A DNA stretch of 64,000 nt. Origin: a virus. Taxonomy: Duplodnaviria > Caudoviricetes. The DNA lies in IMG/VR virus record IMGVR_UViG_3300011339_001202, positions 5,099 to 69,098 of that record; one strand, given 5' to 3'. The notes under the pieces were generated by a model. It was not told where the DNA came from and did not search any database. It saw nothing but the letters and a program-made list of their open reading frames with translations. A program made the translations under genes and the position numbers. Of the stretch, positions 1 through 64,000 are shown one piece after another; within the stretch, counting starts at the first letter, position 1; each line of letters opens with the position of its first letter.

Positions 1-10
1 CATTGTCAAT

Positions 11-328
11 ATGGACAGGGTTATATCCATGTCCGAGAGAAAGGGAATGTTTTACCTCGAAATGGAGGAGAGCAAGGAGGCCCTGTTAAGAAGGTCTCAC
101 CCTTACGCATACATGATTCAGGCAAACGACAAGAAGCTACCCAAGGAAGACTTAGCCAACACCAGCGACCAGCAGAAGTGGATAGATAAAATAATCACCA
201 CATACAGCGATTGCAATGCAATTTCTGACATGGTGTTTGAGAAAACTGGAATCAAGCTTACCACAAGGGACATTAGACAGCGTTACAAAAGGATTAAATA
301 TGAACATGACGAATCGACACAGAAATGA
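11..328 (+). CDS. hypothetical protein (105 aa)
   Basis: ORF in a tightly packed + strand operon; no recognised motif. Confidence 0.5.
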   Translation: MDRVISMSERKGMFYLEMEESKEALLRRSHPYAYMIQANDKKLPKEDLANTSDQQKWIDKIITTYSDCNAISDMVFEKTGIKLTTRDIRQRYKRIKYEHDESTQK

Positions 329-638
329 CTTTGCTAAATTCTCTTGCTTTGTTAAGGGAGTTTTGGTTACGGCAGAGGTGATACAGAGGAGCGACAAGAA
401 GCTTACTCATCTCTCAAAGATGTATTTTAATCAGGTGCTTGCTGCCTGTACTAAGTTTGAAAAGTTCTTGCACCAAGGGCTGGGCTCCGAGACCGCAGAC
501 CACGAGGACGAGATCAATGGCTCCATTGTGGGCATGGTGTGGAACCTGTTTGAGATGACCCCCGAGGAGAGGGAGCAGTTCATCGACCACATAAACGAAT
601 TTGAATTTAAACCAGCTATAGAAAATGATCAAAATTGA
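300..638 (+). CDS. hypothetical protein
   Basis: ORF 216..638; ATG at 300 (MNMTNRH...) chosen to limit overlap with the upstream gene. Confidence 0.5.
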   Translation: MNMTNRHRNDFAKFSCFVKGVLVTAEVIQRSDKKLTHLSKMYFNQVLAACTKFEKFLHQGLGSETADHEDEINGSIVGMVWNLFEMTPEEREQFIDHINEFEFKPAIENDQN

Positions 639-852
639 AGAGAAGGTTCCGATGCCAGTGATTGGTAGCCGGGGGAGGCAGCGCATCTACCCATTTGAAT
701 TAATGTCCAAGGGAGATAGCTTCTTTATACCTGAAAAAACTCCTGCACAATTGAGCAGCGTGGCCTACAACTGGGCCAAGAGGCATGCCCCAGAGGCAAA
801 GTTTATAGCAAAGAGAGAGAAGAACGGGGCTCGAATCTGGCGTTACCAATGA
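625..852 (+). CDS. small basic putative DNA-binding phage protein
   Basis: YPFELMSKGDSFF...F..KREKNGARIWR pattern of a widespread small phage family. Confidence 0.55.
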   Translation: MIKIEEKVPMPVIGSRGRQRIYPFELMSKGDSFFIPEKTPAQLSSVAYNWAKRHAPEAKFIAKREKNGARIWRYQ

Positions 853-1235
853 AACAAGAAGTTGAAATGGTGAAGGCTTTCCAAAGAGCCTACGGACATC
901 CGGTTGCCGATAATCCTAAATACTTGTCTGTGGATCGATGCCTGATGCGGCACAATCTTTTGCACGAAGAGGTGAGCGAGCTTCTCGGAGCAATGATAAA
1001 AAAGGACTTGGTCGAGGTGGCCGATGCCATAGCAGATTGCTTCTACATTCTCTTCGGAACAGCCGTTGAGTTTGGTATAGCAGACAAGATGGAGGAGGTG
1101 TTTCACGAGGTACACAGGTCAAACATGAGCAAGCTGGACGATGATGGCATGCCTATTTACAGAGAGGATGGAAAGGTGATGAAGGGCCCTAACTACAAGA
1201 AGCCAGAACTAACCCCAATAATTTTTTCAAAATGA
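849..1235 (+). CDS. MazG-like / DR2231-type NTP pyrophosphohydrolase
   Basis: EEVSEL, EVADAIADCFY, EVHRSNMSKL, REDGKVMKGPNY motifs. Confidence 0.88.
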   Translation: MKQEVEMVKAFQRAYGHPVADNPKYLSVDRCLMRHNLLHEEVSELLGAMIKKDLVEVADAIADCFYILFGTAVEFGIADKMEEVFHEVHRSNMSKLDDDGMPIYREDGKVMKGPNYKKPELTPIIFSK

Positions 1236-2026
1236 TAGAAGCAGAAATTGTAGCAGACAGCATGAACATGGGCGGAGAGCGCATCACCACCTTTGTTCTC
1301 ACATTCCCACGAATTATCCTGTCCGAATTCAACACTCACAGGATGTTCTCCCGAAATTCGGCCAGCAGCAGGGCTATTCCCTTTGCAAAGATGGTGGAAT
1401 CGGTAACAGAGAATCCTTTTATCCCGGTGGCTTGGCAGAAGTCTCACAGGGGAATGCAGGGCAGCGACTACCACAACGAGGAAGAATCAAAGTGGCTTGT
1501 CTTTAGATGGCTAACTGCCAGAGATAATGCCGTGAAGCAGGCCCAAGCCCTGAACGATTTAAATGTCAGCAAGCAAATCTGTAACAGATTGCTGGAGCCG
1601 TTCATGTGGCAGAGGGTAATATGCACATCCACATCGGAGGGCCTGAATAACTTTTTCGATCTAAGGTCGAATGAGGCTGCAGAGATTCACATACAGGAGC
1701 TGGCATTAAAAATGCAGGAAGCACTTCTAATGAGCAGCCCGGTTGCCATCGAGGATGGACAATGGCATTTGCCATTCGGGGAGTCAATAGAAGATGCTGT
1801 TGCCTCCTGCGCCAGAGTCTCTTACACAACTGTAGGAGACCACAAAAAGTTCACAAAGGAAGAGAATATATCCTTGTGTAAAAAACTTTATGAAAGCAAT
1901 CATGCCAGCCCGTTTGAGCATGTTGCCATGTCGGCCTCAGACAACAACTATTATTACAATCTAAGGGGATGGATGTCCCTAAGGTATTTAAATGACACAC
2001 TTGATGGAGGGCTTGATATCGGTTGA
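1232..2026 (+). CDS. thyX: flavin-dependent thymidylate synthase (Thy1/ThyX, phage type)
   Basis: EFNTHRMFSRNSASSRAIP, CARVSY, HASPFEH motifs. Confidence 0.88.
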   Translation: MIEAEIVADSMNMGGERITTFVLTFPRIILSEFNTHRMFSRNSASSRAIPFAKMVESVTENPFIPVAWQKSHRGMQGSDYHNEEESKWLVFRWLTARDNAVKQAQALNDLNVSKQICNRLLEPFMWQRVICTSTSEGLNNFFDLRSNEAAEIHIQELALKMQEALLMSSPVAIEDGQWHLPFGESIEDAVASCARVSYTTVGDHKKFTKEENISLCKKLYESNHASPFEHVAMSASDNNYYYNLRGWMSLRYLNDTLDGGLDIG

Positions 2027-2237
2027 GGATGGAGAATACATTGTTGATGGATTTCGCCTACATCCCTCTCAATCATGGCCACTTATGACGGATTTATCCA
2101 ACAAATGGGTTGACCATCGGGACATCTTTAACAAGGCCCACAAATACACTTTAGAATACAATTCCGGAGAGGGGCCTTGGCTCTACGCAGTTGTAGAAGG
2201 GCTAAGAGACCAACGAAATTATGATTTAGAATGGTAG
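1992..2237 (+). CDS. hypothetical protein
   Basis: coupled ORF in the operon; start uncertain. Confidence 0.45.
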   Translation: MTHLMEGLISVEDGEYIVDGFRLHPSQSWPLMTDLSNKWVDHRDIFNKAHKYTLEYNSGEGPWLYAVVEGLRDQRNYDLEW

Positions 2238-2455
2238 GCAAACTAACAAAAGACGAGAACGGCTGGTGCATTATTCACGAAGAAGCTGCAGGCCCTTATG
2301 TATGGGTGAGCCCCTATAAGCTTGCCCCGGATCAGGAATTTCCTCAGGAATGGAAAGAAGGAGATGTTATTGAATTTAAACTTGATGCGCCCTCCTTCGA
2401 CACCATTACCATAACAGACAAGAATTATCAAACAGCAAAAATAGACATCGTATGA
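2231..2455 (+). CDS. hypothetical protein
   Basis: coupled ORF, 74 aa. Confidence 0.5.
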   Translation: MVGKLTKDENGWCIIHEEAAGPYVWVSPYKLAPDQEFPQEWKEGDVIEFKLDAPSFDTITITDKNYQTAKIDIV

Positions 2456-2619
2456 CAAGAAGACAATTTGAAAAGGGCATGCAATTGATACTGGCAGCCC
2501 TAAGAAGTAGAGAGAAGTTACATCAAGTGGCCATCATGAGTCCGGAATGGAGGAAATTTTACACGGCGGAGTACAACTTTAACCTTTCTAAAAAATGCAA
2601 ACTGAAAGCAAAAAGATAA
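2452..2619 (+). CDS. hypothetical protein (55 aa, below the track cutoff)
   Basis: ATGA overlap with upstream stop; MTRRQFEKGMQLIL...KLKAKR*; fills the operon gap. Confidence 0.45.
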   Translation: MTRRQFEKGMQLILAALRSREKLHQVAIMSPEWRKFYTAEYNFNLSKKCKLKAKR

Positions 2620-2885
2620 CCTACTTTCAGGGAGGGGTTGAAGGACTGCATGCAGGCACTGGTCTTCAATGGGTTAGGTTCTTAAAAGACATGCCTAAGC
2701 GCAACATTAAGGAGGGGCAGATATCCAAGGCTCATGTACAAAAAATGAAATACATTGATGGCATACAGGTGTATCCTGTATACGGGGAGCCTGCTTATCA
2801 GTTTAGCGTAGGGAGCGAGGAAGAGCTGCTGGAAATTCTGGAACCATTGACACCGGAAGAGGCCGAGGCCTACCACCAGCGATAG
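2595..2885 (+). CDS. hypothetical protein
   Basis: last + strand ORF before convergence with the structural block. Confidence 0.5.
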   Translation: MQTESKKITYFQGGVEGLHAGTGLQWVRFLKDMPKRNIKEGQISKAHVQKMKYIDGIQVYPVYGEPAYQFSVGSEEELLEILEPLTPEEAEAYHQR

Positions 2886-3376
2886 AATCCATTGCAGGCA
2901 TTGTATTCTCTTGTGAGATGGCCTGCCTTCGATCTGCGAGACTCTCGGTCTCCTCTGGAATTAATATTCCCCTCAAAGCTCATAAAGAAACTTTCCTCTG
3001 GGTAGGTGCGGAACACAATACCAACATGTCCAATCCTGCCCAGAGCTTTGTTGTAAATTGTGAAGTGATCCGGAGAAAGAACAATCTCCTTAGGGACACG
3101 CCTCTCTGGCTTAGCCCAAGACATAGCCATTCCATTCACGCCCCTATGCGGAACGCCACACTTCTTCCAGAGGTATATAAGAGTGTAGCTGCACCAAGCC
3201 TGTCCCGGAGTTCCTCCAGCAAAGCGTATAATAGAATCAACCTTAGGCCCACGATTATTTACGGGGCCCTCACGGGTTCCTACAAGAAGTTTTGCCTGTT
3301 GCTTAATGCAATCTACTTGAGCGACACCAAGGCCGCTATAAGCAAGTGCAAGGCATAAGAGAAGAGTGCGAGCCAT
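2870..3376 (-). CDS. CHAP-family peptidoglycan hydrolase (endolysin candidate) with signal peptide
   Basis: N-terminal hydrophobic signal; NNRGPKV, AWCSY (Cys), GHVGIV (His), SFEGN. Confidence 0.75.
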   Translation of the reverse strand: MARTLLLCLALAYSGLGVAQVDCIKQQAKLLVGTREGPVNNRGPKVDSIIRFAGGTPGQAWCSYTLIYLWKKCGVPHRGVNGMAMSWAKPERRVPKEIVLSPDHFTIYNKALGRIGHVGIVFRTYPEESFFMSFEGNINSRGDRESRRSKAGHLTREYNACNGFYRWW

Positions 3377-3681
3377 AATGTCTGGAAATGATTATCCTTT
3401 GTAATGTTGTCTCGCAGCTTGCCGTTGGCCCGGTCTCCAAACACAGCCTTAAATAGCTGTGGAGTGTTGATCCGGAAGCCAAGCGTTCCAATCACCACCA
3501 CCATATAATATCTGGAGGGAATGGAAAGCATGTCTACATACCTACCAATTGGATACAGGGCTGCGGCCTCGTCATGCAGCCATACACTTACATAATTGTA
3601 AATGAGAATAAAGCCAAGGAAATAAACCGGAGCCAGTAGGCCCTCGTGCCATTCCACTAAAAAGTCTTTTATTTTATTCAT
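3313..3681 (-). CDS. multi-TM membrane protein, holin candidate
   Basis: three hydrophobic segments; directly upstream of the CHAP lysin. Confidence 0.5.
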   Translation of the reverse strand: MNKIKDFLVEWHEGLLAPVYFLGFILIYNYVSVWLHDEAAALYPIGRYVDMLSIPSRYYMVVVIGTLGFRINTPQLFKAVFGDRANGKLRDNITKDNHFQTLWLALFSYALHLLIAALVSLK

Positions 3682-3853
3682 TTTCCTTGACCTCTATATT
3701 TTTTTGGTCTGCTTACCTTTGGCCCAAAAGTTTTTTGAGCCTTGCCCCTCCTTCTTACTCCGAAGTTAATTTTGGCTGTAGATTCTTTACCCTTTTTCAT
3801 TATAAAATTTATTTATTCCCTGCAAAGGTTTGTAGAAGTAGTTGACTTTCTTG

Positions 3854-5164
3854 TCATTGATTAAAAAAGTTTTTTATGGTATCCAAAAAAGTTGGAACCG
3901 CTCCTTGCCCCTGAAGCCTATTACTTCTTCTTCCTCGGCCTGCCTGACCGGGGTCGTTATTCGGTCTGTTATTACTTGTACCGAACGACACCCTTGTCGT
4001 GCTTTCTTGTTTTGGTACTCTTTGAGCTGGCCTTGCAACAGGCTGTACAATGGCAGGAGTTGGCGTTCCACCAGCTTCAGGAGGAAGCATTCTTTTGCTA
4101 TAACCCGGAACGCTTACGAGGTCTGGAGTAAGGCCATCCTTTGTGCGTTGCCTGTACAAATACATTGTGTCTGGCTGAATCCTTGCATCATACAGAGAAA
4201 TTGGCGTTGTGGGGTTGATAATTTGAGCCTCAATTTCCCTTTGCTCAAATTTTTCAGGACTCACTTGCCGAGCGTAATCACCAATAGGTAAAATGCCTTT
4301 TGTCCTACCTTGATCAGAATCCAGTATTGTTTTAAAGTTCCTACTTTCCCTATCGGCTATAGAATTACGAGCGTTCTGTAGTTTGGCAAAAGCTGCATCG
4401 ACAGGCATGCTTTTCTTCCTTGACTTGGTTTCGTCTGCCTCGTACATTCGTTTTCCACGACTATCACGGGCATTCTCCATAGCCATTCTTACAGCTTCGC
4501 TTCGTGCCACGACATCTGCTGTGTCCTGCCTTGTAGGAGGGATAATTCCACCAATAGGAACAAAGCTGGCAGGAGGATTGTTAAGATTGCCCAAAACGGA
4601 GATATTCTTTTTTTCATCTTCTCCTAAAGGAGGCGTAATAAGCATCCCCTCCTCGGCCTTCTGCTTTTCCTTCTTCTTCTTTTCCTGATAATAATTGAAC
4701 GGAACTAATGGCCCAACCGGAAACATGCTAAACTTTTTTGTCTCCACTACCTTAGGCTTATCCATTGAAGGTGTTTTCACCTCCACCCTTGTAGCATCAA
4801 CGGCCATTTCCTTTACAGGAGGCTTTATCATCATGCCATCATCGGCCTTAGCTGTCTTTGCTGCCTGCTTAAATTGGCCTGCTGTCGGGGCCCCTGCCTC
4901 TCCGGGGCTACGCATACGCTCTCCGCTTCCGGCAGCTATACGCTCACGCTTAGCATGAATGTTGGCATACAATCCATCTCCGGCCTTCTGGTTGTCGTAC
5001 TTAAACTCCTTTAAGGAATCCACATACTTATCTACCAAGCCGTGCCTGCCGGACTCAATTTGCTCCTTAACCCAAGAAACTTTCTCCTTAGGAATCACGG
5101 CCATCAGGCCCTTTGATGATTTGATGAGGATTTCTTTTCCCTCTACTTCAAGTTTATTAGCCAT
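3854..5164 (-). CDS. virion-associated/cargo protein containing a GLYANIHAKR small-protein module
   Basis: N-terminal LEVEGKEILIKS..IPK...VDKYV motif; repeated KAxDG/KAEEG; in-frame GLYANIHAKRERIAAGSGERMR module. Confidence 0.55.
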   Translation of the reverse strand: MANKLEVEGKEILIKSSKGLMAVIPKEKVSWVKEQIESGRHGLVDKYVDSLKEFKYDNQKAGDGLYANIHAKRERIAAGSGERMRSPGEAGAPTAGQFKQAAKTAKADDGMMIKPPVKEMAVDATRVEVKTPSMDKPKVVETKKFSMFPVGPLVPFNYYQEKKKKEKQKAEEGMLITPPLGEDEKKNISVLGNLNNPPASFVPIGGIIPPTRQDTADVVARSEAVRMAMENARDSRGKRMYEADETKSRKKSMPVDAAFAKLQNARNSIADRESRNFKTILDSDQGRTKGILPIGDYARQVSPEKFEQREIEAQIINPTTPISLYDARIQPDTMYLYRQRTKDGLTPDLVSVPGYSKRMLPPEAGGTPTPAIVQPVARPAQRVPKQESTTRVSFGTSNNRPNNDPGQAGRGRRSNRLQGQGAVPTFLDTIKNFFNQ

Positions 5165-6197
5165 TGATTCCGTATTTACTTAGATAGTCCATTGCGTTCT
5201 GCTGTAGCGTGGGCTGGTTCCAGAAGATTGATGTGTCATCAGATCCCTTAGTATATCCATCTACAACTCCCTTCTGCTCGGCATTCTCCTGAGACAAGGC
5301 ATTCTTATACTGGCCAAATGTGCTTATCATATTCGGGGCCGTGTAAGGCGTAACCTGACGAACGGCCTGCTGGAAATCCCCCACCGGAGTGGCAGACTGA
5401 GGAGCAATCATTTGACTTGCCGCCTGTATCAACGGAGCTGCCTTGTTTATCTTTCCAGCTTTTTCAGACAAGTTGCTTAGCTTGGTTAGGGTGTCCAGCT
5501 TCGAGGCTTGGCTTGCGGCTTCTTTTGCATTGCCTGCTGCCTTAGCTGCATCTCCTGCGGCCTTGGCCCCCTTAATTCCCTCTCCATATCCGGCATTACC
5601 AACGGCCATCCCGGCAATGTTGCCTGCCAGAGGAAGATATGTACCTACGCCCTGAGCAAACTTGCTGTCCGGAGATCCTGCAGAGACACCAGCACCGACA
5701 CCCTTAGCTCCTTGTTGAATAGCCGTCCCTGTTGATGCGCCCCCCGAGAGAATCCCCCCGGTTATGGCCCCTGCCGTTGTTGCGTATCCTCTTATCGAGT
5801 TCTGTTCCCTCATCTCGCTTGCCGAGGAGCCACCAGCCCTTTGCAAGGCATTGTATCCCAAATCTGTCAACTGGTCTGTTGCGCCTAAGGTTAAAGTATC
5901 TAACAATCCTTCCCCAGCACCATAAGCTCCGGCTCCTAAACTTTTCCAAAATCGTCCATTTTTAGCAATATCATCGGCCTCCTCGTCATTGTGCATTTTA
6001 CGCACATACCCCTCACCTACCTCCAGAGTAATGCCTCCATCCTTATGGCTCTTTCCATTGAACTCCTGAACCACCTCCCACTTGCCTCCCGGAACAAACG
6101 AGCTTTTCTCGGAAGTTCTCATCACCTTGCCTGCCATAGCATATTGCATAGACTTTATTTCACGGGCCTTGTCGAAGATGGTAGGAGTATTATTCAT
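5157..6197 (-). CDS. putative ejected/cargo virion protein
   Basis: GKSHKDGG motif plus a long Gly/Ala-rich region, as in cargo genes of crAss-like phages. Confidence 0.5.
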   Translation of the reverse strand: MNNTPTIFDKAREIKSMQYAMAGKVMRTSEKSSFVPGGKWEVVQEFNGKSHKDGGITLEVGEGYVRKMHNDEEADDIAKNGRFWKSLGAGAYGAGEGLLDTLTLGATDQLTDLGYNALQRAGGSSASEMREQNSIRGYATTAGAITGGILSGGASTGTAIQQGAKGVGAGVSAGSPDSKFAQGVGTYLPLAGNIAGMAVGNAGYGEGIKGAKAAGDAAKAAGNAKEAASQASKLDTLTKLSNLSEKAGKINKAAPLIQAASQMIAPQSATPVGDFQQAVRQVTPYTAPNMISTFGQYKNALSQENAEQKGVVDGYTKGSDDTSIFWNQPTLQQNAMDYLSKYGING

Positions 6198-6778
6198 TTC
6201 ACCATTACTGATTTAAGTTCTGTAAAAGATCCGTTGGGGTTGGACATGAAGGCATTTGTGACCAATGGTCTCTTCTCCCACACCTTCCACCAGCTCTTGC
6301 GCTTGCCCTTGCTCACAGCAATTCTGATTGTGTCCTGAAAGAATATCTGTCCCTTCAGGCTGTCGTTCTGGGTGAAGAGCATGCCCTTATACCTGCCCTC
6401 TATGTGGTAAATCTTTTCCACCTTGTTAATAATAACCGTGTCCTTAGACTTCACCACAATGGGAATGTTATATTTTGTTCCGGCCTTGGCGTAGCTCTCG
6501 ATTCCGTTAAGCTTAACGCCAAAGCTGGTCTTGATGTCCTTTATCTCATTTGATAGCATCATCTTTGAGGTGTTGCCCGATAGGACAATCGTCTCGGTCT
6601 GGGCCCTCATCTGGTTGTAATTGTTTCTGGTCGTATCGAAGGAAGCCTTTAAGGCCCCGTTTAACCCGGACACATCTTGCCTGAGCTCCTTATTCTCCAC
6701 GCTAAGTAGGTGGTGGTTGTAGGCAATCGCACCAAGGATGGCGGCCAGAATAACTAATATGATGCTATTTGCTCTCAT
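6194..6778 (-). CDS. spanin-like protein (N-terminal TM, coiled coil)
   Basis: probable start MRANSIILVILAAILGAIA; coiled coil; C-terminal KRKSWWKVWEKR. Confidence 0.55.
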   Translation of the reverse strand: MRANSIILVILAAILGAIAYNHHLLSVENKELRQDVSGLNGALKASFDTTRNNYNQMRAQTETIVLSGNTSKMMLSNEIKDIKTSFGVKLNGIESYAKAGTKYNIPIVVKSKDTVIINKVEKIYHIEGRYKGMLFTQNDSLKGQIFFQDTIRIAVSKGKRKSWWKVWEKRPLVTNAFMSNPNGSFTELKSVMVK

Positions 6779-7022
6779 TCTCTTCTTGTTCAGCCTTACC
6801 AAACCAGCTCTTGAAAATTGGAATAAGTCTTGCCACGCCATACAGCACAGCAATAATGTTAAGAAGAAGCTGAAGAACGGGGTTCCATTCCTCGGCCATG
6901 GTTGTGAGCCAGCCGTGCAATGGCTCGTAGAAAGCTACATACAGAACTAAAGGACTATCCTTTACCAGTTCTAATGCAAATAGCTTTGTGTCCAGAATAT
7001 CATTTATTCCATGAATTTTCAT
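6765..7022 (-). CDS. small membrane protein, holin-like
   Basis: hydrophobic helices and charged C-terminus; adjacent to the spanin-like gene. Confidence 0.4.
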   Translation of the reverse strand: MKIHGINDILDTKLFALELVKDSPLVLYVAFYEPLHGWLTTMAEEWNPVLQLLLNIIAVLYGVARLIPIFKSWFGKAEQEENESK

Positions 7023-7215
7023 TTATGTTCCTGCTGAGTGGTTTGAAAGAATAAAAACATGTCCAGTAGTAAAAGGAAACGAGGGCGGAGATGTAGAAGA
7101 TGGACTCTGTGCTTTTATTTATATCATCGCACAAATTGCAAACCCCCAGCAGCCCGGTAAAAACGGACAGGAACACTGTAAAACAATCCAGTATATCTCC
7201 GCCCACCCTTTTCAT
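7000..7215 (-). CDS. small two-TM membrane protein
   Basis: two hydrophobic stretches. Confidence 0.4.
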   Translation of the reverse strand: MKRVGGDILDCFTVFLSVFTGLLGVCNLCDDINKSTESIFYISALVSFYYWTCFYSFKPLSRNINENSWNK

Positions 7216-7218
7216 TTC

Positions 7219-7629
7219 CTATTTGTTCACGAAGAACGGGGAAAGAGCCTCCTCGACATCTTCCCACTTGTTGCCTGCCTGAGCCTGCTTTGGGAAAATG
7301 TTAAATAATTCAGCGTAATTCATTGGCTGAACATCGACATCTACCTCCTCTGTAAGCAATGCCTTGTAAGCCTTACGGAAAGCCTTTTCTCCCTCTGCGC
7401 TCCACTGAAGCTGCCCATCCTCACGCACAATCTTATTGCCCTCTTTGTAGCAATGATCAAGTCGTAGGTCTTCAACAGATTCTTGGAAGGATTCTACATG
7501 TGGTGTAAGCTTTTTTATAACCTTAGCAAGCTTGGCCACAGGGGCATAGTCCTCGGCAGACAATTGGAACTTTGCAACAGCCTCTTGGAAGCTTTGCATT
7601 ACAAGGATGTTTTTGTTAGTGACAATCAT
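7219..7629 (-). CDS. hypothetical helical protein (possible tail-fibre-associated chaperone)
   Basis: 136 aa; own TATATTTG box 19 nt upstream. Confidence 0.45.
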   Translation of the reverse strand: MIVTNKNILVMQSFQEAVAKFQLSAEDYAPVAKLAKVIKKLTPHVESFQESVEDLRLDHCYKEGNKIVREDGQLQWSAEGEKAFRKAYKALLTEEVDVDVQPMNYAELFNIFPKQAQAGNKWEDVEEALSPFFVNK

Positions 7630-7638
7630 ATAAATTAT

Positions 7639-7860
7639 TTATTTGTGCAAATATAATACCTGAAGGCTATCGTTTTTAAATTCTATACGATCAATCCTGC
7701 GATTTATTTTACCTCTCTCGGCTGTCAAGTTCCAGCAAATGCTCTCCAAGTCGTTCACTCTTTTCTCTAAGGAACTCTTTAGAACGCTGTCCCGATAAGC
7801 CTCGAGCGATATCAGGGTGAATAAAATCAAATAGATTAGGCTATCCCTCTCGAATTTCAT
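7639..7860 (-). CDS. hypothetical protein (N-terminal TM, coiled coil)
   Basis: ORF track; coupled to neighbours. Confidence 0.45.
   Translation of the reverse strand: MKFERDSLIYLILFTLISLEAYRDSVLKSSLEKRVNDLESICWNLTAERGKINRRIDRIEFKNDSLQVLYLHK
7648..7655 (-). promoter_or_regulatory. Bacteroidota -7 promoter box TATATTTG
   Basis: exact TAnnTTTG 19 nt upstream of ATG 7629. Confidence 0.5.
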
Positions 7861-8087
7861 TTTCTTGTATAGCTTACTGCCAAACTTTTAATAGACTTCT
7901 TTCCACGGCATCCCCAAGCCTTGCGTGAAAGAGCATTGGCACAGGGAGGATTGGCGCACTTCTTTATACCAGAGGATCTGGCACAATAGTTATCGCCCTT
8001 TGGTGTCCCCGGAGAAATGGAATAGCCCTTTGCCCCGAAGGAACGGGTCTTGCCATCAATCGTTGCTGTGAACTTTTTTTCTGCCAT
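7857..8087 (-). CDS. conserved small basic phage protein (YCARS family)
   Basis: SFGAKGY..SPGTPKGDNYCARSSG...SRKAWGC motif. Confidence 0.6.
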   Translation of the reverse strand: MAEKKFTATIDGKTRSFGAKGYSISPGTPKGDNYCARSSGIKKCANPPCANALSRKAWGCRGKKSIKSLAVSYTRK

Positions 8088-8508
8088 GATTTATGAATGT
8101 GTTTGCCGTAGCAAGCCACGGCTGTGGAAACTTAAAAATGTAAGCGAGGCTTTGAAAGCAATTTGTTGAGGCCATACTGCTGTAGCCCTGCGTTAAGTAT
8201 GTCCAATAGCCAGCGTCATACTTGTTGCCAAGGAGGCTGTTAAACCTATGCTCGCTATAGCCGTATATGTTTATGACAACAAACTTACGCTCCCTGAATA
8301 GCTGCTCTTCTTGCCACTTCTCTAATGTCTTTGTGACACGGAAGCCGGACACATCACTCTCGCAGATGTATAGTTTGTTGTTAAACGAGCGTACAAGTTG
8401 GCAATGGTTGTAAGGACTTTTCGTAGCCCATCTAATAGCCTTCCAATACAATTTCTGGAGCCATGTCCCCTTCTCATTTCTGACAAGTATGATGCTCCAG
8501 TCTTGCAT
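8056..8508 (-). CDS. permuted papain-like (YiiX/YebB-type NlpC/P60) amidase
   Basis: His-before-Cys order: SPYNHC, LLGNKYD, TNCFQSLA. Confidence 0.65.
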   Translation of the reverse strand: MQDWSIILVRNEKGTWLQKLYWKAIRWATKSPYNHCQLVRSFNNKLYICESDVSGFRVTKTLEKWQEEQLFRERKFVVINIYGYSEHRFNSLLGNKYDAGYWTYLTQGYSSMASTNCFQSLAYIFKFPQPWLATANTFINHGRKKVHSND

Positions 8509-8512
8509 GGCC

Positions 8513-8908
8513 TTAGTTAAATCTCCCTTCGGAATCTGCCCAAAGAATCTTTTGCTCCACCATATCAGCTATAACGACAGGCACTGAGAGCATCTGCATA
8601 TAATACTCGTACTCTGTCATCACCGCATCAGGAGAACCACAAGGCACAATCACTCCATTGGCATCCACACAAGTGGTGTTGTCGGCAATTAGAGGGACAA
8701 TCTTTGCAGGGATGATTGTGATGGGGGCATCTGTTGTAGGCTCAAAGTAATCCACTTGACAGATTAGATTTACAGCCTCCCCAATAAATGGCAATGCCCC
8801 AATATTAAGCGCAGCCATTGTTGCTGTCCTTTTGAACCCGTACACAGGCTCGTTGGAGATTGGTACTATAATTAAATTGTTGCTCATAATATTATGCGAT
8901 TGGTTCAA
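8513..8908 (-). CDS. hypothetical protein downstream of the tail fibre
   Basis: 131 aa ORF coupled to the tail fibre gene. Confidence 0.5.
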   Translation of the reverse strand: MNQSHNIMSNNLIIVPISNEPVYGFKRTATMAALNIGALPFIGEAVNLICQVDYFEPTTDAPITIIPAKIVPLIADNTTCVDANGVIVPCGSPDAVMTEYEYYMQMLSVPVVIADMVEQKILWADSEGRFN

Positions 8909-11900
8909 TAAGTAGATATGCCACTGTTGATGTATCTCCTGATGCTACTGTAGTAGTATTATTTCCTCTATAAGATGTAATTGTAAAACTAACTCCATTT
9001 GTTCTTGCGGAGACTTTTACCATTCCGTATTCAGTACCTGAGTTACTATTACCAGTAAGAAATACACGAGTGTTGGTGGTTATTGAAGCATTGCTCACTG
9101 TAACAGTGCCAGCAACAAGCGTTGCTAATCCCATTCTGCAGTTTGCAGATGCACTTGCTGTTGCATCTTTAATTGCAATTCCAGAACCAACTGTAAGGAA
9201 TGACAATATACCACTTGTTGAGCTTAAAGTAGCAAGTTGTATATTGTTCCCATACCAAGAAAAAACATTAGGTGCCGCTGATGGCGCAGAAAACCAAAAG
9301 TTATTGGTATTATATCCAATGGCATAATCTGTACTTCCATTTGCAAGTCCATTTTTAATTACAATTTTAGAACCTAAACTTCGAGTTGTAGTGATGGATG
9401 GAATTGCTGCACCTCCATCATTAAAGTAAATTAGATTACTTGATGTGGAATTCATACTTAAATAGCCCGGAGTTGTAGTTTGTCCAAGAAATAATCCGTT
9501 TCCCTCAGCAATATTTGCTTGGAAAAAGCCCAATCTTATTGGCGAAGGAGTTGTTCCTCCGTAAAAACTAATTTTTGTATTTGCTGCTGCAGAGGATAGC
9601 CACATCTCTGCATTTGTAGATGAATATCCAATAGCATAATCTGTATTGGATACATTTCCAGATGGAGCAATAATAATTCTTGTCCCAGCATTTCCTCCTA
9701 TTTGGTTTGTTGGTACATTATTACCAACTGCTGGGAACGAAAGCAAATTGCGTGTTGTTCCTCCCATTGCAAGGGTTGCAGAAGCATATGTCGCATTACC
9801 AACATTTACCTGAGCCTGAAAGGTCTTCGACCCTACAAAGGTTTGAGTGCCTTCAAGTAAGGCAACAATTCCTGCTATATTTGGAAATTGAACAATTTTA
9901 TTGCTTACTGTTGCAAGTGTCTCAATTTGCGTATAAGTGTTTTCCCCGGAATTCTCTATTCTTAAATTACCCGATTGAGCAAACCTATTAATAAAAACAG
10001 TGTTTTGGAAAGTCTGTGCAGTTGTAAATATTTGAGTAGAAGCGGAATTTGTTAAAGCTACCGTTCCCGATGAATTAGGAAATGTAACAGTTTTGTTGCT
10101 TGTTCCTGCTTGTGTCTCAAGTGTTGTGTATGTGTTTTCAGATGCACTCTCTATTCTAAAAACACCAGCACCACCCCCACTCCATTTATTAACACTAAGA
10201 GTAGTGTTAAAATTTTGAACAGATGTAGTAAAATTATTTTGCCCTGAAATAGTTTGCGTGGCGTTGGTTAATGCTACAACTCCTGCTAAATCAGGAAATG
10301 TTATTATTTTATTTGCTGCTGTTACATTGGTTGCTAATACCGTATATATAGTATTAGTGGCATTCCCTATTCTAATAGTTCCAGCATTAAATGTGTTTAA
10401 CCCGGTAAATATTTGAGTTCCTGCTGTGGTTACATTTCCCGTTCCGGTTGCTGTCCAAATTAAGTTACCTGAAGGGCCGTCTGTAGAAAGTACCAATCCC
10501 GCCGATGCGGCTGGTGCTTGAGGCCAATAGTAATTAATATCAACAGCACTTTGAGAAGTGCTTCCTTGAATAATTGTGCGGCCAGCATTTGATGAATTAC
10601 AAAAAATCAATTGCCCCGTTGGTGCTGCCCCTGAAACCCCCACAGTAACGGAAGAGTTGAACACTGCCGCCCCTCCGGTTAAAGAGGCTCCGGTGCTTTC
10701 TTTTATTATCTGTCCCGTTGCGCCGAACACGGCAAAGTTACCATCTATAACTGAGCCAACTGGCCCTACAACATCTCCCCCAGATGCTGCGGAGAATGCG
10801 AGGTAGTCGGCATTGCTTATAAGCCCAGCCGTTACGCTTGATGCCGAGGCAAGAGGAATGTTTAGCGTGTGTGTCGCTGTTGAACTATCCCAGTTTGGAG
10901 CGAGTCCTGATGAGCCGTTGGCAAAGAATTGCGTTTGAGCATTTAGCCCGTTCAAAGAAGTTAGACCGGACGAGAATGTTGTTATAACTTGTGCTAAGTG
11001 CGGCCCTTCTGTGTGGAGGGTGATAGTTCTGTTGCCGTCTGTATTTCCGTAAACTCTAATTACAAGTCTGTCTATAAGTGTTAATACCGTTGAAGGAACT
11101 GAAATAGATGAAACATATAAATCTATTGTACTTGTTCCAATAATTTCATTTACAGAAGTGCCTATAGAAGTATAATTAGTCCCATCATACTTTAACAGTT
11201 CAATATAAAAAAACGGATTTCCGGTAGTATTTTGAGCCGAAAAATAAAGGTTTATGTCCCACGCTCCGGCAGGGATGTTTAATAAAGATGGGTCGTTTGC
11301 ATCAGTCATAAACTGAGCCATTAACGCTGCCGTATTATCTATAGTGAAATCAGCTCCTAATCCAATTGCAGGCACTCTATTCATCTGCTCATAGCCTACC
11401 ACTGATGAGGGGACGGAGCCGTTCAAATAATAACTTACAGCCGTTCCCCCTCCTCCTGCTGTGGGAAGAAGAGCAAGCGTTCCGTCTCCACGAACATATT
11501 GAGAGGCCGTTCCTGCGCCTGTGACAGTGAATGTTCCAGATGTTGTAATGGTCGGGATACTAACACTAAAGGCAGAAGGCATTGTAAGGCCAACGCTTGT
11601 TACCCCTGTATTAGATAGCGTACCAGCGGAAAAGGAAAGCCCTGTGCCTATTGTGGCAGCGGAAATAGCCGTGCCGTCTCCTTTTAGGAGTCCCGTTACA
11701 CTTGTTGTAAGCGTAATTGCAGCAGCGACAGTGGGCGTGGCTACAGTGCCTGCAAATCCGTTTGCTGTAACAACAGAAACAGATGTCACAGTTCCGCTTC
11801 CTCCTCCACCGCCCCCTGATGGAACAGACCAGTTGCCTGTAGAATCAAGATAATAGGTGGCATCGTTTGGCCCGTTTGGAACAAGTCCGGGAAGAGATGC

Positions 11901-13805
11901 CCCAGCATCAAAGCTGTTTATTAAGGCCGTGGCCTGAGTACTTGTTAGATAAACCGGGGTGTCAGCAGAGGCAGTGTTGTTTCCTATAAAGGAAAAGGCA
12001 TCTGCATCGGCCATCTTATCAAGCGTTACCTTGCCAGCACCAATCAAAAACTCTCCGTATGGAGTTGCATCGGTGTTAACCGTGTAAGAAATATCTCCTC
12101 CAACATTGCCCCATATCAATCCCGGGTTCGGGTCTATGCCATTATTGTATGGCATGAGAAGCGATCCGGAAGCACCTACAGGAAGCCTTACTAAGTTATT
12201 GTCTCCGGTGGATGTTAATAGGTCTCCGATGTCTGTAAGGGCCGGAGGGTTAGGACTTGCAAGACCAATGATTCCATCCTCGCTTAAAGTGAAATCATTT
12301 GTAAGGGTCATCTGCTGCATAGGCCCCTGATCAGCATCAAACCTGCCAAGCAATATTGGCCTCGCAGTATTTAAAGCACTATCCGGAACATTAGCAAACT
12401 TTGCATATGTCACCGCCCCATCGGCAATTGTAAATGTGGCCGTATTGGTAGAACCAACAAGAGACCAAAGAGCAGTTAAGTCTCCGGCAACCACACTCTG
12501 AACAGCCTTCGCACTGGTATTCCCCATGTAAATAAGGGAAGTGTTGAGAGCATCGCTCATCTTGGCATCCAGAGCGGCCTGCAATCCAGTTATTTTAGAA
12601 ATTGCAAGAGCAGGAATATCCAAGGGAACTAAGGCCCTGAAACTTGGAACCTCCTCAACATTTGTAGGAGGCCCTGCAAACACATAGTTAGCAGTTGCCG
12701 AGTCCCAAGAAAGTCCAAGCACTCCATCATCAATAACAGGAGATCCGCTCACCACAAACTCAACCGGAGCAGATAGCCCAACACTTGTTACAGTGCCTCC
12801 GCTTGTGGCGGCCTGAGTAGAGATGCTTGTAATCCTTCCGTAGCTATCGACAGTGAATGTAGGCCAATTGGTTGTGTTACCATATGTTCCTGCGCTCACG
12901 CCGCTTGTAGGCAAATCTGCTACAACAATCTGGCGAAAGCTTGGTGTGCCGCTTCCTGCATTAGGGGCGGCAAGAAATGTCTTAGCCGCTTGGCTTTGAA
13001 GAGTTACATTGATTGTGCCTCCTGCCCCTGTTAGTGGGCTATTGGCTACGGAAAATATTGTAGGAGCAATTGTTAGCCCTACAGAGTTTATTGTTCCTGT
13101 AGAGCTTGCAACGCTATTCACTTGCGCCTGAAGCTTGCCAATGGCCCCTACAAGGCTATCAGTATTTAATACAGCAGCATTAGAGCCAAGCGTGTAGCTT
13201 GTAAGTATAGAGGACTGGGAAAGATATCTCCCATCAAATAATGTATCGGCTGCGCTGATTCCTAACCCGGCAAGCGTTGTAGGCTTGTTTGTTAAATTAG
13301 TCCAGCTAACAAAACGCATTCCGCCATCCCATCCAAAGAACTGGCCCGTGGATCCGGCCGGAATTACATCCTGCTTTAAATTAAAAGCATCAAAAAGCGG
13401 AGAGTTATCGTCAACAGCCCCTGTAAGATTTGCAAATGTGATATCCGAGATGCTGGCCTTGTTAAGGACGCTCAAATATTGAGCATATGTTAAGTGCCAA
13501 TAGTCTCCGCTATTCAATCCAGACAAATCGTTATGCAGCCCCACATATGTTTGTGTAGGCGTGAACGAAAATGCAACTGGATAATATGGAGGAACTGGAA
13601 TGTCCAGCAACTCGCCTCTATTAATTAGAGCCGTGAGTGCGTTAAGCCTAACCTCTTGGGAAAGACTTTCATCGTTTGCCGTAGTTCTTAAAGACGAGAG
13701 AAGGGAGGCCGTTTCAAAGTCTCCCCTCAATGCTAAATCCTTTATTACTACAGCCGACTTAGCATTCCATTCGTTAAGTCCGTCAAGAAATGTTCCTGTT
13801 GCCAT
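8892..13805 (-). CDS. long tail fibre / receptor-binding protein (1637 aa)
   Basis: Gly/Thr/Ser-rich; repeated GTVTSVGL motifs; C-terminal tandem repeat modules. Confidence 0.8.
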   Translation of the reverse strand: MATGTFLDGLNEWNAKSAVVIKDLALRGDFETASLLSSLRTTANDESLSQEVRLNALTALINRGELLDIPVPPYYPVAFSFTPTQTYVGLHNDLSGLNSGDYWHLTYAQYLSVLNKASISDITFANLTGAVDDNSPLFDAFNLKQDVIPAGSTGQFFGWDGGMRFVSWTNLTNKPTTLAGLGISAADTLFDGRYLSQSSILTSYTLGSNAAVLNTDSLVGAIGKLQAQVNSVASSTGTINSVGLTIAPTIFSVANSPLTGAGGTINVTLQSQAAKTFLAAPNAGSGTPSFRQIVVADLPTSGVSAGTYGNTTNWPTFTVDSYGRITSISTQAATSGGTVTSVGLSAPVEFVVSGSPVIDDGVLGLSWDSATANYVFAGPPTNVEEVPSFRALVPLDIPALAISKITGLQAALDAKMSDALNTSLIYMGNTSAKAVQSVVAGDLTALWSLVGSTNTATFTIADGAVTYAKFANVPDSALNTARPILLGRFDADQGPMQQMTLTNDFTLSEDGIIGLASPNPPALTDIGDLLTSTGDNNLVRLPVGASGSLLMPYNNGIDPNPGLIWGNVGGDISYTVNTDATPYGEFLIGAGKVTLDKMADADAFSFIGNNTASADTPVYLTSTQATALINSFDAGASLPGLVPNGPNDATYYLDSTGNWSVPSGGGGGGSGTVTSVSVVTANGFAGTVATPTVAAAITLTTSVTGLLKGDGTAISAATIGTGLSFSAGTLSNTGVTSVGLTMPSAFSVSIPTITTSGTFTVTGAGTASQYVRGDGTLALLPTAGGGGTAVSYYLNGSVPSSVVGYEQMNRVPAIGLGADFTIDNTAALMAQFMTDANDPSLLNIPAGAWDINLYFSAQNTTGNPFFYIELLKYDGTNYTSIGTSVNEIIGTSTIDLYVSSISVPSTVLTLIDRLVIRVYGNTDGNRTITLHTEGPHLAQVITTFSSGLTSLNGLNAQTQFFANGSSGLAPNWDSSTATHTLNIPLASASSVTAGLISNADYLAFSAASGGDVVGPVGSVIDGNFAVFGATGQIIKESTGASLTGGAAVFNSSVTVGVSGAAPTGQLIFCNSSNAGRTIIQGSTSQSAVDINYYWPQAPAASAGLVLSTDGPSGNLIWTATGTGNVTTAGTQIFTGLNTFNAGTIRIGNATNTIYTVLATNVTAANKIITFPDLAGVVALTNATQTISGQNNFTTSVQNFNTTLSVNKWSGGGAGVFRIESASENTYTTLETQAGTSNKTVTFPNSSGTVALTNSASTQIFTTAQTFQNTVFINRFAQSGNLRIENSGENTYTQIETLATVSNKIVQFPNIAGIVALLEGTQTFVGSKTFQAQVNVGNATYASATLAMGGTTRNLLSFPAVGNNVPTNQIGGNAGTRIIIAPSGNVSNTDYAIGYSSTNAEMWLSSAAANTKISFYGGTTPSPIRLGFFQANIAEGNGLFLGQTTTPGYLSMNSTSSNLIYFNDGGAAIPSITTTRSLGSKIVIKNGLANGSTDYAIGYNTNNFWFSAPSAAPNVFSWYGNNIQLATLSSTSGILSFLTVGSGIAIKDATASASANCRMGLATLVAGTVTVSNASITTNTRVFLTGNSNSGTEYGMVKVSARTNGVSFTITSYRGNNTTTVASGDTSTVAYLLIEPIA

Positions 13806-14693
13806 TTAACAATTACAGTTACAACCTAATTTATTACACTCTTGTCTAATCTCATCAATAAGGGCCATACCTTGTATATAAGCCTCATCTGTACCAACCT
13901 CAAAGGCACTTAGAGCGCCAATGTATTTACTATATAATGAAAGATATCCCTCGTCACAATCTCCGCATATAACGCTCTCAACAAAGGCAAAGCGGCTCTT
14001 GTTAATGCAGTTTATAATTTCTGGATCAATTATGATTCCTCCTGCGGTTGCGTACCAGCTAATGTCTTGGCTTGCGTATTCAAAAATAGAATCACCCTTT
14101 CCCTCGATGTCTTCAAAGATTTTATCGGTGGGGCTGGCAATCAAGAACATTTGATAAACCCCTGTCTGGTCAATAGGTAAAACATATTCCCATTCCACAG
14201 CCGTTGGATCAACGGGGGTGGGGAATATGGTGTGTGGAACATTTGTATCAGTCCACACCCTGTATGCCAGCCAAAGCTTTACCTCAGACCTCTTAGCCCT
14301 ATTAGGATCAATTATTGGATTGTCCTCTGGGTTATATCCTCCCGGATTTGTATCCTCGTTATACTCCCCTGTGTTATCCGCAACAGTGATTGTAGAATTG
14401 TCCGAGGCAAGATCAAATGTTCCCCAATTTAATTTGAGCAACTTGCTTGTATCGTCCGAAAGAACTGTAGCAAATACACGAGTTATGCCAGAGGTGACAA
14501 GGAATGGGTTTTGCTGAATAACATTTGCAAATGAGTAGGCTATTCCAGATGTCTCGATGAATGCCCTATCAGCAATAGTTGTGGGAAATACAGTGCTAAC
14601 GCCACTTGTTTCAAAAAAAGTATTTGATGAAACTACGCTGGGGAATACTTGTTTTACCCCTGCCGATGTAGCGAATGCAATTGTATATCCCAC
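13806..14693 (-). CDS. virion structural protein (GTG start)
   Basis: in the structural block; N-terminal FxTSG repeats; Cys-rich C-terminus. Confidence 0.5.
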   Translation of the reverse strand: MGYTIAFATSAGVKQVFPSVVSSNTFFETSGVSTVFPTTIADRAFIETSGIAYSFANVIQQNPFLVTSGITRVFATVLSDDTSKLLKLNWGTFDLASDNSTITVADNTGEYNEDTNPGGYNPEDNPIIDPNRAKRSEVKLWLAYRVWTDTNVPHTIFPTPVDPTAVEWEYVLPIDQTGVYQMFLIASPTDKIFEDIEGKGDSIFEYASQDISWYATAGGIIIDPEIINCINKSRFAFVESVICGDCDEGYLSLYSKYIGALSAFEVGTDEAYIQGMALIDEIRQECNKLGCNCNC

Positions 14694-14704
14694 AGCTAAA
14701 ATAT

Positions 14705-15562
14705 TTAATTAGTTGCTCCTACATTAAAAGCGGAGGCCGGATTGACAGAATACCCAGCATCAAGCAATGTTGCGTTTGCTGTATTTGCTGTCACCGTAAT
14801 CACTTGATCCATGAATTCGTTTGTTGTAAAACGATACATAGTAGATTGAAGCAGGGCACTTGATGTAGTGTCGCTTGGAATAATTGTAGCAAGCAGCCAA
14901 ATGTATTGAGGAAACTGATCCCAGTTTGCAAAAAATGTAAGGCCGTTATTGTTACTTAAAAAGTTATTAACAGTTTGAACCCTAAAATTTACGCCCACTA
15001 TTGGACTTGCAAAGCTAACAGGAGTACCAACTTGGCTATACCTTTCTATCTTGCTTTGATTAGTTCTAATCGTGCTGTATTCTCTTTGAGTTGGATTGGT
15101 TCTCCAAGTCTGGAAATTAGGCATTAAGATAGAACCAGTGGTGGTGGAAGTTTTGCTTGTCTTTACACGAATGTAAAACTGCTCATTGCCCGTAACAAGA
15201 CTATAGGAAACACCAAGCTCCCTATTAGTCATATCGCCTCCAGTGCCAAGGATGGTTCCAATAAGGTTGATTGTAGAAGTGCTGATTGATGCAATCTGGC
15301 CAATCAAAACTGGATTTGCACTTGCATCCCAGTAAAATAAATATTGACCTGCCTCAAATGTACCAACAACGGTGGCATTGGCAACAACAACAGTTCCGGA
15401 TGGAGTTCCAGAAACGGTAAAGCCAGAATGAGTAGGGGCCTCTATAACTTCTGTAATAGAAGCTCCATTGCCGTTGCCATCGTTACTACTTGCAAGGGCA
15501 GTATTATTGGCATTAACTCTGGCATATTTTATCTCTGCTAAATAATTTGTAGTAGCTGGCAT
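14705..15562 (-). CDS. virion structural protein, paralogue B
   Basis: shares AGxYL..D..G/A.P.LIGQIASI, PNF..WR, RYS, PxYIW, QSTM with 15572..16393. Confidence 0.6.
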   Translation of the reverse strand: MPATTNYLAEIKYARVNANNTALASSNDGNGNGASITEVIEAPTHSGFTVSGTPSGTVVVANATVVGTFEAGQYLFYWDASANPVLIGQIASISTSTINLIGTILGTGGDMTNRELGVSYSLVTGNEQFYIRVKTSKTSTTTGSILMPNFQTWRTNPTQREYSTIRTNQSKIERYSQVGTPVSFASPIVGVNFRVQTVNNFLSNNNGLTFFANWDQFPQYIWLLATIIPSDTTSSALLQSTMYRFTTNEFMDQVITVTANTANATLLDAGYSVNPASAFNVGATN

Positions 15563-15571
15563 TTTTTTAAA

Positions 15572-16393
15572 TTAAAGAAGTGTATACCCTGCATTTACCA
15601 ATGTCTGTCTGCTAAAATTAATAGTGGCAACCAAACTTTGATTAAATACTGTTTTTGTGAAAAGATAAAACATGGTACTCTGAGCCAGCTCAATGCCATT
15701 ATCTCCATAAGGATTAATCTCAATCCAGATGTAATTTGGAAGCTCTCCTAAAGACCAGAATGTGTCCTTGTTAGAAGAGATTTTAAACTGATTTAAAGTA
15801 CGAAATGTAAATGGAATATTGTTTTCGGTTGTCGGAGTAGAATCTACAGAGATGATATCTCCCGGATTACTATACCTAACCAAATTACTCGAGCTCGGGT
15901 TGTTCAAACCATTAAGCCCTTGAGTATTATTTGGAAGCCTCCACTCATTGAAGTTTGGAATCAAGGCTTGTGTAACAACTCCATTTGAATTCCTTGATGT
16001 TACTGACACCGGAATGCGAGCATATATGGATTCAGTGCCCCTTACAATTGTTCTGCTACTACCAGCATGCTTATTTGTTCTTTCAAACAAGGCGGTCTCC
16101 GTAAGAGTAAGTGTGGAGTTGTCTCCAATGCTTGCGATTTGTCCAATTAATTCTGGAGAACCATTGGCATCGTAATCATATAAATAATCCCCGGCCAGTA
16201 ATTGACTGAGGAATGTAGTATCAGTACCAGTTACCGAAGTAGATTCTGTTGTTGTAATCTTTCCTGTGATTAAGGAAACCGGATTAATAACATCCTCTAA
16301 TACGGATTCACTCGTGCCTCCGTTGTTTGTAATTGCAATTGCACGATTAGCATCAGTTATTCGGCAATAAGTAATCTGTGGAACAATAAGCAT
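15572..16393 (-). CDS. virion structural protein, paralogue A
   Basis: tandem paralogue of 14705..15562. Confidence 0.6.
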   Translation of the reverse strand: MLIVPQITYCRITDANRAIAITNNGGTSESVLEDVINPVSLITGKITTTESTSVTGTDTTFLSQLLAGDYLYDYDANGSPELIGQIASIGDNSTLTLTETALFERTNKHAGSSRTIVRGTESIYARIPVSVTSRNSNGVVTQALIPNFNEWRLPNNTQGLNGLNNPSSSNLVRYSNPGDIISVDSTPTTENNIPFTFRTLNQFKISSNKDTFWSLGELPNYIWIEINPYGDNGIELAQSTMFYLFTKTVFNQSLVATINFSRQTLVNAGYTLL

Positions 16394-16400
16394 GGTGAAG

Positions 16401-16408
16401 CAAATTTA
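16401..16408 (-). promoter_or_regulatory. Bacteroidota -7 promoter box TAAATTTG
   Basis: exact TAnnTTTG 7 nt before ATG 16393. Confidence 0.45.
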
Positions 16409-16419
16409 AGAATTATATA

Positions 16420-16617
16420 CTAATAATTTTGATAAGTGTATGTGAGCAAATTGTCAGCAGTAACTGTATCATTTATAGCAGCACTCTGTCTGAAAGAAAC
16501 TTCTTGATAAAAGGCCAAAAGAATTTGAGTTTTCAAGGAGAAAGCAACGCAGCCCCTTTCAATATCGTCCGAAAGAGAATTCAAATATTTCTGGTAAAGA
16601 CTTGATATAGAATCCAT
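16420..16617 (-). CDS. hypothetical protein
   Basis: 65 aa ORF in the operon. Confidence 0.45.
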   Translation of the reverse strand: MDSISSLYQKYLNSLSDDIERGCVAFSLKTQILLAFYQEVSFRQSAAINDTVTADNLLTYTYQNY

Positions 16618-16618
16618 T

Positions 16619-17008
16619 TTAAATCGATTTTAAAACTTGCTCCTTGGAAACTATATTCTTTATCTTTTCTTTCAACCAATCCAGCGTTTCCTTGGTTTCG
16701 GCGTACAAATTACGCAAATTTTCTGAACACTCTTGTAGTGAATTTTCTATAACTGCATAGTTATCAATCATTTTGTTAACCAATTGTATAGTAACTTGCT
16801 GATCTGGAACTATTATCACATCAATAAAAAACTCCTCAAGGTCATTTCTCACAAGAAAATCATAGCCCTCCTCGCTGCATATTATAATCATTGGGCCAAA
16901 ATTCTCCATATGTAAATGGGCCAAGGCAATCATTTCAAATAACTTATCGAATGGTATCTCGCTCCCAGAGAACCATTGGCATCCGCATTTATTATATTGT
17001 TCTTGCAT
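16619..17008 (-). CDS. hypothetical protein
   Basis: probable start MQEQYNKC at 17008. Confidence 0.45.
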   Translation of the reverse strand: MQEQYNKCGCQWFSGSEIPFDKLFEMIALAHLHMENFGPMIIICSEEGYDFLVRNDLEEFFIDVIIVPDQQVTIQLVNKMIDNYAVIENSLQECSENLRNLYAETKETLDWLKEKIKNIVSKEQVLKSI

Positions 17009-17087
17009 AATGAGATACAAGATTATAAAAAAACAAAACCCCATGCAATACACGGGGCTTGTTCCTAATGGTCAAACAAAACACATT

Positions 17088-18044
17088 CTAATCTTCTACG
17101 CTCGAAGAACTTTTTGGTTTCTTCGGATTGGGGGTTTTGCGAGAATCCTCACGCAACCACTCGAGGATATCCTGCTTCCATTCCGGATTGCTCTTGAAGA
17201 GCCCGTAAATTTCAACAGCCTTCTCCTCTGAATTACCACGGATCGGAGTTGTAAACGAGCCAAGCAAATGGTTGTCGTTACGCTTCAGATTGGTTTCACT
17301 TAGAATCAGCTTTCCGGTATTGATGGCATCGACAATTAAATCGATGTCCTCTATTTCACTCAGGTTGCGGAACATTTTCTCTACAAAAGAATATCCAACA
17401 TCAGAAGTTAACAAACCAGCAATATACCCACGAACTGACTTAGGCGAATTATGTGTCGGCTTGTTAAGCAATGCCCTATTATATTCCATTGATTGGGCAA
17501 GTCTCTTTAACTGAGCATCGCTTACATTAAGCACAGCATTTTGAATAGCCGTTCTCCATGTAATTTTCTTCATGCTATTGTCGGCAGTCTCTTCAGGATC
17601 GTCCATGTAGAATTTCCAATTTTTGCTGCCGTCTTTTTTCATTTCTGGATGAAGTTGAATAGCGTAAAAATCTTCAACATCTGAAGGATTATCTCCATTA
17701 AAAATCATTTCACCTTCCTCAAAAAACCTGTCTCTCCAGATTGGAGTGTTGTCAACAGAGTTATAACCCTGCATGAACCCAACTTGAATAATTTTCCCTC
17801 CATCATTTACATTCCAAGGAGAGGGAATCCATCTTGTTGCAACACGCTTCGATACCATGTTAACTCTTCCTGCAATTGGAGCAGTGCTGTCCATGCTGGC
17901 GAATTGAGTTTCCTTTACGCTACCCCAAAGAGTTGGGTTAAGAACTATCTTTACAACCTCTCCGGGCTCGAGCGGCCTAAGCTTAGACTTTAGATTGTCT
18001 GAATAATTGTTGTACTCTCGTACAAGGATTTGTGCACCTATCAT
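17088..18044 (-). CDS. hypothetical protein downstream of the capsid gene
   Basis: 318 aa ORF. Confidence 0.55.
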   Translation of the reverse strand: MIGAQILVREYNNYSDNLKSKLRPLEPGEVVKIVLNPTLWGSVKETQFASMDSTAPIAGRVNMVSKRVATRWIPSPWNVNDGGKIIQVGFMQGYNSVDNTPIWRDRFFEEGEMIFNGDNPSDVEDFYAIQLHPEMKKDGSKNWKFYMDDPEETADNSMKKITWRTAIQNAVLNVSDAQLKRLAQSMEYNRALLNKPTHNSPKSVRGYIAGLLTSDVGYSFVEKMFRNLSEIEDIDLIVDAINTGKLILSETNLKRNDNHLLGSFTTPIRGNSEEKAVEIYGLFKSNPEWKQDILEWLREDSRKTPNPKKPKSSSSVED

Positions 18045-18072
18045 ATTTATTTAATTAAGTTTCTACAAAAAT

Positions 18073-18104
18073 AAAGGGGAGCAACAAATATGCCACTCCC
18101 CTTT
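18073..18104 (-). terminator. intrinsic terminator after the major capsid gene
   Basis: AAAGGGGAG...CTCCCCTTT inverted repeat followed by a T-rich tail on the - strand. Confidence 0.65.
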
Positions 18105-18125
18105 GGAAAAAAGTTTCGGACTAAA

Positions 18126-19559
18126 TTACCCGATGGCAACAGTTCCTCCGAAGAAACACTTGTAAGCAAGCATTACTTGTACGGCGAAATCCTGACGCAT
18201 TGTCACCTTGTAGTTCTCTTTGCCGAGCTCAGCACCAGCCTGATTGTACACACGCTTCATGACCTTAGGGCCACCAACGGTTACAGGAGCTTCGAGCTGA
18301 AGGATACGGAACATTGGAGCCTCTACAGACTGAGTGCGAGAAGACAGGCCAGACTGAACCTTAACCTTAGTATCAGGAACAACCATGAAACAGTTAGCAT
18401 AGTAATTGTTCTGAAGGCTTGATCCACCATTATTCGGATTGAAAATCTTTGGATGGTTCAACTCGTTAAGCTTCTTCATAGTGTAAGTAGCTTCAGAAGA
18501 GGCGAACTCAGCGAAACCAACACCAAGACGAGCACTCTCATCGGCCTGCTGGAAGTAACGGATACCGTAAGCAAACTTAGTAGAGAAGTTGTTCTGAATG
18601 GTATCAAATACCTTAGCACCCAACCACAAGTCACGCTTAGTACCAGCTCCACGGTTACGAAGCTGATCGTTGATTGTGATGAAGTCATTCCACTGAAGAG
18701 CTCCCGGAGCATAGTCAGCAGTAAGACCAAAAGTCTGGATGGTTTTGAAGATACCCATAGTAGTAGTCATGCTATTACCATCAGCATCAATAAGAGTTTC
18801 GCCAGTTCCCGTAAGAACAGATGCCATCTTCTTCAAATCATCCTGCACATAGGCATCGAGAAGAACTCGAGGAGCGATGATGCTCTGGCCATTTGCAAGA
18901 GTGAATTCAAAAGTTTGGTTGTAAGCGTTAGTTGGAAGAGGGCCAGCAACGGTTTCCATAGTCTGGAATTCAACACCGAAGCGGCTCCATCCACGCATAG
19001 AGCCAGTTCCAAAATTGGAGTTGGCATCTCTTACGCTACCAAGCGGACGAAGAACATCACCAGCGGTTACATAAGTAGAGAGGGCCTTACCAGTAGTAAG
19101 AGCTACATTAATTATGTGAGTTGATGCGCCAGTATCAGACGGAAGGGTTACTGCGGTAACAACCATTTGTACGCCCGGATCATTGGTAGAAAAAATCTGA
19201 CCAACAGTGGCGTAGTTAAAATACTTTGCAGGGCTACCAATTGAAGTGGGCTCAATAATAAGAGTACCAATATTGGTTGGGCTTCCCGGAGTAACAGTTT
19301 TAACGGTTACATTGGCAACAACTGAATCTTGTTCAGCGTGATACACATTGATAGTGTCAGAGGCAACACCAAGAAGACCACCACCAGCGATCAAGTCTTC
19401 AAGAAGACCATCCTTCAGATAGTTAGCATCTGGTACACGGGACATAATCTCCCGGTGGAATTTACGGGTAAGGGCAACGGTATCTGCGAAGATACTAAAG
19501 GTTTGTTCTCCCGCCGACTGAGGGGAAATCGCACCATTGCCATAAAATTGCTGATTCAT
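18126..19559 (-). CDS. major capsid protein
   Basis: 477 aa; portal-scaffold-capsid order; own promoter box and terminator. Confidence 0.75.
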   Translation of the reverse strand: MNQQFYGNGAISPQSAGEQTFSIFADTVALTRKFHREIMSRVPDANYLKDGLLEDLIAGGGLLGVASDTINVYHAEQDSVVANVTVKTVTPGSPTNIGTLIIEPTSIGSPAKYFNYATVGQIFSTNDPGVQMVVTAVTLPSDTGASTHIINVALTTGKALSTYVTAGDVLRPLGSVRDANSNFGTGSMRGWSRFGVEFQTMETVAGPLPTNAYNQTFEFTLANGQSIIAPRVLLDAYVQDDLKKMASVLTGTGETLIDADGNSMTTTMGIFKTIQTFGLTADYAPGALQWNDFITINDQLRNRGAGTKRDLWLGAKVFDTIQNNFSTKFAYGIRYFQQADESARLGVGFAEFASSEATYTMKKLNELNHPKIFNPNNGGSSLQNNYYANCFMVVPDTKVKVQSGLSSRTQSVEAPMFRILQLEAPVTVGGPKVMKRVYNQAGAELGKENYKVTMRQDFAVQVMLAYKCFFGGTVAIG

Positions 19560-19585
19560 TTTTTAGAGTAGAAAAAATTGTAGGA

Positions 19586-19593
19586 CAAAGTTA
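19586..19593 (-). promoter_or_regulatory. Bacteroidota -7 promoter box TAACTTTG
   Basis: exact TAnnTTTG about 27 nt upstream of the capsid ATG. Confidence 0.6.
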
Positions 19594-19594
19594 A

Positions 19595-20629
19595 TTAAAT
19601 TTTTAATCCCGTTATAGCTGCATCTCCAATATTAAATGGGGAAACAACTTGCTGGGAGTAAGGATTGGCCGGGGATTGTTGCAAATCTGCTTTATTTGTC
19701 AGGCCATTTTTGAAGTTTTCAAATGCTTCTGCCACAATTTTCTCCTTATAAGAGTTAAGAATGTTCGGCAAATCCTTGCGAAGTTGACGATATTCTGCAA
19801 GCTCTTTTAAAAGAGAAACATTGGGATAGACATTATTGTCTTCAGACACAAGCAACGGAAGCTGATCTACAGCAAGCGTATTAATCATTTCTCTTAAAGC
19901 ATCTTCACCAACAGCCGGAATGTCAATTCCCTGAGGAATATTTTCTGGCGCAGACGGTTTAATGTTTTTTAAACTCGCCTCTATGTGGTTAAGGAGACTT
20001 TGCTCGTACTGCCTCATTGCTTCCTGCATATCTGCTGGAGCATCATCCGCAGCTTGGTCATCAGACGGTGCTGAGTCCATTGAGTCTACCTCCTGTTGAA
20101 AGTTGCCGCCAAGAGCAGCCTTAATACTGGCCTGTCTGTCGATGCGAGCGTTACGAAGCTCATCTGCCTTTGCCTTTAATACAGCAAATTCATATTCATC
20201 CAAACCAAGATTTTCCTCAATCAAAGGCTCAATATCTGGATTGTAGTTCCTTTGAAGGTATTTCCTAAATGCAGCATCACGGTCGATGTCCGGATTAGCT
20301 GCAAGGACATTTTGATTCTTTTCCTCGAACTCCATACGAAGCAGGTCGAGAACGGGCATATCCTCGTACTCTCTTCCAAGCTCCATTAGGGCGTTCTTGT
20401 CTTGCAATACTGCAGCGGCTTGGTCTGGAATTCTTTCCACCACCTTGCTTTGGGAAGACTCGAGCTGCTGGATCTTGGCCATCAACTCCTCAATGGTTGG
20501 CTGGGCCTCCTGCTGCTCTGCTACTACTTCTTGCTCGGCCCCTGTCTCGGGACTGCTGGCTACTGCCTCTTCTTGTGGGGTTTCCGCCTCCTCCCGGAAG
20601 TCAAAAACGAAATTATCATCTATATTCAT
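19595..20629 (-). CDS. capsid scaffolding-like protein
   Basis: very acidic, helical, between portal and capsid genes. Confidence 0.6.
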   Translation of the reverse strand: MNIDDNFVFDFREEAETPQEEAVASSPETGAEQEVVAEQQEAQPTIEELMAKIQQLESSQSKVVERIPDQAAAVLQDKNALMELGREYEDMPVLDLLRMEFEEKNQNVLAANPDIDRDAAFRKYLQRNYNPDIEPLIEENLGLDEYEFAVLKAKADELRNARIDRQASIKAALGGNFQQEVDSMDSAPSDDQAADDAPADMQEAMRQYEQSLLNHIEASLKNIKPSAPENIPQGIDIPAVGEDALREMINTLAVDQLPLLVSEDNNVYPNVSLLKELAEYRQLRKDLPNILNSYKEKIVAEAFENFKNGLTNKADLQQSPANPYSQQVVSPFNIGDAAITGLKI

Positions 20630-20631
20630 AT

Positions 20632-23028
20632 TTACATAGGTTGCTGTTGCTGTTGCTCTGCAGCCATTTGTTCGGCCATCATTTGCTGCTCCTCAGGGGA
20701 CATCTGTTCTTGCATTTGCTGTTGTTCCTGCTGAGCCGCCGCCTGTTCCTGCAACATCATCTCATCCTCAGGGGTTGCCCCCATCTGCCCCATCTGGGCC
20801 TGCTGAGCCTGTTGCATTTGCTGCTGCATTGCTTGCTTCTGTTCGTCAGTGGCAAATATCATCATTAAAGGCATAATCTCATTAAGCTTTTTAGCTCCAT
20901 TTGTAGTTGGAGATTCTATTATAGCCTTTGCCACTTCCTTAATGATTTCCCCCTGCACCTTTATCTTCTCAATATTCTCCTTGCCAGCCTGTGCCTGTGC
21001 CGCTGCCTGAGCCTGCATCTCTGCATTCATCTGAGACTGCTGCTGTGCGCTTTGCATTTGCTGCATCTGGCCCTTCTTCTGTTGCAATGCCAAGTAAGCG
21101 TAAGCCTGCTTGTAATTGTCAATCATTTTAATGAAGGCAACCTGATCCAGAGTAATGGTTCCTGCTGCCAATGCTTGGTTTGCCAATGCATATAGCTCGC
21201 CCCATTGCTGCTCTGTTGGAAGAGGGGTGCATTTCAAATTAGGAATAATCTCGTTTGGATTTCCCCCATCAATTGAAAAAACCTTATCCTTCACCACGCC
21301 CTGACCTCCGTTTGCAAGAAGGTCGTACATGATGTTCTCCCAAAGGTTTTGATATAGCTGCAGCTTTGCAAACATCAGGCCCCGAAGAACATTATCGCTT
21401 CCGGACATCTGGGACTGAGTAACAAACTTACCCTGCTCCGATCCCGGGGCCGCACCAAACTCTACATTTGGAATACCAACAATATCACGCAGGAGATTGA
21501 TGTGTTGCGTAAGGAGGCTGAATAGCAATTGCAAGTTCTGGCCTCCCTGATTGGCAATAATCTGTACAATAGATTTCCCAGACGAAGTGGCTATACCACG
21601 CAACATCCCAGAATCTACAGTGATGAGACCCTTAGTAAGGGCCGTTGTAATCAAATCATCTTGTGTGATTTCCTCGTCATTCTCCTCTGTAGCAAAATCG
21701 GCCAGAGCCGCCTTGTCAATTACAGTCATCCACGGAATAAACTCCTTGGTGTAAGTGTCAATCTTTTCTACGGTTTGCTGGATGATGTCGAGATGCTTCT
21801 TGGCCCTGTCAATTACAGACTTGGTCTGGCCCTGTATCATGTTTGCCTGATACATAATGAAGCTTCCATATGTCTTGGCAGGATTAGACCTGTAGACATT
21901 CCTTGGATCCTTTGTGATTGGCTGGCGGATAGATTCCTTCACGCCATAATCGTAAACCATTCCAGTGCCACAGATGTACTTGCCTCCAAATACATTCTGA
22001 GTCTTGGTCTTCATTAATGTCTTAGAGCCTTTCTCCTCCTCGTTGCCTGATTTGATTTGGCCGTCTTTAGTGAGCATGCCATACAAATCATCTGTACTGA
22101 TAAACTCAAAGTACATTACAAGGGCGTAGTCCACATATGTGCTGGAGTATACCGGAGTGCTTCCCTCTGAGAATGCGCTCCATGTGTACAGCCAGTTGTA
22201 CATTAGGTCAAACCTTCCTCCCCTGATGCGCTCCATCTCTTCCTTGTTCAGGAATCCGGCGGCATCAAACATCACCTTTGTGATAGGTACTGGCTCAATA
22301 GTATATGCAAACACCACATCTCTGGCATCCTCCACCATGGAGAAACTCCATCCAGAGTTCAATGGGTCGAGTCTCTTAATAACTCTCTTACCTCCTGTGC
22401 GGTCAATCCAATATCCTCCGGTGGATGTGATGATGAGATCGTTGTCCACCATCTTTGCAAGCACCTCCTGCTTAGACTCGTTGCAAACATATTCAATACC
22501 AAGCTCCAGATTCATTTCTTCTTGAAGCTGTGGGGCCATCTGCAATTGCATTTCGAGGTCAGACATGTCCACAGGAATCTGAGCAGGATCGATGCCCAAC
22601 TGCTGGGCGAATCCTTGCATCTCGGCTCCTCGCTTCTGCAGCTCCATGGCCACCTGAAGCTTGAACTTTGTATCGTTCTTGCGGCTCTGGGACAAGGCAT
22701 CAATCATTGTCACATTCGGCTTGAACTGAATGCGATTCATCTTTCCGTTAATGGCATCCACCATGGAAGGAGCTATATGCACATTCCTTAGATCGGCCCC
22801 GGGAAGCGTGAAAGCATCATTGCCCGAAATGTTTTCAATAGGGCGGATTGTCCTAAGGACTGATTGGTTTGCCAGAGCATATTGATAGTTCTCGGCCCAT
22901 CTTCTTCGAGGGCTATTGAATGTAGCCACCTGTTGTAAATGAAGCATCTCCAGACCTCGTGCAAACTGAAGCCCGTATTCTGGTTTGTTCTTTTCGGAGA
23001 ACGGCTTATTTAAATCTGGTGCAAACAT
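20632..23028 (-). CDS. portal protein
   Basis: 798 aa; Q/M-rich C-terminal tail; position and size as in crAss-like portals. Confidence 0.75.
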   Translation of the reverse strand: MFAPDLNKPFSEKNKPEYGLQFARGLEMLHLQQVATFNSPRRRWAENYQYALANQSVLRTIRPIENISGNDAFTLPGADLRNVHIAPSMVDAINGKMNRIQFKPNVTMIDALSQSRKNDTKFKLQVAMELQKRGAEMQGFAQQLGIDPAQIPVDMSDLEMQLQMAPQLQEEMNLELGIEYVCNESKQEVLAKMVDNDLIITSTGGYWIDRTGGKRVIKRLDPLNSGWSFSMVEDARDVVFAYTIEPVPITKVMFDAAGFLNKEEMERIRGGRFDLMYNWLYTWSAFSEGSTPVYSSTYVDYALVMYFEFISTDDLYGMLTKDGQIKSGNEEEKGSKTLMKTKTQNVFGGKYICGTGMVYDYGVKESIRQPITKDPRNVYRSNPAKTYGSFIMYQANMIQGQTKSVIDRAKKHLDIIQQTVEKIDTYTKEFIPWMTVIDKAALADFATEENDEEITQDDLITTALTKGLITVDSGMLRGIATSSGKSIVQIIANQGGQNLQLLFSLLTQHINLLRDIVGIPNVEFGAAPGSEQGKFVTQSQMSGSDNVLRGLMFAKLQLYQNLWENIMYDLLANGGQGVVKDKVFSIDGGNPNEIIPNLKCTPLPTEQQWGELYALANQALAAGTITLDQVAFIKMIDNYKQAYAYLALQQKKGQMQQMQSAQQQSQMNAEMQAQAAAQAQAGKENIEKIKVQGEIIKEVAKAIIESPTTNGAKKLNEIMPLMMIFATDEQKQAMQQQMQQAQQAQMGQMGATPEDEMMLQEQAAAQQEQQQMQEQMSPEEQQMMAEQMAAEQQQQQPM

Positions 23029-23940
23029 TTACCTTCTGATTTTTGTAGCGAAATCAACCCAATTCTGTGGAAGTACTGATTGTTCTTGCGGAAGGACTGG
23101 ATATAATCCGCTTGTAACTGGAGTTGCCCCGGGCTCCATATTAGCATTCTGGGGAACCATCATTGTAGGAGCTGTTCCACTATATGGATTATAAGTAGGT
23201 TCATTGTTTTGAGTAAACCATTGATTTTCCATGTAAGGAGTTTTACCTACAATTGGTACAGCAACATTATTAGGGTTGGTGTTTGGGAACTCATCTACTT
23301 TTGGAGCACCCGGAGTTTTTGGAGAGCCAATAACAAATGAATTCAATCCAGCTCCTGCAAGACCCTGTATAAAGTTGTTCCAGTTTTGAGCCTTGGCTCC
23401 ACGAAGAGCGGACACAGCCTTGCCATATTCTTGTCTGCCCTGCTCTTGGAACTGACCACGCTGCAACATAGCCTGATTGGCTGCTGCCTGACGGGCCTGC
23501 TGAGCCTGAGCCCCCTGAATGTCCAATTGATTACGGGCCTGAATTCCCTGCTGATTTAAGGCAAGAGCCCCACGCAAAGCAGCAGAAGCAGTAGGTGCTG
23601 TCTTGTAAACATTACCAAGACCTGCAGACTGAGCCCGATTAATATTTTCTAAAGCGGTTCCATATCCAGCAATCTTAGCATTGTTTGCTTGATTCTGAAG
23701 AGCGGCCTGATATTCACGAAATGCTTGAGGAGTAATATCCTGAGCACCCTTCTTTTGTAATTCCTTTAGTAGCTTACCTTGCTGAATAGCTTGCAATGCT
23801 GACGGTGCTGCAGAAGCTGCGCCAAGAGCAAGCATAGGATAGTTGAGTTGCATGTTTGCTCCAAACAATCCGGCCATGTCGGCTCGATTGAGATTGCCCT
23901 TTTGCATGGCAGTAATAGCTGCTAATTGTTGTTCATCCAT
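23029..23940 (-). CDS. putative ejection/pilot protein
   Basis: Ala/Gln/Gly-rich helical protein. Confidence 0.5.
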   Translation of the reverse strand: MDEQQLAAITAMQKGNLNRADMAGLFGANMQLNYPMLALGAASAAPSALQAIQQGKLLKELQKKGAQDITPQAFREYQAALQNQANNAKIAGYGTALENINRAQSAGLGNVYKTAPTASAALRGALALNQQGIQARNQLDIQGAQAQQARQAAANQAMLQRGQFQEQGRQEYGKAVSALRGAKAQNWNNFIQGLAGAGLNSFVIGSPKTPGAPKVDEFPNTNPNNVAVPIVGKTPYMENQWFTQNNEPTYNPYSGTAPTMMVPQNANMEPGATPVTSGLYPVLPQEQSVLPQNWVDFATKIRR

Positions 23941-23941
23941 A

Positions 23942-26900
23942 TTATTGAACTACAGACATGTTACTTTTGACTTCAATAAAATTGAGCTTTTCAAAACGAG
24001 AAGCATCGAACACAAAGGTAGAATATAATATCCTACTTTCCATGACTTTGCCTGTCATTGCATTACCATTGGAGCTATCTCTGCGAATGGCAGCATCATA
24101 TTCTCCTTTACGCTGTATCCACCAAGAAGGACTAATGTAACTCTGTCTAACAAATCCCTCAGCATCTCCGGAAGTCATTGTAACATTTTCAGGCTTTGGC
24201 CCAAAAACTTTAATTGAATTCCATTGCTTAACAACAGAAGGAGCCTCGTTAGTAATAATAGTTAGCTCAGGATTTCTTGAAACAGCAAAGAAGTTATTCT
24301 TTGGAGTGTTCACAGTGGTTGCCCAAGGGCTGCCATTAACAAAGTGATACATCTTTTGAGAAATTGAAATGCCTCTCTCTGGCGTACTACCATTTGCATT
24401 AATGTATTCACGCATCCCTTGGAAGGTTTTATACCTCTCGCTAAACACAAATGAAGAGCCGCCCCTTGGCATGAGGATAACCTCATCTGTAACATAGTCA
24501 TAAACCGTGGCCGCTTTCTTACCTGCAACTTCGGTTCTCAGTTTGTTCCCAAACATGTATGTAAGGCCAAGCCTCTCCAGCCCTGCATTACTATAGCGGA
24601 TGAAATCATTCACCACATCGCTCCACCAATACACTGCGGCCAGAGGAGTCTTGGTTACGCTTCTCAACTGTTTGCAACCAAACTGGCCCTGCAATGGTCT
24701 TTGTGATGCGAGGTATCTGTCGGACACGGCAATGTTTGTCGTGCCGTCAACATTGGTAAGCTGAACGCTGTCATAGTAAAAACTGGACACGCCATAAGAA
24801 CCAATTGACAGCATTACTCCGGGCTCCCTTTGCGTGGCATTGGTTGTTACAAGAGCTGTGATGGCCCCGTTCTCAAGAGGTGCTTGTCGAATATCTAAAG
24901 GATCAAACTTTGACAAACCGTTCACTTGAGTTCCGGCAATCAATGGGTCTGAAAAACATATCCCATTCTGTATCCTTACTTCCTTCTGGTTCTCGTTTAC
25001 AATATTGAGCTGGCCTATATCGCTTATCCATAACTGGGAATATATGTCCCGGATGTTCATGGAAAAACCATATCCCTCAGCAGTAATTGTATTAGAGCTA
25101 ACAGTTGTAGTCCCTTGTACTACTATGCGGTTTGGTTCATATGTAAAATCAAGTACCGCAACAGATGTGCCTTGATTCTCTTTCTTAAATTTATTCAGAT
25201 AACAATCTCCAAACAATTCCCCAGTCAGGCTACTTCCTACTTCATTAACGGAAGTCGATTGATAATAAAATTCATCAGGAGTAACTTTTTTGCTGTACAG
25301 ATATACCTGATAATACAAAGGGAAATAATTACTATCTGTGCTATTGTTTCCTCCGGGAATTAATGCCCATCCACGATATAAATTTGCATCAATGTTTTCA
25401 ATGTAAAGCATTGACCCAACCTGTTTTTTTATTTTATATTCTTTTAAGGGAGGGTTTTGTTGATCGGCTGTTAGATTTACAAAAGGTGGAAAGTAATTTG
25501 GATATTCTTGTGCAATGGAAATATACTGCTCCTCTCCATCTGTAAACAGAAATGGTTCTTGACTACTTAGCTCAACGGCTATTCCTTTTAAAGTATAGTT
25601 TTTGTTTTGCCATCCAAAACTTGGAGGAGATGTAGTTGCAAGATAATCTACAGAGCCATCGTTATACCAAGCATATGTTTTAACAACGGTTTTGTAAAAA
25701 TAATTATAAGACTGGTTTTTAGAATAGACTACTCTCCAATACTTACACCAAGAAGGGAAGTCCCCAGTGATAGTATATTTTAGCTTGTAACAATTGTTAC
25801 CATCCTCTCCAAAGAAAAAAGGAACAAAAAAGTCTTGTCCTGATAAATAATTAATGCCAGTTCCGTTGTAGATATAGTTCTGGATTTCAATTGTTTTTTG
25901 ATTTACAACAGCAATCCTTCTACCCCATTCATCAAGAAGCTCGATTCCAACATTATAAAACCCTCTATAAAAAGATCTATTACCCCCTGCTAAAGTCGTT
26001 TGATTTATAATAGGGTTTTTAATCAATTGCAGGTCTAAGTTCAGGTCAGTCCAGTTAGGATAATCTGTAAGATAATTCCCGTGGTTAATTCTGTTTTGAG
26101 CTATTTCATTAGTTGAGGAAAGCCTCGGAACCGCATCAAAATAATTGCTTGTTATATTTGATGAAACTGGCGTGGCTGGCAAGAGGTTCATGTTTAACGC
26201 CGTAAACGATCCTGTAAAAGAACTGTTATTGGGAATAGTTTTTAACACATTCCAGCTACCCTCATTGTTCTTTCTGTATATAAAAACAACTCTCTTGATT
26301 AAAGAATTATTTTGAAGATATTTTCCGTATTCAGAACTTGGGATGGATACTGTTATGTTTTCATTGTACCAAACAGCATATGTTATAGGAGCAATTCTTG
26401 ATTCCTCCTCATTGTCATACACATAGTAATAGCTAAACTGCCACGCATAGTCTTCTGAAAATATATTTCCATAATCAACCGATGCATCTGCCAATGAAAA
26501 ATTCAACGGCAATCTATTACCATCTCTGTTGATTAAAGATATTACAGCCAACTCCTGAGGAGCTCTTTTGATTTGCGTGTAATGCCATTGCTGTGGCACA
26601 GGAGGATAGGTATCGTCTCCCGGGCCATTTCCTGCAAGAAACAATTGAGTCCGGATTCCCTTCTCAATGTTCACCATCCTCGGCTGGTTGATATTGTCTG
26701 TCCAATAAAGCTTGCCATCAATTGATGTCATGCTCACATCTGAATCAAGGACAAAGTTCAGCCAGCTACCAGTGTTGAAGGTTCCTCCAAGAATAGCCTC
26801 CACAACATCAACATTGTTTACAGTTTTGATGCGATAGATGCCATAGGCCCCTAATGAATTATGAAGGCAAAAATAAACTACCTGAAGCTCCAAGTCGGCC

Positions 26901-27097
26901 AGCACCCCTATAACCTGATTGACTCCGGCAGGGAGGGTGCTCGATACAATTTGATTACCATTCACCATCACACCGCCGGACAAGTTGCTGTCATCGGTGG
27001 AAGCACCAAAGCGCAGGTTCTTAGCATCTCTGGCCTGATTGGGCTTGATAACCCTATCATCTAAATCTGGAGCTACGGAGTTTATCCTGTGTATCAT
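23942..27097 (-). CDS. tail nozzle / stabilisation protein (P22 gp10-like)
   Basis: N-terminal DLDDRVIKPNQARDAKNLRF; beta-rich, 1051 aa. Confidence 0.65.
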   Translation of the reverse strand: MIHRINSVAPDLDDRVIKPNQARDAKNLRFGASTDDSNLSGGVMVNGNQIVSSTLPAGVNQVIGVLADLELQVVYFCLHNSLGAYGIYRIKTVNNVDVVEAILGGTFNTGSWLNFVLDSDVSMTSIDGKLYWTDNINQPRMVNIEKGIRTQLFLAGNGPGDDTYPPVPQQWHYTQIKRAPQELAVISLINRDGNRLPLNFSLADASVDYGNIFSEDYAWQFSYYYVYDNEEESRIAPITYAVWYNENITVSIPSSEYGKYLQNNSLIKRVVFIYRKNNEGSWNVLKTIPNNSSFTGSFTALNMNLLPATPVSSNITSNYFDAVPRLSSTNEIAQNRINHGNYLTDYPNWTDLNLDLQLIKNPIINQTTLAGGNRSFYRGFYNVGIELLDEWGRRIAVVNQKTIEIQNYIYNGTGINYLSGQDFFVPFFFGEDGNNCYKLKYTITGDFPSWCKYWRVVYSKNQSYNYFYKTVVKTYAWYNDGSVDYLATTSPPSFGWQNKNYTLKGIAVELSSQEPFLFTDGEEQYISIAQEYPNYFPPFVNLTADQQNPPLKEYKIKKQVGSMLYIENIDANLYRGWALIPGGNNSTDSNYFPLYYQVYLYSKKVTPDEFYYQSTSVNEVGSSLTGELFGDCYLNKFKKENQGTSVAVLDFTYEPNRIVVQGTTTVSSNTITAEGYGFSMNIRDIYSQLWISDIGQLNIVNENQKEVRIQNGICFSDPLIAGTQVNGLSKFDPLDIRQAPLENGAITALVTTNATQREPGVMLSIGSYGVSSFYYDSVQLTNVDGTTNIAVSDRYLASQRPLQGQFGCKQLRSVTKTPLAAVYWWSDVVNDFIRYSNAGLERLGLTYMFGNKLRTEVAGKKAATVYDYVTDEVILMPRGGSSFVFSERYKTFQGMREYINANGSTPERGISISQKMYHFVNGSPWATTVNTPKNNFFAVSRNPELTIITNEAPSVVKQWNSIKVFGPKPENVTMTSGDAEGFVRQSYISPSWWIQRKGEYDAAIRRDSSNGNAMTGKVMESRILYSTFVFDASRFEKLNFIEVKSNMSVVQ

Positions 27098-27098
27098 A

Positions 27099-30000
27099 TC
27101 AATAATTGTCTGGCAGTTTGAAGCCTATTTTTTTCACCTGCATCTGAGCCTGCTTTTCAGCAATCTTCTCGGCCTTACTTTTAATTTCATTGTCTGAAAT
27201 CTTGAAGTTGTTTGCCTGAGCGTTTTGCTTTATCATCTTAGAGTAATTTTCTACAGACTTCTCATAGATGCTCATGAATTTCTTTGCATCAGAGGCATCC
27301 ACATAATAGCCCATATCGCCAACCTTGTATGTGAGCTTGCTAAGAAAATTATCCGGAACGCCAGCACCCCTCCCCTCGTTCACCCAGTTCTTATACTGGC
27401 CGCTGTCTTGAACACGCATAGTTCTGAGAAGCTTGTCGCTGTCCGCTGTGGCAAATATACTTTCCAGAGCTCTTACTTTCATTTTAGAAACAAAGTAAAG
27501 ATCTCCAAGTTTGAGCATCAGGGCAGTTGCCTGCAGTCCAAGGGCCCAAGCCTCTGCCTCATCTCCGTTTTTAATTGCCTTTTGCCCACTCTGCCATAGC
27601 GGTTCAAGAATAGAGTATGCTCCGGGAAGCTCGCTTTGCTTGGCATAAAGAAGATTAAATCTTTCCTTAGCCTCCTCCTCGGTCTCCGCCATTTCATCTT
27701 GAGCCCATTCGGCGGTTTTATTAACCAGCGTTTTAATAGAGTCTCCAATGATGGATGCATACGGGCCGACAACTGTATCGATTCCAACGCCTGCAAGGAT
27801 TTGATACCAATACTTATCACGGTTCTTAGCCTCCTCGTCTTCGTCCTCTTCCTCGAGCCATCCAAGAGCCTGCCCCATTTCACGAAGCAGCTCACGCATG
27901 CCTCTGGTGGCTATTTGGAATATTACTTGCTGACCCAAGAATCCTATTGCCTGAAGTCCGGCCATTCTCTTTTGAGTGGCTGTATATCCGGGCTTGGTTA
28001 GAATGCCCATGTTATTCCAGAACTGAGCCGTGGCTACAAAGGTGTATGTGCTAAGGAAGTACAACCACTTTTTGTATGACTTAGCATCCTTAATTTCCAT
28101 TGGAAGGAAGTGTCTGTTGGCCGTACTATTAGCAGACTCGGCAAAGTTCTCGGCAGAGGCAAGAGCTGTTTCGTTGAATCCTTCTGCGGCCTCCTTAATA
28201 AAGTCAATTCCAATTCCACGCTCGGCCAGATACCCGGTAAGCAACAATTGTTTTTGAGTAAACTTGTTTGCCTTAACCAACCATTCAGGAGAGATTTTAT
28301 CAAGGAATCCTCTGGCCTTGTCAGAAACAATATCTCCTTGGTAGTACTTTGCCTCAAGCTCATTATAAGCAAGCTGCTCGGCATAAGGGGCACTGGTATT
28401 ATTGAAGAACTTGTTTAAAGCATCTTCCAATGCTGGATTACCCATTGCCTGTCTCATTAAGGCCATTGCCTTTAATGATGCATCCTTGTTAGCAACAAAA
28501 CCTTGAAATGTAGCAAGAGGCTGTTTTACATACTGGGTAAAGTTGTTAAGAACTGTGGATGTAATTGTGTTGATAGCCGTGTCCGAGAACCTCTCCAAGA
28601 ACGCCCTTGTGTCTGGGAATATCATTGGGTCACGCAGGATCCCGCTTACAGAGGAAATCAAATACTTCTTAACAGCATCATTGGTCTTGGTGTCTGTTAA
28701 TATAGAACCCTGATTTACCAGAGCGTTAGTATAAGCGTAATCCTTTGATAGATGTATGGTGGCATTAATGTCCCACAATCCGTTTAAGGCTGTCTCATAT
28801 CCATCAAGAATATAGAACCCACCGTCCCATGGCATTGCAGTACGGCCCCTGTTCCTGTCAGCAATATCGGTGGATTGCTTGTTGATTACAGGATCTATGC
28901 TACCCATTTGAGGCAACTGGTCTCCCTGTCCATAAGCAATGTCTCCAGAAGAAACATCCACCTTGTAGAAACTTCTTGGGAAATAATCTTGAATCAAATC
29001 AAAATCACGGCCATGATAAAGCCTAAGCGCATCGGCATATTGCTGGGTCTTTTCCTGCAATAGTTTTTGCGTGTAGTCCCAAGCTTCCTTTACATTATTA
29101 GGAACTGCGGAATCAATGTCAAAATCTTCAATAGCCTTCCACTGCCCGTTCTCATCTCTGATAGCACCAAGCTTTGCAAGTGCATCGGTAGCTCCATTGT
29201 AATAGTGCTCGAGCATTCTCATCTCACTGCCGCTGCTTGAATATTGCTTGGCATTCTTAATCCTATCACGGAGATAGTTCATTTGAGATGTCAGCACATC
29301 GGCCTTCAAGCTTGTGGTTTGACCCTTGCTCTGCTCCTTGAAAAACCCATAAGCACCAAGTAGGAACCTCTCCGGCAGGCCAATCTTTAGATCGGCAAAC
29401 TTCTTGTTCAACTCGTCACGCATTGTCTGTGTGTCGGAAGTAACTCTGGCGGCATTTCTGTCCCAGCCTCCAACAAGAATCCTGCGTATCTCATTTGCTC
29501 CAGCGGCCACGCTTTGCAGCTTTGCGGAGATACCTCCTGCGGCAAGCTTGTTAATTGTAGCACGAATTGCGGTTTGCTTCAAAGTCTTTCCGCTATTCAG
29601 GGCCCGGGTCATTTCTGTAATCTGTCCAATATCAAACAGCACTCCAGTCTCGTCATACACTTTCAGCGCATTCAGTATCTTGTACAGGGTTTCTGTAGTA
29701 AGAACCGACAAGTCCATCTTGCTAAGGTCATTTACGGCAGAAATCTGAGAGGAGTATTGATTAAGGGCATCACTAACGGCAAGCTCCGCAATTGGTCTGC
29801 TGTTAGCCCTAATCTTTACTGTTGGCTTAGCTCTCTCCTTGGCTGGCTTTCTTGCTGCTGCCTCGTTATAGGCTGCATCTATTTCGGCCATTGTGAACTT
29901 CTGCTCTGCGTTGGTTAGCCTTGAGGAAATAAAGTTCAGGGCCATTTCACGCAACTTGATTAGCTCGGCCTCATCGGCCAAATAGAACTTAGGCGTTGCC

Positions 30001-33000
30001 AGATTTGACAGGAATAACTTATCGGCCTTGCTTAGCTTCTTATTCTTAGCAATTGCCTTGAGCATCCTGAACGATTCCTTTGCCTGATTTACTTTGTCAA
30101 GCAGGGCCTTGTTCTTAACAAGCCTGTCTACAAAATCCAAAGCATTATCCAAGTCGGCAGGGCTAAGAATAAAATTCCTAAACTGCTTCAGTAGAGCCCG
30201 GGCCTGAGGAACATTAAGCTTGTTGAGGGCCTGCAAATCTTTTACATAATCAAAGAAATACTCGGTCTCGGTTTTTGCTCCGATTCGCTCCTCGTACTTC
30301 TGCACCATTTCATCAATGGCGGCCTTGTCAAGATTTGGAACTGCCTCAAGAATCTTTCTGATTTTCTCTACAGCCTTTTCTGTATTGACATTCTCTTTGG
30401 CAATTATATCACGGATCTGGTCACGAACGCTGGCAGGCAAATCTCTTCTACCCATGGATGCCTGAACATCTTGAACAGTATTTGTTGCTGCTTGCATAGC
30501 AGGAGAAACCCTACTGCCCTTAGACTGCTGTATATCGCCACCGACAGGGATGTTTAGGCTGGAGGCAGCTTCTCCAAGGTGTATCTTATTAAAAGATGCA
30601 TAATCCTCAAATGCTGTACCACCATCTCGAGCCATCGGCTTTGCGCTAAAGCTTCCGGCATCCATACATCCCACTTGAATTTTACTCAAAGGAATTCCGT
30701 ACTTAGCAGCAACTTTATCAATGTCCTGCTTTAGCATATTAAGCGAGCCAGACATTTCCCTTACCTTGATTCCGTTTGGAGTTTCAGCAATAATAAAGAA
30801 CGCCCCTCCAGAAAATCTATTGTAGTTGTTTTTTGTAGGGCTAAACAAAAGAGAATTTATTTGATTGCCTTGCTTATCCGTAAGAGCATAAATTCCTTTT
30901 TCAAAATCCTTAGCATCATCCTTTGCATACCAATTGATGTTATCAGCACCAACCTGAACAAGCTGAGTCATAACGATGTCTTCGTTATTCACATCGTTCA
31001 GCTTTTTAAATGTCAGCTTAACGCTATCTCCGCTGATTCTTTTAAATGTTGGGACATAATTTTTTGGATGGTCTCTTTTTATCTCAGCAAGCAATCCTCT
31101 TTTTAATTGATTTAGTTTATTGTTGCTGGTAAGAGTTGTAAGGTCATCATATGAAATCATAAAATGGCCAACTCCTTCGACATTGTCTACTCCGGACTTT
31201 TCATACAAATCAAAATTGCCTTTACTCGGCCCTGCCACATATGTTAAATCTCCGTTGTCGGCATCTCTAACATACATCCAAAGACGGCTTTTCCCGGTTG
31301 GGTCTCTTTCGTCTTTTATAGAGCCACGAACAGTAAACTTAATTGGAGTCTTTGCATTTATTGTAATTTGCTGAGCAGGCTTTGCTGTGTCTGGGTCCGC
31401 CATAACTTTTGACATATCCACAAACCCCTCTTCTTCTGTAGGCACTCCAATTCCAAATTTAATTGTCAAAAATCTGGAAGCGTTCTGATATACGCCAGAA
31501 GCAATTGGACTGCTGAAATAAATTGCAGGAGCAGCAACAGCACCGCCCATAAGCATTACAGCGGCTCTGTTAAAGGCAGCCTTGCGAATCCTTTGAGCGG
31601 CTGCTACAATAAAGCTCTTTGCCTTGCCTGAAAACTTTGACAGGCCGTCAAGACCTTTAGTGAAGTATTCTTTTACTGCATTGTAAATAGCCTTGCCTAC
31701 AGGCTCCTTGCCCGTGTGTTGTTCAGCAAATTCATCATACCCTTCAATATCAGAAACGGCATTCTCCATTGCCTCAAATTGACGAGCACCAGCAGCAAAC
31801 TCATCAAATGTGATAAGCCTGCCCATCTGATTAAATTGATCAACAGTTTCAAAATCATAAAAGACTTCTTCAATCTGCTCAACTTTCTCTTTCTCCTTTG
31901 CTGCCTCTTCAAGAGAAGCTCCCATCTCGGCCCGGGTCTCATTGTCCATTGACTGGATCATTGAGCGGACTTCCTTTGAAGTGAGGGCCTCAAACTCAAC
32001 TGAAGCCTTAAACTCTTCAAGAGCTTCTGCTACGCTGGCCGATTCGTCAAGCAAGTTTGCGAATTCTGTAGCAGCATTTGCAAGAGCATTAGCCCTTATT
32101 GTTCTGCTTCCATAGCTGCCTTGGGGCTCGGATAAACCTGCTCGTCCTCGTCCTCCTCCGACAGCCCTCCCGACAGGAACTGATTCAGCTCCATCTCCTC
32201 TTCTTCCGAGACTTGCTTGCCCAGAATCAATTCCAGACTCTGCCTGAACAGATCCGCTCCAAGTGGGGTCTTCGATTCCTCCTGCATCTTGGAGGACTTC
32301 ATTTCTTGTTTCATTTATTGAGAGTTCTTGATTTGCGTAATTATTCCAAATTTTTTCGATAGCTTTTACTTTTTTGCTATCTCGTTTAAAAGTGTCCGTA
32401 AACAATCCTCTAACGGCTTCCCATGTAATACTTTGAACCTGTCTTGGAAGCAGACCGGATTCTTTAGCTGCAAGTATATAGGCTTCAGCAAAAGCATAAT
32501 ATAATCCTTTAATTCCAAACGGAGCAGAATTGCTTACTCCTTCAGAACCAAAATTCTGTAGCACTTGTTTGGAGCTTCCAGATAAAGGCAATAAAAGAGC
32601 CGCTGCAATTGCATGCGTATCCATTGTAACATCATTATCCTCGGACATTGGATCAATGATGTTGTTGTTAAAGTTCCTAATCTTATGCATTTCGCCAAGA
32701 GTCCTTGTGATGCTCTCTTGACTACCATCAATATAAACAGATACCGCCTTACCTATCTCAACATAACTACCCCAAGCAACTTTTGCTTTATTGCCTTTGT
32801 TAGTATAGGCTGGCCCAATTACTGCGCCATCTGGTCTTAAAATATTATAATCCTTAGTTGTGTTTATTTCATTCCACAAACGAGCATAATATGGCTTAAG
32901 GCTATCCTGCACTTGGCTCATTTTTACGCCAACAAGTGCATTTAATTTTTGAATTAATTTATTGCCTGACTCTATTTTTTCAGAAAGCTTCTTTTCGGCT

Positions 33001-34847
33001 TCAACTATCTTTTGTTTAGTTTTTACTACTGCCTCTTTATTCGCAGTATTTCTTTTTTCAGAGTAAGCCAATTTAGCCTCTTCGTATTTTTTTGTGGCAT
33101 TACGAAGATTCTTTTTTGCGTTTGCCAGACCTTCTATGTTAATAAGCTTTTGCTTATCAACCATCTCTTTACTCATTGGAGGATTTTCATCAAAAGCCAT
33201 CATCACCATTTCGGCGAGTCTAACATTTTGATACCAATCCTTTTGAGGTGATAAGCAAGCAATCATTGCGGCAGCCTGCTCCTCTGTAACTGGATATTTT
33301 TTTGAAAAATCTTGAGCAAGAATATTTGCCCCATCATACCAAAGCGTTGAAATCTCCTTAAATTCTGGATTGAATTTATCCATCAAGAATTTTAAGTTAT
33401 CAGCAACCTGTCTTACAAGAATATCATATGCTTTCTGGGCTTCTTCGATTGTTTCAATTTCCCCGAATTTCTGAACCCCAGATACTATAGGCCACTTTGA
33501 GATTATATTTGAATTGCTTATAAATACATCTGGAGCCTTTTCTTTTACATACTCTAATGATAGCTCTGAAGCTTCTTCAACTATTTTCTTTTTATCTCTT
33601 GTGTAAACAGCTAAGCCTTTGGAAACTCTTTTTCCGGGACGAGCAAGAGTTCTTATACTTTTTACATCAATGTCCTTTACAGAAGATGCTCTTGCTTGAG
33701 GCCCCATTAAATTAGGGGCAATGTTTTCTTGATCGCCGTAAAGAATTCCGTATCCACCAAGCTCCCTCTCCAGAACTTGCTCAATACCTCTACCTTCTTT
33801 AAGAGCCGATGAAATACTTGAAGCAATTCTTATAAATGTCCTTTCATCAGATGTATCCTTGAGACGGAAATCTGTAATAGCAAGCTTATCTAAAATAGTA
33901 TTGATGAAATCAACAAGTGCCTGCTTTAAACTGAAAGGCAGCGATTCAATATTAATGTTACCAGAAGCAATTTGTGCAACTGTTTCAGTAATCATTTCAT
34001 CGTCCTTCTTTGCCTTATTTACTTCAGGAGACAAATCTGGATTATCGTAATCGCTAACAAATTGGTCTACCTTGAAGAAGTCTGTTGGGTTTTTGGCCTT
34101 GTATTCATTAAGCCCATTGATGAGCCTGTTATAAAGCTCTGGGTTAACATTGCGGATGATGTTTATTATTGGGTGAGTTCCTTCGTGGAATAAAACCACA
34201 TTAGGCATGCCCGGAACATCTACATCCTTATTAACCAGAATAACTCCATTCTGATAGAAATACCATCCCTCCGCAGACGGGACATATTTTGTTCCATTTC
34301 TTGCATGAAGGAATTTAGCAGCCGCTTGGAAATCTTCATTACTAAGAAGCATTACCCTTTGGCCAATATTACTTAAAGACCTTGCAATGTTTGCAGCGGC
34401 CTCTTCTTTTGTTGCAGCAGTTGTTTGCTTAACAGCCTTTGCAAACTTCCTTAAATTGTCTGCAATTTTCTGAGCAGCAGTTTTAGGCTTGCCTTCTTTG
34501 CTCTCTGGCTTCTTCTCCTGTTTTGACTCTGGCTTTTCCTCCGGCTTACCCTCTGGCTTCTTTTCCTCCGGCTTGCTTTCGGGCTTTTTCTCCTCCTTAG
34601 GGGCCTCTTCTTTCTTGCCCTCTGGCTTTGGCTTTTCCTCCGGCTTTACCTCTGGTTTAGCAGCAGCAGCTTGAGCAGCAGCTTGCTTAATATCCGCCTC
34701 GCTAAGGTTGTGAATTTTGATTACATCCGGAGCGTATTTCTGAGCAACATCTGCCCAGTATTTAGGATTCTCCAGAAGGAACTGCCTAAATTCATTGTAG
34801 GACATAGGATCGCCCTTATGCCCCTTAGGAGTGAAAACGCAAGTCAT
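27099..34847 (-). CDS. giant polyvalent ejected virion protein (2582 aa)
   Basis: LFHEGTH zincin motif; WYDGA..LSPQKDWYQNV / TMDTHA / QSITWEAVR domain; long helical C-terminus. Confidence 0.65.
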   Translation of the reverse strand: MTCVFTPKGHKGDPMSYNEFRQFLLENPKYWADVAQKYAPDVIKIHNLSEADIKQAAAQAAAAKPEVKPEEKPKPEGKKEEAPKEEKKPESKPEEKKPEGKPEEKPESKQEKKPESKEGKPKTAAQKIADNLRKFAKAVKQTTAATKEEAAANIARSLSNIGQRVMLLSNEDFQAAAKFLHARNGTKYVPSAEGWYFYQNGVILVNKDVDVPGMPNVVLFHEGTHPIINIIRNVNPELYNRLINGLNEYKAKNPTDFFKVDQFVSDYDNPDLSPEVNKAKKDDEMITETVAQIASGNINIESLPFSLKQALVDFINTILDKLAITDFRLKDTSDERTFIRIASSISSALKEGRGIEQVLERELGGYGILYGDQENIAPNLMGPQARASSVKDIDVKSIRTLARPGKRVSKGLAVYTRDKKKIVEEASELSLEYVKEKAPDVFISNSNIISKWPIVSGVQKFGEIETIEEAQKAYDILVRQVADNLKFLMDKFNPEFKEISTLWYDGANILAQDFSKKYPVTEEQAAAMIACLSPQKDWYQNVRLAEMVMMAFDENPPMSKEMVDKQKLINIEGLANAKKNLRNATKKYEEAKLAYSEKRNTANKEAVVKTKQKIVEAEKKLSEKIESGNKLIQKLNALVGVKMSQVQDSLKPYYARLWNEINTTKDYNILRPDGAVIGPAYTNKGNKAKVAWGSYVEIGKAVSVYIDGSQESITRTLGEMHKIRNFNNNIIDPMSEDNDVTMDTHAIAAALLLPLSGSSKQVLQNFGSEGVSNSAPFGIKGLYYAFAEAYILAAKESGLLPRQVQSITWEAVRGLFTDTFKRDSKKVKAIEKIWNNYANQELSINETRNEVLQDAGGIEDPTWSGSVQAESGIDSGQASLGRRGDGAESVPVGRAVGGGRGRAGLSEPQGSYGSRTIRANALANAATEFANLLDESASVAEALEEFKASVEFEALTSKEVRSMIQSMDNETRAEMGASLEEAAKEKEKVEQIEEVFYDFETVDQFNQMGRLITFDEFAAGARQFEAMENAVSDIEGYDEFAEQHTGKEPVGKAIYNAVKEYFTKGLDGLSKFSGKAKSFIVAAAQRIRKAAFNRAAVMLMGGAVAAPAIYFSSPIASGVYQNASRFLTIKFGIGVPTEEEGFVDMSKVMADPDTAKPAQQITINAKTPIKFTVRGSIKDERDPTGKSRLWMYVRDADNGDLTYVAGPSKGNFDLYEKSGVDNVEGVGHFMISYDDLTTLTSNNKLNQLKRGLLAEIKRDHPKNYVPTFKRISGDSVKLTFKKLNDVNNEDIVMTQLVQVGADNINWYAKDDAKDFEKGIYALTDKQGNQINSLLFSPTKNNYNRFSGGAFFIIAETPNGIKVREMSGSLNMLKQDIDKVAAKYGIPLSKIQVGCMDAGSFSAKPMARDGGTAFEDYASFNKIHLGEAASSLNIPVGGDIQQSKGSRVSPAMQAATNTVQDVQASMGRRDLPASVRDQIRDIIAKENVNTEKAVEKIRKILEAVPNLDKAAIDEMVQKYEERIGAKTETEYFFDYVKDLQALNKLNVPQARALLKQFRNFILSPADLDNALDFVDRLVKNKALLDKVNQAKESFRMLKAIAKNKKLSKADKLFLSNLATPKFYLADEAELIKLREMALNFISSRLTNAEQKFTMAEIDAAYNEAAARKPAKERAKPTVKIRANSRPIAELAVSDALNQYSSQISAVNDLSKMDLSVLTTETLYKILNALKVYDETGVLFDIGQITEMTRALNSGKTLKQTAIRATINKLAAGGISAKLQSVAAGANEIRRILVGGWDRNAARVTSDTQTMRDELNKKFADLKIGLPERFLLGAYGFFKEQSKGQTTSLKADVLTSQMNYLRDRIKNAKQYSSSGSEMRMLEHYYNGATDALAKLGAIRDENGQWKAIEDFDIDSAVPNNVKEAWDYTQKLLQEKTQQYADALRLYHGRDFDLIQDYFPRSFYKVDVSSGDIAYGQGDQLPQMGSIDPVINKQSTDIADRNRGRTAMPWDGGFYILDGYETALNGLWDINATIHLSKDYAYTNALVNQGSILTDTKTNDAVKKYLISSVSGILRDPMIFPDTRAFLERFSDTAINTITSTVLNNFTQYVKQPLATFQGFVANKDASLKAMALMRQAMGNPALEDALNKFFNNTSAPYAEQLAYNELEAKYYQGDIVSDKARGFLDKISPEWLVKANKFTQKQLLLTGYLAERGIGIDFIKEAAEGFNETALASAENFAESANSTANRHFLPMEIKDAKSYKKWLYFLSTYTFVATAQFWNNMGILTKPGYTATQKRMAGLQAIGFLGQQVIFQIATRGMRELLREMGQALGWLEEEDEDEEAKNRDKYWYQILAGVGIDTVVGPYASIIGDSIKTLVNKTAEWAQDEMAETEEEAKERFNLLYAKQSELPGAYSILEPLWQSGQKAIKNGDEAEAWALGLQATALMLKLGDLYFVSKMKVRALESIFATADSDKLLRTMRVQDSGQYKNWVNEGRGAGVPDNFLSKLTYKVGDMGYYVDASDAKKFMSIYEKSVENYSKMIKQNAQANNFKISDNEIKSKAEKIAEKQAQMQVKKIGFKLPDNY

Positions 34848-35326
34848 TATTTATTACCCAGTTCTTGGTCAAAGATAAGCACCTCATTACACTTGGAAAG
34901 TCGTGCAATTAAATCACCATACTCGCCCACGGCCTTAGTCTGAACCTCAACCATTTTCTGTGCGAATACTTTTAATGCAACAAGCTTTGCCTGATTGTAA
35001 ACCTTAGAGTAAAAGTCAAGAAGATCTGATTCCATTTCATATGCTGCATCGAGCAGGCAAGAAAGGCAATCATCTTTCATTTTAATCTCGTCAAGCGATG
35101 GGGTGGCAATCATGTCCCCCATATCATTTGCGAAATCTCTTACCTTATAGAAGTGTTCCGTCTCATCGGCGGCTTCCTTTTCAAAGAACTTTTGCGCTCC
35201 GAATAATCCTTCACGCTGGGCTGCCGAAGCAGAATATTTATAAAAGTGCGAAGCATACAGTTCATGCTCTCCGGCCTCGTTAACCATTTGCTTGTCTGAA
35301 GAAACAAGTAGTGATTTTATTTCCAT
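34847..35326 (-). CDS. ferritin-like protein
   Basis: EHELYASHFY, FFEKEAADETEH, AYEMESDL, VQTKAVGEY four-helix ferritin pattern. Confidence 0.78.
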   Translation of the reverse strand: MEIKSLLVSSDKQMVNEAGEHELYASHFYKYSASAAQREGLFGAQKFFEKEAADETEHFYKVRDFANDMGDMIATPSLDEIKMKDDCLSCLLDAAYEMESDLLDFYSKVYNQAKLVALKVFAQKMVEVQTKAVGEYGDLIARLSKCNEVLIFDQELGNK

Positions 35327-35349
35327 AGCTTATTCGTAATAAATATACG

Positions 35350-38106
35350 CTAACACTTTTTATCTAACCTATTCTCTTTTATAAGAGCATCAGTTATGCG
35401 TGTAAAATTATCATTTATTTTCCTCATTCCCTCATAAACTTCTGCACCATATGTGCTTGAGAAGTTCTCTTTATTCTGCATCCTCTGCCCCTTCTTCAGG
35501 CCCTCTCCCTTAAAGTTACTGTCGTACTCTTCAAAAGAAGGAAGTGCTGGAGCGGCCTCAGGCGCAGCCGTAGTTGGAGCTGCTTCTGCGACAGGAGCTG
35601 TTTCTACTGGAGTAGCGGCAGCTTCGGTTCCTGCAACGGGAGCAGCCTCAGTAGTCACTCCAGAAACGGGCGCACCCACAGAGCTCGCTGCTGCTTCTGT
35701 GCCCGGTTGTACAGCCCCAGTTGCTTGTCCTCCTTCTTGAACTGTCTGACCAGCCATTTCGGGAGAAGCTTGTTGGGGCTGAGTAGGAGCAGTAGTTGTA
35801 GCTCCTCCTTCTGGCTGAACTGTTTCATTAACTTGAGTTAAAGGTTGCTGTACAGATACCGTTGTTAGCTGTCTCAGATTAGGATCTGCCAACTGCCTCG
35901 AAAGTTCGTTAAGTACTTCCGGCTTAGTCAAGCTGATATTCCCCCTTCTTTGATTCTTAGCAGCAGTAATATTACCCTGTTTGTCACGAACAATTACATA
36001 TTTCTCGCCATTAATTGTAGCGGTGTTGTTGTTATCAACCTGTATGCCGTAATTCTTATCTGGCTGAGCCTCACGCAATAAAGTAGCCCCAATGCTTTCT
36101 ATAGTTGGATTGTCTGAAGGAATCTCGTAAATCTTTCCTTCTTCAGTTTCAACAACAAGCTTTCCACCTCCCTCGTCCTTTACATAATAACGCTTGCCGT
36201 CTATTTCAACCACTTGCCCAACCTGAGCTGCTGTGCCCTGAGTTGGGGCTACTTCTTGCCCCGGTGCTTGAAGTACTCCACTGCCGCCAGCCTCTTGTGT
36301 GCCGCCTGCTTGCTGAGGTTGGGCTTGCTGAGATTCTTGCCCTTCTCCGACTTGACCTGATACCCCTGTGCCGTCTTGACTATCATTTGCCTCTTTATAT
36401 GATTGAAATAAATTATTAAATGTCTCGTTGAACTTTTTTGAAATCTCAGCACTATAAGCCGGATTGCCCTCGGTCAAAGCATTTTTCAGCTCGTCCATGG
36501 TCATGTCATAGAACTGAGCCGTGTCCAGATATGCTGCTTGAGTGAGCGTATCAACCTCTTGCTGGCCTAATCCTTTGTCGATAAACCGCTCCACCATCCC
36601 AGCATAGAGTGGATCGTCCACCATTATCTGTTCCAGATACTTAGGGTCTTGCATGGCCTTCTGGGCATCTTCTGCCACAGCCGATGCACGGCCCTCTGAG
36701 ATTACATTGTTATTTACAAAGTCATCATACTCCTCCTGCCCCACTGTAGCACCAACGGTTTCACGGGCAGGGGCTGTAGTAGCAGCTTCTGCAGCAGGAG
36801 CGGCTTGTGTTTGTGCTGGCGCAGAAGGATTAAGCCTACTATCAATAAAACTTCCAATAGGATTGCTTATTACTTCAATTGCAGGAATTTCTCCCAAACC
36901 TTCAAGAGCAAGTTCTGGCAAATCTTTAGCCTTTATTTCCCCCTTAGTAGCTAATATAGCTCCTGCTTCTCCGGAAATACCAGCCGTGCCTTCAATAGCA
37001 AAATCAACAAGTTTGTCTTTTACTTTTCTAAACTTGCTAACCTTTCTACCCTTGTTTATTAAGTCTAAAGATTTTCTTGTCAGTTCTCTTGATGTAGACA
37101 CTGCTCCGCCAATAATACCTCCAGTAACATCGGCAAGCAATACAATACCAGTTCTTTTTAATGCATCGGAGCGAATCGGATCCATTAACTTTTTATTTCC
37201 CCAAGCCTTTCTAAGAGCATTAGGGTTTGTGATGTCAACACCCTTCTCTTCAAGGTCTGCCATTACAGATAGCGTGTATTCCATCTCTGCAGCGGCGGCA
37301 GCACCACCAGCCTGCAATCCATATCCAAGACCAGCAGCTCCTGTAGCAAGAGCCCCCGGGCCAGTGGCCGCCCCTAAAGCCAATCCACCCAATCCGCCAG
37401 CAGCACCACTACCAAGTACTTCATCATAACCACTTCTTGCAAGCGTTGCCGCCGAACCAAGAATTGTTGGGACAATCATTTTAAAATAATCTGTTACCCC
37501 TCTGGTGTCCGGATTGGCAAAATCTTGTTCTGTTTTTGTTGTTCCAAAGTCTTTAATCTTTTTATTGATTGCAGCTACTTTGTCAAAATCTATAAGGTTA
37601 GGATTTTTGCCTTCATCAAAAAAGGCTTGGTCAACAGCACTTGCGTTTTTTGTTACCTCTTGGATGAGTTCTCCCTCAGTCCACTTTCTCTGAACAATAT
37701 TCCCTGTATCTTTTGTCCAATCAATAACAGAACCAACAGTATCAATAACTGATGAAATAAATCCTTTATCTTCTTCTGGTTCAGGCGTTTTTTCAGAAAG
37801 TATTCCAGCATTAGCCTCGGCCACTTTTTGAGCAGCATTACCCTCCATATATTGGAATGGGCTTTCTCCTTTATATAATCCAAGGCTTTGCTCCCACCTT
37901 ACTGGCTCAAGATCTGTAAGACCTCTTTCCGTAAGGCCATAATAAATCTGGTCTCTAAATTCTTTGTCATTAACAATTTTATTAGAGAAATCTTTATAAC
38001 CCATTTTTGTAGCATAGCTTTTTACTTCCGGGTCGGAAGACTTGACCATGCTACGATACAGGTCAATTATAGGATTACCATCTTGCGTAGGATTTCCGTT
38101 TGCCAT
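35350..38106 (-). CDS. large virion/ejected protein (918 aa)
   Basis: Gly/Ala-rich membrane-like segment, acidic Pro/Ala/Gln linkers, terminal ..LDKKC. Confidence 0.6.
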   Translation of the reverse strand: MANGNPTQDGNPIIDLYRSMVKSSDPEVKSYATKMGYKDFSNKIVNDKEFRDQIYYGLTERGLTDLEPVRWEQSLGLYKGESPFQYMEGNAAQKVAEANAGILSEKTPEPEEDKGFISSVIDTVGSVIDWTKDTGNIVQRKWTEGELIQEVTKNASAVDQAFFDEGKNPNLIDFDKVAAINKKIKDFGTTKTEQDFANPDTRGVTDYFKMIVPTILGSAATLARSGYDEVLGSGAAGGLGGLALGAATGPGALATGAAGLGYGLQAGGAAAAAEMEYTLSVMADLEEKGVDITNPNALRKAWGNKKLMDPIRSDALKRTGIVLLADVTGGIIGGAVSTSRELTRKSLDLINKGRKVSKFRKVKDKLVDFAIEGTAGISGEAGAILATKGEIKAKDLPELALEGLGEIPAIEVISNPIGSFIDSRLNPSAPAQTQAAPAAEAATTAPARETVGATVGQEEYDDFVNNNVISEGRASAVAEDAQKAMQDPKYLEQIMVDDPLYAGMVERFIDKGLGQQEVDTLTQAAYLDTAQFYDMTMDELKNALTEGNPAYSAEISKKFNETFNNLFQSYKEANDSQDGTGVSGQVGEGQESQQAQPQQAGGTQEAGGSGVLQAPGQEVAPTQGTAAQVGQVVEIDGKRYYVKDEGGGKLVVETEEGKIYEIPSDNPTIESIGATLLREAQPDKNYGIQVDNNNTATINGEKYVIVRDKQGNITAAKNQRRGNISLTKPEVLNELSRQLADPNLRQLTTVSVQQPLTQVNETVQPEGGATTTAPTQPQQASPEMAGQTVQEGGQATGAVQPGTEAAASSVGAPVSGVTTEAAPVAGTEAAATPVETAPVAEAAPTTAAPEAAPALPSFEEYDSNFKGEGLKKGQRMQNKENFSSTYGAEVYEGMRKINDNFTRITDALIKENRLDKKC
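36249..36386 (-). CDS. nested 45-aa basic protein in the +1 frame of the 918-aa gene
   Basis: MIVKTAQGYQVKSEKGKNLSKPNLSKQAAHKRLAAVEYFKHRGKK resembles a stand-alone small phage family (..VKSEKGKNL..KRL.QVEYFKH); ATAAAGAGGCAA precedes the ATG. Confidence 0.6.
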   Translation of the reverse strand: MIVKTAQGYQVKSEKGKNLSKPNLSKQAAHKRLAAVEYFKHRGKK

Positions 38107-38114
38107 TTTATATA

Positions 38115-39869
38115 TTATTTTTTGCCTTTTGAAAATACATCCCCAGATCTTTGCCTTTTACCTTCGGCCAAAGCTTCAAATACTTTTTTCTGCGAAAGCT
38201 TGTCAGGGTAAAATAGCTCCATAGTAGATTCTGTAATGGTTCCGCCTAAAGGATCTTGTTTTGTTATTTCCGGAGAAGCAACAGTTCCAGTTGGTAAGAA
38301 GTAATCTGATTCTTCAAGATAATCTACTGGCTTTCCTTCTCTACTCTTTTTTGCTAAGAGCATATAATCTGGAACAAAATCTCCGGGGTACCAAGTTTTG
38401 CTTGGATCATTTAAATCTTGAACAGCTCTTTTAAACATAGGAAGTCCGCCTACAATTTTAGTAGCTGAACTTGCAGTAGAGCCCAGTCCAGAAACATAAG
38501 ACACGCTTTCTTTAGCACCCAAAGGAGAATATGCTCTTGCTTTTATTGCAAGCAAATCTTCTGGAGTTTGTTTGCTTAGGAATACAAATGGTTGATTATT
38601 AGATAGTGGGAAATCTTTTACAACTATTGTTTTACCAACACTCTGAACTGGATAGTCGTAATTTTCTGTTCTAACTTTTTCTTTATCAACAAATGGTTTT
38701 CCATTAACCAACCTCATCATTGGCTTTCCGTAAGCATCTAATTTTGGCTTTTCTATAGCAATATCTCTATTAACATTAAATGTCATAGCTCCTTCAGATG
38801 TTGGAGGTAAATTTTCTGCAGCCATTTTGCCCTTTGCTTCGGCCTCAGCTTTTGCTCTTGTACTTTCAAAATCTCTTCTTTGCTCAAGAGGTAAGCCAAT
38901 TGCAAATACTTTATCGGCGTATTTCTTAGCCGTATTTTCTTTTATAAAATCTAAGGCAGATTCTTTTTTATCCTCGGCCAGATTTTTATAGATATCGGTT
39001 TCTTTGGCTTTATTAACCGCTAATGCTTGCAATACTTCAACTTGTTCTCTTGCCTTTGGCAATTGGTCAATTGCTGACAAAGCTTTATTATAATTTAACT
39101 CTATCGGTTTGCCGGGAATAATTTTAAAAAGCTCACTGGAAATATTTGTATATCCAGTGCCTCCGGCTTTTTTTATATCTTCTGTTCTTGTTGCAAGATT
39201 TTTATTTATAACAGCAAATATCTTATTGTAATCATAACTTCTTGGGTCATAAACAGTTGCATCTCTAAGGATTTTATTAGCATCTGTTTGTAAAAACTGA
39301 TTATACTTTCCCATTATATACTTTTCCTGTTCGGCAGGATCGGTAATTTTTGAAAGTTCTTGCGGATTTATTGAAGGAAATCTTGAAATTATTTCTTGAG
39401 TTTTTTGAGGAGTCAAATCATAATATTCTTTATGTTCATCCAAAAAAGATTTAACTACTTTGTCTGTATTTCCAACAACAGGATTTAATGTTGCCAACAC
39501 ACTTGCCGCATCTGCCGCTTCTTGGTTAGCTCCTGTAATGTCATTTGCTGCAACCTTTTGATTATATCTGGCTCCTTTTATAGCGGAAATTCCTTGCATA
39601 AATTGATTACCAATAGCACCAAGGTTTTCTCCTATAACGCCCCCGGTTGCATATGGATTTAAGGCTGGCTGCTTTGGGGGTTTGGCTTGCTCTGCCTTTG
39701 CTGCGGCCAGCTTTAGCTTTAACATCTCCTGTGTTTTGTACAGGTTGTCCATCCTTCCACCGAGCCGGGCAAGGCTTTGAACTGTTGGCCTATTATCTAA
39801 TACAACTGCTGCCCCGGTTCCTTCCGCTCCCCGTGCAACCAGATCTTGTCCGCTTATAAAGTCTGCCAT
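38115..39869 (-). CDS. putative ejected virion protein (584 aa)
   Basis: Lys/Ala-rich; in the ejection-protein cluster. Confidence 0.5.
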   Translation of the reverse strand: MADFISGQDLVARGAEGTGAAVVLDNRPTVQSLARLGGRMDNLYKTQEMLKLKLAAAKAEQAKPPKQPALNPYATGGVIGENLGAIGNQFMQGISAIKGARYNQKVAANDITGANQEAADAASVLATLNPVVGNTDKVVKSFLDEHKEYYDLTPQKTQEIISRFPSINPQELSKITDPAEQEKYIMGKYNQFLQTDANKILRDATVYDPRSYDYNKIFAVINKNLATRTEDIKKAGGTGYTNISSELFKIIPGKPIELNYNKALSAIDQLPKAREQVEVLQALAVNKAKETDIYKNLAEDKKESALDFIKENTAKKYADKVFAIGLPLEQRRDFESTRAKAEAEAKGKMAAENLPPTSEGAMTFNVNRDIAIEKPKLDAYGKPMMRLVNGKPFVDKEKVRTENYDYPVQSVGKTIVVKDFPLSNNQPFVFLSKQTPEDLLAIKARAYSPLGAKESVSYVSGLGSTASSATKIVGGLPMFKRAVQDLNDPSKTWYPGDFVPDYMLLAKKSREGKPVDYLEESDYFLPTGTVASPEITKQDPLGGTITESTMELFYPDKLSQKKVFEALAEGKRQRSGDVFSKGKK

Positions 39870-39871
39870 AA

Positions 39872-40624
39872 TTAATATACTCCGTTACGATAACCTCTGG
39901 TACGATCCACAATTTTAACAATATCCTGCGTTTTCTTCCTATTCTTTTTACGCCACGCATACAGATACTGCTCGTTGTAATTCTTTAGATGAATCTGATA
40001 CCTCATCTCACCACGGTTTTCAAAGTACTTCATTTTAACATACTCCTTAAAAGCACCGATGAAATACGGGTGGATGCAGGAGGTGTTACTCGGCTCCAGA
40101 CAATTGCTCATGTATTTAAGAACAATGTTGTCAAAGGTAAATGTAGGAGAGAGAATCAACCTGCGATTCTCCCAGTCAATGTTAAAATCGCCATAGTCTC
40201 CTCCGTTTCCGTATGCCTGCACCTGACCCATTGGCCCCCATAAAGAAGTGCCAAGGCCCCAGAGGTTGCCCCAGTACCATATCCTATTCTCGGCCCGTGT
40301 AAGGAGCCCTGTCTGGTCTTTAAACTTATGGTCTGTAAGATGGCCATTGATTGCAAGGGCCTTTATGTACCGACCAATCTGAGTGCCCACTGTAATAACT
40401 TCGACAAAGTCATGAGGAAGTGAAACAGAATTATACCCAGTCTCCCTAAAATTATAATAAACTGTTTTTTGCTCATTGGCAATACCTGTCCGCCCATCTA
40501 TTCTAAGCTCTCGGACAAAGTCCATACCAAACGATTTAAATGCCAAGCTCTCATTTGAGGGGATGTTAAGCTCAAGCATAGCAACCTCGGCCAGCTCATC
40601 AACATTCTGTAGAATATTTGCCAT
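39872..40624 (-). CDS. tail ring / tubular protein
   Basis: 250 aa; LPHDFVEVITVG; one of three similar-sized genes at this position, as in crAss-like phages. Confidence 0.5.
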   Translation of the reverse strand: MANILQNVDELAEVAMLELNIPSNESLAFKSFGMDFVRELRIDGRTGIANEQKTVYYNFRETGYNSVSLPHDFVEVITVGTQIGRYIKALAINGHLTDHKFKDQTGLLTRAENRIWYWGNLWGLGTSLWGPMGQVQAYGNGGDYGDFNIDWENRRLILSPTFTFDNIVLKYMSNCLEPSNTSCIHPYFIGAFKEYVKMKYFENRGEMRYQIHLKNYNEQYLYAWRKKNRKKTQDIVKIVDRTRGYRNGVY

Positions 40625-41229
40625 TATGTATTAAAGTCTGGATTTTCGTTTGTTACCATGTCAGGCTTAACCCTGTATCTCATCTGCATAAGTGGTAGTA
40701 CCTTCTGGAATACCAGCATTGCGCTTGCCGAAGAGGCGGCTGCATCATTTGAAATAACAAGTGTAGCCAATATGTTTTGAAACTTAATTTGCTCTTGGCA
40801 TGCAGGAAGAATGACAATCTTTCCAGCAACCACGCCATAATAAAATTTGTTAGCAAAGGCCAATAGCGTTCCTCCCTTTAGCCCTGCATATCGCTCCCAC
40901 TGAATATGGTCAAGCTTCTTGCCCTGAGCCGTTACAGAAACTACGCCCCGGTTTTTTGGTAAAGTAATAAATTCTGGAGGCAGTTGAGCAACAAGATATC
41001 CGATATCCGGATCCATTGTTAATGGCAAAGGCAATACAGTTTGCCATGCCCCGTTTACAGCCTGAGATTGATTCTCTGCCTTGTAATTGGCATAGTAATC
41101 CTCAACAGCCACCTGAGCCAATGCTTGTCCTACAAGGGCCTCTACCTCTTCCCTATAAATACCTTCCACGGTGGGCCTGCCACCAGTGAACATAAGTATA
41201 AGTTGGTCTGCTAAATAAGGTATTGTCAT
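40624..41229 (-). CDS. tail ring / adaptor protein
   Basis: 201 aa; LPPEFITLPKNRGV. Confidence 0.45.
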   Translation of the reverse strand: MTIPYLADQLILMFTGGRPTVEGIYREEVEALVGQALAQVAVEDYYANYKAENQSQAVNGAWQTVLPLPLTMDPDIGYLVAQLPPEFITLPKNRGVVSVTAQGKKLDHIQWERYAGLKGGTLLAFANKFYYGVVAGKIVILPACQEQIKFQNILATLVISNDAAASSASAMLVFQKVLPLMQMRYRVKPDMVTNENPDFNT

Positions 41230-41933
41230 AGCTGTTTAAACTCTTGCTGTGTACCTGCCTGAACCAAGACTCCGTTTGACAAGTTGAAACCAAGACTGGC
41301 CACTGTCAAAAATAAAAGGTTGTTGAATTTTTCCGCAGTGAAATCCGTATCTACATATCCCGGAACAGTTACATCAACTACCGGAACCTCAGAAGTAGGG
41401 CTATCAATCACTTCAAAATTAACATCTCTTGGAAGTGTTAATACCCGAGCCCTTGCGTTGTTAAATGTAAATGGATACACCTCGTACCGAAGCAATCCAT
41501 TCATTCTCCCTAAAGGACGATCGGTGTCAATTTTTGCAGGAGGATATATTACAGAATTGTTCTTCATCATCAAATACTGATTATCAGGAACAATATTTAC
41601 AGGATAATAATCTCCTCCTTGAACATATTGAATTTCAAGAGATTGTACAATATCTGGCTCACGATTGTTATTAGTCGAAACCACAACCGGATTATTTGAG
41701 CCTAAACTATATTCAAAATACAACTCTCCAAGGGCATCTGCCGAAACCGTAGTCTCCTGAAAGTTTATTAAAGCCTTTGGTCTTGATGGGCCGTAGTCGG
41801 AAAGATCGCCCCTGTACTTTTTGTATAGCTGAATCTGAGCTACATTAATCGCATTTTTTATTTCTAATGCGGTTTTGTAATACCCACCAGCGTTCAAATA
41901 AGTGTATATCGTAGATACTAATTTAGGAAGCAT
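41226..41933 (-). CDS. head-tail adaptor / ring protein
   Basis: 235 aa; EIKNAINVAQIQLY N-terminus. Confidence 0.45.
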   Translation of the reverse strand: MLPKLVSTIYTYLNAGGYYKTALEIKNAINVAQIQLYKKYRGDLSDYGPSRPKALINFQETTVSADALGELYFEYSLGSNNPVVVSTNNNREPDIVQSLEIQYVQGGDYYPVNIVPDNQYLMMKNNSVIYPPAKIDTDRPLGRMNGLLRYEVYPFTFNNARARVLTLPRDVNFEVIDSPTSEVPVVDVTVPGYVDTDFTAEKFNNLLFLTVASLGFNLSNGVLVQAGTQQEFKQL

Positions 41934-41998
41934 GGCCTTTGATTATCAATTACAAATTAACAGAAGTTTTACCACTTTTAAAAGAAGAATGCTTTGTT

Positions 41999-42006
41999 TA
42001 CTTTTG
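41999..42006 (+). promoter_or_regulatory. Bacteroidota -7 promoter box TACTTTTG
   Basis: exact TAnnTTTG about 19 nt upstream of ATG 42025. Confidence 0.5.
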
Positions 42007-42024
42007 GCACAAATATTAATTTAC

Positions 42025-42351
42025 ATGCAAAAGATACTTGTTGTTCTTGGCAGATTTGGGGACATATACATGACCCTGCGCCAAATGAAAGACCCATGTA
42101 TACTGGCATGCTATCCGGACTTTGCTCAAATTGTCACCGAGCTATTCCCCCAGCATTCAGTATATCAACTCCCTAAAACAGTAGACAAAGAAGGGGCTGT
42201 AAAACTTTGTAAAATGAAATTCCCCGATGCTATTGTTATGTCGGCACAGCAGCACGGGTGCAAGCTGGACGAGTATATAGAGTTTAGAAATTATCAATCC
42301 TATCAAGTTTTTTATGCAAACAAATTACAAGAAAGCAATCATATTTCTTGA
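42025..42351 (+). CDS. glycosyltransferase family 9-like N-terminal half
   Basis: MQKILVVLGRFGDIYMTL resembles the GT9 N-terminal ILV..GD motif. Confidence 0.5.
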   Translation: MQKILVVLGRFGDIYMTLRQMKDPCILACYPDFAQIVTELFPQHSVYQLPKTVDKEGAVKLCKMKFPDAIVMSAQQHGCKLDEYIEFRNYQSYQVFYANKLQESNHIS

Positions 42352-43345
42352 TGGCATCAACTGCAAAATAAAGACTCCCGAGGTTCTGGAGGCCATTACA
42401 TATTCCTTGAATTGCCTGAAAATTCCTTACGAAACATATAGGGAACACAAAAACGGATTTAAAGTGTTGAAAGAGGACATGAATCAAGACGGGGTTCTTT
42501 ACATCCTTAACGACAGCGCAGCATATCATTTGTGCGAGAAGCCAAACATTCTTATGACCAGATCTCCAATCTGGGTTCAAAGCACTGTAAAGCCTAACAC
42601 AATAGGCGTGTTTACAAGAGAGATGTTGCTTGGACATCAGGCAGAGTTTATTGCATGCATAGCCAGAAACACTCCTGTAGTGCAGCCTTCCGACATGATG
42701 GCCCCACACAATTACATTCTGGTTAATGATTACGAGACAGATGACCTCGATGCCGTTGCCAGAAATGGATTAGCAGCAATTAGCTGGAGGATTATGGTGG
42801 CAAAAGATATTCACGCAAAAGTGCTATTCCAGAAATCAGAGAAGCCCGGCCTGCCAAAGGTAAATGAAATATTGAAAGAAGGACTCGAGGTGATGGAGCA
42901 TCCGGATGATATTATCATGTTTATCAACCGAGACATTTGCATGGTTCCAGAGGCAACAAGTATCATCCGTAACTACATGGAGAACTACGGAATAGATGCC
43001 GTAAGCGCAAGGCGTGTCGATGTGGAGGAATACAAAATGCACACATTTGACGAGATTCAAAAAAAACCAGCCTTTGTGGGGATTGATCTATTTGCCTTCA
43101 AAAGAAATTCTCCAATTCTAAAACAAATTCTTCCTGTCGATCTTTACATTGGCAAGTACTTCTGGGACACTTATTGGAATGTGTTAATAAACCATGAGCT
43201 TCCGTACAACATTATCTATCATATTAATCATGATAGCGAATGGAAGGAGGACTTAGATAATAAGCACAATATTCATAACAAGCGAACAGTGCATGAGCAT
43301 CTTGCTCACATTCCGTTTAATTACAACAATAGCAAACGGATATAA
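42314..43345 (+). CDS. glycosyltransferase: GT9-like C-terminal half fused to a GT-A-like domain
   Basis: ILNDSAAYHLC (GT9 NDSG..HL-like); IIMFINRDI, SARRVD, GIDLFAF, IGKYFWD. Confidence 0.55.
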   Translation: MQTNYKKAIIFLDGINCKIKTPEVLEAITYSLNCLKIPYETYREHKNGFKVLKEDMNQDGVLYILNDSAAYHLCEKPNILMTRSPIWVQSTVKPNTIGVFTREMLLGHQAEFIACIARNTPVVQPSDMMAPHNYILVNDYETDDLDAVARNGLAAISWRIMVAKDIHAKVLFQKSEKPGLPKVNEILKEGLEVMEHPDDIIMFINRDICMVPEATSIIRNYMENYGIDAVSARRVDVEEYKMHTFDEIQKKPAFVGIDLFAFKRNSPILKQILPVDLYIGKYFWDTYWNVLINHELPYNIIYHINHDSEWKEDLDNKHNIHNKRTVHEHLAHIPFNYNNSKRI

Positions 43346-43351
43346 ATAGAA

Positions 43352-43378
43352 AGGGGGCATTTAGCCCCCTATTCTTTT
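43352..43378. terminator. bidirectional intrinsic terminator
   Basis: AGGGGGC-ATTTA-GCCCCCT hairpin, A-rich before and T-rich after, between convergent genes. Confidence 0.7.
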
Positions 43379-43393
43379 AACAAAACCGGATTT

Positions 43394-43651
43394 TTAGCCA
43401 ATTGTTGAAGCAGAAGCTCCAGCGGCGATGCTTGCTACGGCGTTGTTCACATATACATGGCCTATAGCTCCAGAAGGAAGCGCATAGTCAAATGTAGATT
43501 GAATCAACGAACCAGCAGAAGAAGCAAGTGTTGGCCAAACGATAGCGTTTGTGTCATAATACATATCCACAGTGGAAGCAACAGAGGCTGCATTCACGAT
43601 GGCAGAACCGCTTGTGGCGGCGATGCGAGTTTTAAGCTTTAAAATAGCCAT
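43394..43651 (-). CDS. small Ala/Ser-rich hypothetical protein
   Basis: 85 aa; TATATTTG box upstream. Confidence 0.5.
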   Translation of the reverse strand: MAILKLKTRIAATSGSAIVNAASVASTVDMYYDTNAIVWPTLASSAGSLIQSTFDYALPSGAIGHVYVNNAVASIAAGASASTIG

Positions 43652-43699
43652 GGTCTACGAGTAGTTTTAATTTTTTTGCAAAAGGAAATATTTCCGGTA

Positions 43700-43707
43700 C
43701 AAATATA
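43700..43707 (-). promoter_or_regulatory. Bacteroidota -7 promoter box TATATTTG with adjacent palindrome GGAAATATTTCC (43684-43695)
   Basis: exact TAnnTTTG plus a perfect 12-bp palindrome. Confidence 0.5.
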
Positions 43708-43720
43708 AAACTTTTTGATT

Positions 43721-45979
43721 TTATCCAAGGCTCGAAATTGACCTTCCGTAATTTCTTACTATATAGCCCTTTGGGAAAAAGCGTTTTGCCCTGCTCTTGT
43801 TTTGCATCACATATAACATAGGGTTCCCGTAATCATTCATGTTAAACTCGGCAATGCTCATGATGAGCTGGCTCATAGTGGAGTCATACTGAGTACGGTC
43901 TGCAATATTGAAATTCATATTGTCTTGAATGCTTTCCAAGAACGGGTAACGCTTAGGCTGCTCCCAGATGTCATATGTAAACTCACGCAGATAGATGCCT
44001 GTGCCACGAAGAAAGTCGTTGTGGTAGCTACTTCCCAATCTGGGAACATCATTGCCCCCGGCCTCGCTTCCTGTAAAGATACCAATGGTCTCCATCTCGT
44101 TATTGTTTGGGTTCTCCAGATTCAATATCTGGGCCTCTGACATAAGGAATCCTCCCATGTTTCTTTGAATAAAATGGTTCTTGAGGTTTTCTGATGTGTT
44201 ATTTTCAATAGCAATTGGCATTGAATAATAATGTGCAGCCATCAAGAGTTGGTCAAGATCGTAGCCCATGTCCGTGCTTCTGTACACATATCGCAGGAAT
44301 ACGCTTGGAGTAGGCCAGTATCCCGGCATATCAACTTTGTACTTCTCACGATAGGTTAGGTTTAGCTTCTCGTAATCGTAATTGAAGAAAAGCTTTGCAT
44401 GCACGGCCATCTTTGAGCCCTTGCTCTTGACATTGGCCTTGTTGTACGGATCGACACCAAACACCCCGAGCTTATTGTTTGAGGGATATCTAATGCCACG
44501 GATAATCTTTACCCTGTTTATTGTTTCGGGCTGCGGCTCCCATGTCCTCTCAATCGGCCCGTTCCTATCGTCTCTCCAAGCCACCTGTGTGCGAGTCTTT
44601 ATATCGAGCCAGTAGAAGTACCCACGCCTAACATGCTGCTGCACCTCGGGCGTGTCTGCCATCATCTTTAAGTTCTGCAGGATGGTGGTGTCAAAGGGAC
44701 AGTTCTGGTTCAAACTGGAGAAAGCCTCAGAGGGGCTGAACGGGTTCTGCCTCTTCAGCTCCCAATACGCAGACTCGTCTCCGGTCTCCAGACATTGTGC
44801 AGCCTCACGCTCCAAGAATTCTCTGGCCCCTATTCTCTCCGAGTCCCTTGGGTTTTCCTTTTGCATGTAGGCCCATTGCTCATCGTCTGGATGGTCTATA
44901 ATAGATTCGCCATACGGCCCGATCCAGCCGGGCAATCCATCATAGGCCGGAATAAATAATTGTTGGAGCTTAGAGAATGTTGTTGGATACTTGCCATCCT
45001 TTTTGGTGGCCATGTCTGAGTTATCCCACAGTTTTTTGAATTCCTTTCCTCCCTCCTCGATTTCCTCGGTGGTGGTGGGGAATACAGAGAAGCCAATTCG
45101 CTTACCCTTTGACATTAGTGTCTTCTGCTGCTTGAGCCACCAGCTCCACACATCAACATTTGTCCACTTACCAGATTCATCGGGAAATAGAAAGTTGACA
45201 CGCTTACCATCAAAGCCTCTTCTGGTCAGGGCACGAAGCCTAACACGGCCTCCCTTTCCTGCCTCTGCCGTGGTGACAGTTCCGGCACTCGCCTCCTTTC
45301 TGCGGAGGGTGAGGTCTGTCTTATTGAGCGTGTATATAGGAAGAAGCCAATCTGGCAAACGCTTTATAGGGTCTGCAAGAAACTCGTCAAAGTTTTCCTC
45401 GGACAATCTTAAATCAGATGCGGACAAGCCGACAAATTGATCGCTGGCCCGACTTACAAACCAGAATGCCATAAGGTGCATCCACATGGTGGCCCCGTCT
45501 CGGCGGCCCTTCAGGTAGATTACCCCGAGCTCCTTTTGGTGCTGGAAGACATTCCACATGTATGTGAGGATGCGCCTCTGCCTGTCCCTGTATTCAAGGT
45601 GTCCTGTGGCCGTCTCAGAGGCCGGGAACCAGTAGTTGAGACCAAAGTATACCCAAGGCGGAAGCCATGTCAGGTGGCCTCGTATGAAGCACCAGTGACC
45701 ATCGTAGTATATCTTCTGAAACTCCTTCATGGCCCACTCTTTCTGCAGGTCAGTCCAGTCTACTATTGGCAGGTCGTTTCCCTTCTCGTCCTTCTTGTAA
45801 CGCCTCTCCATCATGAAGGCAGGCATCGTGGTTCTCTTGAACTTTGATTCATTGTCCCCATACCCATCAATATCCTCCAAGTTCTTTGGAATAGGCGGAG
45901 TGATGCAGTCCAGATTCCAGATGCGCTCTACAATCCGGTTGTCCTCTATCTTTTGGCTGTCTGTAAGCTTGAGCTTCAT
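43721..45979 (-). CDS. terL: terminase large subunit
   Basis: Walker A YLKGRRDGAT, Walker B FLFPDESGKW, nuclease GVDPY; 752 aa. Confidence 0.88.
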   Translation of the reverse strand: MKLKLTDSQKIEDNRIVERIWNLDCITPPIPKNLEDIDGYGDNESKFKRTTMPAFMMERRYKKDEKGNDLPIVDWTDLQKEWAMKEFQKIYYDGHWCFIRGHLTWLPPWVYFGLNYWFPASETATGHLEYRDRQRRILTYMWNVFQHQKELGVIYLKGRRDGATMWMHLMAFWFVSRASDQFVGLSASDLRLSEENFDEFLADPIKRLPDWLLPIYTLNKTDLTLRRKEASAGTVTTAEAGKGGRVRLRALTRRGFDGKRVNFLFPDESGKWTNVDVWSWWLKQQKTLMSKGKRIGFSVFPTTTEEIEEGGKEFKKLWDNSDMATKKDGKYPTTFSKLQQLFIPAYDGLPGWIGPYGESIIDHPDDEQWAYMQKENPRDSERIGAREFLEREAAQCLETGDESAYWELKRQNPFSPSEAFSSLNQNCPFDTTILQNLKMMADTPEVQQHVRRGYFYWLDIKTRTQVAWRDDRNGPIERTWEPQPETINRVKIIRGIRYPSNNKLGVFGVDPYNKANVKSKGSKMAVHAKLFFNYDYEKLNLTYREKYKVDMPGYWPTPSVFLRYVYRSTDMGYDLDQLLMAAHYYSMPIAIENNTSENLKNHFIQRNMGGFLMSEAQILNLENPNNNEMETIGIFTGSEAGGNDVPRLGSSYHNDFLRGTGIYLREFTYDIWEQPKRYPFLESIQDNMNFNIADRTQYDSTMSQLIMSIAEFNMNDYGNPMLYVMQNKSRAKRFFPKGYIVRNYGRSISSLG

Positions 45980-45982
45980 GCG

Positions 45983-46423
45983 CTATTCTTCTAAATATTT
46001 CTTAACCACATTCTTTATTCCCTTGTCGTAGCGAGACATTTCCTCAAAGGCCCTGTCAATGGCGGCCGACACTTGTATTGTCTTTTGCTCTCCTGCATTT
46101 TTTATCTGGGCCGTTATCTTTGACAACACTTCCAGCTTTTCGACAAGTTTCTTTTTATGGAAACTGGCCAGCCATTGTCTGTCTCTCTTTTTGCTGTAGG
46201 GGAATAGCCTTAGGCCATGTGAATATAAGGTGTTTCCCTCAATAAAAAAGTTCTGGTGAGTGCGGAAAAAAGACTTCTGTTTCTTTTTGTCAGCCACCAC
46301 TGTTAATTTAAATCCCTTTTGTTCAGGCAGCTCCTTGACCAAATACTTAACCATAATCTTTACCCCTACACCAAAAATGTATTGGTTATCTGTTAAGTAA
46401 ACTTTTCTCTTTTTTGTAAGCAT
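45983..46423 (-). CDS. hypothetical basic protein
   Basis: 146 aa directly upstream of TerL. Confidence 0.5.
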   Translation of the reverse strand: MLTKKRKVYLTDNQYIFGVGVKIMVKYLVKELPEQKGFKLTVVADKKKQKSFFRTHQNFFIEGNTLYSHGLRLFPYSKKRDRQWLASFHKKKLVEKLEVLSKITAQIKNAGEQKTIQVSAAIDRAFEEMSRYDKGIKNVVKKYLEE

Positions 46424-46650
46424 AGGACAATAAACCCCCTTTCATCTTGCTCAATTACTTGATAATCACCCTTATACACCCTGTGTATGTATGCCCTTGG
46501 AGACTTGCTACACTCTGCCCTCCAGTTGTAAATGCTGATTCTGGTGATTTGTCCCGGAGAGAGCTTGTCCAGTTTCTTCTTGTAGAACGGAGTTGTCTTC
46601 CTTCTGGGCCTCTTGGCAGGGTTAATTACAACCAAAGGAATTTTATTCAT
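46393..46650 (-). CDS. hypothetical basic protein
   Basis: 85 aa coupled ORF. Confidence 0.45.
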   Translation of the reverse strand: MNKIPLVVINPAKRPRRKTTPFYKKKLDKLSPGQITRISIYNWRAECSKSPRAYIHRVYKGDYQVIEQDERGFIVLCLQKREKFT

Positions 46651-47176
46651 TTACTCTTCCCCCGATTAGTTGATCGTGCAGGCTGGCCCCCTCGTATTTC
46701 GACTTCTGCTTGCCCACATTCCTTGCCATTTGATCTCTGGCCTCTACATTACCCTTGAACAAATCAGACTCTCTGCGCTCGATTTCCAGCTCAATAGCGG
46801 CAAGCTTCATGGCATTCTCGAGCTTAGCCTTATACGAGGTGTTCTCGTTGGCCGCACCCTCCTCCTCGCCCTCTCTCTCACGAAGAGAGTTACAGACATT
46901 GTGCTTCATCACCACCATACTCCAGTAGGTTTCGTATTTAGAATTGGCCCTGAAGTATTCGGCACTTACCGAGCTTAGCTGTTCATCGGACGGCCTAAAG
47001 CCAGTCCTCCTCACGGCTTCCTCCATTCTGGCCAGCCAGCTTATTGTCTGAGGAATCGTGTTGCCGTATATCAGCTCTACGAATTGCCTTGCCTTCTCCT
47101 GCTCTGACAGAACGGCTTTGCTGGTTTCGCCATTCTCTGATGAGCTCTTTTGTTTCTTCATATGTTTCTCTATCAA
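46643..47176 (-). CDS. hypothetical helical protein (terminase small subunit candidate)
   Basis: 177 aa, helical, near TerL; function inferred from position only. Confidence 0.4.
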   Translation of the reverse strand: MIEKHMKKQKSSSENGETSKAVLSEQEKARQFVELIYGNTIPQTISWLARMEEAVRRTGFRPSDEQLSSVSAEYFRANSKYETYWSMVVMKHNVCNSLREREGEEEGAANENTSYKAKLENAMKLAAIELEIERRESDLFKGNVEARDQMARNVGKQKSKYEGASLHDQLIGGRVNE

Positions 47177-47456
47177 TTTCTCCTTTGCCTGCTCCCTTGC
47201 AAAAACTATGCAGGAGCTTTACCATTAGAGGAAGTGTCCCAATCAGGAAGCTGTCGCTCTTCTCTGTAATGCCAGTGGCTACAAGGTAATTACTGTCCCC
47301 GACATAAATTTCGTAGCAGCCAATGCGTTTATTAAAGACTCGTCTCCAAACCTTTTTGAATTCCTGTACAGAATCACGCCCCTCTGTCCATTCATCTCTG
47401 CTGTACGAATGTGAACACGGGCCCTTATTCTCCTGAATTTTCTGAGGATTTTCCAC
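46995..47456 (-). CDS. hypothetical protein overlapping both neighbours
   Basis: central EKSDSFLIGTLPLMVKLL resembles the DAxLIAAAP family motif. Confidence 0.4.
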   Translation of the reverse strand: MENPQKIQENKGPCSHSYSRDEWTEGRDSVQEFKKVWRRVFNKRIGCYEIYVGDSNYLVATGITEKSDSFLIGTLPLMVKLLHSFCKGAGKGEIDRETYEETKELIREWRNQQSRSVRAGEGKAIRRADIRQHDSSDNKLAGQNGGSREEDWL

Positions 47457-47617
47457 GATCTCTCCACGAGGTTAGTATTAGTGTCAGGATAAAACTGCCA
47501 CCCATTATGCAAATAGCAACTGATGTCATTGTAGAAAGGAAGCCTACCACTTTTGTATTGTCCAACCCTAAGAAAATGTTCAACATTTAGGCCAGCTTTT
47601 GATTTATGCGTTTCCAT
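47279..47617 (-). CDS. hypothetical protein
   Basis: 112 aa ORF. Confidence 0.4.
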   Translation of the reverse strand: METHKSKAGLNVEHFLRVGQYKSGRLPFYNDISCYLHNGWQFYPDTNTNLVERSWKILRKFRRIRARVHIRTAEMNGQRGVILYRNSKRFGDESLINALAATKFMSGTVITL

Positions 47618-47856
47618 ATAATGACATGAGTTTCGTAAATGTCAAACACAAAGCCCGGCTTCACACCATTCTGCTTCCTCCATCTGGAGAAACTACTCTT
47701 AATACTGTTATATATCTGTTGTGTTGGCTCGCAATTAATAACAATGCAGCTTGTTTTCGGGTTCAAAAAAGAGTTAAAGTCGTACAAACACGGCCTCCCT
47801 TTTCTTCCATATAGCTCGACATGCTTCAGCGGCCCCCTCATTATCTGCTTACCCAT
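47587..47856 (-). CDS. small basic protein, possibly related to 625..852
   Basis: GRKGRPCLYDF...VIIWKR pattern. Confidence 0.45.
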   Translation of the reverse strand: MGKQIMRGPLKHVELYGRKGRPCLYDFNSFLNPKTSCIVINCEPTQQIYNSIKSSFSRWRKQNGVKPGFVFDIYETHVIIWKRINQKLA

Positions 47857-48467
47857 TCCATTTTCATTACATCGTCCCCAGAAGCCTGCACATATCTATG
47901 CCTGATAAGATACCCCTTATCCCAGTTTTGCCTAACATTGGCCGGATTGCCCCAGAATAACAGCTCTCCCTCTTCAAAATGCTCATTCTTTCTGGCAACC
48001 ACCCCCTTGTCAATGTACTCGTCACTCCATTCCTCCTTAGGTAGCTCCAAAGAATCGTAGCTAACATGCTGAATTGTAGGCAAATACAGCAGTCCTTGCT
48101 TTTTTTGCAACGGCTTACAGTAAATCCAGTCTCCATACATACTATCGTCTACCATCACTATGTCATATTCAGGCACAAGCACATGGCCCTTGATGGATAT
48201 GCCGCTTTGCATGGTGAAATCTGTGTTAAGGAACCAGAATCTCACGCTCTTGCCCAGCAATTCTGGCTTCCCATCCACCGGGATCGACTTAACTACCCCG
48301 GTTTCGGTGAGCCCATCGGTATCGTTGTTCCTTCTGGAGGGAAGAAGCAGCTTTATCTCGGATCCGCCTTCCCCTTTGATGGTAATTTCGTCCTCACGCA
48401 GGGTGCTTACCTCAACAATATAGTATTTTGGTGTGCGAATCCCGGGGACAAACTCTATTTCGGTCAT
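47841..48467 (-). CDS. GroES-like co-chaperonin (two-domain)
   Basis: two GroES-like units (TGVVKSIP..GKSVRF; DWIYCKP..DKGVV..EGELLFW). Confidence 0.5.
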   Translation of the reverse strand: MTEIEFVPGIRTPKYYIVEVSTLREDEITIKGEGGSEIKLLLPSRRNNDTDGLTETGVVKSIPVDGKPELLGKSVRFWFLNTDFTMQSGISIKGHVLVPEYDIVMVDDSMYGDWIYCKPLQKKQGLLYLPTIQHVSYDSLELPKEEWSDEYIDKGVVARKNEHFEEGELLFWGNPANVRQNWDKGYLIRHRYVQASGDDVMKMEWVSR

Positions 48468-48588
48468 TTTTCTCTATTTATGTTACGCAAAGTAAACATT
48501 ATTTCTATCTACAAACAAAATGGGGGCCAAGAACCCCCAGATTTGCATTGAAAAAAACCCAAAAAAGATGATTTACAAATATAGCTAT

Positions 48589-48903
48589 TTATGGCTTGAT
48601 TTTGTCATCGTCATTACCCATGAAAATAGACATTACCAAGGCCCCAATGGCGGCTGCCGCCAGAGAGATGGCCTTCCACACGGGCACTGCCGCCTTCTGC
48701 TCTATTTTGATGGCCTCCAGCGTGGAGATTCTGGTCTTGTAGTGCTCCAAATCGGTCTCCAGTTTCTTGATTCTACGCAGAAGCTCGGTATTTTGATCGA
48801 GCAATTCGATTATCTCGTATTCATTTGCACGAAGAACCCCCTCGAGCTGCTCCCGGTTGAATCCCATTATGGCATCCATGTCGAACGATAGCGGTTTTCT
48901 CAT
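48589..48903 (-). CDS. coiled-coil protein with C-terminal TM
   Basis: heptad repeats then AISLAAAAIGALVMSIF. Confidence 0.5.
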   Translation of the reverse strand: MRKPLSFDMDAIMGFNREQLEGVLRANEYEIIELLDQNTELLRRIKKLETDLEHYKTRISTLEAIKIEQKAAVPVWKAISLAAAAIGALVMSIFMGNDDDKIKP

Positions 48904-48904
48904 A

Positions 48905-49144
48905 TTATTTACAATCTACGGACAATACCTTCGTAACAAGCGTGTCATTAAGTATAAACCTCTGAACATTGACTTGGTTGCCAATCCAACTATTATTACC
49001 ACCGCAAGAATAGTAGCTTGAAGAAGTAGTCTTAGGATAGCCATCCCTCGCAGGATAGTAATCCTCAGAGAGCATTTGTGTGCAAACCTGACATCCATCC
49101 TTTTTGCAAGAGATAAGTAAGAAGGCAACCAGTATCCATTTCAC
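48905..49144 (-). CDS. lipoprotein
   Basis: MKWILVAFLLISC lipobox; Cys-rich. Confidence 0.6.
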   Translation of the reverse strand: MKWILVAFLLISCKKDGCQVCTQMLSEDYYPARDGYPKTTSSSYYSCGGNNSWIGNQVNVQRFILNDTLVTKVLSVDCK

Positions 49145-49536
49145 TTAGCCAAAGATACGGCTATTCTTTTTTCTTTCTTCACCCAATCAGCTATAAGGCC
49201 ACGAATAATGTCTTGCTTGTTCCTCTGCCCCACCAGTTTAATAAACTCATCAGACACCTCCTCAGAGATCATCAGGGTCATCTTGATGTTATACCTCAGC
49301 TTTCTGCTAATGTCAATTTTTGTAGGCGTTTCTTTAGGAACTTCAAGCATAGGCGTTCTTGTGAAATAATAGCCCCCAAGAGCGTATTTAAACTTCATTG
49401 CCTTTAACACTTCGTCCATAAGGAATCCTGTGTCTCTCTGTATCTCCCAAAGTGCGCCATACTTCCTGACAAATGTTTGGGACTCGTTCCACTGGTAAAT
49501 CATAATTTCTCTATTTCTGTTTTTACTTGTTTCCAA
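49141..49536 (-). CDS. DNA-binding protein (NUMOD1-like plus RHH-like)
   Basis: IYQWNESQTFVRKY..L.EIQRDTG; C-terminal KMTLMISEEVSDEF..KQDIIRGLI. Confidence 0.5.
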   Translation of the reverse strand: METSKNRNREIMIYQWNESQTFVRKYGALWEIQRDTGFLMDEVLKAMKFKYALGGYYFTRTPMLEVPKETPTKIDISRKLRYNIKMTLMISEEVSDEFIKLVGQRNKQDIIRGLIADWVKKEKRIAVSLAK

Positions 49537-49706
49537 TATTCGTATGCTCCACTTTCTGAATCGTAATGGAATTCGTATAAAGTGAGCAGAATCTCATCAA
49601 CAGCAATTAAAGCACATTGCTTGGCTATAAATTGAGCATCTTGATTTGGATACCAAGCATAGAATTTATTATATAACTCTTCAGCTTTTTCTTGTGGACT
49701 AATCAT
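49500..49706 (-). CDS. conserved small phage protein
   Basis: SPQEKAEEL..AKQCALIAVDEIL..YWKQVKTEIEKL family pattern. Confidence 0.6.
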   Translation of the reverse strand: MISPQEKAEELYNKFYAWYPNQDAQFIAKQCALIAVDEILLTLYEFHYDSESGAYEYWKQVKTEIEKL

Positions 49707-50071
49707 ATTAAAAATATTTTAAGAGTTTTACCATCATCTTGAAATTGTATCTCAACATCTTTAGCATTATAGTTTGTATATGCTCTACCATTATGAGGTG
49801 GTGAATGTTGTATAATTTCCACTCTATTAACCTTATCCAATATATTTACTTTTTGTTCTTGTTGCCATTTAGCACCATTGATAAATGCTTTTCTTTTTTT
49901 AAAGCAATCAACATCTCTATTATAATTCCATTCGGGTTTATCTAAAGGATTTGAAGGGAATTCTCTATAAAAATTTTCAGCAGCCTCTTTTAATATTTGT
50001 ATTGAAGATTGTTGTTCGCAATAACCACAAGTATTATCATCAGGTCTTTCACAAGTACATTTAGTTTGCAT
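49703..50071 (-). CDS. hypothetical protein (EAAE..KAFINGAKWQQEQ module)
   Basis: module shared with 50227..50607. Confidence 0.55.
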   Translation of the reverse strand: MQTKCTCERPDDNTCGYCEQQSSIQILKEAAENFYREFPSNPLDKPEWNYNRDVDCFKKRKAFINGAKWQQEQKVNILDKVNRVEIIQHSPPHNGRAYTNYNAKDVEIQFQDDGKTLKIFLI

Positions 50072-50225
50072 GTTTCTTTTTAAGTTTATTGTACAACCAT
50101 AATTTTATTCCTTTCGTTGGTTTGTTTTTCCAATGTTCTTCAAGTAAGTCAAAACCTTCTTTTGATATTATGTTCCATCTATGGAGTACAATATATTTAA
50201 TGTATGTTTTAATAAAATCCATCAT
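50061..50225 (-). CDS. hypothetical protein (54 aa)
   Basis: MMDFIKTYIKY...KKHAN*; coupled. Confidence 0.4.
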   Translation of the reverse strand: MMDFIKTYIKYIVLHRWNIISKEGFDLLEEHWKNKPTKGIKLWLYNKLKKKHAN

Positions 50226-50226
50226 T

Positions 50227-50607
50227 TTATTTCTTATATGTTTCTTCGTAATACTCATCAAAATCGCACATTGCTCTTGCCCAAACGGTTCTTTTTTCCA
50301 CTTGAGCCAAGGCATCATCCCATGTCTTCCCATGTTGCTCCTTCTCCATTTCCTTAGCCTTGTCCAAAATGGCATACCACACCATTTTATCCTTTGGCTC
50401 TTCCCATAATTGTTTGAATAGCCATTCAACGGCCGTTACCATTTCGTTGGACTCACCAATATGGGTGGATTGTTCTTGTTGCCATTTAGCACCTTCAATA
50501 AATGCTTTAATTCTATTTGGAGCATTATGCGGTTTGCCAAACTCTAATATAGTTTGATGCTCATTCCATTTTTCAGCAGCTTCTTCAAGTGTTTGTTTAT
50601 TTTCCAT
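50227..50607 (-). CDS. MENKQT/TAVEWL paralogue 3 (fusion of two modules)
   Basis: MENKQTLEEAAE..GAKWQQEQ..TAVEWL..KAKEMEKEQ..YYEETY. Confidence 0.6.
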   Translation of the reverse strand: MENKQTLEEAAEKWNEHQTILEFGKPHNAPNRIKAFIEGAKWQQEQSTHIGESNEMVTAVEWLFKQLWEEPKDKMVWYAILDKAKEMEKEQHGKTWDDALAQVEKRTVWARAMCDFDEYYEETYKK

Positions 50608-50809
50608 AGGTTTCTTTGTAGTATTGTTCTGCTCTTTCATAATCATAACCACATATATCAAAGCCATAATTATTGGCAAACTCTATCTTCTGCTCCTTCT
50701 CCATTGCTTTGGCTTGTTCAAGAATTTCATAATACTCGGCTAAACTCATTAAAGAATTATGCCCTACCTTTTCCGCCATCCATTCAACGGCTGTTTGTTT
50801 ATTTTCCAT
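50597..50809 (-). CDS. MENKQT/TAVEW paralogue 2
   Basis: MENKQTAVEWM..EQAKAMEKEQ..AEQYYKETYGK. Confidence 0.6.
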   Translation of the reverse strand: MENKQTAVEWMAEKVGHNSLMSLAEYYEILEQAKAMEKEQKIEFANNYGFDICGYDYERAEQYYKETYGK

Positions 50810-50978
50810 ATGTTTCGTTGTAATATAATTCTGCACTTCTATTTCCCCCATTCTCGTAAGCATCCATTATCTGCTGCTTCTCCTTTTCTTTGGCTTGTTC
50901 AATATCAAAATAATCTATCTTATTTTTTTGTCGATAAATTTTTACAAGCCATTCTACGGCTGTCTGTTTATTTTCCAT
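50799..50978 (-). CDS. MENKQT/TAVEW paralogue 1 (59 aa, not in track)
   Basis: MENKQTAVEWLVK..EQAKEKEKQQ..AELYYNETYGK*. Confidence 0.6.
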   Translation of the reverse strand: MENKQTAVEWLVKIYRQKNKIDYFDIEQAKEKEKQQIMDAYENGGNRSAELYYNETYGK

Positions 50979-51231
50979 TTTCTGTTTTATTTATCACTCG
51001 TTTAATCCTTTCCACAAGCTCCTCCAATTCGGCAACAGAGTCGATGCTCCATTTCTCTGTCTTCAGAACCATAAAGAATCTGCCCTCGCTGGCATCTATT
51101 CCGAGGTCTGACATGCATTCTATTTCAAGCTCCTCGTAATCATCCTCATGGCTCAGGCAATTAGGGTCTTGATTAAACTTGAAGGACATCTTATACAACT
51201 CAGGCTTCTCCATACATTTTATGCGTGTCAA
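50968..51231 (-). CDS. hypothetical acidic protein
   Basis: 87 aa coupled ORF. Confidence 0.5.
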   Translation of the reverse strand: MTRIKCMEKPELYKMSFKFNQDPNCLSHEDDYEELEIECMSDLGIDASEGRFFMVLKTEKWSIDSVAELEELVERIKRVINKTENGK

Positions 51232-51497
51232 TGTTTGTGTATGTCTTGATCAGATTACGGACATCGTTTCCGCACTTCTCCACCATGGCCACCCTATCTT
51301 CCATCTCGAGGCTCTCATTCTCCTGCAATTCCCATATCCTGTCCATCATAACGGAAATGAATATCTTAACCGCAGAGCGGAATCCTCCGTCCGTATACTC
51401 GGGCCTGCCATTTGCTTCAGACTCCCAGTGCCAGAGCGCATCCTCTATGGACTCGAGCACCGGGCTTATTCTTTTGCCTATTCCTATTTCTTGCATA
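51200..51497 (-). CDS. hypothetical protein
   Basis: probable start MQEIGIG just downstream of the tRNA; exact start approximate. Confidence 0.45.
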
Positions 51498-51511
51498 CAA
51501 ATTAAAATTAG

Positions 51512-51602
51512 CCGCTGGTGGGGGACTCGAACCCCCATCTCCCAATTATGAATCGGGCTGTTTCCCTAAGGTGCTATTTGTTCACACTTACACCAACCAG
51601 CG
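51512..51602 (-). tRNA. atypical tRNA with CAU anticodon (Met or Ile2), 91 nt, no encoded CCA
   Basis: acceptor CGCTGGT/ACCAGCG; D stem GTGT/GCAC; anticodon arm CCCGA-TTCATAA-TTGGG; T arm GGGGG-TTCGAGT-CCCCC; 15-nt D loop and 13 nt between D and anticodon arms. Confidence 0.65.
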
Positions 51603-51742
51603 TTGTTTATTTCATTCATTCGTTCCTCGTTCCACTTGGCCTCCTCTGGGCTCTCAGGAGCATCAAAATCGCATTGCCTATCCAAGGCATCAATACGCCT
51701 CATAAACTCCTCATGGCTCTCCCTACACTGCTGCTCTGTCAT
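51566..51742 (-). CDS. hypothetical acidic protein (58 aa) whose 3' end overlaps the tRNA
   Basis: MTEQQCRESHEEF...CKCEQIAP*; ATG follows the stop of 51742..52245. Confidence 0.45.
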   Translation of the reverse strand: MTEQQCRESHEEFMRRIDALDRQCDFDAPESPEEAKWNEERMNEINNAGWCKCEQIAP

Positions 51743-52245
51743 TATTCCGCTATATACTTCTTTACAACATTCTCCGGGAACGCCTTGGCCCTGCTCCCTT
51801 TAAAGGCAACGGCAGGATTGATCCAATAAACATTCTTGTGTCCCACGCACGGGGCAAAATATCCATAGCGACACAACTCCGAGATGGCGGCCTTGTATGT
51901 CTTAATGCTCTTCATCCTACACTCCTCCATAACCCGGACAACATTCACCCACAAATAATCCTTTCCGCTCGTTATTGTATACATGCTCCATGTCCACACC
52001 TGCAATGCACGAAAGGAAAGACCTGCCGTAACTATCCTCTGCTCGGCCTTGTCAAACATTTTGAAATGTGTGTCCACCTCTAAGTCTACATAGTTATCCA
52101 CCATGATTTCCCCATCGGGAACATACCCACTACGGACAGGTCTCACCCTCACCTCGAAGGAGGCCAAGAACGGATTACGGCCCAACTTCTCCTCGCAAAT
52201 ATCTGGTCGTAAAATTTTACCGACTTTTTTCTTTTCGTTATCCAT
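51742..52245 (-). CDS. RepL-like winged-helix DNA-binding protein
   Basis: TYKAAISELCRYGY..NVYWINPAVAFKGSR C-terminal pattern. Confidence 0.55.
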   Translation of the reverse strand: MDNEKKKVGKILRPDICEEKLGRNPFLASFEVRVRPVRSGYVPDGEIMVDNYVDLEVDTHFKMFDKAEQRIVTAGLSFRALQVWTWSMYTITSGKDYLWVNVVRVMEECRMKSIKTYKAAISELCRYGYFAPCVGHKNVYWINPAVAFKGSRAKAFPENVVKKYIAE

Positions 52246-52260
52246 TGCGATGCAATAGTA

Positions 52261-52504
52261 GGAAATATTTTACCAAAACGGTAATCCATTGCCATTTATT
52301 TAAAAGAATAATTACAGAAAGTGGAAATATTTTACCGCTGAAAAGTGCCATAAAATACTGCTTGTCAATAGGTTATAGCGATGTTCATTTCTGATAGTAT
52401 ATATTATATCATGACCCTGTTTTAAATGAATACAGGCAATATACCCCGAGAGGATCATCTGGGGGCATATTCTTGGATAAATAGGCGTGGTAAAATATTT
52501 CCAC
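52261..52504. repeat. operator-like repeats GGAAATATTTTACC
   Basis: GTGGAAATATTTTACC at 52321-52336, its exact inverse at 52489-52504, 14-bp copy at 52261-52274. Confidence 0.65.
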
Positions 52505-53573
52505 ATGCCCCCCTTTATTACTGCCGTGGGAAAGTGTTTCCCTCATACTGGGTGGGTGGGTTTTAAAATTGTGTAAAGCAGAATGATGGTAAAGTGTAAA
52601 ACGGGAATGGCTTGATGTGCAACCGTAAAACGGGAAAAGTAAATACGATGAGGGTTCCCCCCAGCCAGCCCCCCGGCTCGAGACGGCTCGGAAACCGCTT
52701 TCCCTCGAGGGGGTACCCTGTTTCACAGCCATGCGTAACGGCCTGCGTATCAGCACCTTAGCACAGCACCGGAAACAGATATGCGAAAAGAAATAAGCCT
52801 GAACCTGAACCAGTTAAGCAGGACAGGAGGCACAGCAACCGGAACCAGCACAGCAAAGCAGGCCAGCAAAGCAAGCTATCCTTGCCGCTTGTCCTGTATT
52901 GCATACCATTCAACACAGCACCCACAGCCAGCCCGTTCTACAGCACCCGTAAAAGGTTACCTACCTTACACAAACAAACCCAGCACAGCCCTGCTACAGG
53001 CCCTGCGGAAAGGTATCTGGTGAAAGTATCCGAAACAGGTAGAAACCCTTCCACAGGCAAACGGAATGGAGTATACCCTTCCCCTCATTCCCTGCATGCT
53101 TGCCTGCTTACCATTGGCCAGAAAAAGAACCAGTTTTTCCGGTGTTTTTGTCAGCGTTATAAGAAATGCCGTTTCCAGTATAATTTGCTGTGGGACAGCT
53201 CATTACAATGCCTTTTTCCCTTGTTTTTTGTGCTGTTTTCTGATTTGGGCCCTCCGCTGGAAAGGCTGTTTTGCCTTTTGTCCTTTGTCCCGCTCCGTTC
53301 AAACGAAATGTAAACCGCTCGTACCAATTGTGTCGTTACAATCCAACAGCGGGCCACACCTTTGCATCATCAAAACGGGGAGGAAGCGACCTCCCCTGTA
53401 AGGGGGCCCCTGCGCCCTGCGTTCTTTGACATGTTGGCCCGTAATTGTGTAAGGTTTAGCACAGCACTTTCGAGTGTAAGTAGTCGGGCAAATTACCAAA
53501 TGGGTGTAGGGGGTGCGAACCTTCCGAAACAGGCTGGAGACAAATTCGCGTCTCGCCTGTCTAAATTAAAACA

Positions 53574-53636
53574 CAGCCAGTCTTCGGCGGGGCCCTATTC
53601 ACGGGGCTGCGGGTTCGATTCCCGCACTGGCTGCCA
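53574..53636 (+). ncRNA. tRNA-like element 1 (long form with extra hairpin)
   Basis: CAGCCAG/CTGGCTG; TGCGGG-TTCGATT-CCCGCA; CCA; internal GCCC..GGGC hairpin. Confidence 0.8.
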
Positions 53637-53674
53637 TGCACAGCGTGTTGCTGTCAGTAGTAAACCAAAAAGTT

Positions 53675-54037
53675 ATGTTTATTCCTAATCAGTTGAAAGG
53701 TGTTTTTTCTTTGTCAATTAACATTAAATTGTTCATTCCTTCCACTACAGAAGTCGACAAAGAAGGGTCTGAGTTGCAGGCCATTTACGAGCGTAAGGCG
53801 TTGACTTTGTTCTCTGAATTGTTTGGAGGGGCCACCAGTTACGGGGCCATGGGTGCATGGTCTTCGCAAACCGCCGGCCTTGTTACGGAAAAAATCCAAA
53901 TTGTAGAAAGTTTCGCTTCTACGGATGCCATTGCCACGGGCTTTGAAGCCGTTGCAAAACTTGCCGGAGAAATGAAGCAGGCCATGGGTCAGGAGGCCAT
54001 TGCGCTCCAGTATCAGAACGAAATGTTTTTCCTGTAG
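53675..54037 (+). CDS. DUF3574-like small alpha/beta protein
   Basis: FIPST, LFGGAT..GAW, LVTEKIQIVESF, QEAIAL. Confidence 0.55.
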   Translation: MFIPNQLKGVFSLSINIKLFIPSTTEVDKEGSELQAIYERKALTLFSELFGGATSYGAMGAWSSQTAGLVTEKIQIVESFASTDAIATGFEAVAKLAGEMKQAMGQEAIALQYQNEMFFL

Positions 54038-54044
54038 TCTCTTT

Positions 54045-54092
54045 GCCCCTGCATGGTGCAGGGCCTTGGTTCGAGTCCAAGGCAGGGGCCCA
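54045..54092 (+). ncRNA. tRNA-like element 2
   Basis: GCCCCTG/CAGGGGC; linker CATGGTGCAGGG; CCTTGG-TTCGAGT-CCAAGG; CCA. Confidence 0.85.
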
Positions 54093-54132
54093 TTTCCAGC
54101 GTGTTGCTGGTAAGTTGTAAACCAATAAAAAA

Positions 54133-54396
54133 ATGACAGAATTTCAGTGGGCATTAGAAAATGCCGAAAAAAATGGGTTCAATGTGTGTAAGGATTACAC
54201 CGAACAGGCCATTCCCATGATTGGGTTCAAGTTGTCAAAAAAACATGTTTGGCACTGGTTCCGCATCACCTCCGAGGGCTGGCTTATGTTCGACCATAGT
54301 TACAGCATGAATACAGGCAAAAGCAAGCGTGGTGTCACAGCCCGTATGCATGCCTGCAACATGTTTTTGCCTCTCGGAATTAATCACGCCCTATAA
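54133..54396 (+). CDS. hypothetical early protein
   Basis: 87 aa cassette gene. Confidence 0.65.
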   Translation: MTEFQWALENAEKNGFNVCKDYTEQAIPMIGFKLSKKHVWHWFRITSEGWLMFDHSYSMNTGKSKRGVTARMHACNMFLPLGINHAL

Positions 54397-54405
54397 TGGG
54401 GCCCT

Positions 54406-54453
54406 GCTCCGGATTGGATAAGCATGCAGGTTCGAGTCCTGCACCGGAGCCCA
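54406..54453 (+). ncRNA. tRNA-like element 3
   Basis: GCTCCGG/CCGGAGC; D-loop-like ATTGGATAAGCA; TGCAGG-TTCGAGT-CCTGCA; CCA. Confidence 0.85.
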
Positions 54454-54488
54454 TGTCCGAGTTGGACAGCAGTAAACCAATTTTTCTT

Positions 54489-54683
54489 ATGCAAAAGTTT
54501 GCAAAATTCATGTTTTGGGTTGTAGTGTTTCCAATCCTTATGGCCATTTTTTACATGGGCGTGTACCACTTGTTTGTGGCCCTTGGGGCTACCTCCGGAG
54601 GGCTGGTTCTGTACTACATTTTTGTCACGCTCACCTCAATCGGAATTGTAGTGTATGGCCTCACCGAGGTTGTTGTAAATTGA
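54489..54683 (+). CDS. small two-TM membrane protein (64 aa)
   Basis: ATG after the GTAAACCAA leader; two hydrophobic helices. Confidence 0.65.
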   Translation: MQKFAKFMFWVVVFPILMAIFYMGVYHLFVALGATSGGLVLYYIFVTLTSIGIVVYGLTEVVVN

Positions 54684-54690
54684 TTCCTTC

Positions 54691-54740
54691 GCCCCTGCAA
54701 TGGTTTGCAGGTTCCGGTTCGATTCCGGTTCAGGGGCCTA
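54691..54740 (+). ncRNA. tRNA-like element 4 (ends CTA)
   Basis: GCCCCTG/CAGGGGC; TTCCGG-TTCGATT-CCGGTT; CTA; no downstream hairpin. Confidence 0.75.
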
Positions 54741-54760
54741 ACTTTAAACCAGTTTTTCTT

Positions 54761-55000
54761 ATGAAGTTGTACGAAATAGTTCTTAAATCTGATTTCGATT
54801 ACGAATGGTTCAAAACCATTTTAGTAATGTCGTGTACACCGCTCACAACTGAGTCCGAGGGCATAAATATTATGGCCAATGTTGACAAAGAATGGGGCCA
54901 ATATGTTTCCGAGGTGCACGAAAAGAGGGTGCTTGTTTGCGCCCGAGGTGACGAGGAGGCCAGCGACATGTTCGAGGTGCTTCATTTGTTTGGCCAATAG
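54761..55000 (+). CDS. hypothetical early protein (79 aa)
   Basis: MKLYEIVLKSDF...; ATG after the TTAAACCA leader. Confidence 0.6.
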   Translation: MKLYEIVLKSDFDYEWFKTILVMSCTPLTTESEGINIMANVDKEWGQYVSEVHEKRVLVCARGDEEASDMFEVLHLFGQ

Positions 55001-55049
55001 TCTCAGGCAGGTTTGCCTCGGGGCGGTTCAATTCCGCCTCTGAGACCTA
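55000..55049 (+). ncRNA. tRNA-like element 5 (ends CTA)
   Basis: GTCTCAG/CTGAGAC; GGGCGG-TTCAATT-CCGCCT; CTA. Confidence 0.75.
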
Positions 55050-55068
55050 ACTTTAAACCAATAAAAAA

Positions 55069-55347
55069 ATGCCAAGAATTTCTTTTGATTACCCTGCCCT
55101 CGATACATGGTACGAGGCTACAGGCGAGGGGGCCAGCAAGTGGGACATTTGCACAAAGTGCTTTCATATCGATTCACGCCAGTTGATTGGCAAATTACGG
55201 GGCCCTTATAATGGGGAGCCCAGTCCCGAGCCCTCCGAGCCCCTGTCGCATTACGACATTGGCGAAGAGAATCCTTCAATGCATGAAGGCGAGGATGCCT
55301 TTTGTGATTGCTGTGACAGGAAATTGATGCTGGGCCGTAATTATTAG
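55069..55347 (+). CDS. Cys-rich (zinc-binding) early protein
   Basis: CTKC ... CDCC pairs. Confidence 0.6.
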   Translation: MPRISFDYPALDTWYEATGEGASKWDICTKCFHIDSRQLIGKLRGPYNGEPSPEPSEPLSHYDIGEENPSMHEGEDAFCDCCDRKLMLGRNY

Positions 55348-55352
55348 CCCTC

Positions 55353-55402
55353 GCCCCTGCAATGGTTTGCAGGTTCCGGTTCGATTCCGGTACAGGGGCC
55401 CA
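55353..55402 (+). ncRNA. tRNA-like element 6
   Basis: GCCCCTG/CAGGGGC; TTCCGG-TTCGATT-CCGGTA; CCA; 41 nt identical to element 4. Confidence 0.85.
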
Positions 55403-55437
55403 TGCTACAAGGTAGTAGCAGTAGTAAACCAACCAAC

Positions 55438-55692
55438 ATGCAAAACATATTTTTGCTCGACCCTGCAATGGGTTACCCTTTCGCCTCAGTTTCCACTCAG
55501 GCCCCAAGTATTACCGCTCGCATTGTGCTGGCCTGCGCTCAGCACTTTGGGCTTGCGGTACATGCCATCGATGCCACACATTTCGAGAACTTTGCCACCC
55601 TGCAGGTAATGTTTGAGAATGGCCAGTCGATTTACATTGACACAGCCGTGGAAGGCGAGGATGAGGAAATTGACAGCGAGGGCCCGTTCTGA
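55438..55692 (+). CDS. hypothetical early protein (84 aa)
   Basis: MQNIFLLDP...; acidic tail. Confidence 0.6.
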   Translation: MQNIFLLDPAMGYPFASVSTQAPSITARIVLACAQHFGLAVHAIDATHFENFATLQVMFENGQSIYIDTAVEGEDEEIDSEGPF

Positions 55693-55698
55693 GGGCCA

Positions 55699-55744
55699 GT
55701 TCCGGAATGGTTGTACACAGGTTCGAGTCCTGTGCCGGAACCCA
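55699..55744 (+). ncRNA. tRNA-like element 7
   Basis: GTTCCGG/CCGGAAC; linker AATGGTTGTA; CACAGG-TTCGAGT-CCTGTG; CCA. Confidence 0.85.
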
Positions 55745-55780
55745 TGCCACATGTGGTGGCAGTTGTAAACCAATATTTTT

Positions 55781-56089
55781 ATGGAAATCGAAAAACCAGT
55801 TCCATTTTTCAAGTTTGCCCGTAAGTGCTCTGCCACTGGCAGGGGCATGAATGAAGGGTATTGCTGTCTCGATGGAGACCTTTACTTTGCCGAGGAGTCA
55901 GACCTTCTTGCATGGCTCCGCTCTGACGAGGGTGCTGGATACGAGGGTGCATCAGATGATTTTGTACTGGCAGATGCATACGAGGCCGAAATGTACTACT
56001 ACACCGAGTGGGAAGAACTCGATGAGGACGAGTGGTACGAGAGTGCTTACGAGGATGGCCGTGAGGCTGTGCTGGTGAGCGCAGAATAA
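55781..56089 (+). CDS. highly acidic early protein
   Basis: KFARKCSATGRGMNEGY, then a D/E/Y-rich C-terminus. Confidence 0.65.
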   Translation: MEIEKPVPFFKFARKCSATGRGMNEGYCCLDGDLYFAEESDLLAWLRSDEGAGYEGASDDFVLADAYEAEMYYYTEWEELDEDEWYESAYEDGREAVLVSAE

Positions 56090-56133
56090 GCACGAAGGTC
56101 GTAGGGCTGGTTCGACTCCAGCCCGTGCTTCCA
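56088..56133 (+). ncRNA. tRNA-like element 8
   Basis: AAGCACG/CGTGCTT; GGCTGG-TTCGACT-CCAGCC; CCA; overlaps the upstream TAA. Confidence 0.85.
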
Positions 56134-56166
56134 TGACCGAGTTGGTCAGTTGTAAACCAAATTCCT

Positions 56167-56427
56167 ATGTTTAACGACATTATTGCTTACGAGCAGGGCG
56201 AATTGTCCCCTGCAGAAATTGTGAAATTGTTCGCTGGCCTGATTGCCTCCGGACAGGCTTGGGTGTTGCAGGGCCATTACGGCAGGCAGGCACAGGCATT
56301 CATAAATGCATGCCTCATCAGCCCCGAGGGCGAAATTGATGAGGAAGTGTGTGGATGGGCCGGAATCGATTTCCCAGCCCAGCCGGAGCCCGAGGGCAAG
56401 TTTGTCCGCAGGCATCCATTGGCTTAA
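56167..56427 (+). CDS. conserved small phage protein
   Basis: IIAYEQGEL..LF..LI..G.AW.LQGHYGR.A family pattern. Confidence 0.65.
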   Translation: MFNDIIAYEQGELSPAEIVKLFAGLIASGQAWVLQGHYGRQAQAFINACLISPEGEIDEEVCGWAGIDFPAQPEPEGKFVRRHPLA

Positions 56428-56433
56428 TTGCCA

Positions 56434-56481
56434 GCCCCTGTTTGGAACAGGGCACAGGTTCGAGTCCTGTGCAGGGGCCCA
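56434..56481 (+). ncRNA. tRNA-like element 9
   Basis: GCCCCTG/CAGGGGC; CACAGG-TTCGAGT-CCTGTG; CCA. Confidence 0.85.
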
Positions 56482-56517
56482 TGCTACAGGTTGTAGCAGT
56501 TGTAAACCAATTATGCC

Positions 56518-56799
56518 ATGCAAATAAACACACAAAAGCCAGCCTCCGGCACAATGGAGGCAAAGTTTCCGGTGTTGTACAAATTCAGGAAGGATTTCCC
56601 GATGTCCGGATACGAAATTTCTATGCTCCTCGAGGGTATGGAGAACAGCATCGAGCAATGGGACAAGATGCTCAGGAGAGCCTCCGGTGATGCAAATGAG
56701 GAGCACATGTACAGGATTCTCGAGGGTAAGTTGCATCGATACGACTTGAAGGCTCGGCTCGAAAGGCTTAGAGAAGAACTATTTCCTCTGTCATTCTAA
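56518..56799 (+). CDS. hypothetical helical early protein
   Basis: 93 aa cassette gene. Confidence 0.6.
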   Translation: MQINTQKPASGTMEAKFPVLYKFRKDFPMSGYEISMLLEGMENSIEQWDKMLRRASGDANEEHMYRILEGKLHRYDLKARLERLREELFPLSF

Positions 56800-56805
56800 T
56801 GGCAA

Positions 56806-56852
56806 GCCCCTGCTTGGAGCAGGCTCCGGTTCGATTCCGGAGCAGGGGCCCA
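56806..56852 (+). ncRNA. tRNA-like element 10
   Basis: GCCCCTG/CAGGGGC; CTCCGG-TTCGATT-CCGGAG; CCA. Confidence 0.85.
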
Positions 56853-56888
56853 TGCTACATGTTGTAGCAGTTGTAAACCAATAAGAAC

Positions 56889-57221
56889 ATGCAAAAGAAA
56901 ATCAGCATGAAGAAAGTATGGGTATCCTCCGATGGATGGAGGGGTCGTTTCACTCCAGTGAATGCTGTGGCTGGCTCTGCGGACACAGGTAGCTGGGACG
57001 ATAGTCCTTGCCCCAGTAACAGCGTAACAGCCGAGTTGAATGCCATCAAGAAGGCCCTCAAACAGGAGGGCATCAATTACAAATCTACATGGGGTTCCAG
57101 TAGCAATTTGTTCTGCATCCATCGATACATTGTCGTGGCCGAGGAGGATGTAGAACAGGGCAAGCAGGTTGTTCGCCAGTGGCTGGACAGCAACCGAAAC
57201 GAGTTTGCCTACATCCCGTAA
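56889..57221 (+). CDS. hypothetical early protein
   Basis: WVSSDGWRG..GSWDDSPCPS; 110 aa. Confidence 0.65.
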   Translation: MQKKISMKKVWVSSDGWRGRFTPVNAVAGSADTGSWDDSPCPSNSVTAELNAIKKALKQEGINYKSTWGSSSNLFCIHRYIVVAEEDVEQGKQVVRQWLDSNRNEFAYIP

Positions 57222-57228
57222 AGTAGAA

Positions 57229-57275
57229 GCCCCTGCATGGTGCAGGCACAGGTTCGATTCCTGTGCAGGGGCCCA
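57229..57275 (+). ncRNA. tRNA-like element 11
   Basis: GCCCCTG/CAGGGGC; CACAGG-TTCGATT-CCTGTG; CCA. Confidence 0.85.
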
Positions 57276-57312
57276 TTGTAGCGAATGCTACGAGCCGTAA
57301 ACCAATTACAAC

Positions 57313-57540
57313 ATGATAATAGCAAATGGAAAGCAATTTGACAACTACGAGCACCTCGAGGAATGGTGCATTGATAACGGGCTCCACATTACCATTTTCC
57401 AACAAATAAATGTCCACTATGCTCTTGCCCAAGTCCAGCAACTGGACGAGATGGATGCCGAGGTGAGACGAGCACAGCGCAGAGAAAGAGAGTCTCAGGA
57501 GCAGGGGTTCGCTGTTGACAGGAAGTATCTCGGGCGTTGA
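57313..57540 (+). CDS. hypothetical early protein
   Basis: 75 aa cassette gene. Confidence 0.6.
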   Translation: MIIANGKQFDNYEHLEEWCIDNGLHITIFQQINVHYALAQVQQLDEMDAEVRRAQRRERESQEQGFAVDRKYLGR

Positions 57541-57547
57541 TAGCCCA

Positions 57548-57593
57548 GTTCCGGATTGGATGTATGCAGGTTCGAGTCCTGTGCCGGAGCCCA
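57548..57593 (+). ncRNA. tRNA-like element 12
   Basis: GTTCCGG/CCGGAGC (one G-U); linker ATTGGATGTA; TGCAGG-TTCGAGT-CCTGTG (G-U pairs); CCA. Confidence 0.85.
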
Positions 57594-57633
57594 TTGCAAC
57601 ATAGTGTTGCGAGTTGTATAAACCAATAATAAC

Positions 57634-58026
57634 ATGCTTAACAAAGGCGAAGAAAAAATCATTATTCATGCAGTGGATGGAATCGATAACCTGCTTGATT
57701 GCGAGGAAACAATTGATGGCTCTGAACTGCATCACAGGCTGTTCAACGAGGACTATTTCATCATTGGTAGGTACGAGGCCGAGAAGTTCTTGCAGGACTG
57801 CGGAGGCGTATTTAAGGCCATCGATGAGATAATTCACTACGAGAAATCGAACATGGGAGAGGTGAGCACCGACCTTGCAGAGGCAGAGCATGTGGCAAAC
57901 ATGTACGCCTACATCAAGGGCGAAGAATTTCTCTCAAGGTGCTCAACATTTGGGCATAATTGGGACGAAGAGTTATCTTTGGAAGACCTTCAGGCAATCA
58001 AAGAAGAGCTCCTCGAAATAGCATAA
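57634..58026 (+). CDS. acidic early protein (possible DNA mimic / antirestriction)
   Basis: ELHHRLFNEDYFIIGRYEAE..YEKSNMGEVSTDL..VANMYAYIKGEE; D/E-rich. Confidence 0.55.
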   Translation: MLNKGEEKIIIHAVDGIDNLLDCEETIDGSELHHRLFNEDYFIIGRYEAEKFLQDCGGVFKAIDEIIHYEKSNMGEVSTDLAEAEHVANMYAYIKGEEFLSRCSTFGHNWDEELSLEDLQAIKEELLEIA

Positions 58027-58071
58027 CCCTGTTTGGAACACGCTCCGGTTCGACTCCGGAGCAGGGTTCAA
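58025..58071 (+). ncRNA. tRNA-like element 13 (ends CAA)
   Basis: AACCCTG/CAGGGTT; CTCCGG-TTCGACT-CCGGAG; CAA. Confidence 0.75.
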
Positions 58072-58106
58072 TGAGCAATAGTGCTCAGAACTTAAACCTA
58101 AAAAAT

Positions 58107-58439
58107 ATGTCTATAGAAAAAGTTTATTACCGACACCTTCCCGGGGCCTATGCAGCCCGAGAGGCAAGTCTTAGCCGAGACACTGACACTGACGAGGAAA
58201 GAACAAGTTTCTTATCAGGGTTTCTTCAGGGAGTTCAGTATGCACACCCCGATCCGAATGTCCAGCAATGCCCGTGTTGCGGTAGCCTGTTTGTACACAT
58301 GTCCAAGCACGAGCCCCTGAGGCTGAACCAGCAACTTATGGACAATGGCAAGCAGTATCAGGACATCCTTACATGCGAGTTCACATGCAGAAGTTGTGAC
58401 GAAAGTTTTACCGCCCACCTTAAAATCTCAGGACTATGA
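58107..58439 (+). CDS. zinc-ribbon-containing early protein (110 aa)
   Basis: ATG after TTAAACCTAAAAAAT; CPCC..CRSC. Confidence 0.6.
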   Translation: MSIEKVYYRHLPGAYAAREASLSRDTDTDEERTSFLSGFLQGVQYAHPDPNVQQCPCCGSLFVHMSKHEPLRLNQQLMDNGKQYQDILTCEFTCRSCDESFTAHLKISGL

Positions 58440-58585
58440 CAAAGCTGAAATTTTATCTGCCTGCATTGCTTTTCTTTTGGTTCTTCCTCTACGACAACCC
58501 AGCAATGTTTGGAGCTATAGGGCTGGCCCTGTATCTGATGATAGCACGATACGCTCCGGACTTTGCCGACAAGCTAATGCGCTGA
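58436..58585 (+). CDS. small membrane protein (49 aa)
   Basis: ATGA overlap; MTKLKFYLPALLFFWFFLY... Confidence 0.45.
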   Translation: MTKLKFYLPALLFFWFFLYDNPAMFGAIGLALYLMIARYAPDFADKLMR

Positions 58586-58611
58586 GAACCTTGTGAGTAG
58601 TTTATGCCATT

Positions 58612-58649
58612 AATGGGGGCGGTCTGTTGACTTGCTCCCATTTTTTTTT
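58612..58649 (+). terminator. intrinsic terminator closing the early array
   Basis: AATGGG..GTC-TGTT-GAC..CCCATT followed by a T run. Confidence 0.65.
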
Positions 58650-58684
58650 ACCTTATCTTTACACCCCTTTAAATTGAAAACATC

Positions 58685-58927
58685 ATGATGAGAGTTTTTA
58701 GAATCATGCGGAATATTTTTTTCGCTTTCAACCTGCTGAGCTGTGTCTTCCTGCTGGTTGCTGTAGTTAAGTTTCCCGAGGTGCTGGGCATAGTTTTGAG
58801 CAATTTCATGGGAATTACGCTCCACATAGCCCTCATGGCTGGCATATTCGTGTCGGCCTTCGTAGTGGCGGTGCTACATCAGCTCTACGAGCAACAGAAA
58901 ATGGAGAATAGCCGGAATCGCTGGTAG
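58685..58927 (+). CDS. two-TM membrane protein
   Basis: two hydrophobic helices. Confidence 0.55.
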   Translation: MMRVFRIMRNIFFAFNLLSCVFLLVAVVKFPEVLGIVLSNFMGITLHIALMAGIFVSAFVVAVLHQLYEQQKMENSRNRW

Positions 58928-58949
58928 TAGAGAAAAATAATTTCAAGAG

Positions 58950-58979
58950 GGACAGCCGTTTGTGCTGTCCTTTTTTTTT
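58950..58979 (+). terminator. intrinsic terminator
   Basis: GGACAGC-loop-GCTGTCC followed by T9. Confidence 0.7.
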
Positions 58980-58988
58980 CTTTGCGCT

Positions 58989-59612
58989 ATGGAAGACATG
59001 ACAATACCTCACGACCTGATGGCGTTCCAGTACGAGCCATTCAACGGAGACAAGTTTATTCAAATGAAGATGGCAGAAATTGCTGTCAAATACCCCGAGG
59101 CAATAGCAATTGAAACCGGAACCTGCCTCGCCAGTAGTACGCTGTTTCTTGCCGAGCACTTCAAAATGGTGCACACAATCGAGGCCAACAGGCGTTACTA
59201 CAACTACTCCCTGAACAGGGTTCAGGAGGCCGGAGTGAGCAACATCAATCTGATGTACGGCCAGTCCGAGTCTTTGCTCCCCAAGCTATTGTTCAATCTG
59301 ACAATGCCTCGGGATGTGGTGTTCTTTCTCGATGCACATTGGGAAAACTTCTGCCCCCTAAAGTCGGAGCTCCTTGCCATTGCCATTGCCAAGATTGAGA
59401 ACCCGATTATAGCCATCCACGACTGGAAGGTTCCCGATAGCACTCTTGGGTACGACAGCTATAATGGGCAGGACTTCGAGCTGGAATGGATAGCCCCGTT
59501 CCTGCACAAAATCTATGGCGAGGACTTCGCCTATAAGTATAACTCAGATGATAAGGCCATGGGCGCATGCCGTGGCATCATTTACATATCTTCGTCCGCT
59601 GATCCAGTGTGA
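58989..59612 (+). CDS. class I SAM-dependent methyltransferase
   Basis: AIETGTCLASST, VHTIEAN, FFLDAHW, IAIHDW; probable start MEDM. Confidence 0.7.
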   Translation: MEDMTIPHDLMAFQYEPFNGDKFIQMKMAEIAVKYPEAIAIETGTCLASSTLFLAEHFKMVHTIEANRRYYNYSLNRVQEAGVSNINLMYGQSESLLPKLLFNLTMPRDVVFFLDAHWENFCPLKSELLAIAIAKIENPIIAIHDWKVPDSTLGYDSYNGQDFELEWIAPFLHKIYGEDFAYKYNSDDKAMGACRGIIYISSSADPV

Positions 59613-59973
59613 CCGCCTTATGACAGGGTTCGCAGAGGACTCGAAGCAATTCGGGTTCCTCTACGAATAGCCTCCTGCAGAACTCAGGCAAATCCCCATA
59701 ATTCTTTAGCGTTCCAGCCGGAACAATGTGGTCTACCTCCACATCCTTTGCTCGGTGTAGCTTGCCACACATGGCACACCTGTAGTGATTAATTTTTTTG
59801 TTGCCGACAGGCAGAACCACCAGCGCATTCTGAAGGGCCATCTTCTTGGGAACCCAGCCAAAACGAGTGATGCCCCTGAGCGCACTCCGTATCTTACCCA
59901 TGTGCATGGCCTCGGTCTCGGTGTTCCCGTTGCGAGTCCGCTCCTTCAGAATCCGCTTAACCTTCTTGGCCAT
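59578..59973 (-). CDS. HNH endonuclease
   Basis: YRCAMCGK, VEVDHIVP, LRVLCEPCHK. Confidence 0.8.
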   Translation of the reverse strand: MAKKVKRILKERTRNGNTETEAMHMGKIRSALRGITRFGWVPKKMALQNALVVLPVGNKKINHYRCAMCGKLHRAKDVEVDHIVPAGTLKNYGDLPEFCRRLFVEEPELLRVLCEPCHKAVTLDQRTKICK

Positions 59974-60664
59974 TGAGTATGGTTTGTATTTCGTTCATGC
60001 AAGAGCTAAGTCCGCCCCAGCTCCAAAACTGGCGAGCAATGTGTGGCGTGTATTCCCAGTGAGCGGTGTCGATGAACTTATAATTCTCTGGCTCGTTCAG
60101 GTGCGCCCAAATTCCCATGGCGTTAAACTCTGAGAACCTTCCGCTACCCATAATTTCTTGCTCCAAGTCTGGTCTGCTTTTGTGCAATGTCTCCAGCGTA
60201 ACGGATCGATAAACCAGCGGAATCCTCCTCATGTATTCGTAATTTACAGAACAGCCTATCCATCTTTCGGTGGGCTCCTTCCAGCAAATGGCATCGCCCA
60301 CATTGGCATAGTCTGTCATAAGAATCTCGGGCCTATAATTTTCAGATGGAGAAATGTCCACAGGCCCAGTGAAGATGCAGTCGCTGTCAACAAACATGAT
60401 GTAGTCTTCGGTACAGAACTGGTAGGCAATCATTTTTACAAACTGCTGGTAGAGATACCCATCTCCATACTCCTGAACCGGAACTACTATTACATCAATC
60501 TCAATGCCGTGCATTACTTCGTCGAACAATTCCATATCCCATTCCGGAATGGCAACCACCACCTCGGAATGTCCGGAGACAAATTTCTCAATGCTCTTCA
60601 GGCAATAATGCAGGAATGGAAAATCATTCCGGTAGGACTTTATGAAAATACTAATTCCGCTCAT
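59957..60664 (-). CDS. GT-A fold glycosyltransferase-like protein
   Basis: IFIKSY..L.YCLKSIEKF; DxD motif IMFVDSDCIF. Confidence 0.65.
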   Translation of the reverse strand: MSGISIFIKSYRNDFPFLHYCLKSIEKFVSGHSEVVVAIPEWDMELFDEVMHGIEIDVIVVPVQEYGDGYLYQQFVKMIAYQFCTEDYIMFVDSDCIFTGPVDISPSENYRPEILMTDYANVGDAICWKEPTERWIGCSVNYEYMRRIPLVYRSVTLETLHKSRPDLEQEIMGSGRFSEFNAMGIWAHLNEPENYKFIDTAHWEYTPHIARQFWSWGGLSSCMNEIQTILNGQEG

Positions 60665-61052
60665 AGCCTGCTATTTCGTTGGGGAGTGGTAAAAATACTG
60701 AAAACTCTGTCAAGGCCCAAACCCTGATGGATTCAAGATACTGCTCCATCTCCTCGGTGGACAGGTCGGTGGTGGATCGGACAAACTGCTCGGTCTTCCC
60801 AGTGATGGGGTTCTCTCGGGTGTAGCCGAGAAACTTCTGCCTCAGGAGCTGGTGTATCTCGTCCCTGAAATAACCAAACTCCGAGGCCAGCCCATTCACA
60901 ATGATGCCCCAGTAGTATCGGTTTTGATTCGAGCTCCGGCCATCCCGAAACTTCTCGATGGAGACAGAGTGCTTGCCGGATAGATTCTTGAGGACACTGA
61001 ATAGCCTCGCCTTGTCCTGCTGGCTGGAGAAGTCAACAATCAAACTGGCCAT
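60651..61052 (-). CDS. NinB-like recombination protein
   Basis: RSSNQNRYYWG; STTDLSTEEMEQYLESIR; probable start MASLIV. Confidence 0.7.
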   Translation of the reverse strand: MASLIVDFSSQQDKARLFSVLKNLSGKHSVSIEKFRDGRSSNQNRYYWGIIVNGLASEFGYFRDEIHQLLRQKFLGYTRENPITGKTEQFVRSTTDLSTEEMEQYLESIRVWALTEFSVFLPLPNEIAGYERN

Positions 61053-61198
61053 AGCTATATGCAAATGGTTATAAGCAACAACACTACGGCAATGCTGGCC
61101 ATCTTCCACTTCCTGTGGTCTGGGCCAGTTTCCGTGAGGGCCCCCCAAAACAGGGTAACCCACACCAAGGACAAAAGAAATTGTATTACATTCATAAA

Positions 61199-63106
61199 TT
61201 AAAAGGGTAATGGCTGTGTGTCATCATTATTTTCAAATCTGTCTATGCTCTGAGAGGCTGTCTTTGCAGGCTTCTTCCACTGGGCCCAAGGCAAGCGACT
61301 TCTCACGGCCTCGTCCATCGGGTCTCTGCCCTCCTCGAATGTGAATCTTCGCTTTGTAATATCAAAGCTGAACTCAGAGAAACCCTTCTTCCCCACAACC
61401 TTTTGCTTCTTAATTTTCTTGGCGTGGAACTCGCATGCCGGGTTCGCAGGGTCTGAACAATTGGTCGGCCTGTGGTAGATGAGAACATTGTGGCATTTAT
61501 TCGCCCACATAGCCCCTCCAGCGAGGTCAAACAGGTCTGGACAAGGATAATCATCACCAAGTTTTTTCATGCCCTTAGGATGCGCTACAATGAGCAGGAA
61601 CACCTCGTTCTGCTGGGCGAACCTTGAGAACTCTGCCAGCTGTACCTCGAGGTACTTATCGTCCCTGCCACCAAACAAGTCGTAATGGTTGGTAAGCTGG
61701 TTCCAAGGGTCAATCACGCATCCATCGACACGCTTCTTGATGATGAGCTCGAGGAACCTCTCTCGGATGTACTCCGGTGTGGGGGCACTCTTCTCGGGCT
61801 GGATGAAAATGAAGTGCTCGTTGATAAACTCCATGGCCTGATTGTAAATGTTTACAGGTGGCCTGACGGCATGTGGGTAGGCTGGATTGTATACGCAGTC
61901 TGCGCCCAGCATGATTTCAATGTAGTCGTTGTAGAATTCCTCTGCCGGATTGTCCTCAGGGGCAAAGATGGCAAACTTACGCCCGTAGAGCACGGCATGC
62001 ATAAGCATCATCCACTTCCCGATGGCAGACTTACCCATGTTGGCTATGCCCGAGAGCAGGGTGAGCTCGCCCCGTTTCATTTTGTAGTGGTGGTCAATCT
62101 GTCTCACGCCTATGGAGTCAACCTGCTCGTACCCGTTCTGATACAGGTGCAGGATTCCGTTGCGGATGTCCTCGGCAAACACCACATCGATCGGGCGGAT
62201 GGTCTCATCGTATATGCTTTCCGGCACTTCGATTTCCACCTCCATCCGAGACTTCTTCTCCACCAGCACATCCTTGTCGAAGGTGGCCGTTCCAGACTTT
62301 GCCCCGTTGGCCCTGTATGCCGAGGCGATTACTATCTTGCACTCCTTGCGAGTGAAGTCAGACTGGCCCGAGATAAAATTGCTGTCGAAGTAGTAGAAGC
62401 AGTTCTCCTCGCTGATGCCAAACCTGCAACAGGCCGAGGCCAGTCGGAACAGGAAATTGTTTCGCTCTCCGGACACAAAGCTCCGGCCCTTGTTTGTCAT
62501 CCATGTCAGGAGCCTCTTGAAGGTTTCATCTGATTCGATAAACTCTCTTGTGGATTCCTGCTTGGAGATGAGCAATTCTTTAAACGGCTCAACAGATTCC
62601 TTGATGATGATTTCTGGGTCGTAACTCTCAAAGCAGACCCGGCTCTCGTTGATGCTGGAGGTGTCCCACTTTCCGCTGGCCGAGTTGAAGTACTCCGTAA
62701 GGGCGGCAAAGTGCTCCCTGTGCTTGGATGTGTCCGCTATCCGGACGAGGAACTTCAGGCCGTTGCCACGGGGGCTCACCCATACAGATTTCACCCAGCT
62801 AATTTCGGCGATACTGGTCTTCATTTCCAGCAACTCATCTGCAGGCACATCGTCTAAGTCGCAGCAGATGTAGCCGCTGTGCTGGATGAGCTTGCTGTCA
62901 AACCTCTCCGAGAATTTCCCCGAGAAGCACATTGATGGCAGGCTCTTCTTGAGCTGGTCTACGAGCTCCCTGTCGTTGGTGCTCCGGATGGCATTCACCT
63001 TTTCTGCGCTCTTCCCCTCCCGAATTCGGGATAGGGCCGTGTCCACCGAAATAAATTTGCCGTCCTTCTTTTCGTAGATGTCTCTAAATGCCGTTATCAT
63101 AGTCAT
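61199..63106 (-). CDS. primase-helicase (VirE/BT4734-like N-terminus, PriCT-like, SF4 helicase)
   Basis: SVWVSPRGNGLK; GERNNFLFRLA; Walker A SGIANMGKS; VIDPWNQL; IVAHPK. Confidence 0.8.
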   Translation of the reverse strand: MTMITAFRDIYEKKDGKFISVDTALSRIREGKSAEKVNAIRSTNDRELVDQLKKSLPSMCFSGKFSERFDSKLIQHSGYICCDLDDVPADELLEMKTSIAEISWVKSVWVSPRGNGLKFLVRIADTSKHREHFAALTEYFNSASGKWDTSSINESRVCFESYDPEIIIKESVEPFKELLISKQESTREFIESDETFKRLLTWMTNKGRSFVSGERNNFLFRLASACCRFGISEENCFYYFDSNFISGQSDFTRKECKIVIASAYRANGAKSGTATFDKDVLVEKKSRMEVEIEVPESIYDETIRPIDVVFAEDIRNGILHLYQNGYEQVDSIGVRQIDHHYKMKRGELTLLSGIANMGKSAIGKWMMLMHAVLYGRKFAIFAPEDNPAEEFYNDYIEIMLGADCVYNPAYPHAVRPPVNIYNQAMEFINEHFIFIQPEKSAPTPEYIRERFLELIIKKRVDGCVIDPWNQLTNHYDLFGGRDDKYLEVQLAEFSRFAQQNEVFLLIVAHPKGMKKLGDDYPCPDLFDLAGGAMWANKCHNVLIYHRPTNCSDPANPACEFHAKKIKKQKVVGKKGFSEFSFDITKRRFTFEEGRDPMDEAVRSRLPWAQWKKPAKTASQSIDRFENNDDTQPLPF

Positions 63107-63872
63107 ATCCCTCAGGTTTTATTGTGTGTCCGTATAGATTGCAGTTCTTTACATAGTCTGAGTAGAGGGCAAACTCATGCTGTCTGCGATACCGCATCTT
63201 GCCAAGCTTAACATTTTCATTATTGACATGCAATCCTGTGTTGGTGGGCCCAGTGAGCGGCTCCTTCGGGGCGTAGATGCCTTGCCATTCTTTGTTCATG
63301 CAATACTCGACTACAAGCATAGCTGTTATAGCATCATTCTTGCAAACCTTTTTCAAATCATTCAGGCAAGAATTAATTCCACGCTCTGTCTTGTATGGCT
63401 TGTTCATTTTTTTCTTGTAACCAATCCATACACGCATAGCCTCAGACCAAGGCCCAAAATCCATATTGCCTGTATTATTTTCTTTCTTTGTTGTATTCTC
63501 TTTTTTTGTAAGTTCTTTCTTATATTGTTGGGTAGGTTCTCCCCCGTGGGGTTTTCCCATACAGGCATCTACCACATGGGAATTGTATTGAGGGGTTTCG
63601 TATAGAATATATTCTATCTCCCAATGACCTTTTTCATTGTGACTTCTCTTCCTAACTAAATATAAATGGTGTTCCAGCTCATGTATGGCAGACCTGACAG
63701 CATCCATTCCCTCCTTGTTTTGCTTGGAAATAGATTCTATACTAAAGTCCCAATCCTCAGGCTTGCTATTAAGATAAGCAAACAAACCTTTGGCCTTAAA
63801 TGTAATGTCTGGATTGTTAAGAAGTTGGTTTGGGACAGACCCAAACGAGCGTTGAATTTTTAATCTTGCCAT
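63084..63872 (-). CDS. phage replication initiator (N-terminal HTH)
   Basis: ITFKAKGLFAYLNSKPEDWDFS..EGMDAVRSAIHEL; C-terminal WIGYKK..WQGIY; start MARLK. Confidence 0.7.
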   Translation of the reverse strand: MARLKIQRSFGSVPNQLLNNPDITFKAKGLFAYLNSKPEDWDFSIESISKQNKEGMDAVRSAIHELEHHLYLVRKRSHNEKGHWEIEYILYETPQYNSHVVDACMGKPHGGEPTQQYKKELTKKENTTKKENNTGNMDFGPWSEAMRVWIGYKKKMNKPYKTERGINSCLNDLKKVCKNDAITAMLVVEYCMNKEWQGIYAPKEPLTGPTNTGLHVNNENVKLGKMRYRRQHEFALYSDYVKNCNLYGHTIKPEGYDYDNGI

Positions 63873-63984
63873 AAAAAAAACCCCATCCGGCTTTCCTGTG
63901 TGCAACCAGCGAACTTATAACGCTGCACAGTACGACCGAATGGGGATTTTAATGTCTTCATAAGTTTATTTAACCGGGGTTGCA
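63860..63984 (-). promoter_or_regulatory. attenuator-like leader with 33-aa uORF and terminator hairpin
   Basis: CCCCATTCGG/CCGGATGGGG stem plus T8 abutting the ATG; TGCAACC/GGTTGCA pairing; uORF 63961..63860. Confidence 0.55.
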
Positions 63985-64000
63985 ATCCGGGCCTTTCGGC

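Follow-up and report, generated by a model that had tools for sequence, protein, structure and literature searches.

What is served by a short hairpin that sits between a tRNA-like element and a start codon and recurs from gene to gene? The question is raised by a 69-kb phage genome, probably of a Bacteroidota host, from which a stretch of 64,000 nucleotides (the window) was analyzed. Between small genes at positions 53570-58110, on the + strand, lie 13 modules made of a tRNA-like element and a leader, and 11 of these also carry a hairpin. Every tRNA-like element has a 13-bp acceptor-plus-T helix, a T-loop of the form TTCRANT, and the end CCA, CTA, or CAA.

53574 to 58071, + strand: 13 anticodon-less tRNA-like elements (mini-tRNAs), with the hairpin or leader joined to the 3′ end of each

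Our best reading, which we hold tentatively and at somewhat below even chances, is that both the TAAACCAA leader and the hairpin work at the RNA level, as processing and translation parts of a repeated intergenic module within one polycistronic operon of small phage genes.

The initial annotation had listed hairpins in 11 of the 13 elements, and each of its stems was found where it had been placed. These hairpins, of 5 to 7 bp, start 0 to 3 nt 3′ of the CCA or CAA triplet (nine at 0 to 1 nt and two at 3 nt).

53640 to 53654, + strand: hairpin 1 (ACAGC/GCTGT), 3 nt after CCA
54096 to 54110, + strand: hairpin 2 (CCAGC/GCTGG), 3 nt after CCA
54454 to 54468, + strand: hairpin 3 (TGTCC/GGACA), directly after CCA
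55403 to 55420, + strand: hairpin 6 (TGCTAC/GTAGCA), directly after CCA
55745 to 55761, + strand: hairpin 7 (TGCCAC/GTGGCA), directly after CCA
56134 to 56148, + strand: hairpin 8 (TGACC/GGTCA); the orthologous slot of relative L120 has TACGCA/TGCGTA instead
56482 to 56498, + strand: hairpin 9 (TGCTACA/TGTAGCA, loop GGT)
56853 to 56869, + strand: hairpin 10 (TGCTACA/TGTAGCA, loop TGT)
57277 to 57292, + strand: hairpin 11 (TGTAGC/GCTACG), T.G pair at the base
57595 to 57611, + strand: hairpin 12 (TGCAAC/GTTGCG), T.G pair at the base
58072 to 58087, + strand: hairpin 13 (TGAGC/GCTCA), directly after CAA

Their predicted stabilities range from -6.1 to -9.1 kcal/mol, with z < -2 against dinucleotide shuffles for 8 of the 11. 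Across the genome, 7.1% of positions have a perfect stem (5 bp or more) that starts within 0 to 3 nt; against that background, hairpins in 11 of 13 modules give a P of about 1.6e-11, a value which overstates independence because the copies are related. The 11 hairpins have 10 distinct stem sequences, and the 3′ edge of the hairpin lies 17 to 22 nt from the ATG.

Two related phages, whose primases are 68 to 74% identical, add 11 modules with a hairpin. The 22 hairpins of the three phages comprise 16 distinct stems, all of them (100%) fully paired, with three to four pair types at each of stem positions 3 to 6; when stem partners were shuffled, pairing fell to a mean of 59% and a maximum of 81%. 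In a fixed-geometry alignment (A5), both sides change in 4 of 6 hairpin pairs, and the observed score was reached by none of 500 shuffles, so that the covariation claimed in the initial annotation is borne out. The same acidic ORF, orthologous in the two phages, precedes window copy 8 and the module at L120 15425, and their hairpin sequences are unrelated. At the base of the stem, two pairs hardly change (U-A and G-C, giving UGC...GCA), in contrast to a variable upper stem. Six G.T or T.G pairs, two of them stem closing, would be possible wobbles on the sense strand; wobbles confined to the opposite strand are absent from the stem definitions used. Each of the 22 hairpins comes after a mini-tRNA, with 20 of them starting 0 to 1 nt past the CMA triplet (CCA or CAA). 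The leader motif, unlike the hairpin, is also seen without a mini-tRNA, and at three such TAAACCAA-like leaders (L320 7169, L120 17691, and L120 15729) the hairpin is absent too. These data support the conclusion that the hairpin is conserved as a structure rather than as a sequence and is coupled to the tRNA-like element at the latter's 3′ edge. The proposed link between hairpin and CCA is weakened, since window copy 13 and all 11 modules of the two related phages end in CAA and nevertheless have the hairpin.

As had been pointed out, the two copies that end in CTA, 4 and 5, are the two that lack a hairpin.

54738 to 54763, + strand: hairpin-less module 4 (CTA, ACTT, TAAACCAG, 8 nt, ATG)
55047 to 55071, + strand: hairpin-less module 5 (CTA, ACTT, TAAACCAA, 7 nt, ATG)

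They share a common 3′ part (CCTAACTTTAAACCA) behind different mini-tRNAs, so the absence of the hairpin counts as one evolutionary event and not two.

The leader motif, TAAACC(A/T)(A/G), is present in all 13 modules, as claimed, although the spacer to the ATG measures 5 to 8 nt (mode 7) instead of the 6 to 10 nt given earlier; it reads TAAACCAA in the window copies except copy 4 (TAAACCAG) and copy 13 (TAAACCTA). Across the whole 69-kb genome, the motif upstream of an ATG is confined to these 13 sites.

53661 to 53677, + strand: leader 1 (TAAACCAA, 6 nt, ATG)
54118 to 54135, + strand: leader 2 (TAAACCAA, 7 nt, ATG)
54473 to 54491, + strand: leader 3 (TAAACCAA, 8 nt, ATG)
55425 to 55440, + strand: leader 6 (TAAACCAA, 5 nt, ATG)
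55766 to 55783, + strand: leader 7 (TAAACCAA, 7 nt, ATG)
56153 to 56169, + strand: leader 8 (TAAACCAA, 6 nt, ATG)
56503 to 56520, + strand: leader 9 (TAAACCAA, 7 nt, ATG)
56874 to 56891, + strand: leader 10 (TAAACCAA, 7 nt, ATG)
57298 to 57315, + strand: leader 11 (TAAACCAA, 7 nt, ATG)
57619 to 57636, + strand: leader 12 (TAAACCAA, 7 nt, ATG)
58093 to 58109, + strand: leader 13 (TAAACCTA, 6 nt, ATG)

TAAACCAA sets adenines at -14 to -12. Among the 13 copies, adenine occupies -13 in 12, -12 in 11, -14 and -6 in 9 each, and -3 in 7, and the stretch from -15 to -1 has hardly any G. In Flavobacterium johnsoniae, A at -3, -6, -12, and -13 has been measured as a positive determinant of initiation (PMC6847099), and the leader positions also resemble the Flavobacterium core motif, TAAAAA (PMC6028130). 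The phage's other genes have A at -12 and -13 in 41% of cases, and an SD-like 4-mer precedes just 3 of 54 other phage ORFs. From its position and this literature, we consider the leader quite probably a Bacteroidota-type Shine-Dalgarno-independent initiation signal, in keeping with the uniform initiation region that had been proposed. It resembles Bacteroidota initiation regions in having no SD, few G residues, and adenines at -14 to -12, -6, and -3; it departs from host leaders in that the phage 8-mer TAAACCAA, which contains a CC dinucleotide, varies far less and is limited within the genome to the 13 array genes. In longer contexts, the initiation region is predicted to be only moderately accessible.

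Within the modules we found no sigma-70-like promoter, no match to the Bacteroidota -33/-7 promoter consensus, and no U-tract terminator. No promoter of the proposed polycistron was identified, and canonical terminators occur only downstream of the array.

58606 to 58650, + strand: first of the canonical terminator-like sites past the array (a stem plus T9), identified by reading the sequence and unflagged by the terminator scan
58945 to 58985: second terminator site after the array, flagged by the terminator scan

With no promoter or terminator inside the units and U-tract terminators only past the array, the units are best seen as processing and translation modules of one operon, and to call each a self-contained expression cassette was an overstatement.

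Under our best reading, the tRNA-like element would mark the cut site, with host RNase P cutting 5′ of it and RNase Z, or an enzyme of equivalent function, cutting 3′ of it, after N73 or after CCA. The downstream piece would then begin with 0 to 3 unpaired nucleotides and the 5- to 7-bp hairpin, which may hide the 5′-monophosphate from 5′-end-dependent RNases (RNase E/G, J, or Y type), a role that we regard as possible but short of an even bet. The hairpin would end just outside the ribosome-binding region, leaving the G-poor leader, with AAA at -14 to -12 and A at -6 and -3, to load the ribosome. Against this, a hairpin abutting CCA might impede 3′ processing instead of coming after it. Awkward for RNase P cleavage, too, is that the stop codons of the ORFs upstream of copies 5, 8, and 13 overlap the tRNA-like helix, so a cut would leave at most a bare stop codon at the 3′ ends of those messages. 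There is precedent in plant mitochondria, where t-elements are established sites of RNase P/Z cuts at mRNA ends and where the nad6 and ccmC ORFs lose their stop codons at such a cut (Forner et al. 2007, PMC1920247); comparable loss is possible at copies 5, 8, and 13. The t-elements share with the phage elements a tRNA-like fold that has no anticodon function and lies at an mRNA boundary, a GGTTCRANYCC T-arm, and an acceptor stem. The phage elements differ in belonging to a phage operon in a bacterial host, where a tandem array of 13 units supplies each gene with one element, and in having a covarying hairpin and a fixed translation leader fused 3′. Likewise, 5′-terminal stem-loops are established mRNA stabilizers in ompA, papA, and aprE (reviewed in PMC3997798, citing Emory 1992 and Bouvet and Belasco 1992). 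Those are also short stem-loops in which structure and not sequence matters, and the phage stem lies 0 to 3 nt from the predicted processed end; however, they cap primary transcripts, whereas the phage end would arise by processing, and the phage hairpins have no more than moderate stability (-6 to -9 kcal/mol).

Alternatively, the hairpin may serve the upstream product, as a barrier to 3′-to-5′ exonucleases on the 3′ side of the mini-tRNA, and position an endonuclease cut just after itself, in a single-stranded G(A/U)UU segment; the downstream mRNA would then begin at the A/U-rich leader. RNase E prefers RN↓WUU, which the GAUU, GAAU, or GAGU found after every hairpin in the two relatives resembles, and hairpin-less leaders of 17 to 25 nt suffice in distant relatives. 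We nonetheless think this unlikely: the mini-tRNA is already a stable 3′ structure, an exonuclease block needs no tight 0- to 1-nt spacing to CMA, and the window sequence 3′ of the hairpin, CAGUUG, fits the RNase E motif poorly.

The near fixity of the basal pairs below a variable upper stem would also suit a site bound by an RNA-binding protein from phage or host, such as a translational repressor that shuts off early genes together, or by a hairpin-specific endoribonuclease. Within a given phage the loops resemble one another (the relatives have AURR, four window copies have GWGUU), but common descent could account for that too, window loops are heterogeneous (3 to 6 nt, at least seven different sequences), and a Pfam search of the phage ORFs, many of which had no match at all, returned no RNA-binding or RNase domain. 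We judge such a site quite unlikely.

A third proposal, to our minds very unlikely, is that a fast local stem insulates the acceptor 3′ strand and CCA from pairing with downstream leader or coding sequence, so that the tRNA-like fold would form in any gene context. The modules do flank unrelated ORFs, the hairpin lies exactly between conserved fold and variable sequence, and competing pairings appear in minimum-free-energy folds of whole intergenic regions for several copies. The G-poor leader, however, has little pairing potential anyway, and the fold forms without any hairpin in copies 4 and 5 as well as in the distant relatives.

That the module is mainly a DNA-level recombination substrate, either PeSL-like or a repeat at cassette boundaries, with the hairpin an inverted-repeat by-product, strikes us as highly improbable. 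Near-identical copies (4/6 and 9/10/11) flank unrelated genes, copies 4 and 5 have the same 3′ half behind different mini-tRNAs, and when this phage was assembled from other samples, the contigs break at the repeat shared by copies 4 and 6. The PeSL cassettes of T4-type phages, reportedly repeated intergenic stem-loop cassettes with a sigma-70 early promoter, similarly lie beside small early ORFs that are unrelated to one another, in a part of the genome that is plastic, and probably aid gene shuffling; the phage modules have no detected promoter and carry a tRNA-like fold instead. Recombination needs identity, yet the hairpins diverge while pairing persists, and T-loop and CCA indicate RNA. 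The two roles could be compatible.

We give least credence to the hairpin plus TAAACCAA being a promoter, either an N4-like one used by a virion RNA polymerase or a -10-like box yielding leaderless transcripts, with each gene its own transcription unit. N4 virion RNA polymerase promoters are small-loop hairpins with 5- to 7-bp stems upstream of early genes, and the phage hairpins, likewise upstream of genes, have such stems and often 3-nt loops. A -10 box and its start site could likewise be separated by the 5 to 8 nt that lie between TAAACCAA and the ATG. The phage encodes a crAss-type muzzle protein (PF25731), and crAss-like virion RNA polymerase prefers single-stranded DNA. However, no phage RNA polymerase was confirmed: in the candidate 2582-aa ORF, the DFDID motif is absent from homologues, including one 83% identical, and sequence and profile had no PDB match. 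The Bacteroidota consensus is unmatched, and known translation determinants already explain the leader fully. Moreover, the hairpin never occurs without a mini-tRNA, yet the motif alone sits inside tightly coupled gene junctions. The N4-type promoter fits poorly with the hairpin's mini-tRNA dependence, the unconfirmed virion polymerase, and the possible sense-strand wobble. Poor fits, too, are an intrinsic terminator (no U-tract in the modules, canonical terminators only after the array) and an RNase III site, for which 5- to 7-bp hairpins are too short. T7 early genes are separated by RNase III sites, which are long imperfect duplexes; these too place one host-RNase processing signal at each early-gene junction of a polycistronic phage transcript, whereas the phage modules are tRNA mimics with 5- to 7-bp hairpins.

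More distant relatives place the processing and translation module in an evolutionary setting. As in window copies 4 and 5, they have no hairpin, and a mini-tRNA or real tRNA is followed by a short A/C-rich leader (17 to 25 nt) and the ATG; a real tRNA occupies the module slot just upstream of the ATG at L129 14665-14739 and L124 1135-1206. The tRNA at L325 16457-16546 precedes, in this order, a 9-bp hairpin, an A-rich leader, and the ATG. The older form would have run from mini-tRNA or real tRNA through such a leader to the ATG. Since two window modules and all distant relatives function without it, the hairpin is dispensable; it is an add-on of one subclade, while copies 4 and 5 and the distant relatives keep the older form of the module.

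In this phage genome, unrelated small ORFs are separated by 13 modules in which an anticodon-less tRNA-like element (mini-tRNA) is followed, in most copies, by a short hairpin and then by an A-rich leader that runs up to an ATG; in related phages, other sets of genes lie between similar modules. Through comparison of these modules, we arrived at the view that the hairpin is likely to act in the RNA, at a boundary set by the mini-tRNA. The more specific proposal, that its role there is to protect a 5' end, we hold tentatively, at somewhat less than an even chance.

The window comes from a 69,098-bp contig whose first 127 nt are repeated as its last 127 nt, which indicates a complete circular assembly of ~68,971 bp. 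Phage hallmark genes are present (large terminase, phrog_6681; portal, phrog_6547; primase-helicase), and the terminase shares 24-27% identity with its counterparts in Flavobacterium, Cellulophaga and Maribacter podophages. Outside the array, SD-like 4-mers are rare, preceding 3 of 54 ORFs, as would be expected with a Bacteroidota host. Nearly all genes lie on the minus strand, the exception being the plus-strand block of small ORFs at 53.6 to 58.6 kb. A Pfam scan of 38 further ORFs outside the array found ThyX (PF02511), a MazG-like PRA-PH domain (PF01503), a ferritin/rubrerythrin-like domain and DUF6549, and no RNA-processing enzyme. Two antisense ORFs of 196 and 268 aa (56146-56736 and 57085-57891, minus strand) cross several modules; these are probably spurious, since L120, a related phage locus, encodes a clear protein orthologue of the plus-strand ORF at 55781-56089. 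At least five other sequencing runs yielded this phage again, in five contigs (L399-L403) with 100% identical modules; these contigs end at a 41-nt repeat common to copies 4 and 6, and the identity of the modules across the five samples left no microdiversity to exploit.

Between 53613 and 58048, the plus strand contains the T-loop motif GTTCRANTC 13 times. In all 13 elements, an acceptor stem carries a stacked T-arm (GGTTCRANYCC-type loop) and a functional anticodon arm is missing; the 3' end is CCA in 10 copies, CTA in copies 4 and 5 and CAA in copy 13. ARAGORN detected none of the elements and Rfam none at gathering score (a weak tRNA-Sec match on copy 1 fell below it), so that in routine annotation the mini-tRNAs escape both tools. 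The elements sit at coding boundaries, starting ~0 to 10 nt past a stop codon and ending 22 to 43 nt before the next ATG. Such a fold in such a position, common to all 13, resembles the t-elements of plant mitochondria, at which RNase P and RNase Z cut (PMC1920247); enzymes of the host presumably do the same here. In three instances, the upstream stop codon overlaps the first bases of the tRNA-like helix:

54998-55000: stop codon of the ORF before copy 5
56087-56089: stop codon of the ORF before copy 8
58024-58026: stop codon of the ORF before copy 13

The L120 orthologue of copy 8 shows the same overlap. At these sites, the message released upstream by an RNase P cut would end in no more than its bare stop codon, a problem that any model of processing has to face. 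The nad6 and ccmC mRNAs of plant mitochondria undergo exactly such processing (PMC1920247). Outside the array, the minus strand has at 51519-51569 a tRNA, partial or atypical, whose anticodon loop reads CAU (Rfam, 22.7 bits, below gathering score; nothing by ARAGORN); it is followed by CTA, as in array copies 4 and 5.

We infer that the array genes with mini-tRNAs between them are cotranscribed. Scans found no terminator inside the array and neither a sigma-70-like nor a Bacteroidota -33/-7 site at the modules. The hairpins are followed by GTTGTAAACC or GATTAT in place of a U-tract, and the terminator scan flagged none of them; for want of a U-tract, a role as intrinsic terminators was rejected. 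The signals of this kind that we did identify flank the array:

53429-53458: TTGACA-N18-TAAGGT promoter-like site, a candidate operon promoter and only a lead
58606-58650: stem plus T9, terminator-like, after the array, read from the sequence
58945-58985: stem plus T9, terminator-like, after the array, flagged by the scan

The lack of U-tracts and of module promoters, together with terminators that lie only past the array, favours one polycistronic transcript. Just upstream of the array is a 1.3-kb stretch without convincing ORFs (52250-53570) that contains GC-rich hairpins, e.g., at 53377-53396; it could be the operon promoter region or a noncoding RNA.

The initial annotation had described co-varying hairpins of ~5 to 7 bp right after the CCA or CAA in 11 of 13 copies, and both the arrangement and every stem that it listed are present in the sequence. 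The hairpin starts 0 to 1 nt past the triplet in nine copies and 3 nt past it in two, which would put it 0 to 6 nt from the mRNA 5' end predicted from either plausible cut site, and its 3' end lies 17 to 22 nt before the ATG. Predicted stabilities range from -6.1 to -9.1 kcal/mol, with z below -2 in 8 of the 11. Since 7.1% of genome positions have a comparable stem, P for 11 of 13 copies is ~1.6e-11, a value to be read in the knowledge that the copies are not independent. Covariation extends beyond the window: 22 hairpins from three phages comprise 16 distinct stems, 100% of them paired, and stem positions 3 to 6 each show three or four pair types, with partner shuffling lowering pairing to 59%. 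In the fixed-geometry alignment A5 (eight copies), both partners vary in 4 of the 6 hairpin pairs, pairing is kept in 97.9% of cells, and the observed covariation score was reached by 0 of 500 shuffles. We used this alignment and base-anchored counts because A6, the alignment from search model R1, was too noisy for pair counts. Copy 8 stands behind the same orthologous acidic ORF as the module at L120 15425. The two mini-tRNAs are related, while the hairpins (TGACC/GGTCA versus TACGCA/TGCGTA) are unrelated in sequence. The hairpin is thus a selected structure. Possible wobble pairs of the stems fall on the sense strand. Nor does the hairpin ever occur alone, as 22 of 22 follow a mini-tRNA, at its 3' edge.

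In 8 of the 11 hairpin modules, the A of the CCA and the opening TG of the hairpin spell an ATG. Only copies 1 and 6 have it in the reading frame of the ORF, and CCATG was therefore rejected as a start codon:

53636-53638, plus strand: ATG made of the CCA and the hairpin opening, copy 1
55402-55404, plus strand: the same, copy 6

This ATG leads gene callers to stretch at least one ORF into a module; in the public assembly L398, the copy 1 gene is called from it (133 aa).

When IMG/VR was scanned for exact matches to GCAGTTGTAAACCAA and to T-loop...CCA...TAAACC, only single chance matches and ordinary tRNA arrays (e.g., L074) came up, and the relatives were found through a primase-helicase search. 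Two of them share the full module: L120 (the same as L321 and near-identical to L119), with four modules and a primase-helicase 68% identical, and L320, with seven modules and 73% identity. Their order is mini-tRNA, N73 plus CAA, a hairpin from the next base, a GAT-rich stretch, a TAAACCAA-like motif, 6 to 9 nt and ATG. In seven distant relatives (L129, L325, L125, L172, L176, L166 and L191; primases 27-46% identical), the mini-tRNA is followed by CTA, TAA or CAA, a 17- to 25-nt A/C-rich leader and ATG. These modules have no hairpin, so that the hairpin is an addition made within a single subclade. Copies 4 and 5 of the window (CTA-ACTT-TAAACC) share the form of the distant modules. Their lack of a hairpin was correctly noted at the outset, and its coincidence with CTA is one event that goes back to this older module type. 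R1, built from CAA-type modules, recovered those at 41 to 71 bits and the window's CCA-type copies at 16 to 28 bits, and its search of ~100 related loci found no further hairpin modules. Rfam found no hammerhead ribozyme in the module slots of seven related loci. In three relatives with primases 45% identical, the slot before an ATG instead holds a real tRNA (Rfam, 47 to 58 bits):

L129, 14665-14739: real tRNA
L124, 1135-1206: real tRNA
L325, 16457-16546: real tRNA

Real tRNAs must be cut from the transcript, and their presence in the slot is indirect support for its being a processing site. The distance from tRNA to ATG is 13 to 20 nt in L129 and L124; it is longer in L325, where a 9-bp hairpin is inserted before an A-rich leader, showing that hairpins have evolved at the head of the downstream piece on more than one occasion.

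Downstream of the hairpin, TAAACC(A/T)(A/G) is found in 13 of 13 leaders, as first described, with a spacer to the ATG of 5 to 8 nt (mode, 7) rather than the 6 to 10 nt originally given; in the whole genome, the motif precedes an ATG only at the array. The leaders also bear out the suggestion of a putative SD-independent initiation region: there is no SD, and A occupies -13 in 12 of 13, -12 in 11, -14 in 9, -6 in 9 and -3 in 7, against only ~41% A at -12 and -13 in other phage genes. G fills 5 of the 195 cells from -15 to -1, and the predicted folding energy of the leaders in copies 4 and 5 is 0 kcal/mol. In Flavobacterium johnsoniae, ribosome profiling and reporter mutagenesis showed A at -3, -6, -12 and -13 to be positive for SD-independent initiation (PMC6847099), and GeneMarkS-2 reports that Flavobacterium genes are preceded by a TAAAAA core motif (PMC6028130). 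In its lack of an SD, its A positions, its paucity of G and its weak structure, the phage leader resembles such Bacteroidota regions, and the match in A positions suggests a strong, uniform form of the host-type initiation region. Base composition and spacing are fixed, and from the position of the leader and the literature we are fairly confident that it is a translation initiation element, with TAAACCAA at -15 to -8 as a candidate strong initiation element. The leader is also separable from the rest, standing alone at L320 7169, L120 17691 and L120 15729, at ordinary tight gene junctions with neither mini-tRNA nor hairpin. At L320 7169, the TAA of TAAACCAA doubles as the stop of the upstream ORF; at L120 17691, the upstream ORF reads through TAAACCA to TAG. 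Pairing of TAAACCAA with the TGG-containing mini-tRNA linker was rejected, the complementarity, judged by eye, being 4 to 6 nt and inconsistent.

How might the three parts work together? Host RNase P and a 3' tRNA-processing nuclease would cut at the tRNA mimic, and the downstream fragment would bear a 5'-monophosphate, the kind of end that RNase E-, J- and Y-type enzymes prefer (PMC10939160; PMC3997798). A cut after N73 or after the terminal triplet (CCA or CAA) would leave at most ~3 nt unpaired before the hairpin (6 in copies 1 and 2), and a hairpin so near the terminus would reproduce the arrangement of known 5'-terminal stabilizing stem-loops (references in PMC3997798). The hairpin would end just outside the ribosome-binding region.

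Alternatively, the hairpin may serve the 3' side of the upstream product, or place an RNase E-like cut after itself; we consider this unlikely. Less likely again is a protein-binding site; the two basal pairs (U-A and G-C) are nearly fixed across hairpins. A folding insulator seems more doubtful still. A role in recombination at the DNA level is improbable, albeit one that could coexist with a role in RNA. RNase III sites are duplexes of roughly two helical turns, and with stems of 4 to 8 bp, the hairpin was rejected as one.

Least probable of all is that the hairpin and motif form a promoter. A Bacteroidota sigma-A reading failed on the defining features. A hairpin promoter was attractive in light of two proteins of the phage:

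23942-27097: crAss muzzle homologue, 1051 aa, matching Crassvirus muzzle family PF25731
27099-34847, minus strand: 2582-aa ORF adjoining the muzzle homologue; its DFDID at residue 1908 resembles the DFDxD motif of crAss phages

The virion RNAP of crAss-like phages prefers single-stranded DNA, and their early promoters are unknown (10.1101/2020.03.07.982082). However, the 2582-aa ORF has only 13 relatives among 1.8 billion representative proteins, no homologue shares its DFDID, not even one that is 83% identical, and searches of the PDB by sequence and by profile, phage tblastn and an Atlas search gave nothing linking the protein to RNAPs; nor was another DxDxD candidate found in the phage. We therefore dropped a virion RNAP as support for a promoter. 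N4-type hairpin promoters differ accordingly: no virion RNAP could be confirmed here, and the phage hairpin is not autonomous, always coming after a mini-tRNA.

In layout, the modules resemble the T4 PeSL, likewise a repeated cassette between unrelated small ORFs in a plastic region; unlike the modules here, the PeSL stem-loop has a sigma-70-type early promoter beside it. As with 5' stem-loop stabilizers, it is structure rather than sequence that is kept. In the full-text literature, of which our coverage was incomplete, we found no description of phage tRNA-like punctuation or of a hairpin-leader module. What appears to be new is that elements of known kinds are fused into one module, in which a t-element-type processing signal is joined to a 5' stem-loop and to an initiation region like those of the Bacteroidota.

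It is possible, though we hold this more tentatively than the capping role itself, that a freshwater Crassvirales-related phage clade employs a portable RNA module of three parts: a tRNA mimic to recruit host RNase P/Z, a hairpin conserved only in structure that caps the newly formed 5'-monophosphate end, and an optimized SD-less leader for loading ribosomes. The cut signal, end cap and ribosome leader are separable, and each is directly testable. Little is understood of how the Bacteroidota process and degrade mRNA or initiate translation without an SD; for expression in this phylum, the complete module is a candidate insulator part. If the model is right, a polycistronic early operon would act as a set of independently stable, equally well-translated messages, at a cost of ~90 nt of RNA per gene and with no enzymes beyond those by which the host processes tRNAs. 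A long transcript would thereby become many stable single-gene messages, the module would travel with shuffling gene cassettes, and these would be the first tRNA-punctuated, hairpin-capped mRNAs of a bacterium or virus.
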